Origin: Wickerhamiella versatilis
Taxonomy: Eukaryota
Length of the DNA stretch: 64,000 nucleotides
Reading direction: 5' to 3'
NCBI GenBank assembly: GCA_030867685.1
Contig: JAQOWU010000008.1
Location: forward strand, 2,170,001 to 2,234,000
Shown: in pieces, positions 1-64,000 of the stretch
Numbering within the stretch: position 1 is the first letter of the stretch
How the letters are laid out: each line of letters opens with the position of its first letter
Translations under genes and position numbers: made by a program
Notes under the pieces: model-generated
Database searches by the model: none
What the model was told of the DNA's origin: nothing
What the model saw: only the letters and a program-made list of their open reading frames with translations

Positions 1-1
1 T

Positions 2-3001
2 CCCCAGTCTACAGGTTCTCCTGACTATACACCAGCTGGCAGTTCGGTGAAACAACAGCCTGCATCAGAGTTTCCAACGGAATTCATTGCCCCTCCAAGA
101 TCGCGTCAACCAGGGCCACCGCCGCCTAGAGCAGCAGCGCCGCGTGCGTCAAGGTCAAGGCTTGTCTCACATCCAACTGCAAGCCGTAGTGCTTATGCTC
201 CCACGTCGTCGTCCACCGATATTGCTGGATTGGCCAAACCGGAACAACCCCCTACGAGTAACCACATGGCTCCTGGTGTAGATAAACCAGTTGGATCAAA
301 TGATATTGATCAACTAACTGGGCATGTTGATATATCTGTTCCACGCGACATTAATTCTCCACCTGTGGCACAGTACCCATCAGCAGGTGTGATGAATCAA
401 AGGAGGCCGTCGCATCGGGCAAGACCAGGTCGTGCAAGTCCTTACACACCGTCGCCCATGGTTCAGCATGATTCAACACCAGGTACGATTTATGGACAGA
501 GACCGCAAACCAGTTCACCAGCAGTTCCTCCTGTAGTTTCTTCGTCAGACCACAGGAATCCCCATGATGAATTGCTGCGTCGACAACGGCCGATATTAAC
601 TTGGAGTTCCAAGTCTGTGGCTTCGCTAATCCCTGCCGCAATAGCTTTTGGAGCTCCTACATCAAGCATTAAAGTGACTCCTTTGAATCAACTCGGTCAA
701 TTTTTGGACCCATTGTTTCCGGGACCTCTTGTTGGCTCCAAAGGTTCAGTGAAAGGCAAGCAGAAAGATGTTGAGAAATGGCTTCTTGAAAACCAGTCGA
801 GGAGATTGTTTTTTGCTGTTTTGCTTGCCTTGATTCAGCACAAATCAGATAAGGAGATAGCCTCGATTCTAACGCCAGAGGCCTCGGATTCTCAGCACAT
901 GCCTCCTCTACCAAGTGGAGTAGATTTCTCGGGCAGAAAAAATCATGAAAGGACTTCGAGTACCTCACTAGCCCAAACTGCAAAGCTTGCTATAACTGGA
1001 GACCTTGATGGTGCTCTTGAATGTGCTCTCAGGAATGGAGACTGGGCTCATGCTTTGATACTTTCACAAGCAGCCGGTCAATGGACAGAGACGGTAGCCA
1101 TGTTTTCACGTGAAATCTTAAGACCAGAATCTCCATCTATGAGCTTCTTGTATCGTGTGATGGCAGGAGATCAAGAAGCAATCTCTGAATTGCGACCGAG
1201 AGGTACCACTGAACTTGTAGATAGGAGTCTTCAACAGAAGTATCTTCAAGATTGGGCACTTTTTGCAGCGCCAGTGGTAGCTAACAGACAAAGGTTTCCT
1301 GAGTCTTCCACTAAGGCGTTACTGGATCTTGGGAAGTTACTAGTGGAGCACGGGCTTACGGAGGAAGGCCATATATGTATGCTGCTTTCAAATAATATAC
1401 CATTTGGTGATCCTCATGGTATCTTTTTACCTCTCGCTAATGCATCGCTAGGAAGAGACCACGATTCTCTAGTCGCTGCTGAGATACTTGAGTGGTATCT
1501 TGTGACAGAACACAAGAAAACACCTTATGGGCATCTCATTCCTTTCAAGATTGCCCACGCAGGACTATTATCTGATGTTGGTATGTTTGCAGAATCCTCC
1601 CGTCTTGCCGAATCCTCCCTGGCACAAGCTCGCAGTATTAAGGTAATGCCCCTGGTAATACTGGCTGAAAAAGCTCTTGCTCGCTGCAATCAGCCATCCA
1701 GTGAGACAAGTACTTGGTTAACCCGAAAGCTTTCTCGCCCTAATCTGGAAAAGGCAGTGGTCTCATCTTTTAATAAGTTTGTCGCTGGTGATAACGATGA
1801 GCCTCGTGCGCCGACAAGGCCTGCAAGCGCCGGTCCCGGCCCCATCATGCCTCCACCTCTGGCTCCGCCGCCCTCACATCGTTACACCCCCGGACCCTAC
1901 CCTGCCTCAGGTGGCCAGGTTACTCCAGCTGAATCTGAACCGACTCCGCAGGTGTCCCCGTTTGGGAGATCACACTATTTACCAAGTCCTCATATACCGC
2001 AACAGTTGGGTCAAACAAGTGTATCCAATTCACCCTCCTCTGCCTACCCCAATGCCTCTTATGGCTATAATCCTCCCTATGCTGTACCTGGGCCGGTGTC
2101 ACAGCCGCTAGTACAACCCTCAGCGATAGATGAGGAACCAGAGTATGTGAACGGATTGGATCAACCACCAAGCGAGACATATCGAGATCCTGGTATACCA
2201 AAGGTATCATCACGAACCTCGATGCGGCACTCAGAATCTGAGATAGTTCCCTCGTGGCCCCTTTCTCGCAAGCCTGAAGCAGAACCTATCCCAAATCTTT
2301 ATGGGCAACCCCAAGCACCAGGTTATGTATATGATATGGCACCTGAACCAATACCTTCACCTTCACCTGCACCTGCACCTGCACCTGCACCACAGGTGTT
2401 TAATCCAAGCTTCAATCCTACTCCTTCGGATACAGTGGATGATGTAGCGGATACAGCAGATACAGCAGATGCAGTAGATGATGACCTTGGAATAGGTAAC
2501 CAAAAGCACAAAGAGCCTGAAGAAGATTCTAAACCAAAATCTGATTCAGAGCAGCCTAGCCACAAAAAGAAATCTGGTTGGTTCTCATGGTTGCGTAAGG
2601 GAACTAACGAGGATGAACCAAAGGCCATTAAAGCGAAGCTTGGAGAAGAAAACCATTTCTACTATGACGAAAAGTTGGGTCGTTGGGTCAATAAGGACGC
2701 TCCGGCTCCAGAAGAAGAGAAACCTCCTCCCCCTCCCCCTCCAGCAATGCCTAAATCTGCCAGTGCTGCTCCGTCTTCAAGGCCACCAAGTGCTCAGCCA
2801 GTTGGCCATGCACCACCAATTGGCGGGGGACCTCCTCCACCAGCTCCTGGTGGTTCTTCGCGCCCACGGGTAGCATCTTCACGTATGCCAGCGAATGACA
2901 TTGACTCATTGTTAGGAAATGGAACTTCTACAATCCCTAGGAGGAAGCGTGGTCCCCGAAGCAGATACATTGACGTGGTTCAGCAACAACAAGAGGGGTA
3001 G
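2..3001 (+). CDS. SEC16: COPII coat assembly protein Sec16, 5'-truncated by the window edge
   Basis: The frame is open from base 2, so the ORF-track start at 47 is only a GTG. Central Sec16 domain (FPGPL...KQKDVEKWL, ALxxALRNGDWAHALILS), SGWFSW motif and C-terminal KAKLGEENHFYYDEKLGRWVNK motif, with proline-rich flanks. Confidence 0.93.
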   Translation, partial: PQSTGSPDYTPAGSSVKQQPASEFPTEFIAPPRSRQPGPPPPRAAAPRASRSRLVSHPTASRSAYAPTSSSTDIAGLAKPEQPPTSNHMAPGVDKPVGSNDIDQLTGHVDISVPRDINSPPVAQYPSAGVMNQRRPSHRARPGRASPYTPSPMVQHDSTPGTIYGQRPQTSSPAVPPVVSSSDHRNPHDELLRRQRPILTWSSKSVASLIPAAIAFGAPTSSIKVTPLNQLGQFLDPLFPGPLVGSKGSVKGKQKDVEKWLLENQSRRLFFAVLLALIQHKSDKEIASILTPEASDSQHMPPLPSGVDFSGRKNHERTSSTSLAQTAKLAITGDLDGALECALRNGDWAHALILSQAAGQWTETVAMFSREILRPESPSMSFLYRVMAGDQEAISELRPRGTTELVDRSLQQKYLQDWALFAAPVVANRQRFPESSTKALLDLGKLLVEHGLTEEGHICMLLSNNIPFGDPHGIFLPLANASLGRDHDSLVAAEILEWYLVTEHKKTPYGHLIPFKIAHAGLLSDVGMFAESSRLAESSLAQARSIKVMPLVILAEKALARCNQPSSETSTWLTRKLSRPNLEKAVVSSFNKFVAGDNDEPRAPTRPASAGPGPIMPPPLAPPPSHRYTPGPYPASGGQVTPAESEPTPQVSPFGRSHYLPSPHIPQQLGQTSVSNSPSSAYPNASYGYNPPYAVPGPVSQPLVQPSAIDEEPEYVNGLDQPPSETYRDPGIPKVSSRTSMRHSESEIVPSWPLSRKPEAEPIPNLYGQPQAPGYVYDMAPEPIPSPSPAPAPAPAPQVFNPSFNPTPSDTVDDVADTADTADAVDDDLGIGNQKHKEPEEDSKPKSDSEQPSHKKKSGWFSWLRKGTNEDEPKAIKAKLGEENHFYYDEKLGRWVNKDAPAPEEEKPPPPPPPAMPKSASAAPSSRPPSAQPVGHAPPIGGGPPPPAPGGSSRPRVASSRMPANDIDSLLGNGTSTIPRRKRGPRSRYIDVVQQQQEG
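2354..2392 (+). repeat. Hexamer repeat CCT(T/G)CA x6 encoding PSPSPAPAPAPAP within Sec16
   Basis: Directly visible tandem repeat. Confidence 0.85.
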
Positions 3002-3135
3002 CCAGACTCCGAGTCTTCTTAGTCGAGGTGACTTAGTTTGAATTATATACATAGGTATAAAAAAAATTAGCTTCGAAGAGTGCCTATTCAAAAATTATTA
3101 CTGTGCAAAATACACACAACAGGTTACATTCCTAA

Positions 3136-3984
3136 TTAATACTGTGTACGTGATGTGGCAGGAGGTGTTGGAAGCGGAACGCGCCCTGGTATGGCGTAAT
3201 TATAAGTTGGAAAGTAGAGCGGCGGCTGTGGCGGATATTCTTGCGGTTGCTGTGAATTTTCCTGATTCGAACCTGAGTAAAAACCACCAAACTGATTTGA
3301 AGGATATAGCTGTTGGCCCATTCTATAAGTCCAGTCATCTGCTGCTGGGGGGCCCATGGTCATTTGTGGAGGATATTGATATTTCAACATCTGAGGTGCC
3401 ATTTGAGGAAATGCACCAGGAGGTTGTGTATACATGTATGGTTGTTGATTTTGATTCGCTAATTGAGCCTCCATTTGTGGCTTCTCACTAAATGGCGGTT
3501 GGTAAACTGGAATCGACGGCTTCGGATGCGTCACAGGGGGCAGGACTTGTCGTAGAGATGCAGAGCTTTGATAAGCGTGGATATCGGGCGCAAATAGGGG
3601 TTTAATTGCATCTAATATGTCCTCCCTCGCGGCAAGTAACTTCGCACGTTCCAAGGGAATCCAAACACCTTTCAGACACATGGCACCGATCTTGACAACC
3701 ACTCTATCCCTTTCTGACTTCAATATTCCATCACGTCGACCTCTAGTCAGCCCAGCGAGATTAAGGAGTTTCGTTCCGTTTATATAATTGTTATCTCCTC
3801 TACGAGAGACCTGAAAATTGTCAACATGGACGTGGTACACAAGGGTATTCTCCTCTTCCCAGAACGTACTTGTGACTCGTATAGGCGAAGGCCCTTCGCC
3901 AGCTCCAAGTAGCTGATGTGAAACAGGAGATGACTCTGGCACAACTTGCGTTTGAGATACAGAAATCGGAAACTCCACTGCCAT
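3136..3984 (-). CDS. APSES-domain transcription factor (Efg1/StuA/Sok2/Phd1 family)
   Basis: [17 protein letters not shown]...[33 protein letters not shown]...[12 protein letters not shown] is the StuA/Efg1-type APSES domain. First ATG is at 3984 (the track start is a TTG). Q/P/Y-rich tail. Confidence 0.92.
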
Positions 3985-4262
3985 CTGCAACGATTGCTGC
4001 AGTCGTATGCGAGACCCTGAAGGAGGAATTATATCAGCAGCACAGCAATCAAGTCAAGTTCAACCCTACCCACCGAAGGTCCATAGTCACAACCTACGTG
4101 GCTTGCGAGCAGTGAGTATTTTTCTAAAATTTTATTGGATGTGTTCTGATCCTGCAATATGAATCTGGATCTCGCAGCTAAGTAAAACCACATGTCCCCT
4201 TACCCATGAGATTATGATTGGCCGACCCACTGCAAGTTTATGTTGGTCCACTCCCTTCGCAT

Positions 4263-4276
4263 TGCATGCGCATGCA
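4263..4276. promoter_or_regulatory. 14-bp perfect palindrome TGCATGCGCATGCA upstream of the APSES gene
   Basis: The palindrome is directly visible. TGCAT half-sites resemble Efg1/Sok2/Phd1 binding cores. Confidence 0.4.
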
Positions 4277-4614
4277 GTTCTCATCGGGTTCACAGTGTCT
4301 TAACCGAGCAAGTATGCGATTAATGTGCTTTATAGTCATATAGAATGGTTTTGTATTACTTCTGGCGCTGTGGCATTGATGTGTATGGTGCGAAGGCGTC
4401 CAAACGGTGCTTCTTTACCCATAAATGACATTTACTGTATCATGCTTCGCCCGCACATTGCTTATTTTATAGAGAGTAGATCTCATATAGTCCTCAATAT
4501 CAAATGGTGCAGAAACTACCTGTTGTTTTTCTTTTCTTTTTTTAACAACTTTATTTAGTAGAACTTTCTTGTACTCTTTTGGTAATAGTGCTATCGAATC
4601 TGATACTTATGATG

Positions 4615-6117
4615 CTACTTACGTCGATTCCCTGCCACGAGTTCCAATTGATCGCAATGTTTAGCCAGTACTGCGTTCTTTTCTCCTAGTACGGCTATTT
4701 CATGCTCCATGCTCTCTTTACGGGCTCTGAGTTCCTGAGTCCACTGTTTAAACTTCTCCTCCTGGAAGCCGGCTACCAATCCAAACCTCTCGCGAACAGC
4801 ATTGACAAGATCCTTGTAGAGGAGGTCTGACTCAATATGAACATTCCTCAAATAATCGAGACCGTAGGGCACGATCCGGGAGAGTAGTTCCAGACTTGTC
4901 ATGGGAGGTTCGGGAACTGATGGCGTTGCACCATTGCCCTGATTACTCGTGGCTACCGGTGACATATAGCTAGCGGTAGGTAAGCCAGGGGAATCGGTTT
5001 GATCTAGAGATAAGGCGGCTCGTAAACGTTCTCTCATGAGCGTTTTGCGTGCGCTTTCGTAGTGGACGACATGAGTCGTATCAATTAGATCAAGCATGTG
5101 CCCGCACATAATTAAGTCACGCAAGGCGCAAAAATCGCTGTGATCAGGATTTTCCACCTCAACGACACCCCAACGATATGCCCGTCCCCGGACCTCGCGA
5201 CCATCGTCGGTAACAACTGTGTTCTCGGACGCGGTAATCGCAAAAGGAAATAGGTCATTCATGTCTGGTGGATTGAAGACATTAATTCCATTAGATTCTA
5301 TCGAACTGCGGATAATTCTCTTGAATCTTCTCAGGTCTTCACGCGTCATTGAATCGGCTTTGGCAATCACAGGAATGAGATTCACCCGTTTTCCCAGCTC
5401 TCGCATAGCCTTGATATCCAGAGGAAAGAGACTATGGCCTGTCGCTTGCAGAAAGTACAAGCACACATGTACCCGGCTGTCAACTAAGTTGTGCCGGTCT
5501 GGCTGTTCCTCTTCGCACATATACACCATATGTTGCAAATCGATGTAGTTCACTATAGGTACCCAGGAATGATTATTATTGGTATAATCACCAAAACCAG
5601 GGGTGTCAACTATTGTAAAGCGGCCGTTAAAGCCATCTTCTTCATAGCAAGCACGTGTTACTTCTATCTGGGTGGTTTTACTCAAAGGGCCTGTGATTCT
5701 GAGATCAGGATGATCAGTTGACGACTCCAGTGGATCCCCAAATAATGTATTGACAAAGGTCGATTTCCCACTGCCCGACTCACCGGCAACCATAAGAGTA
5801 AAGTCTACGCCGTTACGTCTGACGATTTTCTCGCGCTGCTTGGGCAAGTTGGGAAGCACACTGTTTGAAAGGTGTACAGACTCTACTTTGACTGATGGAG
5901 TCGGACGCGCACTTTGGAACATGCGATTGGGCGTCTTGGGCCGCTGTTGATGACTAGGTGTGAAATCAAGCTCCTCTGAAGGTTCAGTGGTCTCCATTGA
6001 TAGTAAATCCATCTGCGCAACGGGAGGTTCTTCGACCCTTGGGCTTCCCGAGTTTTTGGAAGAAGCCTCATGCTCTAGATGTTGAGCATTGCTACGCCGA
6101 TTTGTGAATAGTGGCAT
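4615..6117 (-). CDS. SPR3: Septin, most like the sporulation-specific Spr3
   Basis: P-loop GESGSGKST, DTPG, AKAD, septin unique element (GRAYRWG...HSDF) and C-terminal coiled coil. NLPKQRE..RNGVDFTLMVAG resembles Spr3. Confidence 0.75.
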   Translation of the reverse strand: MPLFTNRRSNAQHLEHEASSKNSGSPRVEEPPVAQMDLLSMETTEPSEELDFTPSHQQRPKTPNRMFQSARPTPSVKVESVHLSNSVLPNLPKQREKIVRRNGVDFTLMVAGESGSGKSTFVNTLFGDPLESSTDHPDLRITGPLSKTTQIEVTRACYEEDGFNGRFTIVDTPGFGDYTNNNHSWVPIVNYIDLQHMVYMCEEEQPDRHNLVDSRVHVCLYFLQATGHSLFPLDIKAMRELGKRVNLIPVIAKADSMTREDLRRFKRIIRSSIESNGINVFNPPDMNDLFPFAITASENTVVTDDGREVRGRAYRWGVVEVENPDHSDFCALRDLIMCGHMLDLIDTTHVVHYESARKTLMRERLRAALSLDQTDSPGLPTASYMSPVATSNQGNGATPSVPEPPMTSLELLSRIVPYGLDYLRNVHIESDLLYKDLVNAVRERFGLVAGFQEEKFKQWTQELRARKESMEHEIAVLGEKNAVLAKHCDQLELVAGNRRK

Positions 6118-6205
6118 GAAGAGTGATAGCTATATGCGCTGGTGGTTAGGGGTTTAAGTTACCGGTCCCACAGATTATATAATATGTACAAAGAGAAGAG
6201 TAATA

Positions 6206-6970
6206 TCATTCCTTGACGACCAGATATTCCGGTGGGGATCGAAATACATCTCCACGAAGACTCATAGCTTTCATTATCTCGGTTCGCTTATTAGGAGTGT
6301 TCATAGGATCTGGCAAAGGGGCATTTATTGGTGTCTCAAATAACGAACCGATGAGCCGACCCTGAACAGGGGACTTTGTAGTATCGAATATAAACGCCAT
6401 ATTATCACTAACATCCCTTTCAATTTTCCGGGCTTCTTTTTCACCTCTGCGAAGTTTCGAAAGAGCTTGTGTCGATTCAATCCCATATACCACCTGGACG
6501 TACCGTGTAGGGCCCTCTCCTAAACTCAGCGGCACCATAGAAATTACACGAGGTCTCGAGTTATATTTCAAGAGTTTCCAGCCGAACTGCTCGTTTTTTG
6601 GTAGTTTTTGAGCTCTCATACTAAGCGGTCCATATACCCATCGTGATGTGAGCTTGGCCAGGCCCTTAAGATCTCGCTCCACAAAGCACTCATTAGTACG
6701 TTGGTAGAGCATGAGAGCCGTCTCCTTCCACTCAAATGGACGAAATCTCTCTTTGCCAATCTCACGACGAAGTCTGATGGCCATATAAGTGTTGACACCA
6801 ACCATCTGAATTCGCCGCTTCAAAGCCTTCCATCTTAACGCCGGATGGGCGAACCATGAAGGCAAGTTTTTAGGTGGTACATAGAGATCAGTCACTAGTC
6901 CAGCCTGGTCCATAGTAAAATGCATTGCAGACTGCGTAGCCTTTGTGGACGCCCATCGTCGCAAGAGCAT
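6206..6970 (-). CDS. MBA1: Mitochondrial ribosome receptor Mba1 / mL45 (Tim44-like domain)
   Basis: Arg-rich presequence (MLLRRWAST) and a Tim44-like region (WKETALMLYQRTNECF...WKLLKYNSRPRVIS...YVQVVYGIESTQ). Confidence 0.75.
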   Translation of the reverse strand: MLLRRWASTKATQSAMHFTMDQAGLVTDLYVPPKNLPSWFAHPALRWKALKRRIQMVGVNTYMAIRLRREIGKERFRPFEWKETALMLYQRTNECFVERDLKGLAKLTSRWVYGPLSMRAQKLPKNEQFGWKLLKYNSRPRVISMVPLSLGEGPTRYVQVVYGIESTQALSKLRRGEKEARKIERDVSDNMAFIFDTTKSPVQGRLIGSLFETPINAPLPDPMNTPNKRTEIMKAMSLRGDVFRSPPEYLVVKE

Positions 6971-7199
6971 TTCGAAGTTCTATTTGTCAGCCACTCAAAC
7001 GAGCGGAACTAGTGTCCAACAGTCTAAAAAACAAGAAAAGTAGGAAAAAAAGGAAAATATGGCCGACTATGACAATCTACCATAACCTAAAAAAAATTTT
7101 GCTACTTAGTAGCTCAATATCTAAAAGAAATGTATTTCGATTCCTCAGTAAAAAATTCATCTGATAAAGTGAATCTAGGCATCTAAAAGATGAGCCTAT

Positions 7200-7724
7200 C
7201 TAAAAGCGTGCACCCGATGTGTGGGCACTGACCTTCTCGTTAAGGTTAGATGCTACACCACCACCACGAATTCCAAGGACATTGATGCTGAAAGGACGAA
7301 GAACGTTGGTATACACGATCTGTGCCCCGTTGGTCTGAGGAAGTCCAAGCCAGAGGAAGAAGATGGTCTTAAAGAGCCACCAGAAAGGAACCCAGTACAG
7401 GATCATGGATGACCAGAATTCCAAAATAGTAAACACAGCGTATACAACCCAGTAGGTAAGATACTGAGTATCATCGTTTGTTCCTGGTGTCTCTAGGGCC
7501 TGAAGAGACAAATAACCAGGGACCACAACGGCGGCCAGATTGGAGAAAAGTTGGCCAATACCTCCGATATTCAGGAAAATAATAAGGAAGTACACAACAA
7601 GAAATCCAGATGCACCGAACACCTTAGGTATCTGTGTTCTCTGCTCTATCTTATTGAGGAAAGGATATTTGCTCAACTCGTTGTTAAACTGCTCGAGGTA
7701 CTTGTTCGTAGGCGTAGCACTCAT
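7200..7724 (-). CDS. YOP1: ER-shaping protein Yop1 (DP1/REEP family)
   Basis: PGYLSLQALET...DDTQYLTYWVVYAVF...LWLGLPQTNGAQIVY is the TB2/DP1 signature. Confidence 0.95.
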   Translation of the reverse strand: MSATPTNKYLEQFNNELSKYPFLNKIEQRTQIPKVFGASGFLVVYFLIIFLNIGGIGQLFSNLAAVVVPGYLSLQALETPGTNDDTQYLTYWVVYAVFTILEFWSSMILYWVPFWWLFKTIFFLWLGLPQTNGAQIVYTNVLRPFSINVLGIRGGGVASNLNEKVSAHTSGARF

Positions 7725-7891
7725 TGCGAATACAAGATTAGTAAAAACAATTTGCTTTGTTTACTGAAAAACAATACCGCTGGAGATATTTATATCCATG
7801 CTTTAAATATATATATATGTAAAAATTAACTTTAAGATGAGCTAGGGTATACTTCTCTCATGTACTAATGCTTCTCGTTAGCGTTGGCTCG

Positions 7892-10800
7892 TTAAATATT
7901 TGGCACCGGACGCCACCCAACCCCAGCAGGCTCAGAATCGTCAATCCACGCCATTGGATCTTGAGCGGGAACCAGTAAGTATTCTGCGCTATCATCATCA
8001 AGCACATCAATTACTTCTTTATCTAGATCACTCTCGATTTCAACAGCAACAGAAGCATCTCTTAATCGATGTCGTAACGCTTCGAAGGTATCTCGTGGAG
8101 GATCCTCAGGTACAAAGTCTATACCACTTACAGCTTCGTAGACAGGCTGCACAGTCTCCGCAGAATATGGGAATGCATTTTGGAGGGGATCGTGAGGGGG
8201 CCTATACAAAAAGCCATCCTGGAATCGTCGCAGGCGCCAGTCATAAGACCACAGTCCTATATGTATGTTCGTCTTGTGCTGATGAATCCATTCATAACGG
8301 AGTTGGCTGAGGCCTAATTCATAAAGTTCACAATGGAGTATAGTGGATGCAGGTACACGCGCTCGAATACACCAGTTGAGGACCTTAAACCCTGCAACTA
8401 AGATTTTTTCAGCACTTACCGGAAGTGATGAGCCATCGATGCATCTTCTAATGACTTGAACAGCAAGTGGTAGTACTCCAATAAGAATAGACATATGCCA
8501 TAAGGCTAATTTGAAAAACATGATAAGAGCATCTACCAAATTGTCAAATGCCTCCACGGCGATACCCGGTGTGGAAATCGAAAGCCAAGCATCTGAAATA
8601 TCTTCAACAAACGATCTTCCACGATCAAATACCAGTGAGCGTCTAAGTTTTTGACTTAAGAACCATAGTAAGTGGCGCTGCGGAGCACGCAGCTGGAATA
8701 GAGCAACTTCAACATCCATGGCATGCGAATCATCAAACCAGCGATGACTTGCAGCCATAGAAGGCACATGCTCAAATATGAGACGTCTCAAAGGACGGAC
8801 AACTGTATTTTCGTAATCTGTCGAAGTCTCTGAGGATCTATAGTACCCTTTTGCCAATACCAGAGCATCAGAGAGTTGCTTTGTACGCCCAGCTTTTGCA
8901 AGAAAGCTAACAAAAACTGACATTAAGGGCTTTCTATTTTTTGCTGTCCACTGTGACTGAATGCCTCCCCAATTTTCACTAATTGCTGCATAAAGACGAG
9001 GCTCATACAGCCAGGTTGGCGATACTGTACCACGTAGCGCCTCCGTAACAATTTCCACTATATGTGTGCCTTTAAATACCAGTCCTGCAAATAATAGAGG
9101 ACGTGTTTCATCGTTGGGCCACTCGACCAGATCCAATATCAGTGCAACAGGAATCCATTGACTCACATCATACTCTGTGGGTTCTACCTTCGAGAAATGT
9201 CCTAGAAGAGGCCCAGCCACACACTCTCGCAGATCGCGCGTGGCATGACGGTCAACAAGCACGGAAATGAGAGACCACATTCTACGTTGAACCCGCAAGG
9301 GCTGAGCCACCAAGCCAAGAAATAATTCTGGACATATCACATGGTAACCTGACCTTACAAGTGATTCTGACTTGCGGGCTAATTCATTCCAAACGTCGTG
9401 ATCCTCCCAGTGGCTGTAGATTGCTAAGTCTTTCAACCAATTTCGGCATTCTTCCGCTTCCTCGTGCCCAATTATGTACGTCGTTGCTGCCCATGCACTT
9501 ACTGCCTTCAAACGGATAGCTGCATGAGAGCCGCGAAGTTGAACAAGTTCCCTAATTTGCAGGACTGAAGGCCGACATTCCGGAACACCATGTCTTAGTA
9601 TCACCAATAGTGTGCCGTACTGCTGTGAAGCTTGGCTCAACCTGGATACTGTCACTGGTTCGGTTTCAGGAAAGCTGAGGGTCCCAAGCGGATTAACTCG
9701 GTTATATACCCGTCGTGCACCTGAAATGTCACCATTAGCTCGAAGTTTGCTCAGAGTTATAGCTAATAGATGAAGATATAGATGATATTCAGGTGCATCC
9801 CAGTCCACGGGATGGTCTGTCCAGAGAAAGTCGGGCAACCCGATGTATTCACCGCGAGGATCTGCGTAATGATTGTGTTTTGCATGCCAGAGAAAAAAAT
9901 CGATAACAACGTCCACACAGGGCGGCCAGTCACAAATGGTCATAAGCTTGATGCAGCCTTGCAAGGCTATACGACTACTCTCTAGTGAGAGTAACGGTGG
10001 TCGAGTGTATCTACGAACAGCCTTCCAGTCATAATCCGGTTTCCGGGCTTCTGCCAAAATTAAGATTAAAGGCCAGCTATAATCAATTTTTTCTGGATCT
10101 GTCAGTATACCAAGACGTTTCGACATAAGCAGAAGCTCTAACCCTGGATAAAGTCTTCCAACTACTGACTTATGGCTCGACGCATTGATCTCTCGTATAA
10201 TTTCATCTAATGAATCAAAGATTACCTTTGCCGCTGCTTTCTGCGTAATAAAGAAATCATGTAAAGAACGCAAGTCTCTCTTGGAAGCTCCTTTCGTAAA
10301 TAATGCCGATGCAAGAATTACCACCAATTTCAACGGAGTTCTTAACCCCGTCGTTTGCAGTCCAACCACATTGTGTGCTAGCTGTGCCAACGAATGTGCA
10401 ACGTGCCGCCTTACGGCAGGCTCAACTATTTGGCGATCGTCAATATAGTGGCCAACTAGCCTGAGCAGCCACGCATAAATAGAATCGTACAATTGCAGAT
10501 CAATATCTCCGGCATCACCTTTCATGACATGCATTATATCTTTAATAGAGGCATTAATTTCATCCTGCGATGTTAAAATATCGCAACCAAATCCCATCGG
10601 TCCCGTTTCAACAGTCCACATAAGTGGCGCGTCTAAGAGATCCAACGTATTGCTACCGTACATTGTCGATAGATTGAACTTTAAATGACTGAAAAAGCCT
10701 ATATTCCGAAGATCATGGTGAGATACTGTCAAGCCCCTCGAACGAGGGGACAAGGATTTTTTAGGTTTGGAGCTCGCCACATCTGATCGCCTCTTTTTTG

Positions 10801-12085
10801 AACGAGACTTACCACTATCATGTGTGTCAATATGAGAAGAAGTCACAGGTATCTCAATTATTGGGGTATGATACTGCTGTGGTGCTGTAGATAGCTCATG
10901 ACTCTTTCTGCTTCGTACATTAGTGCGAGCAGATCCAGGCCTTTTGTGGGAAACCTCATTTGTCCTGTACCTTCTAGGTTGCAAGTGCTTGAGAGATAAG
11001 CTTCCTTTTTTCCACTTGTTCAAGGTACGTTGCGCTTCATTGTTCCCGGAAAATAACTTACGATTGGGACTCTCATCCACCCTAGATCCTCTTGAACGAG
11101 CTGTTCTGGCCGCAACCTTTAGCGCCCTACTTGCACCTGAACCATAATGTGATGCGACATCTACAACAGATATTCTTGATGGTTTTTTTGGAAGACGCTC
11201 TGATGGATCACCCGATCCTCGTGGTTTTAAGGATCTAGAAGTGGCACTTGATTTCTGAGGACCATTTCTGACACGTCTTTGTTGTTCTTTCTCTTTCTGC
11301 TCATTACTTTGTTTTACTTGGAACGAGTTTGTTCTCTCCGGATGTGCAGACTTGGATGCAGGTAAGGTCGTTTTCACTCTTCTAGCCCCCACTGGTCTCC
11401 TCTCTATCTCACCTTGGTCACTACCGCCGTTATCATACAATGATTGCTCTACTGAATCACCATCCAGAGTACTAACGCTGCTACTTGAGTCCGACTCACC
11501 ATCCGAATCGGAAGAAAAGTTCTGATGCTGTCTGGAGGCCGGTGATGAGCCATCAGGCGGAGATTCATTATCAGGGACATACTCATCACTTTCTTCATCA
11601 TCAGCGTAACGAATCCTCTCATTTTGAAATGATTGATTTCTTAAACGGTCCAACGTGAAAATATACTTTTGCTCAACTGTGCGTTTTCGCAAATTGTATC
11701 TGCCATGATGTTCAGAGTCTTTAGATTGCTCTTTATCCTCACTACTTGGAAAACCAGTTCGTCTTCGTTTCGGTTCTCTTGAAGAGGTTGATAAATAGGA
11801 TGCACTTTCCTCCTCTAATGGGGGATCTATCACAACATTATTACTGTCTCCCACTTCTCCAGGAAGCGAATCATTCTTCAAAGATTCAGGCAGAGAATCA
11901 TCATCGATAATTCTCCTTCTTGGCCTCGATATTGAGTTTGGAGACTTTCTTTGATTAAACTCCGAGACCTCTAAAGGCGGTGCTTCTGGAACACTATCAG
12001 GTACAATTAATCCTTTCGAGCCTACAGGCGAAAGTAATGGTAATTCATCCTCTGAATCCGATACAATCCCTCCTTCTAGCACCAT
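7892..12085 (-). CDS. MMS22: Mms22/Mus7-like replication-stress repair protein
   Basis: 1397 aa, disordered N-terminus with an RYNLRKRT..Q.Y motif, helical C-terminal half (SHAAIRLKAVSAW), and MCB boxes upstream. Confidence 0.65.
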   Translation of the reverse strand: MVLEGGIVSDSEDELPLLSPVGSKGLIVPDSVPEAPPLEVSEFNQRKSPNSISRPRRRIIDDDSLPESLKNDSLPGEVGDSNNVVIDPPLEEESASYLSTSSREPKRRRTGFPSSEDKEQSKDSEHHGRYNLRKRTVEQKYIFTLDRLRNQSFQNERIRYADDEESDEYVPDNESPPDGSSPASRQHQNFSSDSDGESDSSSSVSTLDGDSVEQSLYDNGGSDQGEIERRPVGARRVKTTLPASKSAHPERTNSFQVKQSNEQKEKEQQRRVRNGPQKSSATSRSLKPRGSGDPSERLPKKPSRISVVDVASHYGSGASRALKVAARTARSRGSRVDESPNRKLFSGNNEAQRTLNKWKKGSLSLKHLQPRRYRTNEVSHKRPGSARTNVRSRKSHELSTAPQQYHTPIIEIPVTSSHIDTHDSGKSRSKKRRSDVASSKPKKSLSPRSRGLTVSHHDLRNIGFFSHLKFNLSTMYGSNTLDLLDAPLMWTVETGPMGFGCDILTSQDEINASIKDIMHVMKGDAGDIDLQLYDSIYAWLLRLVGHYIDDRQIVEPAVRRHVAHSLAQLAHNVVGLQTTGLRTPLKLVVILASALFTKGASKRDLRSLHDFFITQKAAAKVIFDSLDEIIREINASSHKSVVGRLYPGLELLLMSKRLGILTDPEKIDYSWPLILILAEARKPDYDWKAVRRYTRPPLLSLESSRIALQGCIKLMTICDWPPCVDVVIDFFLWHAKHNHYADPRGEYIGLPDFLWTDHPVDWDAPEYHLYLHLLAITLSKLRANGDISGARRVYNRVNPLGTLSFPETEPVTVSRLSQASQQYGTLLVILRHGVPECRPSVLQIRELVQLRGSHAAIRLKAVSAWAATTYIIGHEEAEECRNWLKDLAIYSHWEDHDVWNELARKSESLVRSGYHVICPELFLGLVAQPLRVQRRMWSLISVLVDRHATRDLRECVAGPLLGHFSKVEPTEYDVSQWIPVALILDLVEWPNDETRPLLFAGLVFKGTHIVEIVTEALRGTVSPTWLYEPRLYAAISENWGGIQSQWTAKNRKPLMSVFVSFLAKAGRTKQLSDALVLAKGYYRSSETSTDYENTVVRPLRRLIFEHVPSMAASHRWFDDSHAMDVEVALFQLRAPQRHLLWFLSQKLRRSLVFDRGRSFVEDISDAWLSISTPGIAVEAFDNLVDALIMFFKLALWHMSILIGVLPLAVQVIRRCIDGSSLPVSAEKILVAGFKVLNWCIRARVPASTILHCELYELGLSQLRYEWIHQHKTNIHIGLWSYDWRLRRFQDGFLYRPPHDPLQNAFPYSAETVQPVYEAVSGIDFVPEDPPRDTFEALRHRLRDASVAVEIESDLDKEVIDVLDDDSAEYLLVPAQDPMAWIDDSEPAGVGWRPVPNI

Positions 12086-12089
12086 ACGG

Positions 12090-12103
12090 ACGCGTTCACG
12101 CGT
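12090..12103. promoter_or_regulatory. Two MCB elements (ACGCGT) next to the MMS22 ATG
   Basis: ACGCGT at 12090-12095 and 12098-12103. Confidence 0.7.
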
Positions 12104-12188
12104 CTGAAGTCAAAATTAGCTAATGAAGCTGTCTATCTTAGTACCCAGACAAGAGTGAGAAAAATTACATAATTGCAAGTTTATTCTG

Positions 12189-14468
12189 ATGGCCGGAGGA
12201 TCTGTGCTGAAACGGCTCAAAACCGATCTTGAAAAGCATGGTCTCAGACAAGACAAAAAGAAAAAGCGCAATAAGGATGGAGTGAAAGCACAGAAGGATC
12301 ACGATAGGCGTGTTCTCTCATCCATCCGTGATGCATTCAGCCCGTTTGATGTCAAGGCCACCCGTCACAAATCACCTGCTATAAATGTTGACAGCCAAAT
12401 TGGAAGGCCTGATAGGTCAAAATTATCCGCCGAGCAGGAGCGAAAACGTACTTATCAGGCTGAGAAAAGACTTAAGGGTAGAGTTGGAGGTGTGCTTGAC
12501 CGACGTTTCGGTGAACGGGACGGGTCGATGAGTGCTGAGGATAAAATGGTTGCGCGTTATGCCCGTGAAAAGCTCCTTAGAACGCAAAAATCTGCCCGAT
12601 TTAACTTAGAAGATGATGCTGACGATGCTGAAGAATTGACGCTCACACATGGTGGCCAAGCATTGTCATTCGAGGATGATTTTCAGGAAGATATGAAGGA
12701 AGATTCGGACAGCCTAGAGGAGCCTTCGTCTGAAAGACAAAGACAAAGCGTAGGTTCAGAGGCGGTACCTGAGGAGCCTGAAGAGCCTGAGCGAAAAAAG
12801 ACCAAGGCTGAGGTTATGCAGGAAGTGATCTCCAAATCCAAGATGCACAAGGCAGCTCGCCAACAAGCAAAATCTGAAGATCAGGACCGAATAGATGAGT
12901 TGAATGAGGATTTCGATTCGCTTTTAAACGAGCTTCGTGAGGCTGACCAGACTGGTGCGCCTGACAACAAGATTGCTCAGGATGAATATGATCAGCATGT
13001 GCGTGAAATGGCTTTTGATAGACGTGCGCAGCCTGGAGATCGTACAAAGACCGAGGAAGAGTTGCGTGAAGAGGCTGAGGAAAAGCGTAAGAAGCTTATG
13101 CAGGAACGCCAGCAGCGTATGGAGAACCAAGACCTTTCAAAAGGTGAGAGAGATGATGCAGAGCTTTTTGGATTGCATGATGATCCAGATGAAGTTCTGA
13201 GTGGTTCTGAATCTGAAACATCGCATTCTTCTTCGGAATCAAAATCTGAAGATGAAGATGAAGCTGAAGCTGAATCACAGGCTGATGAAACTCCTGATCA
13301 GAACTTCGTGGCTCCTCAATCGTATAAGGAGCTTGTGGCAGCTCTGGGCGATGTGAACCAGATTGAGAACCTCAAAATCCTTTTACGTGCGTTAGCGCCA
13401 TCCAAAAAAGCGGGAAATAAAGAGAAGCTGGGGACAGTTGTCGTTCTAATGGCCAAATATGCCACTAAGTGCTCCGCCTCTCAGTTTCCAGAGGTTTTGA
13501 CTTTGGTCAGGGAATATGCATCGGACTTTGAAATTGAGTTGGGTCGAGCTTTTAGGCGTGCTCTTATTCGCATGAACCAGAAACCTCAACTGGGCAAATC
13601 AGACCTCGTTTTGTTGTCTCTTATTTCTGCCCTGTTCTCAACTTCTGATCAGTGGCATCCAGTGGTAAATGTCGCTCAGATTTTAATAGCAAAACGACTC
13701 TCCTCGAGCGTTAGTGTTGAAGAATGTGGTGTTTGCCTGGCTCTTTGTGATATAAACTTGGTTTATCAGCGTATTGCGAAGCGATATGTGCCTGAAGTAG
13801 CAGGATACCTTTTGAGAGTGCTATCAGCAGCCTCGGATATCAGAGTCTCAGCTAGATACGTAAGACCACTGGAAGGGAGTATCACTGTGTCGAAGGACTT
13901 CAGTGCCTTAGAAATTGAGCCAAGTGAGATTGGCAAATCATTGGATGCAAATCAGATTGTCCTAAGATCTGCTGCGCTAGTAGACAAATCATCCACGCTC
14001 TGGAGAAGCCTTCCAGCCTTTATAGAGGTTTTTGAGCCTTTGCATGCATCTCTGGCAAAACTTCCGCGTAATGAAATGATTGAAGGCATTATGGACCGAT
14101 TACGCCGCATTTTGACGATCAAGCGAAGTGAACTACAGCCTCTCCGTCTGCAGGACATGCAGCCTGTCGCTTTGCGCATGAAGTTGCCACTCTTTGAAGA
14201 AAACTTCAACCCAGAAAACAAAGCACACACGAAGGATCCCGCTCAGCGTGAGCTGCAGAAATTACGTGCTTTGCACAAGAAAGAGCGTAAGAGTACTCTT
14301 AGAGAAATTCGCCGTGACACAGAATTCGAGGCCCGTGAACGTCTTAGCGAGACGCGTGATGAGAAGGCCAAATATCATGAGATGTTGCGCAAGGTTACTT
14401 CGCAGATCAATTCTGAAGAGGGGGCTGAGAAAAATGCATATGAGCGCGAGAAGCAAAAGCACCGATAA
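12189..14468 (+). CDS. NOP14: Nucleolar protein Nop14 (SSU processome)
   Basis: GGVLDRRFGE, LTHGGQAL, KTKAEVMQEVISKSK, FSTSDQWHPV and KKERKSTLREIRRD motifs. Confidence 0.95.
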   Translation: MAGGSVLKRLKTDLEKHGLRQDKKKKRNKDGVKAQKDHDRRVLSSIRDAFSPFDVKATRHKSPAINVDSQIGRPDRSKLSAEQERKRTYQAEKRLKGRVGGVLDRRFGERDGSMSAEDKMVARYAREKLLRTQKSARFNLEDDADDAEELTLTHGGQALSFEDDFQEDMKEDSDSLEEPSSERQRQSVGSEAVPEEPEEPERKKTKAEVMQEVISKSKMHKAARQQAKSEDQDRIDELNEDFDSLLNELREADQTGAPDNKIAQDEYDQHVREMAFDRRAQPGDRTKTEEELREEAEEKRKKLMQERQQRMENQDLSKGERDDAELFGLHDDPDEVLSGSESETSHSSSESKSEDEDEAEAESQADETPDQNFVAPQSYKELVAALGDVNQIENLKILLRALAPSKKAGNKEKLGTVVVLMAKYATKCSASQFPEVLTLVREYASDFEIELGRAFRRALIRMNQKPQLGKSDLVLLSLISALFSTSDQWHPVVNVAQILIAKRLSSSVSVEECGVCLALCDINLVYQRIAKRYVPEVAGYLLRVLSAASDIRVSARYVRPLEGSITVSKDFSALEIEPSEIGKSLDANQIVLRSAALVDKSSTLWRSLPAFIEVFEPLHASLAKLPRNEMIEGIMDRLRRILTIKRSELQPLRLQDMQPVALRMKLPLFEENFNPENKAHTKDPAQRELQKLRALHKKERKSTLREIRRDTEFEARERLSETRDEKAKYHEMLRKVTSQINSEEGAEKNAYEREKQKHR

Positions 14469-14595
14469 ACTTTTATTTTATTTATTGCTAGCTGGTTTTT
14501 AAACAACTAAGTATTATTGCAGCTTTGGATGCAGTTTTAAAATGACTTATACACCTAGTACTGTGATAGTGGCCCATAATTACATCGTATCATCA

Positions 14596-16572
14596 TTACC
14601 TGGGAGGCCTTCCATCTGTCTTGTACAAATTGTTTAACAAACCAAGAACACCGTTATTAGATACGCTCTCCTCGTCGGCATCAGCTTCGGAAGAAAACAG
14701 CCCACTTATATCCTCACTGGCGCTTGAGCGAGGTTCCGGAGCCCAAGACCTTGTGGCGGGCATTGCTTCCTCGGCTACGGGACTTAAATTACGAAGACGG
14801 TCGTACTGGCCCATCACGCTTTTGTCCAAAGAAGGTGATCCCGCTTGTGAACTGTGAGTGGTGGACAATCCAAGACCCCTGGATTCGGGTGGGCCGTATA
14901 TATCCATAAAATTCAGGTAAGATTTCAGCATCTTCCCATCCTCAGTAGCATAGTATCTGTCTAAAGCATCAGACCTGGCCTTAACCTTAGCTGCCTGGTC
15001 AACGTTGAACTGGGCATAAGAACAAACGTATCCTAGCTCATCCACGTGAACACTAGATTCTCTGAAAAAATCAACAATCCTCTCTGCCCGCTTAGGAAGT
15101 TGATACCAGAGCAAGAAGGGGTTGATAAATATCGATGCTAAGTCGCGAAGAAGTATCTTCACCTTTAGATCATAAAGATTGCAGAAGTCTGCCTTCACAC
15201 GACGATTGTGAAGACCCATGGTCTCCCAATCCTCTGGTAAATAATGCGTGAACTCCACGATTTGGCGCATTGCGGTATCAGGCTGGAATATTGCCGCCTC
15301 AGAATTGGTCATGCCACGGGCCACTGCAATTACGATACTTAGCGCCGCTATATAAAACCCTGAGCTTTTTCCTTTGATATGAAGATTCACCACTGACTCG
15401 GGATCAACCAAAGCTACCACACCAAGAACAGCGACCAGCGCTGAAGCAACGAAAACGACAAACCTCAGTACAATTTCAGTCTTCTCATTGGGAAACTGTG
15501 AGATATAACGAATGGCTGGCTTCTCGCTCATGCTTAAGCGGCGCCTAAATAAATGATAGAGCTCATTGAGCTCTCTAAACTTCCATTCTGCCAACGGAAT
15601 GTACCTCCGGGTCCCTAAATATGTCGGATTGGATCTATAGTCATTGAAGTAGCGAAAGAAATAATATAGAGTCATGTATACGACTGCAGCAGGCGCAAAC
15701 AACACGTTCATTAGGGCAACAAACTGGAACCTCCTACGTAACCCGGCAGCAAGGACAGATCGCTTTGTCTCCTTTAAAAAAGTTGGTCGTAGTTGGCCAC
15801 GAGAATTAAACACATAGTCCATAATACAAAGTGAAATATTCCACTCCAGAGTCTTCGTGAGAAACTTGTATTGGCCAACCAATGGCAACGTAATATTCAG
15901 ATCCATAACATCCTTGTTGTATAGAGATATAAGGTAATTTTCTTTCCTCATGATGCGATTCACTATGGAATGTGCATCAAGAGCTCGCTTCCTTGATGTG
16001 GCTAGATTCAAATTCTTGAGTTTTGATATGCGCTCCACGACTATCTGCCAACTAATTGTCTGCACATCACTCTCAGAGATTCCGAGAAGGTACGTATAGA
16101 AATCGTGGATTTCCCATAGCCTTCGGATATCACCCACATATGAAAAGCACTTAGCAAACCAGAGTGCCCCAAATACCCATAATGCAAGCTTATGAGGAAT
16201 ACTTAGCCCACTAAGGCATGCATTTCTTTGCGCATCGCCAACATTGCTAACTTGGCCACTGACTAGTTTTGCAAAATCAATACAAGCCGTCAGATACGTC
16301 GTAAACCCCACAACAAATAGGACTGTAAGCATGTTGAGTATGCGCTGAATTAATATGCACCAGAATCCTTTATCCAGGAAGTATTGATAAACGTCCTGGA
16401 AGAAAACATCGAGGTTATCAACATTGGCCCAGCACCACTCAGCAAGCTCGCGCGGACCTACCGCTGTAGCACCCTCTGCAATTGGCAGTATAGAGGCCCT
16501 CCTCTCTTGCTGAACAACAAAACTCGGTGTCGCATCCCCGTCCTCGAGATCGCGATAGACCGAGTGCTCCAT
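14596..16572 (-). CDS. ATG9: Autophagy lipid scramblase Atg9
   Basis: WANVDNLDVFFQDVYQYF, LDAHSIVNRIMRKENY, WKFRELNELYHLF, VHVDELGYVCSYAQF and DGKMLKS motifs. Confidence 0.96.
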   Translation of the reverse strand: MEHSVYRDLEDGDATPSFVVQQERRASILPIAEGATAVGPRELAEWCWANVDNLDVFFQDVYQYFLDKGFWCILIQRILNMLTVLFVVGFTTYLTACIDFAKLVSGQVSNVGDAQRNACLSGLSIPHKLALWVFGALWFAKCFSYVGDIRRLWEIHDFYTYLLGISESDVQTISWQIVVERISKLKNLNLATSRKRALDAHSIVNRIMRKENYLISLYNKDVMDLNITLPLVGQYKFLTKTLEWNISLCIMDYVFNSRGQLRPTFLKETKRSVLAAGLRRRFQFVALMNVLFAPAAVVYMTLYYFFRYFNDYRSNPTYLGTRRYIPLAEWKFRELNELYHLFRRRLSMSEKPAIRYISQFPNEKTEIVLRFVVFVASALVAVLGVVALVDPESVVNLHIKGKSSGFYIAALSIVIAVARGMTNSEAAIFQPDTAMRQIVEFTHYLPEDWETMGLHNRRVKADFCNLYDLKVKILLRDLASIFINPFLLWYQLPKRAERIVDFFRESSVHVDELGYVCSYAQFNVDQAAKVKARSDALDRYYATEDGKMLKSYLNFMDIYGPPESRGLGLSTTHSSQAGSPSLDKSVMGQYDRLRNLSPVAEEAMPATRSWAPEPRSSASEDISGLFSSEADADEESVSNNGVLGLLNNLYKTDGRPPR

Positions 16573-16948
16573 GAGTCAACTCTCTCTAAGCGGGCTGAGC
16601 TCTGAGGCGTATGATATCCATGTCGGCACTCGTTATCACCTAATAAGCGACTCTTGATGTTTGCCACAGAGTTAGTCTATGATAGATATCAAATAAGACT
16701 TTCACTTTGACGAATTGTAAAGCCAACTATTCTAAACGGAGCATATCATATGTATTGAGCCTGAGTCATGGAGAGTGTTGAAATCATTCGATAATCCTAG
16801 GTTAATTTTGAACACCTTTGGAGAATTAGCTCTTAGCATAAGCATTCCCCTTCCTACAAAGTATAATTCCACTATTCTTCTATCTACAATGCCACCGTCA
16901 ATAGTTAGTGGGTGTTGCGCTGCCGATTTGACTAATCAAAGACTATCG

Positions 16949-17485
16949 ATGCCGGTTCAGCATTCAAGCTTTAACACATCGCAGGATATGCGTATAATTG
17001 GAAACTTTCCATTACTACCACTAAGAACCAGAGTACGTGGTCCTGCGTTTCCGACTGATGAGTATGACATCCTGGATGAGGTGGTTGATTTATTCCGTGT
17101 CAATAGTTTCTTCCGCAACTTCGAGATTAAGGGACCAGCAGATCGGGCCTTAATATATGGTATCCTGTTTGTAAATGAGTGCTTGACGAATCTCCGAAAA
17201 ACCACACCTCTGACTGAGGCGAATAAACAGTTAAACATAATCGCCAGCGATAACTTCAGCTTGCCAGGTGAGCCAAGCTTTCCTCTCAATTCAATTTATG
17301 CCCCGCCAGGCAACAGAGTTGAGAGCGATACATTATGGAGCTATCTTTCCCAGTTCCGTCAGGAGCTTGCTGCCAGGCTGATTGCATATGTCTATGCCAC
17401 CGACCAGCAAGCGCCCTCAAAATATTGGCTTGCGTTCAGCCGAAAGCGCTTTATGAACCTAAGTTTGCGTGAAGCTACTGTTTAG
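16949..17485 (+). CDS. ARC18: Arp2/3 complex 21-kDa subunit (ARPC3)
   Basis: MPVQHSSF start matches the family N-terminus. FRVNSFFRNFEIKGPADRALIYG and PSKYWLAFSRKRFMN motifs. An in-frame upstream ATG also exists at 16889. Confidence 0.93.
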   Translation: MPVQHSSFNTSQDMRIIGNFPLLPLRTRVRGPAFPTDEYDILDEVVDLFRVNSFFRNFEIKGPADRALIYGILFVNECLTNLRKTTPLTEANKQLNIIASDNFSLPGEPSFPLNSIYAPPGNRVESDTLWSYLSQFRQELAARLIAYVYATDQQAPSKYWLAFSRKRFMNLSLREATV

Positions 17486-17568
17486 TTGGCATCTTTTAAC
17501 CTCAAAGCCATAGATTTCCTCTATATTACTTGAGTGTTCTCAAGTTTAAATTAAAAGCAAAGACCTTT

Positions 17569-19695
17569 TTAAGAGTTTCGAACTGTCTTGGACTTTTTCT
17601 TGACTTCGACATTGCCATAATAATAGTGAGGCACAACATCACGGATCCAGCTTGGATCTACATACAAACAGCCGCGCATAAATTCTCGTGATGTCAACAC
17701 TAGTTCATGGTATAATATAAAGTCAGGGTATTCCCCATAGAGAGACGAAGACGGGTGTATTGCAACACCTGAAGTTTGTGATGCTGTGTATGTGCGAGTT
17801 GCTTTGTTTAGTCGAGCTGTATGCTGAAAAAATCCAGCTATATATGCTTTCTGTAAGCCTTTGGAAGTAACGGCTTTCTCAGCGCTTCTCAGTCCTAGAC
17901 GTTTGCACTGGCCTAATAGTTGTGATCTCACATCACGCGCTCTTCTCATAGCTTTGACTTGGACAAAGTGATCTTTGCACCATTGTGGACTCTCTCCCGA
18001 GGCTCGCCATTGGTCCCATATGCCTAAAAGTGTGAGCTGGTCCCCACCATCCACTTTCATTGATGCATGCACTCTATCCGCCTCTTCCCTTCGTGCCTTA
18101 GGGCGATAAAAGAGCTGACCCAGCTCTCCAAGAAGCGCTATAGAGGTGACGACCTCATCGAGACACCCAAACTCTGCTCCCGCTATTACCGTTCGAGCCA
18201 TCTGGGGGTCTAACGGAAATTCTACCATTTTGTGGCCTAGTTTTGTTAACCGGCATTGAGAATCGACGGCCCCTAGGGCATAAAGAAGCTCAAGAGACTT
18301 GATGATTGCCTCAACAGGCGGGGAGTCGATAAAACCAAATTCCAACACATTCTCCACACCTAATGAGAGAAGAAGAAGTACAGTACTTGCTAGATTTGTC
18401 CTTAGGATTTCTGGAGTAGTCTCTGCCTGCAGGTCGTGGCACCAGCTCTGCTTTGTGTATAGCCGAAAGCAATGACCAGGCCCAGTCCGTCCAGCTCTAC
18501 CAGCCCGTTGATTACCAGAAGCTTTTGAAGTTTCCCGCGTCAAAAGGCTCTCAACTCCCGACCTTGCACTCCAAGAAAGCTCCTTGACAAACCCAGGATC
18601 GATCACATACTTTATTCCATCAATCGTCAACGAAGTTTCCGCGATGTTCGTCGCTAGCACAATTTTTCGGCAATTAGCAGGTGTAGTATCAAAGATTTTT
18701 CTTTGGCTGTCAGGAGACAGGTTTGCGTAAACGGGTGCAACCAACATATCTCGTACACTACCACCAAGCATAGCCCTTATTTCTTGTATTCTATCCTCCA
18801 GGGATTCAATTTCTTCTTGTCCCGGCAGAAACACTAGTATATCTCCAGGAATATCCTGGGTAGCATGTATTTGAAAGATGGTGACGAGCGCTGCGTGCAT
18901 CCAGTTCTTCTCTGGATATTTCGTATAATGAATGGTGATTTTGTGCCTGCGGCCGGGTACTGTGTATATAGGGGCCGAGTCTAAATACTTTGAAAACTTT
19001 TCACTGTTCATTGTCGCAGAAGAAATAATTAATCGCAGATCAGGGCGCCGGCTATGGCATAACTCTCTTAGAAGACCCAACAGAATATCTGTATGCAGTG
19101 TTCTCTCATGTGCCTCGTCAACCATTATAGCATTATACTTTGACAGCAGGGGGTCAATCAGCAATTCCCTCAAGAGCATACCATCAGTAAGATATTTAAC
19201 TTCAGTGCGCTCACTACTACGATCTTCAAATCGGATTGTGTAGCCAACTGTATCACCTAGCTTGCAATGCATCTCCTGAGCCACCCGGGAAGCAACTGAC
19301 ATTGCTGCTAACCGTCGTGGTTGTGTACAAGCGACCTTATAGCCCGCTTGATGTAAGAATTGGGGTAGTTTCGTGGTCTTACCAGAGCCGGTCTCACCAC
19401 TGACTATTACAACTTGATTTTCAGCAATTAGACGCAGGAGCTCATCACGATGGTGACTTACTGGCAATTCAATTGCTTCTTCTATTTCAGCCTCATCCTC
19501 ACTATCGGATCCAGATGATGCGATATCAGAGCTGGTATCAAAATCTAACTCCCGAGACTCATCCAAAACAAACTCATAATCATCCTCATCATCCTTCCCG
19601 TGGTCCTCTTCAACTTGGACCTTCGAAAGCTGTGTAGCTTCCCAAGACCGCTTGGCTCCTCTCACTGTGTGTTTAGTAATCGAAGCCGCCACCAT
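17569..19695 (-). CDS. PRP2: DEAH-box spliceosomal helicase, Prp2/DHX16-like
   Basis: GETGSGKTT, TQPRR, DEAH, SAT, ATNIAETSLT and QRAGRAGR motifs plus HA2/OB domains. N-terminal DDYEFVLDE..LDF resembles DHX16/Cdc28. The only ATG before the helicase core is at 19695. Confidence 0.8.
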   Translation of the reverse strand: MVAASITKHTVRGAKRSWEATQLSKVQVEEDHGKDDEDDYEFVLDESRELDFDTSSDIASSGSDSEDEAEIEEAIELPVSHHRDELLRLIAENQVVIVSGETGSGKTTKLPQFLHQAGYKVACTQPRRLAAMSVASRVAQEMHCKLGDTVGYTIRFEDRSSERTEVKYLTDGMLLRELLIDPLLSKYNAIMVDEAHERTLHTDILLGLLRELCHSRRPDLRLIISSATMNSEKFSKYLDSAPIYTVPGRRHKITIHYTKYPEKNWMHAALVTIFQIHATQDIPGDILVFLPGQEEIESLEDRIQEIRAMLGGSVRDMLVAPVYANLSPDSQRKIFDTTPANCRKIVLATNIAETSLTIDGIKYVIDPGFVKELSWSARSGVESLLTRETSKASGNQRAGRAGRTGPGHCFRLYTKQSWCHDLQAETTPEILRTNLASTVLLLLSLGVENVLEFGFIDSPPVEAIIKSLELLYALGAVDSQCRLTKLGHKMVEFPLDPQMARTVIAGAEFGCLDEVVTSIALLGELGQLFYRPKARREEADRVHASMKVDGGDQLTLLGIWDQWRASGESPQWCKDHFVQVKAMRRARDVRSQLLGQCKRLGLRSAEKAVTSKGLQKAYIAGFFQHTARLNKATRTYTASQTSGVAIHPSSSLYGEYPDFILYHELVLTSREFMRGCLYVDPSWIRDVVPHYYYGNVEVKKKSKTVRNS

Positions 19696-21001
19696 GGATG
19701 AAAGTCTGATCAAGGCAGAGAAGGACTACAGCAAGCAGTTGGACAAAGAGCTTCCAGAGATTAGCAAATTGCCAACAGATGATGCTATTGATCGCCTTCT
19801 ACAGTTGGAAAAGAAAATCCGTCAAGCAAGTGACCTGGCAAGTTCAAAGCGGGTCCTAACAGCACTAGTCGATATATGTGCCAAGGGAGTAGCTTGGAAG
19901 CGACTTTGCGAACTCATAGTTGTTCTGTCTAAAAAACATGGCCAGTTGAAGATGGCTACTCAAGCCTTTGTGCAGAAAGTAATAGACGAGTTGCCCGAAG
20001 AAAAGTCACAAAAGGTCGAGGTCATTGATACAATCAGGCAGGTTTCGGAAGGCCGCATTTTTCTTGAACTCGAGCGTGCCCGTGTCACGCGTACTCTAGC
20101 TTATATTAAGCTTGATGAGGGAGACGTAGCCACGGCAGCCGATCTTCTAGGAGAATTACAGGTTGAAACGTTCGGCAGTATGAAACTGACTGAGAAGACC
20201 GAATTTATTCTTGAGCAAATTGAGCTGTACATCAAGAAGGGTGATTATTCTTATGCGCAGATTATATCGCGGAAAATCCTTCCCCGCTACTTCCAAGAGA
20301 AGGGTATGGCTGAGCTTAAGCGACGCTATTACGAGCTCTTGGTTCAAATAGATTTACATGAGGATAATTATTTGGGTGCAGCTTTGTCTCTTCGTCAAAT
20401 ATATGATGATTCTAAGGATGATGTGGACCGCCACTCCCTTCTTAAGAGCATGGTTCTGCTCACTGTACTTTCGCCCGTTGGCCCTGAACAGCAAGACATG
20501 CTACACCGTCTATCCCGAGAGCCAGATCTACCTCTCCTCTCGCTTTTTGATCAAGTGGTCAGAATGTTCATTGCTGACGAGCTTATTCGGTGGCCTCGTA
20601 TTGTCGAAGTTTACGGAAATGATTTGCGCTTATCTTGGGTTTTCTCTCCTGGTGAGGAAGGTGAACGTAGATGGGAGTCTCTGCACTCGCGTAACATTGA
20701 GCACAATATCCGAGTGGTTGCCAAGTTTTATTCCCGTATCACTCTTGATGCTCTGGCGGAGCTGCTGGATCTAGGACTGGTAGAAACTGAGCATACATTG
20801 GCTGGTTTGGTCACGAACGGTACTGTCTGGGCTCGAATCGACCGACCAAACCGTATTGTATCCTTTTCGCCTCCAAAAGAAGCAAACGACATACTCAATG
20901 AGTGGAGTAGCAATACCGATAAGCTGCTGGGTCACATCGAAACAATTGGTCACCTTATAGCCAAAGATGAAATGATGCATGGCATCCGGCAGCGCAATTA
21001 A
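19694..21001 (+). CDS. RPN5: 26S proteasome lid subunit Rpn5
   Basis: KAEKDYS, LEKKIRQASDL, SKKHGQLK, LQVETFGSM and a PCI domain (EHNIRVVAKFYSRI...ARIDRP). The ATG is in a GCCGCCACCATGG context. Confidence 0.96.
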   Translation: MDESLIKAEKDYSKQLDKELPEISKLPTDDAIDRLLQLEKKIRQASDLASSKRVLTALVDICAKGVAWKRLCELIVVLSKKHGQLKMATQAFVQKVIDELPEEKSQKVEVIDTIRQVSEGRIFLELERARVTRTLAYIKLDEGDVATAADLLGELQVETFGSMKLTEKTEFILEQIELYIKKGDYSYAQIISRKILPRYFQEKGMAELKRRYYELLVQIDLHEDNYLGAALSLRQIYDDSKDDVDRHSLLKSMVLLTVLSPVGPEQQDMLHRLSREPDLPLLSLFDQVVRMFIADELIRWPRIVEVYGNDLRLSWVFSPGEEGERRWESLHSRNIEHNIRVVAKFYSRITLDALAELLDLGLVETEHTLAGLVTNGTVWARIDRPNRIVSFSPPKEANDILNEWSSNTDKLLGHIETIGHLIAKDEMMHGIRQRN

Positions 21002-21056
21002 AATTTTTGGTGCAGGCACCTGCGCTGCTCATAAGTAGCTAATAATTAGCTTAGAC

Positions 21057-21842
21057 CTAAGAATCGCCCTCCCTCCGTTTACGAGCGCTTTCCTTCAGCT
21101 CATCCCATCGGCTTTTCAATTTAGATACTTGAATTCGTAGCTGATCATTTTCAGCTCGCAATCTGTCAACCTCTTGGGTATGCTCATCATTAATTCGTTG
21201 TTCTCGTTGGGCAAGTTCCTGCCGTAGCTGGCTCAAACCGTGCTCTAATACTACTCTTTGAGCCTTCATTGCAGATTCATACGCCTGTGCGCGCTCTGCG
21301 GTGTCAGTAGGGCCTTGTGAAGGACTGCTCACTGTATGCTTTCCGTGGGAGACAAGATAAAAGCTCTCGCTCGGGTCCGACCTGCCCACGAGAATTGCTT
21401 GCTCAAGAGACCTTGTAAACGCTGCGGAAGCCCTGCCTACTAAAGAATTGAGGGCATCTCCACTAGGTGTATTGATCATGTACTGGCTAACCTGGGGGGA
21501 TGCGATTGTGCTGGGAGCAGCCACCGGGGTTTGCTGGCCTTGACTGGAAGTTCTAGCGGCCGCCAGATGAGATTGCTGAGACAAATTGCGGCGGACATCT
21601 TGCTTTGCCTTGTCACTACGAAAGTATTCCGCTCTAGACCGCTGCTGGGAGGCCAGCGCTGCGAGAACCGCTCGCGCCGGAGTTTGAGGAGATGTTTCAA
21701 TCACTTCGTCGAATTTTTCCGCTGCTTCATCAAACAGTAATGCTGCTTTCACATAATTACCTGCCATTGAGGCGGCATCTGCATTCTTAGTGGCCGTATA
21801 CGCGTGGTTCAAAGGTGGGGAGTCATCCGTGAAATCCGACAT
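21057..21842 (-). CDS. ATG38: Atg38/NRBF2-like protein (MIT domain plus C-terminal coiled coil)
   Basis: N-terminal three-helix MIT-like region. C-terminal ENDQLRIQVSKLKSRWDELKESARKRR resembles the Atg38 dimerisation tail. Confidence 0.7.
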   Translation of the reverse strand: MSDFTDDSPPLNHAYTATKNADAASMAGNYVKAALLFDEAAEKFDEVIETSPQTPARAVLAALASQQRSRAEYFRSDKAKQDVRRNLSQQSHLAAARTSSQGQQTPVAAPSTIASPQVSQYMINTPSGDALNSLVGRASAAFTRSLEQAILVGRSDPSESFYLVSHGKHTVSSPSQGPTDTAERAQAYESAMKAQRVVLEHGLSQLRQELAQREQRINDEHTQEVDRLRAENDQLRIQVSKLKSRWDELKESARKRREGDS

Positions 21843-22021
21843 GCCCACAGGCTTGTGGGTCTATTTTTGAGTATCCTTAGGTTTTCGAATACTTCCCTTT
21901 AATCCAAGAGATCTTCGCTGGTGTCAACAATGCCAATCCAAGTGGACCCTCAGAATTAAGTTTCTAACCCAATACTTCCTAATCATCTGGGTCAGGGCAC
22001 AAGCGGAGGAGAGAGGACTCG

Positions 22022-23206
22022 ATGAATCGCTCAGAGTTCTGGCTAGATCTATCTGAGGTAGCATCTGCTGCAGATGCGCAGCCGCAAGACATGATAGATC
22101 TATTCGTAGAATTTGTGGTCGCGCATATTGTTGAGCTGGATCGTGTGGACCTGGATGATTGCGCAAGCCTCTTAATTGGATCAAATGCTTGGAAGACACG
22201 TCATGAGGCGGCTGTTGAGCATCTTTGGTCACTCTTTACCGTTGCTGATCGGTACGAAAGGGACACTATTTTATTTCTTGGCCTGCTTGCCTACCATGAT
22301 CAAGGGAAGCTTTTGAACCTAGTAGAATCAGGATTTCTATCTCTTGCCTCGGTAGTTAATGTTATGTGGCTGTTTCGATATACCGAGCCTGAAGTGTGTG
22401 GACTTTACATGGATATTTTATGTGCATTAGGTCGAGCCCGGTGGTGTAAGGATGAGGTTGCACGTATCAGTCCTAGTGTTATCCTGTTCCTATTCACACA
22501 GGGATGTGATGATGATAGTGATTTGAAAGAAACGTCACTATTACTTCTCCTTGTCCTGAGTGACCAATTCGAATCAAGTGGACTAACAAACGAGGTTCTT
22601 TCTGTTTTAGGGACTCACAAAAAGAGGTTTAGGAGTTTAGGTGCTTCTCTGGTGATGCTTTGGAACAGATCAACCAGCAAAACAATTGATATTCTTGTAT
22701 CCCGCTTCATGGCCCAGGCTTTCGGTTGTCCCCAAACTTCTGACTTCTTGTATACCAATGACTTAATTGTGTTCGTTGAGATTCTTTTGAGAGACCTGAG
22801 TGAGACTGAAAGTGAGGTGACTACATGTTACCTGAGAGTTCTCTATGTTTTACTGCACAATACTACATTGAGACAGTGCTTCGCCGACTTAAAAAGTACC
22901 ATTGTTCATACACTTCGTCTTGCGATGGAACGAACCTCTCCAAAAGATGCTGAGATAGCATCTGGTTGCCTTCAAATCAGATGGTTGGGGTGGGCATCGC
23001 CCTCATTATACCCTTCCGCTTCTCCGAGTGGGAAGTCGTCGTCACCAGCCTTTTCCGACGACTCTGAGTATGAGGATGAAATCCGGATCCCCCCAGCGCC
23101 ACGGCCGCACCCACCAGTACCTCTACCTAGAGGTAGTACTATTAGAAAAGCCCCTCCACCTCCCCCGCCCTCACGATACAGTCTATCCAATGGCAGATGG
23201 CAATAG
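22022..23206 (+). CDS. LDB17: Ldb17/Dip1 (SPIN90/WDS family Arp2/3 activator)
   Basis: FLYTNDLIVFVEILLRDL and YLRVLYVLLHNT motifs, with a proline-rich C-terminus. Confidence 0.8.
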   Translation: MNRSEFWLDLSEVASAADAQPQDMIDLFVEFVVAHIVELDRVDLDDCASLLIGSNAWKTRHEAAVEHLWSLFTVADRYERDTILFLGLLAYHDQGKLLNLVESGFLSLASVVNVMWLFRYTEPEVCGLYMDILCALGRARWCKDEVARISPSVILFLFTQGCDDDSDLKETSLLLLLVLSDQFESSGLTNEVLSVLGTHKKRFRSLGASLVMLWNRSTSKTIDILVSRFMAQAFGCPQTSDFLYTNDLIVFVEILLRDLSETESEVTTCYLRVLYVLLHNTTLRQCFADLKSTIVHTLRLAMERTSPKDAEIASGCLQIRWLGWASPSLYPSASPSGKSSSPAFSDDSEYEDEIRIPPAPRPHPPVPLPRGSTIRKAPPPPPPSRYSLSNGRWQ

Positions 23207-23498
23207 CACAAGCAGTTTTTGTTTTGGTAATTGCTTTCTTGATTTTTAATTGAGAACTTATGTTCCATATGTAAAATTCTTATTCTTAATTTGTATTATG
23301 ATCTGTTACTACTCCGACCTCACCCACTTTCTCCAATTTACTGGTTTATTATAGGTAAAAGCAATATGAAGCTTTTCTAGCTAGCGTTTTGTGGCTTGAT
23401 CAAAATCATGGCGACCTTTTATTCGCGCCTTTGTATCCTTTTTTTCGTCATTTGTTCCTTCGCCTTAGTCTTGGTTATCTCATCCCTAACCTTCCCCG

Positions 23499-24653
23499 AT
23501 GGCCCTCCTCCATAGATGGACCATCATAAGAGCTTCAGGGAGGCGCCTGTTGCACTCAAAACCAGTGGATGATGTTATAAAACCTCAAAATCTCAGTGAG
23601 AAGTATGAAACAGATATTATGATTCGCCGTCACGCTGAAAATACTCCGCGTACGATACATCTCCAAAATCTTGTGAAGTTCAAAGACGTATCACCTATAC
23701 CCGAGAATGCACTTTTGGAAAATGCCGCTGAAGTTATACAAGAGGTTACCGTGCGGCTAGGGCGCCGATTGAGAGCGTTACAAGATCTCCCTTTTCTGGT
23801 TGTTTTAAATCCGAAAATAGCTCGTCTATACGGAATCTACTACAACTCATTCAGAGTAATGAGTTCTTTCAAGCCTCCTAAGAGTATTAAGGAAAACAAG
23901 GAGTTTGTTGATGTCTTGCACTCACTGGTTAGCGTCCATTCAGATACGGTACCGTTAATGGCTTATGGATACCAACAAGCAATCCAAAGAAATCTCCTCA
24001 ACCCAAAAGAAGTGAATTCTTTGATCAACGAGCATATAAATGCCCGTATTGGCACACGTCTGCTGGCAGAACACCACATAGCCCTTACGAACCCTATAGG
24101 CCCGAATTTTGTCGGCTGCATCCAAAAGGATCTTTGCCCGGCAGACAAAATCTTAGAGTGTGCTCGCGTTGCAGCAGAACTCTGTAGTATAGAGTACGGA
24201 GCTACCCCTACGGTCAAGTTTGACATGGGCACACAAGTTAAATTGGCTTACTCCCCAAATCATTTGGAGTACATGGTTATGGAAGTTTTAAAGAATGCAT
24301 TTCGAGCATTATGTGAGTCAAATCATGCTGATATTCCAGTGCTGGTTACCGTTATTCAGAGCGGCCAGGGCGTCATAATTCGTGTCCGTGATAGAGGGGG
24401 AGGGGCAGCACCTTCAATTGAACAGCATCTATTCCAATTCGCATACAGTACTGTTGAACAGGATTCCAATGAGCAAAATGATCCTAGCCTTAACCCACTT
24501 GCTGGATTGGGCTTTGGATTACCACTTAGCAAAGCCTATGCAGAGTATTTTGGTGGTAAATTACAACTACAAACTTATGACGGGCTTGGAACAGATGTGT
24601 ATCTCACCCTTAAATCACCCATGCTAACGGGTTATAGCAGAGATGTAGAATAG
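23499..24653 (+). CDS. Mitochondrial alpha-ketoacid dehydrogenase kinase (PDK/BCKDK, Pkp2-like)
   Basis: Presequence, RIGTRLLAEHHIAL, EVLKNAFRA (N box), DRGGG (G1) and GLGFGLPLS (G2). Confidence 0.88.
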   Translation: MALLHRWTIIRASGRRLLHSKPVDDVIKPQNLSEKYETDIMIRRHAENTPRTIHLQNLVKFKDVSPIPENALLENAAEVIQEVTVRLGRRLRALQDLPFLVVLNPKIARLYGIYYNSFRVMSSFKPPKSIKENKEFVDVLHSLVSVHSDTVPLMAYGYQQAIQRNLLNPKEVNSLINEHINARIGTRLLAEHHIALTNPIGPNFVGCIQKDLCPADKILECARVAAELCSIEYGATPTVKFDMGTQVKLAYSPNHLEYMVMEVLKNAFRALCESNHADIPVLVTVIQSGQGVIIRVRDRGGGAAPSIEQHLFQFAYSTVEQDSNEQNDPSLNPLAGLGFGLPLSKAYAEYFGGKLQLQTYDGLGTDVYLTLKSPMLTGYSRDVE

Positions 24654-24685
24654 CTATAAAGTAATTAATCTCAATTAAAAATTTT

Positions 24686-27600
24686 TCAGTCTAATATAGC
24701 ACGGCCTCGCTTGCGTTGTCGTAGGATAGCCTTAAACTCTGGTGAATTCCATTGCCTGTGTCTTAATTTCCTTAAAACCTCAAAACCTTCTCTGGCAGTT
24801 TCCAGATCCGTACCGAATTTCTCTATCAATGAAGATGCACCTGCAAACACTAATGCTTCATCGGCCACGTCCCCGTCAAGCCCATAGTGACGTCTGGCCC
24901 AGAACAAAAAGGCATATGCCACAATCATAATTGCAACTTGAGTTGCCGTATTCGCATTATCAGCACAGTTAAATCCAGTGATAACGTTGTCAAGCTTCTC
25001 TACAAGTAGCTTCGCATCATTGGTAGTTAATTGCGCTTTTCCCAGAGACGAGGTGAATGCAATACAATAGTCCTTGTCTTTGTGAGGAAGTGCTTCCACC
25101 AAACGAACTATTGCCGATCCCAACGTTTTCGACCGTGAAGTCAAAATGTGCCAGAGCTGAGCCAGACCGCAATCTCCTTGAAGATCGCCAGAGCGCGTCT
25201 TCTTTTGACGATGTACAATAGCGGCCATAAACGAATCAGGGAATTTCTTAGTGACCAGCAGAACGTTTCTATCACAAAATTTCTCGAAGCACCAGAGAGC
25301 AATTTGGGCCAATTCAGTGTTGCTTGATGTGACCAACGAAGCAATTGAGGGTAGCGCTCTTGCGACGTCAGCTCTATCCTGATCTACCGTTTTAGCCACA
25401 ACCTGCATAGCTGTGACAGACTGGCTATCCTCATCCAGAACTCGTGTCAATATATCATCAAAGTGCTGCTGGAAAAGTCCCATCTTAGCATATTCGCCAA
25501 AATCGGTCTCAGAGTTTCCAAACAGTTGCTTCTCCAGAACTGTTCCACTTAATTTCTTTGAAGTGGTGCTCTTCGAATTCCACATTTGCTTATAGAGAAG
25601 CTCCATGACCTGAGCGGCATCTGAACTGTACAAATCATCCATCGATACCCTGCAAAGTTCCCTAAAGATAGGCAGTGCAAACAGTTCGTTATATGAAGAG
25701 CACAATCGGAAAACCACGCGAAGAAGCATTAAGCGAAGTGGTGATCCTTTATCTAATTGGTCCAGAGCCAAGCGACAAAATGATTCTACCAATTTAGAGA
25801 CTCGATTGCGAGCAGAGTTATAAGCGGCTTCGTCAGTGTCTCTTATACTCTCAGGGTCTGGCCAGAAACGAGACAGTTCGACAATTGCGGAGATCCGCGC
25901 ATACACCACTGTGTCTTTTGGGTCACGGGTTTCCAAAACTGCGGAGGCCTTCTCTATAAGTTCCATTAGATCTGCCTGCCTTGCACGAACTTGCTGAGTT
26001 GATCCGAGGAGACTAAGCTGCCAAAGAATTGGGCCTATGTACTCAAACTCTGGCTCTGAGGCTGAAGAAACAAGATGCTTCATCTGTGAGAACATCTCAG
26101 TCGCTAAGCGAGGGCCAAGAATGAGCCTAGGTCGGCACGTAAAAGCCGCATATAACATTCTCCATGACGCTAACCGACGATCAAGAGGAGACTCTCGATT
26201 TTTTGCAGTTTCAAAGAGGGGTTTTAACTGTGCCAGGGGCATGCACCTACCGTTCTCTTCCAAGAAAATTGCTGCCGTGGGGAGGTCGTCATGTTTCAGC
26301 AAATTCATCACTAGATTCTGCACATGCTTCCTGTTAGCTTCGTTTTGCAATAACGGAGTTAGTGAATCGCGCAGCAGGTGGTGCCAAGTCGAGCCCAGCT
26401 GAAAAATGCCTAGTATTGCCTTGGCCAAAGGGTCGGGACCTGCCCACCCTTGGCCACCATTAAATAGGTGAGTGAATGCTTCTTTCCCTGTTTCTCTCAC
26501 TGACTTCTCAGAGTCTGCACAGAGCTTCAAAATATTTTTCAAACAAATGAGCTGGATATCACTGCTCTTGGATCGGCAACACCAGTCAACAAGCATGCCT
26601 GCCACCCTCTTCTTATACGAAGACGTACCGGGAGTCCCAAATCTTTGCGCCAAGGCATTTATTGTTTTTTGATCCTGTTCTGAGTCAAGCTCTCTTGATT
26701 CTAAGTAAGTGCCGCAAACTTGAGCCACCGCATCACATAGCGATGGTCCTCCGCTTCTCAATTTAAAAAGCAGCCCCGAATACCAGTAACGAGGGTCTTT
26801 TTGAATGCAGCAATCCAGAACCTTGAGTATTTCTACTTGGTATTTCTCCGAGATGTCATTATCTCGGGATATTTCCAGAATCAGCTGGGACAATTGGGAA
26901 TAATAAAGGCTAACTGGCCATTGTCTCAGTACACCTGACCAACGCTCGCCAGGAAATGTATTTGGCCCTTTGCAATTCTCTGTTATTTGCGAATGTAAAT
27001 CAAAATATGGCTGGTTAGGAAGTAGACACTGACGAGACGCGAGGTACTGAGCCGCCAACGATCTCTTTTGCGACGATAAATGCCACAACTCGGCAATAAC
27101 ATCTTCAGCATTCCCTGGGGTGGCACCTACGCTTATCGACCACAAAGAGTCATGCAAGGTACGAACCATATCAAGAGCAAATACAGGATAAGCTTTATCC
27201 TTGTGGCTTACTCCAGACATGGTAAATAATGATGCCAAAAAGCAGCTGACCAAAATTTCAGCTCCTGGACACTCGGGGCACCGAAGAGCATTGGCAAAGT
27301 CTTCGACCAGCGATTGAGCAGCCGATCGAGATCGGTCAGCCCTTCCTCGGGTATATGCACGGTCTATTATAGTACTTGATATCTGGTTGCATACTTTCAG
27401 AGCATCAAGATGATATTTTTGTGCCTCTGACTCCAGCAGAGAGCGGTCCCTGATACTACAGGCCCTATCCCACACCCTTAAAGGAATAGAACCTGCAGCG
27501 GCAACGAACTGTAGTAGTAGGCCACTACCGCGATAAATAAATTCCTGTTTCAATCCTGAAGATGATAAAGGAAGACCCCGGACTTTTTTCAATGAACTAT

Positions 27601-28234
27601 ACTGTCGGAAGTAGGCCTCAAGAGTATCACTGACGATGCTAGAGCGTGAGCCAGGAAACACGACAAAGACTGCCACGAGTAGGTCTCCAAATACACGGCG
27701 CCCTTTGTCTATAACTGGGCTATTATGATTTTCGGGAAGGAATACCCATTTCATACCGCAAGTAACCAATGAATAGCATTGGAAATCCTCTAAGAGGTGA
27801 CGGTATACGAGTTCCGTCCAAAGTATAGCAACCTGACTTATATGTACAATAACGAAATTTGGAAGCTCTGGCCTAAGTGCTAAATCGCGATAGGCAGCAG
27901 AGATACGCTCAATGTTCTCGGATGTTGCCAGATGCCGAGTATTTTCCACAGTGAGCCATAATCGTAGCACTAGCTCACACATGGCAGCAATCATTTCTGG
28001 TGCGTCCTCCCCACGTTTTAGTATTGGGGGTAAGTGAGACATAACGCACTCTGCCTCACTTAGAGTGACCGTAGGACGTGATGCAAGAGACCAGCATAAC
28101 CGCTGAATTGACGGAGTCTCGTAGGGAGAATCGAGAAATGATGATAGGGCCAAGCCATAATCATCCTGTGCAGCTTCCTTTCTATTTTTAATGGATGCTG
28201 GAGCCACATTATAAGTGGTGGTCCTGGCCGCCAT
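24686..28234 (-). CDS. SCC2: Divergent cohesin loader Scc2/NIPBL
   Basis: LVEDFANALRCPECPGAEILV resembles the Scc2 'EDL...PEWPAAEL' motif. Cohesin HEAT segment LKVLDCCIQKDP...CDAVAQVCG...QRFGTPGTSSYKKRV. First ATG at 28234. Confidence 0.65.
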   Translation of the reverse strand: MAARTTTYNVAPASIKNRKEAAQDDYGLALSSFLDSPYETPSIQRLCWSLASRPTVTLSEAECVMSHLPPILKRGEDAPEMIAAMCELVLRLWLTVENTRHLATSENIERISAAYRDLALRPELPNFVIVHISQVAILWTELVYRHLLEDFQCYSLVTCGMKWVFLPENHNSPVIDKGRRVFGDLLVAVFVVFPGSRSSIVSDTLEAYFRQYSSLKKVRGLPLSSSGLKQEFIYRGSGLLLQFVAAAGSIPLRVWDRACSIRDRSLLESEAQKYHLDALKVCNQISSTIIDRAYTRGRADRSRSAAQSLVEDFANALRCPECPGAEILVSCFLASLFTMSGVSHKDKAYPVFALDMVRTLHDSLWSISVGATPGNAEDVIAELWHLSSQKRSLAAQYLASRQCLLPNQPYFDLHSQITENCKGPNTFPGERWSGVLRQWPVSLYYSQLSQLILEISRDNDISEKYQVEILKVLDCCIQKDPRYWYSGLLFKLRSGGPSLCDAVAQVCGTYLESRELDSEQDQKTINALAQRFGTPGTSSYKKRVAGMLVDWCCRSKSSDIQLICLKNILKLCADSEKSVRETGKEAFTHLFNGGQGWAGPDPLAKAILGIFQLGSTWHHLLRDSLTPLLQNEANRKHVQNLVMNLLKHDDLPTAAIFLEENGRCMPLAQLKPLFETAKNRESPLDRRLASWRMLYAAFTCRPRLILGPRLATEMFSQMKHLVSSASEPEFEYIGPILWQLSLLGSTQQVRARQADLMELIEKASAVLETRDPKDTVVYARISAIVELSRFWPDPESIRDTDEAAYNSARNRVSKLVESFCRLALDQLDKGSPLRLMLLRVVFRLCSSYNELFALPIFRELCRVSMDDLYSSDAAQVMELLYKQMWNSKSTTSKKLSGTVLEKQLFGNSETDFGEYAKMGLFQQHFDDILTRVLDEDSQSVTAMQVVAKTVDQDRADVARALPSIASLVTSSNTELAQIALWCFEKFCDRNVLLVTKKFPDSFMAAIVHRQKKTRSGDLQGDCGLAQLWHILTSRSKTLGSAIVRLVEALPHKDKDYCIAFTSSLGKAQLTTNDAKLLVEKLDNVITGFNCADNANTATQVAIMIVAYAFLFWARRHYGLDGDVADEALVFAGASSLIEKFGTDLETAREGFEVLRKLRHRQWNSPEFKAILRQRKRGRAILD

Positions 28235-28448
28235 TAACGCGTCTTGATGCTTAATATTACGCGTAATTTGCAAATAAGTTTCAATGCGGGACTTATTGCC
28301 AGAGGCCAACGTGGACTCGTAATCACTCTCCTTAATATGATTGAGTTGATGATATTTGGTATAAATTTGATATAGCGGGAAAAACCGTTCGCAAAATATG
28401 TTGCTAGTACAGTTATATATTCCTTGTATTCTCTTCTTTCAATAAGAA

Positions 28449-28519
28449 GCATTGGTGGTTTAGTGGTAAAATTGGTCGTTGCCATCGACTAGCCCCCGGT
28501 TCGATTCCGGGTCAATGCA
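28449..28519 (+). tRNA. tRNA-Gly(GCC), intronless
   Basis: Acceptor GCATTGG/TCAATGC+A, D-arm TGGTTTAGTGG (A box), anticodon arm GGTCG-TTGCCAT-CGACT, T-arm GGTTCGATTCC (B box). Confidence 0.97.
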
Positions 28520-28526
28520 TTTTTTT
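28520..28526 (+). terminator. Pol III poly-T terminator
   Basis: T7 run immediately after the tRNA. Confidence 0.85.
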
Positions 28527-28692
28527 GAATTATTTTTTTTTGCTTTTTGCATATTTGCCATCAATTTCCACTAATGTGCTAAAGAAAAGAATTTTAGCGA
28601 GGCATACACTCTCATTATAAAACCTTTCTGCTAATTCGTATAATCCAATGCATTCTTACTGTAAATAGATATATAAATTTTTATCGCCAAAT

Positions 28693-29286
28693 TCACCGTT
28701 TTGGGTGGAGCTGTGCAGAAGTCCTATCATCAGCATATTCTTTTTTCGGCGGATGCTTCATATTCACTCGCATTTCTGCGTTCAAGAGCCGTAACTCTTC
28801 ATCCGACATAGCGTCCGGAGACTGAGTGTCTATGTCGGCACTTGGTTCCTGAACAACCCGCTGGCCTTCCATCCCTGGCTGCCAGCTAAAGTTCTCACCC
28901 TCTTTGGCTGACATTGACTTCCACCTTAGCTTCGCCTGCTCTGCCAAAATCTTCAGCCGACGTTGGCGAATATTATCTTGAATGAGCTCTTCTAACGTAG
29001 GGGCATTAGCACGAGTGTGCCTTAGCCACTGTATCCACTGAGGCTTCGCCTCGAAGTCTACATAGAGCTTGTGGCGGTCATTAAACTGTACTTTTCGTCG
29101 GAGCCTGTAGGGATTGTTACGATCCAAGTATTCCCAGTAGCTGTTACCCTCCAAGTCATACCCGACAAACCAGGACTTACGGAACGGGACATTCCGCAGC
29201 GACTTCCACTTATGCCAAAGCTGCAGCGGACGGGAGACTGCAATAGTGATAGGCAGCCCACTGCCCGCAGTTCGAGGTGCTGACAT
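28693..29286 (-). CDS. NDUFA12-family protein, likely complex I assembly factor NDUFAF2/B17.2L
   Basis: WKSLRNVPFRKSWFVGYDLEGNSYWE...PQWIQWLRHTRANAPTLEEL. Confidence 0.82.
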   Translation of the reverse strand: MSAPRTAGSGLPITIAVSRPLQLWHKWKSLRNVPFRKSWFVGYDLEGNSYWEYLDRNNPYRLRRKVQFNDRHKLYVDFEAKPQWIQWLRHTRANAPTLEELIQDNIRQRRLKILAEQAKLRWKSMSAKEGENFSWQPGMEGQRVVQEPSADIDTQSPDAMSDEELRLLNAEMRVNMKHPPKKEYADDRTSAQLHPKR

Positions 29287-29294
29287 CAGATGGG

Positions 29295-29762
29295 ATGGAG
29301 GCCGATGATGTTGCGAGTAGACCTCGAGGAGACGGGTCTTCCAGCGAAGGGGGGCTGAGACCAGTCAAACCAGAGCCAATTCTTCTGGAAGATCGGTCGG
29401 CCGCGTCCTCTGAAGGAACCTGGGTTCATGCCGTGTCTATCCCGACCTGGGAAATCGTCGAAGGCGGAGACACAGGCAACGGTGCTGGGTACGCATCATT
29501 TCTGGTCAGTATCCGTACGGCTCGAGGCCAGTACCTGCGATTTTTAAGAAGGTACACCGACTTTGCCGTGCTCCATGATAGCCTAAAAAAAGATTACGAT
29601 AACGTGCCTGATATCCCACCACGGGCTATTGTTGCGAGATTCAATCCTGCATTCCTGGACGAGCGCAGGAGACAGCTCGAATGGTTCCTCATGGAAGTAC
29701 TTCTCGATCCTATTCTCACTAAGTCTGGATCCGTTAGGGCATTCTGCCACGGACAATCATAA
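29295..29762 (+). CDS. YPT35: PX-domain protein Ypt35
   Basis: N-terminal PxP motif (PEPILLED) and a PX domain (RRYTDF...PDIPPR...FLDERRRQLEWFL...LLDP). Confidence 0.8.
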   Translation: MEADDVASRPRGDGSSSEGGLRPVKPEPILLEDRSAASSEGTWVHAVSIPTWEIVEGGDTGNGAGYASFLVSIRTARGQYLRFLRRYTDFAVLHDSLKKDYDNVPDIPPRAIVARFNPAFLDERRRQLEWFLMEVLLDPILTKSGSVRAFCHGQS

Positions 29763-29896
29763 TTTATTATTATCAACAAGTATGGCCCGGCCGGGCCCTC
29801 CAAGATAACCTAAGCCCAGCCAGACCCAGCTAGACCATGTCAGCAATCTAGGCTTAGGGTTAGAATCTAGACCTTCCAGTCACAGCTTATGTGTCA

Positions 29897-30925
29897 ATGA
29901 GCACCATACTTAAAAGGCGACTTGCCCTTCTAAGTTCAGTGGCATTATCAACACCAGATCGACAAATGGCTCACAAGAAAGTTGTTATAATCGGAAGTGG
30001 TCCTGCGGCCCACACTGCAGCCATCTATCTTGCACGGGCAGAAATTAAGCCCACTTTGTACGAAGGTATGCTGGCCAACGGTATTGCAGCTGGTGGCCAG
30101 CTCACGACAACTACAGACATTGAAAACTTCCCTGGCTTCCCTAAGGGCATTGGGGGTACAAAGCTCATGGAAGAGATGCGTGAACAGAGTGAGCGTTTCG
30201 GCACTGAGATCATAACTGAGACCATCGAGCGGGTTGACTTCTCCTCAAAGCCATTTAAGCTTTGGCCTGAGCTGTCTGATGAGCCTGTCACCACGGATGC
30301 TGTGATCCTTGCCACGGGCGCCTCCGCTAAGCGTCTTCACTTACCTGGAGAGGAGACATACTGGCAGAGTGGTATCTCCGCATGCGCTGTATGCGATGGT
30401 GCGATCCCTCTGTTCCGTAATAAGCCGCTTGCAGTGATTGGTGGTGGTGACTCTGCAGCAGAGGAGTCGCTCTTTTTGACTAAATACGGTTCTAAGGTCT
30501 ATGTGATTGTACGACGTGACCAGCTCCGCGCATCCCCAATCATGCAGAAGCGACTGTTGTCAAACCCTAAAATCGAGATGGTTTGGAATACGGTATCCAA
30601 GAAGGCTGAGGGTAATGGCAAGGTATTGGAGAAGCTTGTGGTGGAGAACGTCAAGACTGGTGAGGAGAAGGAACTCCAGGTCAATGGACTGTTCTATGCT
30701 ATTGGCCATAAGCCAGCGACCGAAATAGTACGTGACCAAGGTATCAAACTTGATGAAGATGGATATATCGAGACTGTACCTGGCACCTCGTGTACCAGTG
30801 TTGAGGGCGTCTTTGCAGCAGGAGATGTTCAGGACAAAAAATATCGTCAAGCCATTACTTCCGCGGGCTCTGGTTGCATGGCTGGTCTCGATGCGGAGAG
30901 ATACGTATCAGAGCTTGACGCCTAG
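29897..30925 (+). CDS. TRR1: Thioredoxin reductase, with alternative ATGs at 29897 and 29966
   Basis: [29 protein letters not shown] active site, GGGDSA and FAAGDVQD motifs. Confidence 0.97.
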
Positions 30926-31107
30926 AAAGTGGGATATATTTCTTAATTCTACTGTTTATTTCTTGCTAGATAATTATAAACGCTTCATGGTAAAAAAGTT
31001 TCTCATTTATAGGTGAGTAAGGTTCAATTAATTATTATACTCTATGCACTAATATGGCTAGTGCCACCATCAAAAGAAAAAATATTAGGTAATCGGGACA
31101 CGGCAGG

Positions 31108-31944
31108 ATGGTTTCGGACCAAGCTCAGCAGCTCTACGAGGCAATGCTGGAAGATGCATCCAAGGCATGGTCTCAAAATGAACTCGAGGTCATGGTTGAT
31201 GCTGAGCATCGTGGGTTGCTCTTGCAGTATATCCAAGAGCTGTTAAATCAACAGTCGATAAAACTAATGCAGAGCGAAGGTTCCCTGTACTACCAAGCTG
31301 TTTCGCGCGATGAGGCAGACAAAATCCGGGGGATGTCCCGCGATGAGACTATTGTTTACTCCTATATCCAAGGGGCTGGCCGTGAGGGTATTTGGACCAA
31401 GACTATCAGACTGAAATCTAACCTGCACCAAAGCGTGGTCAATCGATGCCTCAAGAGCCTCGAAACTAAGAGATTTATTAAAAGCGTGAAGAGCGTCAAG
31501 TTCCCCACGCGCAAAATTGTAATGCTTTATCACCTGCAGCCATCAATCGACGTAACCGGCGGGCCCTGGTTTACGGACACTGAATTGGACTCGGAGTTTA
31601 TTGCCTTACTTCTCCGACTGATATGGCAGTATGTTGTGCAAGCAACCTTCCCTGATTCTGAGGGCCATATTGACCCTGAGCAACAAAAAACGCATATTCC
31701 CGACTTCAAAAATTATCCATCACTTGATGATATCCACAGTTTTGTGTCTCAATCTGGCATATCCACCGTTGAACTGGGATTGGATGATATTATTTCGCTC
31801 TGTGACGTTCTCATTTACGATGATAAACTGGAACGGACCAGCAGTGGTTTGTACAAGGCTACATGGACTTCAATGCTTCAGGAGAAAGGGGTGGATCCCG
31901 TTCGAGTTCCCACTCTGCCAGAACTCAGGTCGGTAAGTACATAG
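31108..31944 (+). CDS. RPC34: RNA polymerase III subunit C34
   Basis: AGREGIWTKTI...CLKSLE...KSVKFPTRKIVMLYHLQPSIDVTGGPWFTDTELD. Confidence 0.95.
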   Translation: MVSDQAQQLYEAMLEDASKAWSQNELEVMVDAEHRGLLLQYIQELLNQQSIKLMQSEGSLYYQAVSRDEADKIRGMSRDETIVYSYIQGAGREGIWTKTIRLKSNLHQSVVNRCLKSLETKRFIKSVKSVKFPTRKIVMLYHLQPSIDVTGGPWFTDTELDSEFIALLLRLIWQYVVQATFPDSEGHIDPEQQKTHIPDFKNYPSLDDIHSFVSQSGISTVELGLDDIISLCDVLIYDDKLERTSSGLYKATWTSMLQEKGVDPVRVPTLPELRSVST

Positions 31945-32123
31945 GAGATTGAATAATTTCAGGCGGGAAGGAAAGTCTTTACGGCAGGCAATCATAGTCC
32001 ATGCTCGTGTTTTCTGTTTGCTTTTTTGTCGCTGTGTTTTGGTGGGTTTGGCACCGTGTTCCGCAACTCCTAAGAAAACTGTACAGTGCATAACTAATAA
32101 AATGTTTAACGGTATATAGTCAC

Positions 32124-33212
32124 TTAAGTATAAGACATCTGATCTACAAGTTGTTGCAGCTGGCGGATAGCGGAGTGTTTTTCCTCCAGGTCCTTGTTCA
32201 GGCGATCACGCTCTGCAATAAGGTTTGCCTCCCATTTGTTGAACCTTGCAACCTCGGCATTAACCTGCTCCGTGAAAGCCCTGCGTAGAGCCTGTTCCTC
32301 CTCCTTATACTGGGTATTGACCTGCTTCTTCGTTTTCTTCTCACCTGGCTGCCTGGTAGACAATGATTGGCTCCTATAGGCCTCATAGTGAAGCTCCGAG
32401 GTGGACTCGATAAGATCGAGCATGTGAGTCCTCACTATTAAATTGCGAAGCTTCTTAAAGTCGCAATGTGCCTCGTTGTCGACTTCGGCAACGCCCCATA
32501 AATATTGACGACCTCTAACCAGCTCACCCTTGCTGTTCTGGACTTCCTTTTCAGCACCAATTACGGAATATGGAAGCTGTTCTGCAAGTGGCTTGCCCGT
32601 GGCCAGATCCAAAGGTTGATAAACGTGGATTCCTTGGGCCTCAAGGATTTCGCGGGTCCTATCCTTGAACAGAGCCATTTCCTCGCTGTCAAGCGTGTCT
32701 GCCTTTGCGATTACAGGTATAACATTTGCCCGGGTAGACAAGGCCCGAATGGCCTCGATATCGAGGGGCTTTATAGAATGGCCTGTGGGCCGAATGAAAT
32801 ACAATAAAGCATGTACCCGCAGGTCATAACGCTTCTTTCTCTCAGGCTGCTGTTCCTGCTGCATGTAAGACTCGTGCTGATCATCTAGAAAGTCAACAAT
32901 GGGCTGCCAGGCCTTGTTATTATCCACGTTGTCCCCAAATCCTGGGGTATCAACAGCATTAACACGCAGCTTGAATCCCTTCTCCTCCAGCTCAGCCCTC
33001 GTAATGTTGATGTCCACCGTTTTCTTCACTGGCTTGGAATGACGGGCGTGATCCTCAGCATGATGCTTCAGGTTAGTGCAGAAAAGCGTGTTGACGAAGG
33101 TTGTCTTGCCTAATCCACTCTCCCCCACAACCATGAACGTGAAAGCAGCTCCACGCTTGGCCAAGAGCCGGTACTGCTGATTCGGCAAGTTCACTATGCC
33201 CACACTCGTCAT
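32124..33212 (-). CDS. CDC12: Septin Cdc12
   Basis: VGIVNLPNQ...AKRGAAFTFMVVGESGLGKTT, FLDDQHESYMQQEQQP, and C-terminal KWEANLIAERDRLNKDLE. First ATG at 33212. Confidence 0.92.
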   Translation of the reverse strand: MTSVGIVNLPNQQYRLLAKRGAAFTFMVVGESGLGKTTFVNTLFCTNLKHHAEDHARHSKPVKKTVDINITRAELEEKGFKLRVNAVDTPGFGDNVDNNKAWQPIVDFLDDQHESYMQQEQQPERKKRYDLRVHALLYFIRPTGHSIKPLDIEAIRALSTRANVIPVIAKADTLDSEEMALFKDRTREILEAQGIHVYQPLDLATGKPLAEQLPYSVIGAEKEVQNSKGELVRGRQYLWGVAEVDNEAHCDFKKLRNLIVRTHMLDLIESTSELHYEAYRSQSLSTRQPGEKKTKKQVNTQYKEEEQALRRAFTEQVNAEVARFNKWEANLIAERDRLNKDLEEKHSAIRQLQQLVDQMSYT

Positions 33213-33250
33213 TATCGTGGAACTAACTGAGTCTCCTTGCTTACGTGGTG

Positions 33251-33271
33251 TCGCGTTCACCTGACACGCGT
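33251..33271. promoter_or_regulatory. MCB-type elements upstream of CDC12
   Basis: TCGCGT at 33251 and ACGCGT at 33266. Confidence 0.55.
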
Positions 33272-33510
33272 TCTAATTCTCAATCATGTGTGAGATTCTA
33301 AGACAATCTTAAAAAATAATCGAGATATGAAATCTTAGTCGAGCATCCTATGTTTGAAAATTAACCCTCAACTCGTGACTCCGCCATTTACATTTCAGGC
33401 CTCTCGAGGCTTTCATTAGCTTACTCCTATATATGTCATGCTGACAGTACTGGTGGTAATGAGTAGTGTGGTCTGGAAATAGCTGTGGACTAGCTTATTA
33501 ATTAGTGTGT

Positions 33511-35529
33511 ATGCTTCGACGTCTTCGAAGGCCGCTGGAGCACCTCCGGCGATTCGGGACAGCTCGAGCATGGAGACAACAGGGGCAAATGCCTCCGAAG
33601 TTTCGGTTCGATGCCAATAAGCCACCGCCTAAGATGCCCCAATCGCCACCGCCCGACTGGAGGGCTTTGGCATTTTACGGCTTTGGTGCGGCTGTCTTAA
33701 CAAGCTTTTTATGGACACTTTCACAAGTAAGCGGCCGGGAACTGTCGTGGCAGGAATTTCGAGCTACATACTTAGATCAGGGTCAGGTCGAGCGTATCGT
33801 ACTTGTTAATAACTCTGAGGGGCGGGCGCTGCTCAAGGGCGGTACACCGGTCTTTTTCAGCGTGGGCAGTGTGGAGTCGTTTGACCAGAATCTTGATGAC
33901 GCCACGAAAGAAACAGGAATTGAGGTCCCGGTGGCATACCTGTCTGAAACGTCTGTAGGGTCCATTGCGATGGCATTACTCCCTACAGCTCTCCTCATCG
34001 GAGGGCTTTGGTACTTAACCCGACGAGGCATGCAACAAGCAGGCCAAGGGGGTATTTTTAATATGGGTAAAACGACGGCAAAGCGTTTCAATGAAGAGAA
34101 AGATGTCCGGGTTAATTTTTCCGATGTCGCGGGCTGTCAGGAGGCAAAGAATGAGATCATGGAATTTGTCGATTTCCTCAAGCATCCCCAGAAATACGAG
34201 CATTTGGGGGCCAAAATTCCCCGAGGTGCTGTACTTTCGGGACCACCTGGTACTGGTAAGACGCTTCTGGCTAAGGCTACCGCAGGCGAGGCTGGTGTGC
34301 CCTTCTACTCAGTGAGCGGCTCTGAGTTCGTTGAAATGTTTGTCGGTGTAGGTGCATCACGGGTGCGGGACCTGTTTTCTTTGGCCCGGAAAAATGCCCC
34401 ATCCATTGTCTTCATTGATGAGATAGACGCCATAGGTCGTTCACGGTCACAGGGTGGACAGTTCGGTGGTGGACACGATGAGCGTGAAGCAACCCTCAAC
34501 CAGGTCCTAGTTGAAATGGATGGTTTCTCCAGCGACGATCACGTCGTTGTAATTGCTGGTACCAATAGACCCGATGTATTGGATAAAGCGCTTATGAGAC
34601 CCGGACGGTTCAGCCGCCAGATCACCGTTGATGCGCCAGATGTCAACGGCCGTAAAGACATTTATATGGTCTATTTGAAGAAGATTCGAACTAGTATGGA
34701 CCTGTCGGATCTTTCCTCGAGGCTTGCCGCTTTGACACCAGGGTTCTCGGGTGCGGATATTGCGAATTGCATAAATGAGGCAACCCTCATCGCAGCTCGC
34801 CAAGACTCTGACGAGGTGCGTTGGAATCATTTTGAGGCCGCTGTAGAACGTACCTCGTTTGGACTGGAGAAGAAGAATAAGATTTTGAGTCCCCAGGAAA
34901 GGGTATCCATAGCCTATCACGAGGCTGGTCATGCTATTTGTGGATGGTTCTTGAAGTACACGGATCCCCTTGTCAAGGTAACAATAATCCCTCGTGGTGA
35001 AAGCTTGGGTTATGCCAAGTATCTTCCGGCAGATGTGCCGCTTCCAAATAACCTAGAGTTGGAGGACCGCATGGTCATGGCTCTTGGTGGCCGAGTCTCC
35101 GAAGAACTCCATTTTGCGTCAACCTCAAGTGGTGCTGCATCCGATTTTCAGAAGGTAACCCAGATTGCGACTAACATGGTGGCAATGTGGGGCATGGCCG
35201 CCCGTTCAATTGGCTGGGTTAACTATGATGAACCAGAGGGATACTATACCAAGCCCTTTAGCGAACAAACAGCCGAAAAGATCGATTTGGAAGTCCAAAA
35301 AATCGTAAATAACGCACATGAAAGATGCCGTGCATTACTCTCCGAAAAAGCCGAAGAGGTGAAAAAGATTGCTGAAGCATTGCTCGAAAAGGAAACCCTT
35401 GAGCGAGCAGACTTTGTCAATTTAATTGGTGAGCGTCCATATAAGGAGGAATCTGTTGAATTTAAATACTTACAGGGATACCCAGGTCCCGAGCCCAAGG
35501 TGGATGAAGAAAAAGGTGGAGGAGCTTAA
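33511..35529 (+). CDS. Mitochondrial m-AAA protease subunit (Yta12/Afg3, FtsH family)
   Basis: Presequence, two transmembrane segments, [14 protein letters not shown], second region of homology and HEAGH zinc site. Confidence 0.93.
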
Positions 35530-36145
35530 ATGTACATATATCAGAAACGTGCTAGAAATTTGCCTGTACATATATATACTAACCAAATAAGAAACTCTTA
35601 TGAACTTGGTCGGGTCTGGTTTCTTATTTTCAGAGTGTATGCTGTAGTCTTCGAAATTTTAAATGTTTCTCACTTTATGTAGCCACAAACCAAAACCAGT
35701 CAGAAAATCGCATACATTGTCTCGTTCATGTAAATCTCTTTGACAAAAAAGGGGTTTGGATTGAGATATGTCTCTGACGGATACCACGTAGTTAGAAGAC
35801 AGGAGTGCGAGATCCGATACAATTACCTTGCCGTTAGATAAAATTTATGAATTTAACAGTTAAATAATAGCTACCTAGCTACCGGTTATCATATCACTCC
35901 AATCCAGGATATGCAACAAAATTAACCCTTATTATATTATTTCGCCCTGCGCACCCTGAAACACACCAACTTAGTGCAGGTAGGAGAATCGTTCTTACTG
36001 CGATACAGACATATACATAACGTGGAATCTCTGACAATAAGCCCATGTAAGAATCCTGAAACAGAATCTGGGCTTTACTAGAGAGAAGGATATTCCACCG
36101 ATACCTTGACCCCGCCATTGCAGCAGGATCATCCTCCGAGTTGTT

Positions 36146-36427
36146 ATGTTGGTGACTGAGGCATCTATTGCACCTACTTTTGCATCCTATTTAAGAGGAA
36201 TTACCCTCTGTGAAAATGAAGCTGATGAGGCAAACGATGAATATTTATCTACGTTAAGTACCAAGTCCCGTGCGGTTTACCAGCGAGAGCTTCAGGCAGT
36301 CTTGGAGAAGTTAAGCGAAATCAGGAAACTAGCTGCTAAAAACAAAGAAGTTATCGAGGATTTAAAAACATCAACGCAGCAAACACTTTCATATCTTCAA
36401 ATGCATCGAGAACATCAAGTAAGCTAA
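36146..36427 (+). CDS. Hypothetical small coiled-coil protein (93 aa)
   Basis: ATG-initiated ORF with a heptad-like charged helix. No family recognised. Confidence 0.55.
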   Translation: MLVTEASIAPTFASYLRGITLCENEADEANDEYLSTLSTKSRAVYQRELQAVLEKLSEIRKLAAKNKEVIEDLKTSTQQTLSYLQMHREHQVS

Positions 36428-36443
36428 CTAAGCTTCGTTTTTC

Positions 36444-36887
36444 ATGGCCACATGCATCGTTTGTGCCAAGGAAAATCCCGCTTATCGATGTCCTTCTTGT
36501 ATGGAGCGCTATTGTAGCGTTTCATGTAGCAAAGAGCATAAGATTACATGCTCGCCACCCGAAAAAGCACCGGAAAGCGTAACCAAAGCAGAGACAACAA
36601 AATCAGACTCTGAGCAGCCAGAAGAGCAACTTATTTATGACAAAATAGCAAATGATCCTGAAATAAAAAACCTTCTCAGATCTACAGCACTCCAAGAACA
36701 CCTTCAACTTGTTGCATCCATACTTCAGAACCCTGAAGTTAGTGGTGAGCCGTCCAAGGAAGGGCGAAGAGCAGTAGCCTTGAAGAAATTGAGACGTCTC
36801 AGAAAAGGTGGTAGTGAGGAAAATGAAGCAGTCGAGGAATTTGCATCGTTATCGTGCCATCTTCTCAAGGGTACTAGCTCTGATTGA
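36444..36887 (+). CDS. HIT1: Zinc-finger HIT protein (box C/D snoRNP assembly)
   Basis: CIVC...YRCPSC...YCSVSCSKEH and a C-terminal LRRLRKGGSEENEAVEEF motif. Confidence 0.88.
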   Translation: MATCIVCAKENPAYRCPSCMERYCSVSCSKEHKITCSPPEKAPESVTKAETTKSDSEQPEEQLIYDKIANDPEIKNLLRSTALQEHLQLVASILQNPEVSGEPSKEGRRAVALKKLRRLRKGGSEENEAVEEFASLSCHLLKGTSSD

Positions 36888-37265
36888 TAATATTTATTTT
36901 TAAAAAAAGAAATTTTTTTAATAGTATGCATGCGAAAATAGTATTGATAGATAGTTTACTCCCTTACTTTTAAGGGTCGAGAATCAGATTTTTTCGCATG
37001 GGAGAAGAAGGCCTCTTTTGTAATATTGCTAAATTTTGCTTGATAATATATAGTCTACCAGGGTTGTTTCAAATAATACACCCCACTTCCAACTTCTCAG
37101 TTGTGGTGCTCTCGTAATTTTTTTGATACTGTCAAAACTATCTATATTTGGTTTTTTCTATATTATATAGGCGTTGAGTTCAGACCAATCGGGTTGAAAT
37201 AGCCGGCACCTATACAAATACAGTGAATTTGCGGGGTCGTGACTAAGGACAAACCTGGCTAACCG

Positions 37266-38492
37266 ATGCGAGCTTCTTTTATTTTACGAGCTAGCGCGTG
37301 GGCAAAAGTTCCGCAAGGGCCTCCTGATGCGATTCTTGGAATAACAGAGGCCTTTAAACGAGATGTTTCTCCAAAAAAGATAAATCTCGGTGTGGGCGCC
37401 TATCGGGATGACAGCGGACGACCCTTTGTCCTAAGCAGCGTACGCGAGGCCGAGCAGCTTGTTGTGAACCGCTTTATGAACAAAGAATATGCACCTATCA
37501 CAGGTATACCAGAGTTCGTGTCAGCGGCTATTAAACTCTCGTATGGCCATGAATCCAAACCGCTAATTGAAAATCGTATTGCAGCAACCCAGACCATTAG
37601 CGGCACTGGTGCCCTAAGGATTGGAGCAGAGTTTCTAACTCGATTCCTTCCTTCTAAAACCATTTATATGCCCACACCTACCTGGGCAAACCATCAGGCT
37701 GTGTTTAAGAACGCCGGCTTGGAGACAGTGAGCTATCGCTACTATGACAAGAATACTATTTCTCTGGATTTGGATGGTCTAGTTGAGGACCTCAAAAATG
37801 CGACCCCAGGCTCCGCGGTCCTACTCCATGCGTGTGCCCACAATCCTACTGGTGTGGATCCAACCCCAGGGCAATGGCATAAAATATACGAGGTGATAAA
37901 GGATCAGCAATTGTTTCCTTTCTTCGATATGGCCTATCAAGGCTTTGCGTCTGGTGATTGTGACCGCGATGCCTTTGCAGTACGACACTTTGTTACGCAG
38001 GGTGCACAGGTAGCTTTATGTCAATCATTTGCCAAAAATATGGGCCTATACGGTGAACGGGTGGGCTGCTTCTCCTTGACCTGTGCTGATGCAGAGGAGA
38101 AGGCACGAGTCGATTCCCAGCTGAAGATTGTTATTCGTCCTTTATATTCCAACCCACCGATCCATGGTGCCAGGATTGCATCGGAAATTTTAAATCATCC
38201 CCGTCTAAAATCTCTTTGGCTTGAGGAGGTCCGGTTTATGGCTACCCGTATGATTGAAATGCGTAAACTTCTTCGCGAAAATCTCGAGAGCTTGGGTTCC
38301 CAACATTCCTGGGAACATGTCACATCCCAAATTGGCATGTTCTGTTACACAGGCCTTTCCCCTGAGCAAGTGGATAGGTTGGCATCAGAGTACTCTGTCT
38401 ATGGTACTCGCGATGGACGGATTTCTATTTGTGGAATTAACTCAGAAAATGTGAATTACCTTAGTGAGGCCATACATGCTGTTGCCGGTTAA
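37266..38492 (+). CDS. AAT1: Mitochondrial aspartate aminotransferase
   Basis: VPQGPPDAILG, NLGVGAYRD, HACAHNPTG, DMAYQGF and SFAKNMGLYGER (PLP lysine), with a short presequence. Confidence 0.92.
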   Translation: MRASFILRASAWAKVPQGPPDAILGITEAFKRDVSPKKINLGVGAYRDDSGRPFVLSSVREAEQLVVNRFMNKEYAPITGIPEFVSAAIKLSYGHESKPLIENRIAATQTISGTGALRIGAEFLTRFLPSKTIYMPTPTWANHQAVFKNAGLETVSYRYYDKNTISLDLDGLVEDLKNATPGSAVLLHACAHNPTGVDPTPGQWHKIYEVIKDQQLFPFFDMAYQGFASGDCDRDAFAVRHFVTQGAQVALCQSFAKNMGLYGERVGCFSLTCADAEEKARVDSQLKIVIRPLYSNPPIHGARIASEILNHPRLKSLWLEEVRFMATRMIEMRKLLRENLESLGSQHSWEHVTSQIGMFCYTGLSPEQVDRLASEYSVYGTRDGRISICGINSENVNYLSEAIHAVAG

Positions 38493-38550
38493 CTGTAGAG
38501 AGAATTAAAAGGAAATACAATAAACCCGCTCGATAGTGACCCTAACCCTG

Positions 38551-39408
38551 ATGGATTTTTTCAAACCGCTATACAAAAAGCACAAACACTCATTAGAGGG
38601 ATGCTTTGATACAAAAAGCCCTGAAGAGTCTATTCAGGGTTATGAAATCGTGCATGAAAAGTTAAGTGGTTCGTTCCTTCAATCAGGATATGATGCATAT
38701 CAGTTGAGCCCACCGGATCAGGTGCAGCAGTATACAATCAAATCGCTTCCTGGATTAAAAATTATTTCAGGGGCATTAACTTCAGATATACAGCGCAAGC
38801 TTGTTGATGATGCGACCTCAACATACTTGGCTGACCCAAGGCATTTAACAAACCTCGATTTGCATGGCATCATCCCTCGCCCCATTGAACTGTTCAGCGA
38901 GGATGGGTCCAAGAAATTTACTGGTAAGCACCAGCTTCGCTGGGTTACTTTAGGGGGGCAGTATGATTGGACTCGTAAACTTTACCCCAGCTTTAATATC
39001 GGAAAAGATGACAGATGTCCTTCCTTCCCAGAGCCATTGGCGACATTCATAAACGAATCTTTCGGCGTCAAGGCTGAAGCTGCAATTGTAAATTTTTATT
39101 CTGAGGGCAACACCCTCTCTCCGCATCAAGATGTTGCAGAGCAATGCTGTGCAGATCTCGTATCAATATCTCTTGGCTGCTCTACTGTTTTTTACGCAGC
39201 TCTGAACCGCTGGGACACCACCCCACTCCCCATTATTTTGCATTCAGGTGATATTGTTGTAATGGGTGGCCCTTCTCGTTATGCTTGGCACGGCATAGGG
39301 CGTGTATTGGCGAACACATCGCCGCAAGCCCTTCAAAGTGATAGCGAGTGGGCAGGCTGGATTCCGGAAAAAAGAATAAACATCAACGTACGCCAAATGT
39401 TACCCTAA
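38551..39408 (+). CDS. AlkB-family 2OG-Fe(II) dioxygenase, ALKBH1-like
   Basis: LRWVTLGGQYDW, AEAAIVNFY, HQD...SISLG...WHG...RININVRQ. Confidence 0.9.
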   Translation: MDFFKPLYKKHKHSLEGCFDTKSPEESIQGYEIVHEKLSGSFLQSGYDAYQLSPPDQVQQYTIKSLPGLKIISGALTSDIQRKLVDDATSTYLADPRHLTNLDLHGIIPRPIELFSEDGSKKFTGKHQLRWVTLGGQYDWTRKLYPSFNIGKDDRCPSFPEPLATFINESFGVKAEAAIVNFYSEGNTLSPHQDVAEQCCADLVSISLGCSTVFYAALNRWDTTPLPIILHSGDIVVMGGPSRYAWHGIGRVLANTSPQALQSDSEWAGWIPEKRININVRQMLP

Positions 39409-39560
39409 TTTACATATAAAACTGTTGGCATTTACTAAGAATAATCTACAAATATAAAGTCCTGTTTGTCGTATCTCACTATAATAATATAAGAGACGTT
39501 CGAATTAAATATTACCTGTCATCTCAAGACGATGGCAATGGTAAATATCTGAAAAAGAAA

Positions 39561-41603
39561 CTATTCAAAAACCCAATCATGAATATCATTGTCCAGAGGT
39601 TCAAACGCTGTCATCGTGCGCTGAATTTGCTCACCCAGCAAAGCAAAATCTGGTGGTGGAATAATAGCAGAATGTGGGGCAGGATTCAGTTCTGCTGCCG
39701 CCATTGATGAGCGCCTTGGGGAGCCCAGATCAATTGGAGAGGGTACCCTACCAATAGGCGATTGTGGTAGAGACGAATTGGACGAAGACTGGCCCTCGTG
39801 CTTAACCCGTCTGAATATGGTCCTGGCAAATTCATCCTCGGTCAATTGGAACTCGCACAAAACGATAAGCTGCAGTTGTGGAGGTCCCGTAACCGGACAC
39901 CAATAAAGTCTTTGCGAAACAGTTAGTGTTGCCAAGGAGACTGCGGGGTCAGGATCTTCACGTACGTGCTGAACAAAATGGTCCCAGAACCCTGTTTCCC
40001 ATGGTACAATAACCCGCTCTTTACCTTGACCACGCAGTTCCTGAAACTCGCAGTAGTCCCTTGAATCACGCACAGCAACCCCACCTGAGGTGATGACAGA
40101 GTGCACTACCCATCTATGGTCCGGCACTCGGTCGTATCCTACAACACTGTTTGCGGTCGTGGGACTCAAACGAAGATGCAAAGACTGCGGGGTAGCTATA
40201 AGAAATTGAACATCTGCACTTAAATTATGCCCTTCTTGAGTATCCAGGGGCGCCGGTTGAGGAACAACCGGATCCGAAAGGTGCATCTGGATTGCTGCGT
40301 GCACAATCTGAGTGTCAAATAGCTGAGGCTCCCTACTAAGCTCGGGAAACCGCGGGGAAAGTGTTGCAAAGTTCTTAGGATTCAATGGTGACTCAAATGC
40401 AGGCCTCAACAAACGTGTATATACATGCATTCTTCCATTGCCCATGGACCTACTAATATTGAATTGTATTGGCAGAGCATGGTCATTTCCAAGACTAATG
40501 GACGCAGACGAGGTTCTACAATGCTTTCTTCGGGTCTGCGACCCAAAAGGTGATTGCGGGGGACGCTTCGCAGTCGGAGTAACCAAAGATCCAAGAGGCT
40601 GGGGCTTGTCCGGCCTATCTAAACCTTTCTTTGGCGGGGGGAATCTATACTCTTCAGGTGCAATGTACGGTTCTGGCTTGACTTCTGGCAGTGAAGCTGA
40701 AGATACAGAGGAAGACTCTGGAGACTCCGGGGGATACTTCTGTGCGGCTACGTTGGTAGCGACATCTAGAATGGCTGGCTTAGGAGCCTTTTCAAGGCGC
40801 TGTTGGACAAGTTCGACAAACTCATCAAAGCTATTCAGCCTGATTTCATGGTGGCCGGGCATGAAAGGCTGGTCTGCGCACAACACTGTCGTGCTCAAAG
40901 TGTCACAATCGACCCCTATGGCTTTGCAGACCACCTGGATATGGCTAGACACCTGCTTTCGTGATCTCATTTCACCAGTTCTCTGGTATATATATTCAGC
41001 AATGAGCTCATTGCGGCCCTTCACTTTATCAGCGATGTACACCCGTTTCCGATGTAACGGAGGAACCAACCGCAAAGCCTCAACAAATATTTGTTCCACC
41101 TCCAATGACCAAGGACCTTCCTTATCCATCCGGCGTGAACGCCGCGTCAGATAATCCTTGTATCTCTCAACAAAAATGGCCTGAAGATCAGATTGGTCGC
41201 TGCCCTCGGGTTGCGATGCAGCTTTTTTCTTTGGCACCATTTGTGCACGCACTATTGGTTGGGTTTGTGTGTCTAAATTTCCTACAGGTGGCTGCGCAGC
41301 CATAGGCACAGGAATTGAGGGCATCCCCATTTGAGGGTAGAACGAAGGGGCCGGCGGATAACTTGATGCAATAGCTGCTGAGCCTGGCGAATACATATAG
41401 TTCGTTGATCCAAACACCTGCGGACGTGGAATACTCTGCGGTGTGGGCATGGCCAAAAGATGTGGAGGAAACGGGGTCGAAGAACTGAGCATCGACGCGG
41501 CGTGTGCCTCATTCGGCGGAGTCAACGCTAGAGCCGAAGGAAGAAGCTTCTTGCCTTGCCAGGAAGGCGTCCTAGGCGGTGCCGCGGGCGAATTTCTGGG
41601 CAT
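39561..41603 (-). CDS. TEC1: TEA/ATTS-domain transcription factor (Tec1/AbaA)
   Basis: WSLEVEQIFVEAL...GRNELIAEYIYQRTGEMRSRKQVSSHIQV. Confidence 0.88.
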   Translation of the reverse strand: MPRNSPAAPPRTPSWQGKKLLPSALALTPPNEAHAASMLSSSTPFPPHLLAMPTPQSIPRPQVFGSTNYMYSPGSAAIASSYPPAPSFYPQMGMPSIPVPMAAQPPVGNLDTQTQPIVRAQMVPKKKAASQPEGSDQSDLQAIFVERYKDYLTRRSRRMDKEGPWSLEVEQIFVEALRLVPPLHRKRVYIADKVKGRNELIAEYIYQRTGEMRSRKQVSSHIQVVCKAIGVDCDTLSTTVLCADQPFMPGHHEIRLNSFDEFVELVQQRLEKAPKPAILDVATNVAAQKYPPESPESSSVSSASLPEVKPEPYIAPEEYRFPPPKKGLDRPDKPQPLGSLVTPTAKRPPQSPFGSQTRRKHCRTSSASISLGNDHALPIQFNISRSMGNGRMHVYTRLLRPAFESPLNPKNFATLSPRFPELSREPQLFDTQIVHAAIQMHLSDPVVPQPAPLDTQEGHNLSADVQFLIATPQSLHLRLSPTTANSVVGYDRVPDHRWVVHSVITSGGVAVRDSRDYCEFQELRGQGKERVIVPWETGFWDHFVQHVREDPDPAVSLATLTVSQRLYWCPVTGPPQLQLIVLCEFQLTEDEFARTIFRRVKHEGQSSSNSSLPQSPIGRVPSPIDLGSPRRSSMAAAELNPAPHSAIIPPPDFALLGEQIQRTMTAFEPLDNDIHDWVFE

Positions 41604-41671
41604 TATTTTCCTCCCGGGACACGAACAGATTTAGCGAACGGGACTGTTTAACGCAGATTAGTCAACCCAGG

Positions 41672-41744
41672 TTTCGCGAAGGTGGGTCACGCGTTTGGAC
41701 GCGTCAAGCCCCCTTCGGAACCTCCTAGTTATCTAATTACGCGT
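41672..41744. promoter_or_regulatory. One SCB-like and three MCB elements upstream of TEC1
   Basis: TTTCGCG at 41672 and ACGCGT at 41689, 41699 and 41739. Confidence 0.65.
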
Positions 41745-41849
41745 CAATGATATGCTGTTATATTGAAAGAATATATGTATGTAGCTTGGATATTTAAATT
41801 AGCTCTTAAGGTCTTTGCAATAGCTAGGTTCTTCTCCAACTGTCACAGC

Positions 41850-41857
41850 CACGTGAC
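41850..41857. promoter_or_regulatory. Cbf1-type E-box CACGTGAC
   Basis: About 30 bp upstream of the snoRNA candidate. Further copies at 42212 and 48537. Confidence 0.45.
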
Positions 41858-41882
41858 GTGCTCGCGTGTCTTAGTCATCCGC

Positions 41883-42024
41883 GTGGGATAAGCGTAACTC
41901 ACCAGAACTAAGGTTTGTGGTCAAACTATTGCTTATCCACAAGACAAAAAGTCGGCAAGCAGACCATTCTGTCTTACTGATGAGTACTAACCTCAGCAAA
42001 GTGTCCTGAATGGTCCCCACATTT
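41883..42024 (+). ncRNA. Box H/ACA snoRNA, snR43-like (25S Psi966 guide)
   Basis: Hairpin 41883-41940, H box AGACAA at 41942, hairpin 41962-42015 and ACA-TTT at 42019. Guides TTCTGT and TCCTGA are complementary to 25S UCAGGA-U-A-GCAGAA, and the 3' guide starts 15 nt before ACA. Confidence 0.75.
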
Positions 42025-42432
42025 GAGGGATACTGCTCAGCAACTGTTCAGTAATGACAGTTGGTCGAAAATTACAATTAGCGATTTTCTATATGTTTTT
42101 GCTGGTTTTTTTTTCCAACCCAATGGCATGTCTCTCGTCCATGAGGCGTACATGACGCGAGACCGGCTAGCTAAATGAGGCCAATGTAAATCACTGCAGC
42201 TTGAGCCAGCCTCACGTGATCATAAACGAGGTATGAGGGTTTGGTGCAGTGTGAAGAGTAGAGGTTCCAAATGTGATTTTCAGGCATCTTCAGCCATTTT
42301 TTCGGTCACGAAAGTAAATTGACAGCCATATAATAAGGTGGCTATGTCTCATTGCCTTATTGGGTTGTCTTACTAAGGGAAAGCTTATGATCACAAAACC
42401 AAACACCGAGCACTCATCTAGAAAGAATTGAT

Positions 42433-43626
42433 ATGTCCGGAGAAAATAATCGGATGCCCACTCTGTGGGAGGTTTTGAATAGATTATCAGAATCTCCTGT
42501 GGACCTCTGGTCATTCTATGTGTTCATGCGCGAGCACTATGGGTGTGTTGAGTACCTCGAGTTCTGGCTCGACGTAGCTGCACACCGCGCACTCTGTAAG
42601 GAGTGTATGCGCCTAGAGATAAGAAGATTATCACAGCAGAGACATATGAGCTCGGAGACAACAGGAGATAGGAGCTCTAGCCAGCAGCAGGTACGGAGTT
42701 CTGGCTCGCCCAGTAGCTCAGTATTATTTGATATGCTCCGAGAGGATGTTCTTGAAAGCAGTCCTGATGTTGAGAAGGTTGATCCGCCAGAGCAATCTGC
42801 GAGGTCTGCGGGTGAGAAAAAAGATACGATCAGTCGTCTCAGCACACTGTTGGACCAATTTCAAACACAGGATTCAGCCCAACTCCAGAGTACCCCGGAG
42901 AAAAATCGACGGCCAACATCACATCCCACGGGCCATCAAAGAGTAGTTTCCCTTGAGCTGGCGCCAACAGGCCGCGGATATCAGCAAGTCCCATCGACTG
43001 GGTCTCCTAATTCCTCGTCAACCTTCAATGGCGTTCGAGAGTCTGCAGAACGTATAATTGCGACTTATTTAATGCCGGGTGCTCCAAATGAGATGTTGCT
43101 TCCCGAGGATAGCACTGGAAAATCGCTATCAACCTCTATTCGCCAAGCCGCCTTGTCGCCCGGCGGAATAAAAAGTCCGAGGCTCTTTGATCAAGCTGCC
43201 GAATATGTATTTGATGCTCTCGAGCGCGAGGTATACCCTGCATTTCTCAGTAGAAGAGCTTTATCTAATGTGCAACCTGTGTCTTCAGCATTGAGGCTTG
43301 CTGGGGGATTACTATCTCTGTTTGGAGCATTTTGGATTGGTTTTGTGTTCATTCTCCTCGATTGGCACCCTAAGCGTTCGCGCTGCTGGGTGATCTTACC
43401 TTTTGTGGTGGGTTTCTATCTCGTCTTCTCATCACTTTTTAGTCTGGATCCCTTAATGGCCACCCTCCACCTTGGTGAACGCGATGGTGGTGGTATCGTG
43501 CATATTGAACACCCTTACGTTAAAAAGCTGCTGATGAAAAGAGCAGCTCTCATCTCATCCTATATAATAATTGCTGCGGCGTGCATGAGTGTTCTGTTCA
43601 TTTTTGTTCCAGGATACCGTCTCTGA
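42433..43626 (+). CDS. RAX1: Bud-site selection protein Rax1 (RGS-like plus three TM segments)
   Basis: PTLWEVLNR...PVDLWSFYVFMRE...YLEFWLDV, C-terminal TM helices ending FVPGYRL. Confidence 0.9.
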   Translation: MSGENNRMPTLWEVLNRLSESPVDLWSFYVFMREHYGCVEYLEFWLDVAAHRALCKECMRLEIRRLSQQRHMSSETTGDRSSSQQQVRSSGSPSSSVLFDMLREDVLESSPDVEKVDPPEQSARSAGEKKDTISRLSTLLDQFQTQDSAQLQSTPEKNRRPTSHPTGHQRVVSLELAPTGRGYQQVPSTGSPNSSSTFNGVRESAERIIATYLMPGAPNEMLLPEDSTGKSLSTSIRQAALSPGGIKSPRLFDQAAEYVFDALEREVYPAFLSRRALSNVQPVSSALRLAGGLLSLFGAFWIGFVFILLDWHPKRSRCWVILPFVVGFYLVFSSLFSLDPLMATLHLGERDGGGIVHIEHPYVKKLLMKRAALISSYIIIAAACMSVLFIFVPGYRL

Positions 43627-43777
43627 AAAATATAAAAAAGTAAATAATCTAATATATATGAATGCAAGATAGCAGATAGTACCAAAGCCAGCGCAGAACG
43701 GCTTGTTTACGCCATAAAGAATCTTTTTTTAAAAGGGTCAAATCCCTTCTTCTTCGCGTATGACGTTGATTGGCAAA

Positions 43778-44815
43778 TCATACTACAGTTTTTCGTCGTC
43801 TCGCATTTTCCCATAATGTACGCTTCCATTGCTCCAGCTCACGATGGATGGACAAAAGTTTTTGGACCTGCGAAGGAGACCTTGTCTTTCGATCTGAAAG
43901 TACTGAATAGAGTCTATAGTAATCATCATAGGCATCCCGAAACCGTTTAGCCAAATTAAACATATCCTCGTCTGAGTGTGATAATTTTGAGTCCGAAGAG
44001 TTTTTTGAGTTTGTATGCTTTGCTGTTGTCGACACTTTAGTGGCCGTGGAAGAGGTTTTTTCGTTACTCTGTGTACTTTGTGTACTTTGTGTACTTAGAG
44101 CTCCATTGGCTGTCTTACGCTTCTTCGGGGCAGACAGCTTTAATACCCCCCGGGGCGCAGTATTTATCTTCTCCTTATCACTTTCTGGTGGCCTTAGCAT
44201 AAGCCTTGCCGGATGCTCCTTAGGGTATCCTAGTCGGTCAAAGGCTTTGTGTGCGTTGCTGATGGCGAGATCTCTATCTTGGGGCGACCAGGGCTTCCAA
44301 TCCCAGATGCGCAATTTTCGATATAATTCGGGCTGAAGTTCGAATGTTTCACCTGACATTGGGCTCCCCACGTGTTCCAATATCTTGGCAACTGTTGCCA
44401 AGGGGAGTTTCGCACGATCAGCCAACTGAGACAATCTCATAGGGCCTAGCGCTAAACAATGGGCTACACTGACTTCCTCTGGGGTTAAGGATGACTTCGT
44501 GTTAGTCGCAGGTGCTAGAGGCTCTACAATGATTCGATTAGACACCCGGCCTGCGTACCTGAATTCCTCATCCCCCTTACCATCAGTGCGTACAAAAGCA
44601 TCTATGGTTTCCGTATCTACCACATTGGAACACAAGAATTTCTCCTTGCCAATCATAAGATCAGCACGTGAGCCATCAACCTGAATTCGCACGCTCTCGT
44701 TACCGGACTTCAGTAATGCCAACACCACCGGGTTTAGTCTCAATAATATTGGAGGCCTGCTTGGCTTTTGATTGACCGCCTCATCGAGTCCAGGACCCGC
44801 GGATGTGACAACCAT
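43778..44815 (-). CDS. ELL-like Pol II elongation factor (occludin/ELL C-terminal domain)
   Basis: HCLALGP...YRKLRIWDW..WSPQDRDLAI.NAHKAFDRL winged-helix region and C-terminal LAKRFRDAYDDYYRLY...LLSIHRELEQWKRTLW. Confidence 0.7.
   Translation of the reverse strand: MVVTSAGPGLDEAVNQKPSRPPILLRLNPVVLALLKSGNESVRIQVDGSRADLMIGKEKFLCSNVVDTETIDAFVRTDGKGDEEFRYAGRVSNRIIVEPLAPATNTKSSLTPEEVSVAHCLALGPMRLSQLADRAKLPLATVAKILEHVGSPMSGETFELQPELYRKLRIWDWKPWSPQDRDLAISNAHKAFDRLGYPKEHPARLMLRPPESDKEKINTAPRGVLKLSAPKKRKTANGALSTQSTQSTQSNEKTSSTATKVSTTAKHTNSKNSSDSKLSHSDEDMFNLAKRFRDAYDDYYRLYSVLSDRKTRSPSQVQKLLSIHRELEQWKRTLWENARRRKTVV
44070..44096 (-). repeat. 9-bp tandem repeat x3 encoding STQSTQSTQ
   Basis: TGTGTACTT x3 on the + strand. 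Confidence 0.85.
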
Positions 44816-45302
44816 TGGTCCAGCGATCGTGGGAGAAAGTGCTTGGATTTGTCGGTTCCGTCGACTTAGTTCGTTTATGGGTAAGGTTTATACCTCTCCA
44901 GAAATAGATTGCTGATGCTAGGTGACAAAGCTCTAGGCTTCTAAACCTTAAAAAAAGATAGTTTCACTTGGAAAAGCCTTACATACATTTATCCAATAGA
45001 TTCAAACTCTGTCTAATGGGGCACTTCTTCGTACACCTTCCAAGAAGGGGTGGTCTTAGCAATGTCACTCAATATTTCTAGTAATCATATCTCCATGCCA
45101 ACAGTTTTACCTAAAAAAATAAAAATATGGCAAGGGTGACGACCAATCTCCTCGTCAATCGTACTTCCATGCCAACCAAATCAACTAGGCAACAAAGAAA
45201 TTGTTAAAGGGTTTTACTCTGTAGATTACCCTAACTTAAGAGGGACGTTAATTTATATTTACGACTTGCTTGCTTCTTTCCTGCATTTCTGTCGCAACTT
45301 TT

Positions 45303-45656
45303 TTAGTCGGCAATAGAGATCACCGTGTTCACGCCCGGCTGGATGTTGTAAGAGGCGATGTAACGGATGACCTCAGGGGTAGCCTGGATATCCACCAGTC
45401 GCTTGTAGACGCGCATCTCATAGGTGTCGTAGGTCTTAGAACCCTCACCGTTAGGAGACTTACGGGTGGTCACCTTAAGCACCTTGGTGGGCATGCGAAC
45501 AGGGCCCTTGGTGTGGTAGTTACCCGTCTGCTTGGAACGAGAGACGATACCATTAGCGACTCTCTCGATGCTCTTGAGCTTAGCGGATGTGATGGTGATT
45601 CGCACCTTCATTATCTTTTTGTCCGCAGACTCAACCTGTACCTCCTTGTCGGCCAT
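45303..45656 (-). CDS. RPS20: 40S ribosomal protein uS10 (S20)
   Basis: KVRITITS...KGPVRMPTKVLKVTTRKSPNGEGSKT. Confidence 0.96.
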   Translation of the reverse strand: MADKEVQVESADKKIMKVRITITSAKLKSIERVANGIVSRSKQTGNYHTKGPVRMPTKVLKVTTRKSPNGEGSKTYDTYEMRVYKRLVDIQATPEVIRYIASYNIQPGVNTVISIAD

Positions 45657-45765
45657 TGTCGTCGCAACTGCGGTTTACGGTTGGCACGCTTCCCAGATGA
45701 GTCGCTTAGACAGGGCCCGGACGGTGAATTTAGCCCTGAGCCCTTTGCTTAGTAACCAGTGTTAT

Positions 45766-46017
45766 ATGCCCCAAACACCCCCTAGTTCGGCCACGCAGGC
45801 GCTATCCCCTCCGCCCCCAGGCTCTCCTCCGCAGCTTTATGGCATGGGTCCAGCTGTAGAGGAACCAAGTTCACCAACACCGAATGTCGTAGCCCCTCGT
45901 CACCTGGGCAAACAGAGGAATAAGGGTGATCTGAAGAACCTATTGCAGCGATTCAAATCAGTACAGCACGACATAAATGTGCTTGTCAATGAACTTGAGG
46001 AAATTGTAGACAATTGA
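45766..46017 (+). CDS. Hypothetical small S/T-P-rich protein with a C-terminal amphipathic helix (alternative ATG at 45697)
   Basis: MPQTPPSS...SPPPPGSPP...SSPTP followed by LKNLLQRFKSVQHDINVLVNELEEIV. Confidence 0.5.
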   Translation: MPQTPPSSATQALSPPPPGSPPQLYGMGPAVEEPSSPTPNVVAPRHLGKQRNKGDLKNLLQRFKSVQHDINVLVNELEEIVDN

Positions 46018-46449
46018 ATCCCCATCTTTAATTGACCCTAGGCAGTGCCTACTATCTTCAATATTTATGATTAATAACAATGTCACCTGTGATTGAGATC
46101 GATAAACCTCACTATAATTTTCTAATGATAACATCTATAATCTTATTGTGAGAAACAGATGTTTTGGTTCTCTTTCTGTTTGCGCAATAACATCGAAGTC
46201 GATTTGTTCTGCCCATAGACACTATAACGATGAGTCAAGTATGATGCCTAAATTACGGCCACAGTTAATCTCGCATTACTTACTGTGGTAAAGTACCCAT
46301 GTCAGACTAGGAAGAAGAAGAGAAACAACATGTTGTTTCAAATTTTTAGATTACAATCCAAAACTATGGATTCTCCCTGATAGTAAAATCAGGATAGAGT
46401 GGGTTTTTTTGCACTCTCTAAATAAGACTATATAAAGGATGTCATAACA

Positions 46450-48537
46450 CTATTCTTCCTCCGACGAAGAATCATCGCTAGACATAATACCTCCTACTGC
46501 CTCGTCCTCATCTGAGCTTGATTCCTCGGCTGGAATTCCTGGGGCAACCGACGACGCCGGCGTCGTATCAGCTGTACCCTCCTTCACTTGGTCAAACTGG
46601 CGCAGCTTATTCTGAATCTCCTCAATCTGCCGGTTCTGTTCATCCTCAGTCAAAGGCTTTGATTTCTTCTTTTTCTTGCCCTCTTGCGAACCGGGTGTTG
46701 TGGCGCCTGCGCCCAACTCAGATGTGGGTGAACCAATGCTACCCGTGTCCTTTCGCTGTAAAACCACAAAAGCGTATAGCTGACGCAATGTATGAGGCTC
46801 GAGCTGATCCATCTCCAGCTCAATCTCGTCTTGACCTGACTGCTTTAGCTGAGGCATCGATTCCTGAATGATATTGATGACCGTGGCCAACTTGCTTTCC
46901 GGAAGCGTACCAATCTTCTCACTAAGTTCCCGCTTCATATCGTAATTTATGACTTGAGGAACCTCCCGCTTAGACGACGACGCCTTCTTTGGTGCGGAAG
47001 TGCTCAAACTCCTTGACCGGTTGTAGCGCCTACCCCGACGAGCATGGTACTCTGCAAGTGCATCACGCTTCAACCGTTGAAGCTGTCTACGCATTGTTTT
47101 AAGCTGAGACTCAAGAACATCGATGGCCGGATTGGAAATACCACTTTCCTCGTATTCAAAATCATAATCCGACTCGTCGGTATCATGAGGAGGTGGAGTA
47201 GGTGCAGGATCAGGCTTGTCAATCCATCGCGAATCAAACAGCTCCTCAACTTTATGGCCAAGTTCATTAACCGGTGTACCTTCTGGATTGAATGTATAAC
47301 AGTTTCGGAACATGAGACGCATGTCAGCCTCAAATTCATCAGCATTATAATACATTCCCTCGTTCAACTTGCGCTGCATCGTCGACAAATCCATAGGTTC
47401 CTTGATCACTTCAAAGTAGTTTGGAACGCCCTGTTCGACAGGATCCACAGGTAATAGAAAGGGAAACGTAATAGCTTCATGTTTACGCGATTGAAGTTCC
47501 TTAAGCAGATGACCACAGAACTTCAACTCAGGTGCGAATTTTTTGTTGCGAGGACGGGGATGATAATCCACATCTCGCGAACGCGGAGGCCTAATCTCTC
47601 GCTTGGGTCTACCCTCCACAGCTGATTTCCTACGAAGCATCGGCACACCTGGTGCCCGCATTTGCTTCGGTGCTGCCTGCTGCTTGGCTTCTGCCATGGG
47701 TTTTTTGGTGCTGTCATCCCAGCTTGGCATGTTGCTAAGTTGCTTGGTGAAACTGCCTGCAATACTCAGCGCCATTTTTGATATAAGGGCTTCGGTGCCG
47801 TTGAAAATGATACAATTAGAGACGATCTGGTTGAAGTCGTCCACGAATTTGTGAACAGTCCCATACTCATTGGCAGCCAACTTTTTCTCCATGGTACCAA
47901 GATCCATAGGATGCTTGATGTAGTCAAAATATTGCGGCACCCCCAACTTTATGGGATCAACAGGTTGCAAAAAAGGGCCTGCATCTTTGAGCCGTTTGAT
48001 CGCCTTGATTATACTTGTGGCATACTTATGCTGGTGCTTGGGTAACTCAGAGCCTTCCGGTGGGGTTTGTGGCGGGTCCAATTCTGGAACTGCGTGAACA
48101 CGCGACCTCTCGGCCACCCGTGTTGCCCGCTCTAAGGGGGGCAGTTTGCTTTCATCAACACCATCCCCTTGTTGCTCGTTCTTTGCCTCTTGCTGCTCAC
48201 CCTCTGGTTTGACCTCTTGCCCGGATTCAGCAAGCTTGTCGTTAGCAGACGCGTTTTCAGCATCATGCGTCGACGCATCATTCTCCGCGCCAGAGATACC
48301 ATTGCCAACCGGCTGCTTAGACCCCTTATCAGAGGTGGTCCGTTCCTCCTTCTCTGCCGTTTTAGCTGCATCCCCATTCGCCGCAGCACCTTCAGCTGCG
48401 TTTTCCGGCCCAGCCGTATCATCCACAGCATTATTCACATCGGTAGGGCTGTCCTTTTTTTGTCGCTTAGCGTCATTCACGTCTTCGGACTTAGGAGCTT
48501 CGTCCAAAGCACGCTTTTCAGCAGGTTGAGCCGACAT
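46450..48537 (-). CDS. BDF1: BET double-bromodomain protein Bdf1
   Basis: Two bromodomains (PFLQPVDP...PMDL and FPFLLPVDP...NCYTFN), ET domain (MKRELSEKIGTL...EIELEMDQL) and SEED tail. First ATG at 48537. Confidence 0.95.
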   Translation of the reverse strand: MSAQPAEKRALDEAPKSEDVNDAKRQKKDSPTDVNNAVDDTAGPENAAEGAAANGDAAKTAEKEERTTSDKGSKQPVGNGISGAENDASTHDAENASANDKLAESGQEVKPEGEQQEAKNEQQGDGVDESKLPPLERATRVAERSRVHAVPELDPPQTPPEGSELPKHQHKYATSIIKAIKRLKDAGPFLQPVDPIKLGVPQYFDYIKHPMDLGTMEKKLAANEYGTVHKFVDDFNQIVSNCIIFNGTEALISKMALSIAGSFTKQLSNMPSWDDSTKKPMAEAKQQAAPKQMRAPGVPMLRRKSAVEGRPKREIRPPRSRDVDYHPRPRNKKFAPELKFCGHLLKELQSRKHEAITFPFLLPVDPVEQGVPNYFEVIKEPMDLSTMQRKLNEGMYYNADEFEADMRLMFRNCYTFNPEGTPVNELGHKVEELFDSRWIDKPDPAPTPPPHDTDESDYDFEYEESGISNPAIDVLESQLKTMRRQLQRLKRDALAEYHARRGRRYNRSRSLSTSAPKKASSSKREVPQVINYDMKRELSEKIGTLPESKLATVINIIQESMPQLKQSGQDEIELEMDQLEPHTLRQLYAFVVLQRKDTGSIGSPTSELGAGATTPGSQEGKKKKKSKPLTEDEQNRQIEEIQNKLRQFDQVKEGTADTTPASSVAPGIPAEESSSDEDEAVGGIMSSDDSSSEEE

Positions 48538-48892
48538 CACGTGACACACCAATAGTCGCTGACAAACTGTTACCTACCTCCCAAAATATCCGGAGATGGA
48601 ACCCATGCCGCTTATATACTAATCCTGGATGGCGTCGCCGACGTGCCGAGACCTGCGCAGGGAAAGCGTAGCCCCTAGAACGCAACGACTGGCAAATGGC
48701 CTACGAACCAATGCCATAGCTATATAAAATACTACATCATACTGTAAATTCCGCTCTCCCCGAAGCACACATCAAAAAAAATTTACAATGGTCGACAACG
48801 CCCAGAGTGTGTGTGGTACAAGGTTAGGGTATTGTGTGCGGGAGGGTCATGCATGCACCCATTAGTAATGCGGTTGCCCAATTACTATTGAT

Positions 48893-49663
48893 ATGGTTGC
48901 CGAGGAGCAAGTGTTGATTGGGGGCGTCAGAACGCATGTGTACAGGAGTAGTGACCCTTCCATAGTGCCTAAAGTTGTATTGGTGTTAGCACATGGCAGA
49001 AACAGTGATCACAAGTCTACTGAGGAGATTGCTCTGGAGGTTTGCAAGAAGGTACCCGAATGTGTTTGTGCCACATATGACCAACCCAACCATGGCTCGA
49101 GAATCATGGACAAGTCTCAGAATTCCAGTTGGAAAAGTGGTAATAGACATCATTTTCCTCAGATGCTTGGAGTAATTGAGCAATCTTTGTCGGAAGTCTC
49201 GATCATCCACCAGTTCCTCCCTGCCTACTTCCCAGACCTTGCAAACCTGAAACAGTTGGTAACGGGCGTCTCTTTAGGGGGCCACATATCCTGGTACGCG
49301 GGGGCGTCAGGCATTGCCGATGGAATCGCTCCGATTATTGGCTGTCCAGACCTGGTTGGCATGTTTCACGAACGTGCATCAAAAGAGACAGGTTACGAAA
49401 AGAAAGACATTTTACCAGAGGTCGTGTTGGAAATAGCGAACCGAAGAAAGCAGCAAATAGCCAAGCTGCAAAATTCTACCATACCCATTCTCGCAATCTG
49501 TGGCGAGGAGGACACCTTGGTTCCACCTCATTTCTCAAAGGAATTCTTTGCCTCAGATCACCAACCTAACCATGAATTGGTGACATTTCCTGGTGCTGGC
49601 CACGAGGTGACACCAGCGATGGTTACAAAACTTTGTGAGTGGGTTACTGCTCAGATTAAGTAA
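48893..49663 (+). CDS. Alpha/beta hydrolase (esterase-like)
   Basis: HG oxyanion motif, DQPNHGSR, GVSLGG nucleophile elbow, GEEDTLVP (Asp) and GAGHE (His). Confidence 0.85.
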   Translation: MVAEEQVLIGGVRTHVYRSSDPSIVPKVVLVLAHGRNSDHKSTEEIALEVCKKVPECVCATYDQPNHGSRIMDKSQNSSWKSGNRHHFPQMLGVIEQSLSEVSIIHQFLPAYFPDLANLKQLVTGVSLGGHISWYAGASGIADGIAPIIGCPDLVGMFHERASKETGYEKKDILPEVVLEIANRRKQQIAKLQNSTIPILAICGEEDTLVPPHFSKEFFASDHQPNHELVTFPGAGHEVTPAMVTKLCEWVTAQIK

Positions 49664-49693
49664 TCTATATCAGAGTCCGCCGCTGTCAGTAAA

Positions 49694-50398
49694 ATGCTGT
49701 CAAGGGCTGGTAAGCCAGCGTCACATGTACTGACCACGCTACGGGCATTCCCAACTTTGGAGCCACTTGCTCCGCAGGCGGTGAGCTCACAGATTCTCGG
49801 TCTGCCCAGTCGCCGTGATATCCTGTGGCAGGCTGTTGTGTACGAAAGGGACTCCGAGCGGGTAGGATCCAAAACAATAATAGGTCGGAGTGATCTTGAC
49901 TACAGTCGCCGAAAGCTTCTCCCCCAGAAAGGTTCGGGACGAGCACGTATGGGTGATAGGGCAAACCCCATACGCCATGACGGTGCTCGGGCCCATAACA
50001 GGCATGCTCCTAATGATCACTCGACCCAGCTGCCATCATCACTTTATTCTCTAGCAGTCCGTACGGCCCTGAGCCTCAGATACCGTGGTGGACATCTCTA
50101 TATTATCGATGGGCCGATCGACTTCGCGAACTCGCATGAACTTGTTGGCGATGCTTGGTTTCAGAAGCATGGCCTCAAGGGTAAGTCTGTGACATTTGTC
50201 GTAGATAGCTTAAGGCCTAATTTGTTTGATGCTACCTCGAATAATGTTAAGGCCGACATTGTGCCGAAAGAGTTAGTGAGGGTCCAGGATCTTCTGAAGC
50301 CGCATCGGCTTCTTATTGAAAAGAAAGCTTTAGAATACCTCGTGGCTGAGTACTCCCCAGCGAAACCATTAAGAGCGATCAAGGGATCATTAGAGTAA
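49694..50398 (+). CDS. YML6: Mitochondrial ribosomal protein uL4m
   Basis: RRDILWQAVVYERD...GRSDLDYSRRKLLPQKGSGRARMGD..NPIRHDG. Confidence 0.9.
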   Translation: MLSRAGKPASHVLTTLRAFPTLEPLAPQAVSSQILGLPSRRDILWQAVVYERDSERVGSKTIIGRSDLDYSRRKLLPQKGSGRARMGDRANPIRHDGARAHNRHAPNDHSTQLPSSLYSLAVRTALSLRYRGGHLYIIDGPIDFANSHELVGDAWFQKHGLKGKSVTFVVDSLRPNLFDATSNNVKADIVPKELVRVQDLLKPHRLLIEKKALEYLVAEYSPAKPLRAIKGSLE

Positions 50399-50432
50399 CA
50401 CTGTACATAACTTATAAGGAATGCCTCCTGCG

Positions 50433-51143
50433 CTAATGCCACCGGCCTGACTTAAGGAAAAGTAAATTAGCAGCACATTCATGTTCTTTTTTGTTTAAGC
50501 TGCGGGGACTTGGAAGGGAGGAAAATCTTTGTGGAGGCTGGGGCGTGAGTTGATTCTGGTTTACGGATTTAAGCGGCGACCGCATCACCAGCTGTGCTTT
50601 GCCGTCCGCATTCATGGTTAGCCGTACTCCACGTTTATGATGTGGTGGTTCGTTTTCTTTAGCAACACCCAGCTGTTGTGAGCGAATTGATCCCTGTATT
50701 TCGTCCTTTGGGGCACCATCGCGGGCAAACGTTGGGGGAGGTGGCAGTGTAGGCGTGGTCCTTAGGCTGAACACTCCCGATGCTGGCATTGACGCTGTGC
50801 GGGTAGGCGCTTGCTGATCATCTGCCCTTCCCAGTGGCCGTCTTTCAAGTTGTCTTCGACATGATTGGCGCTTGTTCTGAAACCAGATCTGCACCTTGTC
50901 GGGGGTCATACCCACCTCGGCTGCGATCTGCTCCCGGTCCTGCCTGCATGGCTTGGAACACTCCCGAAATCGAGCTTCTAAAATTGCTAGTTCCAGAGGT
51001 GACGTCCGACGACGCTTGCGAGGAGCTGAGTCCCCGCTATGGGGCGAACTTCCGTCGGCCAGATCCTGCTTGGATGCGACGGAATATGTGTCGGAAGAGT
51101 GCACCTCTACAAAGATGGGCTTCTCCTCTTTGCACACCGACAT
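50433..51143 (-). CDS. YOX1: Homeodomain repressor Yox1/Yhp1
   Basis: RKRRRTSPLELAILEARF...VQIWFQNKRQ, C-terminal CAANLLFLKSG, and MCB boxes upstream. Confidence 0.8.
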   Translation of the reverse strand: MSVCKEEKPIFVEVHSSDTYSVASKQDLADGSSPHSGDSAPRKRRRTSPLELAILEARFRECSKPCRQDREQIAAEVGMTPDKVQIWFQNKRQSCRRQLERRPLGRADDQQAPTRTASMPASGVFSLRTTPTLPPPPTFARDGAPKDEIQGSIRSQQLGVAKENEPPHHKRGVRLTMNADGKAQLVMRSPLKSVNQNQLTPQPPQRFSSLPSPRSLNKKEHECAANLLFLKSGRWH

Positions 51144-51198
51144 ACCTCGCGCGGAGGCTTGTTTGTCTATGACGGTTTATTAATTTGGCTCCAATCTT

Positions 51199-51216
51199 AC
51201 GCGTGAGGCGACGCGT
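51199..51216. promoter_or_regulatory. Two MCB elements upstream of YOX1
   Basis: ACGCGT at 51199 and 51211. Confidence 0.65.
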
Positions 51217-51601
51217 ATATTTACTTGATGAGTCAGTCCGGTATGCATATTATGGGCAAGGGAATCAACACATATTGGCAAATAAATCCAGCATTAACAC
51301 TCACAATTACAATAATAATTGGGGTACTGAACTAATAATCCCATACATGTATTGGGTTATGGAATAAATGGCCTCAGAACCCCCTGGGATGCCAGGTATT
51401 TGCGTTGTTAGGGTAAAAGCTATTTATTTCCAATAATGTATGCCCTACATACCTTAGCGCAGATTTGAAGATCAAGCCCATTTTTTTGAGGTAGAGCTTC
51501 CTCACTGTCCAACTTTCTTTATTTTAGCCAAGTTAGCTATCAGTTAAATCCTCGTCGAGAAAAAAAGGCTGTCTCAAACACCTGAGCAAGATGGCCCCAT
51601 T

Positions 51602-52375
51602 TTACAGTAATGGCGAATAAAACCTATCACGGCAAGTCCTAATTACACCTATTTCCGGTGAAGCTTTGTATGCCTCTTGGGTCTTTGCAATACTGTCAAG
51701 CACCCGCTGTAGCTCTGCACGTGCACCAAAACATACCTCAGCCTGCGTCGATCCCCACATATCATACTGGCTCTCAAATGCCTCACTTTTTTGGGTAACC
51801 TCCTGCTTGATAACCTCTGCAGCATCAATGTACCCCCTGAATTGCAATTGCAAGTCTCGTGCAGATATTTTGCATTCCTCCAATGAGGGAAGCCATCCCT
51901 CGGCTAACTGGGATCCACCCACATGAAGACGAACCGACCACCGGGGTGATTTGCAAGCCCATAGCAATTCTTTCACGGTAGTTACTCGCTGATCAAGAAA
52001 AGACTGCTGTACTGCCAGATCCTGGGCAGCCACCATGAGTGCTTTGGCCTTTCGAAACAAGCCATGGAATTCATTTGAGTACAAGGGGCCAGGAAGCTCT
52101 GGCATCACAAAGCGAGCCATTACAGATTCAACAGAACTGTTGACCACCTCCTGAAAATTCTCAAGGAGAAATCGAGTCCGTATAATAATCTGGGCACGCT
52201 CCTCCATGCATTGGTCCAGGAAATGTGAGTTGTAGTGCTTTTCCTCGGTTTTAAAATGTTGAAGCTGGCGTGACAGGCTGCAGGCAGTCTCTGCCCATGC
52301 GTAGAGACCCCGTACTTTATGCTGATCTATGTCATCGAGAATAGCGTCAACGGTTTCGGTCAGGCTGTCCTTCAT
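51602..52375 (-). CDS. Hypothetical helical protein (257 aa), weak resemblance to the Kar9 N-terminal domain
   Basis: Clean ATG-initiated ORF with an all-helical pattern. Family assignment is tentative. Confidence 0.6.
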   Translation of the reverse strand: MKDSLTETVDAILDDIDQHKVRGLYAWAETACSLSRQLQHFKTEEKHYNSHFLDQCMEERAQIIIRTRFLLENFQEVVNSSVESVMARFVMPELPGPLYSNEFHGLFRKAKALMVAAQDLAVQQSFLDQRVTTVKELLWACKSPRWSVRLHVGGSQLAEGWLPSLEECKISARDLQLQFRGYIDAAEVIKQEVTQKSEAFESQYDMWGSTQAEVCFGARAELQRVLDSIAKTQEAYKASPEIGVIRTCRDRFYSPLL

Positions 52376-52704
52376 ACCGTTTTAATATATGTCGAGACGC
52401 GAAGATCGAGGATGCTGGTGTATACGCCTAGTTGGCAACAGCAAAGGAGCCTACCTCTCTAGGAAGGACCGATGCTCAAATGGGGTAGTATACGATCCTC
52501 TGGGAAATAAATCTCTGGTTACATTTTTCGGACCATATCAGCCGATTGCCGGACCTCATAACTTGACGGTGAGCAAAAAAACACCCTTGACTTAATGAGA
52601 AGGCTCTAATATCTCTAAACTATCGCGATTCCTATGTCTTCGGTAAGCCAATCTAATTTGGACTTCCCAAAAGAGTAGTAGCGGTTTGGCTGACTAGCTT
52701 AATC

Positions 52705-53667
52705 ATGCTAAATACGTGGCTCAAGGTTCTCGCGTTTATAGGCGCTGCCAAGGTCATTCAGAGCCTGTGTCCTTTTATATTCATATTATACGACACCCTA
52801 TGGCCTAAGGACAGGTTGTCCAAATACAAGGTGGCTGATGCCTGGGCAGTGGTCACGGGAGCTACTGCTGGTATTGGGGAAGAATTTGCCCAGCAGCTTT
52901 CGGCCAAGGGCTTCAAGGTTCTTCTTATCTCGCGTACCCAGTCCAAATTGCTTGAGACGGCCTCCAAAATTAAGGGTGTCACTGCGACATACCAGTTAGA
53001 TGCCGTAACCGCCGGTCCACTGGAGTACAAGGCCTTGGCTAAGTTCGTTTCTGAGCTTGACGGACCAGTAACTGTTCTCATAAATAACTTGGGACAGAGC
53101 CACGAAATGCCCGTGCCGTTTTCTGAAACTCCTGAGGACGAGATGCGCCGCATTATCCAGGTGAACAATGTTGCAACTCTCGAGATTACCCGCGCTCTCC
53201 TGCCCTCGCTAGAGAAGGGACAGGACCGCAGTCTGATACTGACGATGGGCTCGTTTGCGGGAGCGATCCCGACGCCATTCCTGGCTACCTATGCGGGCTC
53301 TAAGGGCTTCTTGCAATCCTGGAACAACGCCCTTGCTGCAGAATTGGAGCCTCAGGGAGTAGACGTACAACTCATTGTGCTATATCTGGTGCCAAGTAAC
53401 ATTTCCAAGATAAGACGAAGCTCATGGTTGATTCCGTCACCGAAGAATTTCGTGGCCTCCACCCTTCGGTGTGTTGGGCTCAGAGGTGGTACCCAGGAGC
53501 GGGCGTACACCATGAATCCCTACTGGTCGCATGCCTTGATGTACTGGGCCATTGAGTCTACCCTGGGCGTGTGGAGTGCTGCGGTGGCTAAGATCAACCT
53601 GCAGATGCATATCGGGGTGCGAATGCGTGCACTGAAGGCCAAGGACCGAAAGAAGAAGAATGCATAA
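52705..53667 (+). CDS. IFA38: Very-long-chain 3-oxoacyl-CoA reductase
   Basis: WAVVTGATAGIG, LINNLGQSHEMPVPF, YAGSK catalytic motif and KKNA dilysine ER-retrieval tail. Confidence 0.92.
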   Translation: MLNTWLKVLAFIGAAKVIQSLCPFIFILYDTLWPKDRLSKYKVADAWAVVTGATAGIGEEFAQQLSAKGFKVLLISRTQSKLLETASKIKGVTATYQLDAVTAGPLEYKALAKFVSELDGPVTVLINNLGQSHEMPVPFSETPEDEMRRIIQVNNVATLEITRALLPSLEKGQDRSLILTMGSFAGAIPTPFLATYAGSKGFLQSWNNALAAELEPQGVDVQLIVLYLVPSNISKIRRSSWLIPSPKNFVASTLRCVGLRGGTQERAYTMNPYWSHALMYWAIESTLGVWSAAVAKINLQMHIGVRMRALKAKDRKKKNA

Positions 53668-54041
53668 AAAGGAATTTTTTTTTAAACTGACCTTCAAGTT
53701 TAAAAGAACAATATAGGCCGAGTGGATTTTGTTTTGCAGATCAACAGGAAAGCGAGACGAGTACGAAGTCACCGTCTCGCAGAGAGCATTTACTTAACTC
53801 AGCTGTAGTGTAGTGTAGTGTTTGATGTCCCATATAGACTATATTCTGCACTACAGTTGTTCCATAGAATATAAAACAAAATTCTAACCTAATCGGGCTG
53901 TATACATCACGATTTTCTTTTCGTGCGCAGCAATCTCGCGTTCTTGATGCGGTCTTATTGACATTTTACGTCATCGGGTAAATACCTACGGTGGTTCCTC
54001 GAGGTTGTTTTTTGATTACGGCAGCAGTCCCCTGGCCAAAC

Positions 54042-54923
54042 ATGGTAGAACTCAGTGACTACCGCAGATTGGAAAAGGTAGGAGAAGGGACCTATGGTGT
54101 AGTTTATAAGGCAGAGGATACCCTTTCCAATAATCGAATCGTTGCTCTCAAAAAAATCCGGCTTGAGGCTGAGGACGAGGGGGTACCGTCAACGGCCATC
54201 CGAGAGATTTCTCTTTTAAAAGAAATGCGGGACCCTTACGTTGTCTCTCTCTTCAATATCGTACACTCAACCTCACAAAAGTTATACCTGGTATTTGAAT
54301 ATCTTGACCTAGACCTCAAAAAATACATGGAATCGATACCCAGAGAGCAGGGTCTGGGACCCGATATCGTCAAGAAATTCATGCTTCAGTTGGTGAAAGG
54401 CACGCGTTACTGCCACTCCCATCGGATACTCCACCGAGATCTGAAGCCCCAGAATCTGTTGATAGACAAGGAGGGCAATCTGAAACTGGCTGACTTCGGT
54501 CTTGCGCGGGCGTTTGGCGTCCCACTGCGTACCTACACGCACGAGGTGGTCACTCTTTGGTACCGCGCCCCAGAAGTCTTACTTGGTGCGCGGCAGTACT
54601 CCACGGGGGTCGACATGTGGAGTATAGGCTGCATTTTCGCGGAGATGGCCACGCGTCAGCCGTTGTTCCCTGGAGATTCAGAAATTGACGAGATATTCAG
54701 GATATTCCGGCTGCTAGGAACGCCAAACGAACACGTATGGGCAGGGGTCAATTCGCTCCCCGACTTCAAGACAACGTTTCCCCAGTGGTCTCGCAAGCCA
54801 TTGGACCAGGCCGTCAAGGGACTTGACAGCTACGGCCTCGACTTGCTCGAAGGATTAATTACATACGATCCCCTGAATCGTATTAGTGCTAAACGTGCGG
54901 TCCACCACCCATATTTCCTTTAG
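54042..54923 (+). CDS. CDC28: Cyclin-dependent kinase Cdc28/Cdk1
   Basis: [38 protein letters not shown] and GDSEIDE. ATG at 54042. Confidence 0.97.
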
Positions 54924-55451
54924 TATTTATCAACAAACATACTACGCATGCTTCCCTTTGAACTTAAAGTATTCAATTATTCAGTAACTCAGTCTGTGCT
55001 TGAATAAGATTCATGATTGCTCCTTTTCTCTAGATCTTTTAATACCATATGTTATCAATGGAAGCCATATTATGCCTATGCTGATCACACTGGACTATCG
55101 GTTGAGAATGACTGACTGAGCCCCACCAACAAAACTGGAGGTGAGGGGTTCCGATTAGTAATAGTCACGATGAGTGCGACTGATATCCAATAAGATAAAC
55201 GCAAAAATAATATGGTTTGAATCCGAAATATGTATTTTTTCTTTTACATACTTCTGGAAACCATCCCACCATTCAACTTCGTTTTACATTTTCCCGACAA
55301 AGTTTCGCGTCGTGCCATCAAATGAGGGGCCCAATCTGTTGGGCAATTCGTCTAAGGGTAAGGGATAGATTGTAATGCGAAATCTAAGTTATCCACAAAC
55401 CTGACAACAGAACCTTGTGAAACTAGCAGTCAGTACTAATTTTTTTTCAAC

Positions 55452-56366
55452 ATGGTCGAGGGAAAGAAACCTGTGAATTTCAGCAATATTCTTCTAGGGG
55501 CGAGTCTGAATATGTTTGAAATAACCACTCTGGGCCAGCCGCTGGAGGTGACCAAAACCACGATGGCCGCGAATCGTGGCGACACTTTTTCCCAGGCTTT
55601 GACCCGGATATGGAGCCGGGGTGGGTTTCTTGGCTTTTACCAGGGCCTAATTCCCTGGGCGTGGATAGAGGCCTCGACAAAGGGCGCGATTCTGCTATTT
55701 ACATCGTCCGAGATCGAATACATGGTAAGAAGGACGGGCTTGTCCAATTTCAGCACAGGAATTATAAGCGGCATGATGGGAGGAGTGGCCCAGGCGTACT
55801 TCAGCGTGGGATTCTGTACCTGCATGAAAACGATTGAGATTACGCGTTCAAAGCAGGCCGCGGCTGGGATGAAACCCCCCGGAACATTCTCTGTCTTCAT
55901 GGATATTATCAGACGAGAGGGAATACGTGGCGTTAATCGGGGTGTGAATGCAGTCGCTGTGCGACAGTGCACAAATTGGGGATCCCGCTTCGGCCTGGCA
56001 CGACTCGCTGAGGATTCCATTCGTACGTTCACGAATCGACCTGAAAATGAAAAGCTAAATTCCTATGAAAAAATTGCCGCCTCCGCTGTAGGCGGTGGCC
56101 TATCCACCTGGAATCAGCCCATTGAGGTGGCACGGATCGAGATGCAATCGAGGACTGTTGATCCCACCCGGCCCAAGCATTTGACCACTGTAACAGCTAT
56201 ACGCTACATTTACTCTAAAAATGGTATCAAGGGTCTCTATAGAGGTGTTACGCCCCGAATAGGACTCGGAATATGGCAAACAGTTTGTATGGTGGGCCTC
56301 GGAGATATGGCCAAGGAGGCTGTAGCTAAACTGACAGGAGAGAGACCCGTCAAGCAGCTACATTAG
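55452..56366 (+). CDS. YHM2: Mitochondrial citrate/oxoglutarate carrier Yhm2
   Basis: [36 protein letters not shown] and [11 protein letters not shown]. Confidence 0.94.
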
Positions 56367-56398
56367 ATGTTTTAATAATATTGTTAATTGGCTTTTTT

Positions 56399-57589
56399 TT
56401 ACTTAGGCAGCACGGCCTTATCCGGTGTGCGCGACCCGAAGCGGTCATAGATATATAGTCCCACAAAAGTAATCACGATTCCCCACTTCTGTATAGAGTC
56501 AAGTGATTGACCATACCAAATCACCGCCGCACTGATAACAACAATACGTTTCAGAAGGCTGGCGATGCTGAACGCTACTGTGGAAATACTGCCTAGGATC
56601 ATGAAACTTAGCAGGTTCTGAAGGAAATGGGAGAGCCCATTCAGAGTGCACAGCTTGAATAACAGCCATTTACTTCCCTGCAAGTGCACGCCATTTCTCA
56701 GAAGCTCCAGTCCATCGGTCACGAGCCAGATGGGTAAAGTACAAACAAATGCGATTCCAGCGCACCAATAAAGGATGGTCAATTTGTCCAGCTTCCGGAC
56801 TTGCGATCCTGCAGACTCCATATTGGGACGACCCTGGGTCAAAAGTCCTTTGGAGTATATGTTCTGAGCAACAAATACCAAACACGAGGAAAGTGCATAC
56901 AATAGAGCCACTGGTTTCGCTCTAAACTCACCAGCACAAGCCATTACAACTCCAGAGGTCAAAGGCACCAAGGAAATGTATGCACCAATGTTGTACCGAA
57001 CTCTGAACAGTACACTGTATGCAAGGATAGTAAACAACGGACTAAGACTTTTTATTGCGTGCACCAGCGCCACACTTATTTGGGAGGTTGCACTGTGACT
57101 GAAAATGTGGCCAACTACCTGGAAGGCTGCCATCGGGCCCGTGGAACTCGCCACGAACCGGGATGGCTTTTCAATTCCATCTGTAGACACAGTGCCTTTG
57201 GGGAAAAGCGAGGCAAATAACCGTGACTTGGAAGCGCATATGGTACAAAGTAAACCGAGCGAAATCGCATAAATAAACTGGATCAATGTAAGTGATACAG
57301 GATAAGGAAAAACAACCAATATACCCTTCGACAGGTTTGAGGATACCGCCGAACAGATATACCAAAGCAGACAAAGCATTACTGTTGGTATACTGACGGG
57401 AGGGGCCACAAATGCCGCTGCATCATGGGTATGCTCAGAGATACTTTTACCACGCGACCTCATCCGCGTATGCGCCAATACATTCTCCCCCTGTGGTTTT
57501 TCGGGTAATGACGGGAACTGAACCTGGTCTTCCCTCCTATATGGCTCGGAGAACCCGAGCTGAGAGGAGCTCTGCTCGGGCTCGCCCAT
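56399..57589 (-). CDS. Triose-phosphate-transporter family protein (SLC35E), Sly41-like
   Basis: LCLLWY.CSAVSSNLSK.IL, VSLTLIQF, VHAIKSLSPLFT and FSIASLLKRIVVI, with many TM segments. Confidence 0.85.
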   Translation of the reverse strand: MGEPEQSSSQLGFSEPYRREDQVQFPSLPEKPQGENVLAHTRMRSRGKSISEHTHDAAAFVAPPVSIPTVMLCLLWYICSAVSSNLSKGILVVFPYPVSLTLIQFIYAISLGLLCTICASKSRLFASLFPKGTVSTDGIEKPSRFVASSTGPMAAFQVVGHIFSHSATSQISVALVHAIKSLSPLFTILAYSVLFRVRYNIGAYISLVPLTSGVVMACAGEFRAKPVALLYALSSCLVFVAQNIYSKGLLTQGRPNMESAGSQVRKLDKLTILYWCAGIAFVCTLPIWLVTDGLELLRNGVHLQGSKWLLFKLCTLNGLSHFLQNLLSFMILGSISTVAFSIASLLKRIVVISAAVIWYGQSLDSIQKWGIVITFVGLYIYDRFGSRTPDKAVLPK

Positions 57590-58095
57590 GTCAATTGAGC
57601 TTTATATAATCAGGTTTTAGCCATTGATATGCAACTAACAAAAGAATGCAAATAGAGAAGTTGATCAAGTAGAGTTTTTTAGTGTCGGTATTCTTAATGT
57701 AGACAAAAATTTTCGTGCTAGTTTACTGGTATATGCAGCACAATATGCTAAATTTGATATATCCCCTCAAGAATGAATCTTCTAGAATAGAATTATTTAA
57801 AAAAGACACACCGCAGCGGCGTATGAAAGTGTGGTCATTTAGACCAGCTATGATAGCCTAAACGCGAGTTCTGGTCCGAGCCCACATACATAACACTTTA
57901 TGAATATTCACAACACATAACTTCTAGGACACGACTGTAAGCAGAATCACGCCACATAAAAATAAATATCAAATTTTAAAAGCCAAAAGAACAAAGTCAT
58001 AATCTAACGATTGGTTCCAGTATTCTTAAATAAAACGTCACTCAGAATCTTCAATTTCTGAGTTTCATCTGTCATCGGCTTAGTCACCACAGGTC

Positions 58096-61000
58096 ATGTC
58101 GACGCCGCCGGCAATGGAGAGTGACCCATACGCTCTCGATGGCGAGACCGAGATAACCAGCGAAGACTGCTGGACAGTTATTTCGTCCTTCTTTAATGAG
58201 AAAGGTTTGGTCTCTCAGCAGCTGGACTCGTTTGATGAGTTTATCGAGACCACTATTCAACAGCTGGTTTGGGAGGACAAGCATCTCATTCTCGACCAGC
58301 CAGCGCAGCACACCACTCCTGAAGATAATATCAGCAAGCGGTATGAGATAACTTTTGGCAAAATTTACCTGTCTAGGCCTACGATGACCGAGGCTGATGG
58401 GTCGACCCAGTTTATGTACCCCCAGGAGGCTCGGGCACGAAACTTGACATACTCCAGTCCTCTTTACGTCGATATGCGTAAACGTGTCCTCTATTCTCGT
58501 GCTGCCGACCCCGAGTCAGAACCTGACTGGCAGCCTGACCCCAGTGAGCCTGAGGAACCAATATCAAAGGTTTACATTGGTAAGGTGCCCATCATGGTAC
58601 GCTCAAACTTCTGTATGCTTCGTGGTCTGCGTGAGGATGAGTTCTATGCTCTTGACGAATGTCCTTACGATCAGGGTGGTTACTTTATTATCAACGGTTC
58701 TGAAAAGGTCTTGATCGCTCAAGAGAGATCAGCTGCTAACATTGTCCAAGTATTTAAGAAACCAGCCAATGCACCGGTCTCTCACGTAGCAGAAATACGT
58801 TCTGCTATTGAAAAGGGCTCGAGGCTCATTTCGACGTTACAGCTGAAACTTTTCGGTAAGGACAAGAAGATCAGGGCAGCCTTGCCTTATGTTAAGGCTG
58901 ATGTGCCTATCGTTCTTGTTTTCCGTGCTCTAGGTGTTGTTCCTGATGGTGATATTTTAGAGCACATTTGCTATGATCAGAACGACTGGCAAATGCTTGA
59001 AGCGTTGAAACCATGTATTGAGGAAGGTTTCTTCGTGCAAGGACGCCAGGTGGCGCTCGACTTCATCGGACGTCGAGGCTCTGTTACTGGCATTAATCGT
59101 GAGAAGCGTATTCGCTATGCAAGAGATATTTTGCAGAAGGAGCTCTTGCCACATATCACGCAACAGGAAGGATATGAGACACGTAAGGCCTTCTTCCTGG
59201 GATATATGGTTCATCGTTTGTTGATGGTGGCTCTTGACCGCCGTGATCAAGATGATCGTGACCACTTTGGCAAGAAACGTTTAGACCTGGCGGGGCCACT
59301 GCTAGCAAATCTTTTCCGAATGCTTTTTAAGAAACTCACAAGGGATATCTTCCGGTACATGCAAAAGTGTGTGGAGTCAAACAAGGACTTCAATTTAACA
59401 TTGGCAGTCAAGTCAAATACAATCACAAATGGTTTGAAGTATTCTCTCGCTACTGGTAATTGGGGTGATCAGAAGCGTGCGATGTCTTCCAAGGCCGGTG
59501 TTTCACAGGTCCTTAACCGCTATACGTTTAGCTCAACCTTGTCCCATCTGCGTCGGACTAATACCCCCATTGGTAAGGACGGAAAGATTGCGAAACCACG
59601 GCAGCTCCACAACACACATTGGGGTCTGGTATGTCCTGCCGAAACCCCCGAGGGACAAGCCTGTGGTTTGGTGAAGAACCTCAGTCTTACAACATGTATT
59701 TCGGTAGGATCACCATCCGACCCAATTATCTATTTCCTTGAGGAATGGGGTATGGAGCCTCTGGAGGATTTTGTGCCTCATGCTAACAATAATGCTACTC
59801 GTGTGTTCGTTAACGGTGTGTGGATTGGTGTACATAGGGAGCCCACCCTGTTGACAGAAACAATGCGTAACCTACGCCGCCGCGGAGACATCAGTCCAGA
59901 AATCACGATAGTTCGTGATATTCGTGAGAAGGAGCTCAAAATATTGACTGATGCTGGCCGGATTTATAGACCGCTATTTGTTGTAGAAACAAACCAGGAG
60001 AGTCCAAGGTATGGCGAACTCAAGCTAACGAAAGATCATGTTTATCAATTGATGAACACAGAAGACAATCAACTTACTCCTGATTCTCCCGACTATTTCG
60101 GATGGAGTTCACTCGTTGCTAATGGTATAGTCGAGTACATTGATGGCGAAGAAGAGGAGACAGTAATGATTGCGATGACACCTGAAGACTTGGAAATGAA
60201 GAGATTAACCATGCAAGGTGTATCTGAAGAGGATCTCAAGCCGCCTGCGGATGCTGCCCAGCGGTTAAAGACGTTCCAAACTCGCACGTATCAATTTACG
60301 CACTGCGAAATTCATCCATCTATGATCTTGGGTATTTGTGCATCAATCATTCCCTTCCCCGACCATAATCAATCACCGCGTAATACCTATCAAAGTGCAA
60401 TGGGTAAACAGGCAATGGGTGTATTCCTCACAAATTACTCTGTACGGATGGATACTATGGCTAATATTCTTTATTATCCTCAAAAGCCATTGGCAACTAC
60501 ACGTTCTATGGAATACCTTAAATTCCGCGAACTTCCAGCTGGCCAAAATGCAATTGTCGCTATTCTGTGTTATTCAGGATATAATCAGGAAGACTCTGTC
60601 ATCATGAACCAGAGCTCTATTGATCGCGGACTGTTTAGGTCTTTGTTTTTCCGAACTTATCTAGACCAGGAGAGACGGATTGGTATGTCTGTGGTAGAAG
60701 AGTTTGAAAAGCCTACAAGGGCTGATACGCTCAGACTCAAGCATGGTACTTATGACAAGCTGGACGATGATGGTCTGGTGGTCCCCGGAATGCGGGTGTC
60801 CGGTGAGGATATAATCATTGGCAAGACAGCACCAATACCGCCGGATACCGAAGAACTCGGCCAGCGTACACGTTTCCATACAAAACGTGATGCATCGACC
60901 CCGCTTCGTTCAACAGAGTCAGGTATAGTGGATCAAGTACTGCTAACCACTAACCAGGAAGGCTTGAGATTTGTAAAGGTGCGTATGCGGACAACTAAAG

Positions 61001-61764
61001 TCCCTCAAATTGGTGATAAGTTTGCATCACGTCACGGGCAAAAGGGTACTATAGGTATTACCTACCGCCACGAAGACATGCCTTTCACTGCGGAGGGTGT
61101 CGTTCCGGATCTTATCATTAATCCACATGCTATTCCATCCCGAATGACCGTTGCTCATCTTATTGAATGTTTGCTTTCCAAGGTCAGTGCCCTTACAGGT
61201 TTAGAGGGTGACGCAACTCCTTTTACAGACGTCACTGTCGATGCGGTATCCCAGCTTCTCCGACAACATGGGTATCAATCCCGTGGCTTCGAAGTTATGT
61301 ATAATGGACATACAGGTAAGAAGCTTATGGCTCAAGTCTTCTTCGGTCCGACATATTATCAGAGACTGAGGCATATGGTTGACGATAAGATTCATGCTCG
61401 TGCCCGTGGTCCTGTTCAGATCCTAACTAGGCAACCCGTTGAAGGTAGGTCGCGCGATGGTGGTCTGCGTTTCGGAGAAATGGAACGTGATTGTATGATT
61501 GCACATGGTGCGGCTGCCTTTATGAAGGAAAGGCTGATGGAGGCGTCTGATGCTTTTAGGGTACATGTTTGCGGTATCTGTGGTCTCATGACTGTAATTG
61601 CAAACCTGAAGAAGGTACAGTATGAATGCCGTTCATGTCAAAATAAGACTAAGATCTACCAGGTGCACATCCCTTATGCTGCTAAGCTACTTTTCCAGGA
61701 GCTTATGTCAATGAATATTGCGCCACGTCTTTATACTGAACGGTCTGGAATGACCACACGCTAA
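58096..61764 (+). CDS. RPB2: RNA polymerase II second-largest subunit
   Basis: [48 protein letters not shown] and C-terminal zinc ribbon. Confidence 0.99.
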
Positions 61765-62002
61765 AGTGCCTAACGCTATGCCTTGTACGACGACTCTTAT
61801 TTCCAATAAAACGTCCAGTACTCTGCGATGAACACAGATGATTCTAAAATATTCCTAAGCTAACAAACAGGCCAATTATGAAAATAAAAATTCCTTTTTC
61901 CGCAATTCACTAATAAGAATAGAGAAACTGCAAGTAAATAGGCCTTTTTTAAACCCCATTCCTTGAACTCGTCAACCTTCCCACAACCAATGTAGGCTTG
62001 GT

Positions 62003-62716
62003 TTACTGCTTGTTCGCCTCGTCCTCCTGCGTGGCTCTTTGTTGTCGCTGCTGCTCCTCCTCGAGAGACATGCGAAGTGCCATTTCGAGTTCGGGATCAG
62101 CATCCGCTCCCAAATCGTCATCCATAAATCCAGTTTCACCGCCTGACTCGGCAGCACCAAGAATAGCTGAGTGGGAGACCTGCTCCGAAAGCCAATACGG
62201 TCCTGGGGGGACATCAAGTAAATGAGAATTGTCACCTGAATTCACTGTGTCGACAAACAACTGAAGTTTTGCAGTATTGTCTGCCTCCTGGCCGAAATTT
62301 ACGAAATCAATAGCGATATTATTCTTCTTCATTTTAGCTGCGAGACGCTGCAAATCATGCTCGCTCTCGGTAACTGGTGAACCAACAAAAACCACAATCC
62401 GCTGTCGCTGGTTCTTGTTCTGTCGGTGGCGCAGTGCCAGCTGCGCGACTTGGACAGCAGCACTTAAACGCGAGTTACCTGTGATCTTAGTCTCCTTGCA
62501 AGCGTAAAGAAACTTGCCGGTATCAGTTATGAACGTAACTTTAACGTCACCTGCCATTGTCATCAGACCAACAGTATTCTCAGGGTTGGCTCTGGTTTTA
62601 GCATTGAACACAGTCTGCGCAGCCTCTATTTCTGCAGCAAACCGTGATGGCAAGTAGTCGCCGTTTCGCATATACTCGCTGGTATCCAGCACAATCATCG
62701 TTGCCTCAAGAACCAT
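62003..62716 (-). CDS. RPN10: Proteasome ubiquitin receptor Rpn10
   Basis: MVLEATMI...SEYMRNGDY vWA domain and UIM (DPELEMALRMSLEEE). Confidence 0.96.
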   Translation of the reverse strand: MVLEATMIVLDTSEYMRNGDYLPSRFAAEIEAAQTVFNAKTRANPENTVGLMTMAGDVKVTFITDTGKFLYACKETKITGNSRLSAAVQVAQLALRHRQNKNQRQRIVVFVGSPVTESEHDLQRLAAKMKKNNIAIDFVNFGQEADNTAKLQLFVDTVNSGDNSHLLDVPPGPYWLSEQVSHSAILGAAESGGETGFMDDDLGADADPELEMALRMSLEEEQQRQQRATQEDEANKQ

Positions 62717-63296
62717 TCTGGAGATGCTTACAAACTGATGTACTGAACTTGAATGTAAGGTCTGGCGACGCTGGATAAATTGAAGATTCTACCCATGTAG
62801 GCATTGTTTTATTGATTCTCCTTCAATTATAGTGACTTCACTGTTACATGTTAGTCGTTGATGCCACGAAATGGCAAATTAGAGAACCCTTTGTGCATAC
62901 TAGGTAGTTTAATCGTAGTGCTGAGATATTTATATTCTCATTCCTTACTATAGCTTTTAAATTCAAGCTTTGACCTATAGTTAATTATTATATGGCTACC
63001 AATTCACATTTCACTTTCTTGATAATTATGTTATCTATTTTTGTGGTGCAACATTATACATTTCATCTTGGAATTAGAAATTTAAAAGAAGATCGAAACA
63101 AGGCTGTATAAATTTATTCAATAAGAGCTCGCAGTGAAAAACTAGCTATTGCCAACTAAAACATGATTTCCATAAGTTGCATCTAGACATAGTCGATTAA
63201 ACGTATGTTCAGTATGTACATGAATATATTAATGTAAACGCTCAGAACACAATGATTGTGAAGTATTGGAGACCTCTACTTTTTTTTTGACACTGA

Positions 63297-63773
63297 TCAA
63301 CTCGTCGAGCGATCCTCTGAATTGACAATTTCAGCATCATCGTGGAAAGCGATAACATTCGCAGCCCACGGGTTGTCACTACTTTCCACCAGTCTCAACC
63401 GGTCAAGACGACGCTGGCGCAACTGATTCTTCGGTAGCATTCCGGACACAGCTCTTTTTAAAATTTCGCCGCCACCTTTCCGGGATTTAAGGTCAGCGAG
63501 AGTGATTTCATGGAGATTTCCTGGCTTTCCACTATGCGACCTGTATAGCTTATATTGGTCCTTTTTTCCGGTAGTGTAAATGTATTGACAGTTGGTTACC
63601 ACGACATAGTCACCACAGTCGCTGCCATCATAGTAAACTGGCTTATGCTTTCCCTGTAAAACGGTTGCAATAGATGTAGCAAGGCGTCCTAGTGGACGTG
63701 GATCACGTGCTACATCCACATGATGCCAAGTCCTTGCAAATCCCAGAGCAGATTTGCCAATATACTTCGACAT
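63297..63773 (-). CDS. MRPL23: Mitochondrial ribosomal protein uL13m
   Basis: ARTWHHVD...LGRLA...GKHKP.Y...[10 protein letters not shown]...[11 protein letters not shown]. Confidence 0.93.
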
Positions 63774-64000
63774 GTATTTCTTTCCTTCTGAGGACTGGAT
63801 GAATAATCAACAATCCAAGAGGTTAAGATGGTTATTTCGCGTGAGAGTCGCTGCGTTATTTTACATACTTAAGACCCTACCAGATGTGCTGTAAAAATTA
63901 TAACTTTGTCATATATTTTGATAGAAAGCTACTAATTTAAATCAATTTGCACTTACAGCAAATAGCCCTACCCAAACCCTTTGTGTAACTACACTGCGCC

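Follow-up and report, generated by a model that had tools for sequence, protein, structure and literature searches.

We suggest that PRP2 and RPN5 of Wickerhamiella versatilis are a shrunken head-to-head gene pair in which a two-way promoter with zero gap serves both genes and in which translation of PRP2, which codes for a spliceosomal DEAH helicase, starts at a GUG codon. We assign this model, which is the best overall explanation of the data, a probability of roughly 0.6. In this model, the pair is old, and the spacer and the N-terminus of Prp2 would have shrunk until a single element of ~30 bp came to serve both genes. At this element, transcript 5' ends map on both strands and the heptamer TTAGTAA would launch transcription both ways. 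In one direction, RPN5 would receive a leader of 12-16 nt that holds a PACE-like motif and ends in the AUG. In the other direction, the PRP2 mRNA, with its ends as mapped, has no in-frame AUG before the P-loop, and ribosomes would start Prp2 at a GUG 9-12 nt from the cap, while those passing this GUG would meet out-of-frame AUGs. The weak GUG start would then hold down the output from a PRP2 mRNA with a read depth just ~2-3x below that of RPN5.

Results

The gene pair and its overlapping ATGs

The window, i.e. the whole stretch of 64,000 nt of W. versatilis DNA that was analysed, contains the two genes head to head. RPN5 (PSMD12) extends over 19694..21001 on the + strand and codes for a protein of 435 aa, the N-terminus of which agrees with those of its homologues and the domains of which (PSMD12/PSMD12-CSN4_N, PCI and RPN5_C; Pfam) place it in the Rpn5/PSMD12 family. 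The longest ORF of its neighbor runs on the - strand from the ATG at 19695-19693 to 17569 and codes for a DEAH helicase of 708 aa with the DEAD, Helicase_C, HA2 and OB domains (Pfam), which place it with Prp2/DHX16. The top PDB match of the helicase is DHX16, with an alignment to human DHX16 that begins at residue 15. A quick tree of 21 proteins places the helicase with the Prp2/Cdc28 proteins (96% SH-aLRT) and away from the other four DEAH proteins of this genome that the tree includes. No second Prp2 copy is present among the nine matches in the very compact genome (9.88 Mb, 8 contigs), and this genome has spliceosomal introns, as read by eye. By its named relatives, the species belongs with yeasts of the Trichomonascus, Wickerhamiella and Starmerella type. 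Orthologues of PRP2 and RPN5 are essential in other yeasts. Downstream of the pair, the window also contains an LDB17-like gene.

The stretch 19685-19697 reads GCCGCCACCATGG, and a sequence-only reading had proposed that both genes start here from overlapping ATGs. At the level of the DNA, this description is accurate: the + strand ATG at 19694-19696 opens RPN5, the - strand ATG at 19695-19693 opens the helicase ORF, and this ORF has no other Met ahead of the helicase core (Met at 1, 132, 142 and further on; Walker A from residue 100). The GGTGGC described for the - strand is likewise present, at 19693-19688.

Transcription of PRP2 and RPN5 starts at abutting sites

Four of the 11 listed RNA runs (X1, X6, X9 and X11) were mapped to 19045-20544, using 24-48% of each raw-read run and a threshold of 3 reads for an end. 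X9 and X11 are polyA runs from one study and are the source of the 5' ends at base level; X6 is an unstranded, random-primed run from another study and another strain. Loose ends in X9 and X11 carry a tail that we take to be the template-switch adapter, and because of this tail they mark mRNA 5' ends at base level in both polyA runs.

The 5' ends of the PRP2 mRNA map on the - strand to 19674 (7 reads in X9 and 7 in X11) and 19677 (3 reads in X11), 18-21 nt 3' to the - strand ATG; in total, these ends comprise 17 reads from a single study. On the + strand, the 5' ends of the RPN5 mRNA map to 19678 (19 and 14 reads), 19682 (14 and 26 reads) and 19675 (3 reads in X11). The main ends thus lie 12-16 nt ahead of the AUG at 19694, which supports this codon as the start of RPN5, as had been proposed. 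All five mapped ends sit at pyrimidine/purine steps, which are reported as the usual initiator in yeasts (PMC7849388). The main PRP2 and RPN5 ends adjoin without overlapping, and the sole overlap, of 3 nt, involves two minor ends, that of RPN5 at 19675 (3 reads) and that of PRP2 at 19677. In X6, PRP2 coverage extends from 19653, RPN5 coverage extends from 19693-19704, and the summed depth drops from 93 to 20 within the bin 19645-19694; the X1 contig terminates at 19653. Read depth of the PRP2 mRNA is ~2-3x below that of RPN5.

Because the main messages abut and that of PRP2 starts below 19693, at 19674/19677, without the helicase ATG, and because depth collapses between the genes, the proposal that both ATGs are used is refuted for the main transcript. 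Similarly, the complementary mRNA 5' ends that had been envisaged to span coding sequence reduce to the 3-nt overlap of the minor ends. The related idea that the genes lack intergenic DNA and that each promoter lies inside the neighbor survives in part: upstream of either start site lie the leader and CDS of the other gene, but the paired use of the ATGs that went with this idea is not supported. A true 5'-5' overlapping gene pair sharing the CATG was rejected because the PRP2 5' ends among those listed are all downstream of its ATG. The in-frame - strand ATG (19693..19695) lies outside the mapped PRP2 mRNA and, being complementary to the sequence around the RPN5 start, would be a by-product of that start context.

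Two further origins of the PRP2 ends were considered and rejected. Adapter strand invasion at CATGG predicts ends at ~19691-19699, where no template-switch tail is listed. A spliced upstream exon is at odds with the lack of any listed splice joint in all four runs over 19045-20544, a region in which no indels are listed either, and with the loose ends at 19674-19677, which are adapter-like and not genomic. Donor-like sites are present further up, e.g. at 20894, outside the mapped 19045-20544.

Prp2 probably starts at a GUG codon

The first in-frame AUG of the mapped PRP2 mRNA is Met132 (19300..19302, - strand). Because Met132 is downstream of Walker A (residue 100), a product started there would be without the P-loop; thus, for the mapped ends, no in-frame AUG precedes this essential motif in the mRNA. 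Seven out-of-frame AUGs precede Walker A, and the first of these opens an ORF of 15 codons (19545..19592, - strand). Before this AUG at 19592, the only in-frame near-cognate codons are the GTG at 19665 and three AAG. The GTG (19663..19665, - strand; codon 11 of the long ORF) has A at -3, A and not G at +4, and a leader of 9-12 nt; a modest hairpin, evaluated without a shuffle control, is located 3' of it. The alignment to DHX16 from residue 15, together with W18-E19, which are invariant in 11/11 aligned proteins, suggests that the codons just past the GTG are translated. Since the mapped mRNA lacks an in-frame AUG before Walker A and presents seven out-of-frame AUGs first, the GUG at 19665 is the likeliest start codon, and we infer that functional Prp2 probably starts here, giving a CDS of 17569..19665 on the - strand and a protein of 698 aa.

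At the protein level, the Val at codon 11 is kept in P0001 and P0002, the Val of P0002 possibly being encoded by a codon other than GTG. Codons 2-11 are identical to the sister protein P0002 at 8/10 positions, compared to 15/29 for codons 12-40. This higher identity would fit conserved promoter DNA, and a true protein N-terminus would fit as well, these codons being open in the sister too. P0241, the database record of the window's own protein, begins at codon 2 read as Met, and P0002 begins at the same column; thus, for P0241 the gene caller took the GTG inside the PACE motif. Conversion of the GTG to ATG, whether by editing or as a strain variant, was rejected because the RNA differences listed do not show it: X6, X9 and X11 have two C>T places each, every one of them away from 19665, with the proviso that bases near a read end may be missed. 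In a screen of 219 open frames (398 kb), the first Met was at least 45 codons in for six, of which one had a Pfam match before this Met and is explained by an intron, leaving no unexplained AUG-less gene among these frames. AUG-less genes are not common in this genome, by a screen that is blind to cases like PRP2. In the literature, from a search that had most subscription papers and supplements outside its scope, we found no report of a non-AUG PRP2 or of a PRP2-RPN5 pair.

The main rival explanation is that a minor, longer PRP2 mRNA that starts inside RPN5 and includes the AUG at 19695 supplies most Prp2, the major short mRNA being poorly productive. In its favor, no stop codon interrupts the frame from 19695 on, P0002 conserves codons 2-11, and the limits set by depth are loose. 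In the bin 19645-19694, minus-strand depth is 10.0 and 13.0, compared to 14.7 and 12.8 expected without a longer isoform and 17.1 and 15.0 expected with 25% of a longer isoform; an isoform of up to ~10-15% is compatible with these values and could out-produce a weak GUG. However, no adapter-tailed - strand end is listed above 19677 at the threshold of 3 reads, RPN5 cDNA alone would account for a minus-strand depth of 10.0 and 17.6 at 19695-19744, where 2.1 and 7.3 are observed, and the ATG at 19695 has T at -3, making it unlikely that this isoform is the principal source of Prp2. A longer PRP2 mRNA also features in the explanation that the PRP2 ends are artefacts that arise where reverse transcriptase stops because RPN5 mRNA anneals to it, in which case the messages would overlap. 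In support of this explanation, the PRP2 ends each fall exactly 1 nt short of an RPN5 end (19674/19675 and 19677/19678), but the TA step is an initiator on both strands and so accounts for this register. Moreover, usage is inverse, with the main PRP2 end facing the rarest RPN5 end, 19682, which belongs to the two main RPN5 ends, has no PRP2 end opposite, and the random-primed X6 and the X1 contig display the same gap; we regard such an artefact as very unlikely.

The short PRP2 mRNA could also be translated from one or more of the other near-cognates, i.e. AAG at 19653/19623/19596, TTG at 19566, ATC at 19524, ATA at 19485 or ATT at 19473, resulting in a shorter N-terminus. All are in frame ahead of Walker A, most have G at +4, and the N-terminal domain of yeast Prp2 has been reported to be dispensable (PMC10208982), so that initiation further along, at a near-cognate codon still ahead of Walker A, could likewise yield a working enzyme. 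On the other hand, AAG is not among the near-cognate starts that PMC6582344 uses for yeast, and starts at TTG, ATC, ATA or ATT would lie behind at least four out-of-frame AUGs and would lose the invariant W18-E19. On balance, a start at one of these codons appears rather improbable. Even less support can be given to the idea that a frameshift, editing or an unseen splice connects an out-of-frame AUG of the cluster at 19592 with the helicase frame. Several AUGs do precede the core, and the - strand sequence 19678-19666 loosely resembles a branch point plus 3' splice site, but joints and indels are not listed, the C>T places are all accounted for away from 19665, and conserved in-frame residues lie upstream of 19592. 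This route to Prp2 is therefore highly improbable.

A compact element lies between the start codons

The 28 bp between the GTG at 19665 and the ATG at 19694 hold the TTAGTAA heptamer and CGCCAC. The heptamer (19673..19679) is quasi-palindromic and of the Yap type, 4/5 mapped ends lie inside it, and each of its TA steps is used on both strands. The PACE-like motif CGCCAC/GTGGCG (19687..19692) is part of GCCGCCACC ahead of the RPN5 ATG; it lies in the RPN5 leader, 5-14 nt downstream of the two main RPN5 5' ends and 10-15 bp upstream of the PRP2 end at 19677. In W. versatilis, GTGGC[GA] in either orientation and <=60 bp from the ATG is present in 13/16 proteasome genes compared to 7/139 others (Fisher p 1e-11, for a motif refined after viewing these genes). 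The proteasome set omits 3/14 core-subunit loci, in which the start was unsure or split by an intron, and 4/9 PCI loci read as non-proteasomal. This enrichment bears out GGTGGC, which the sequence-only reading took for the core of the Rpn4 PACE element, as a genuine proteasome-gene motif of this genome. In four genes, GTGGC[GA] is <=8 bp from the ATG, and this proximity explains its Kozak-like look. No Rpn4 orthologue was identified among 47 zinc-finger matches.

Yap-type heptamers are found at -60..0 in 29/139 background genes, at +3..+60 in 3/139 and in the longer span -200..-60 in 18/139. A special module of heptamer plus PACE motif was rejected since it had 6 matches genome-wide compared to 12 for the reversed control and, thus, is not enriched. 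A scan for bacterial promoters, which is not relevant here, gave no match.

The pair is old and has probably shrunk

In the metagenomic relative L064, PRP2 is head to head with RPN5 across a gap of 254 bp that contains PACE-like sites. With starts placed by eye, its Prp2 has an AUG start and a long, full N-terminus, and an LDB17-like gene follows downstream as in the window. By contrast, only 98-99 residues precede Walker A in P0001 and P0002 compared to a median of 352 among 118 homologues. Based on the 254-bp gap and the full Prp2 N-terminus in L064, the gap and the N-terminus would have shrunk in the W. versatilis lineage. PRP2 lies beside RPN5 in one of 80 metagenomic RPN5 loci, 41 of which have at least 2.5 kb upstream. 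Nine Prp2/Rpn5 protein pairs, including the sister pair P0002/P0122, have a matching longest contig of <200 kb, as judged by eye. The L064 pair, with these nine protein pairs as indirect support, argues that the PRP2-RPN5 linkage is old. A pattern scan of metagenomes gave 0 relatives among 141 matches, and the genome collection was likewise without relatives.

Discussion

Genes that depend on a non-AUG start have been described in other systems. S. cerevisiae HFA1 is reported to be translated only from a non-AUG codon (PMC6582344), and mammalian EIF4G2/DAP5 is reported to have a GUG-only start with a short out-of-frame AUG ORF downstream of it (PMC9082881, PMC4705826). PRP2 resembles these genes in that it is without a usable AUG for the full protein and would rely on a near-cognate start. 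However, PRP2 codes for a core spliceosome helicase in a yeast, its GUG follows the cap after 9-12 nt, and its start is deduced rather than measured. If the GUG start is confirmed, a gene essential in other yeasts would be wholly GUG-dependent, and few yeast cases, such as HFA1, have been described.

In yeast bidirectional promoters, the start sites typically flank a nucleosome-free region of at least 100 bp. Similarly to yeast divergent pairs, PRP2 and RPN5 are transcribed outward from one region and their linkage is old; by contrast, their start sites are 0-7 bp apart. As a consequence, either pre-initiation complex has to be positioned on the neighboring gene. With 0-7 bp between the starts and 28 bp between the start codons, the PRP2-RPN5 element is about the smallest possible two-way Pol II promoter. 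The Rpn4/PACE regulon of budding yeasts has a consensus with an AAA tail, and in S. cerevisiae PACE sites are upstream of the transcription start. The GTGGC[GA] core is enriched at W. versatilis proteasome genes as in this regulon; however, the AAA tail is absent here, the distance of the motif to the ATG is 6-44 bp, and RPN5 has it downstream of the start site. With a regulator motif inside a leader, the locus offers a compact test bed for two initiation complexes sharing DNA.

The locus may also serve as a test bed for natural variation in the stringency of eIF1. Loop 1 of eIF1 is NGRK in 58 of the 62 homologues having the loop and TGKK in W. versatilis (N34T and R36K), a variant that is unique (1/62) and with which a second strain record agrees. 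The yeast eIF1 loop-1 mutants N34E and R36G/A/E are reported within a group characterized by slow growth, raised UUG initiation or both (10.64898/2026.08.14.744980, citing Martin-Marcos 2013). In W. versatilis, the same two positions are altered, but the changes are milder and natural, and their effect is putative. We speculate that loop 1 of this eIF1 loosens start selection and that Prp2 is made only from the cap-proximal GUG, scaling down a two-way promoter of ~30 bp driven by a proteasome regulator. In such a scheme, splicing capacity would be tied to proteasome demand and start-codon stringency. This scheme is improbable. A causal role of loop 1 is opposed by the mildness of the changes, by the nearest other eIF1, P0243, which keeps NGRK, and by the lack of an unexplained AUG-less gene in the 219 open frames.

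Finally, in a survey of the window plus 20 stretches (264 kb of genome), 33 divergent ORF pairs have a median gap of 362 bp, 3/33 are <50 bp apart, and the tightest pair consists of the longest ORFs of PRP2 and RPN5, with a gap of -2. A C before the ATG generates an antisense ATG in any gene that has it, and C is at -1 in 28/139 ATGs of a genome sample. The chance that a CATG gives an antisense ATG in an open frame of a close neighbor is ~4% per gene (C at -1 x 1/3 for the frame x ~0.6 for ten stop-free codons). Once a pair is tight, a shared CATG is not far beyond chance. Shared-CATG overlaps in the W. versatilis genome can stem from longest-ORF calling, which is a caution for annotation. A second such pair is present in this genome, where the longest ORFs of MRPL20 and of a DEAH helicase that we read as Prp16-like also share a CATG (L004).

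Results

In the RNA reads, several bases vary between strains at window positions 19594-19616, which correspond to the acidic N-terminal stretch of PRP2, and at 19594 and 19600 within this stretch two distinct changes each are present between strains. On the other side of PRP2, the Pfam match of the ARPC3 ORF (window 16889-17485, + strand) begins at residue 21, which is a Met; therefore, ARPC3 probably does not begin at the upstream ATG (16889). A 261-aa ORF convergent on RPN5 (window 21057-21842, - strand) has no Pfam match.

Closely spaced divergent ATGs are also present at other gene pairs of this genome. In the window, a PX-domain gene (+) has its ATG 8 bp from that of an NDUFA12-family gene (-) (29286-29295). 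In a second stretch, one CATG (L004:1083-1086) is common to the longest MRPL20 ORF (-) and the longest ORF of a Prp16-like helicase (+); a second Met of this helicase, 14 codons downstream, may be its true start. In a third, a 445-aa ORF is divergent from a proteasome alpha-subunit gene, and their ATGs are 29 bp apart (L019:2157-2187). A proteasome alpha-subunit gene in stretch L016 has an intron immediately 3' of its ATG (L016:2190-2143, - strand); the PACE-like motif GTGGCG overlaps the 5' splice site, and a few bases separate the branch point from the 3' splice site.

In eIF1 (L132:1456-1785, G000:C1, - strand), loop 1 has TGKK in place of NGRK, the sole case among 62 loop-bearing homologues. 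The AUG of the eIF1 gene itself has T at -3.
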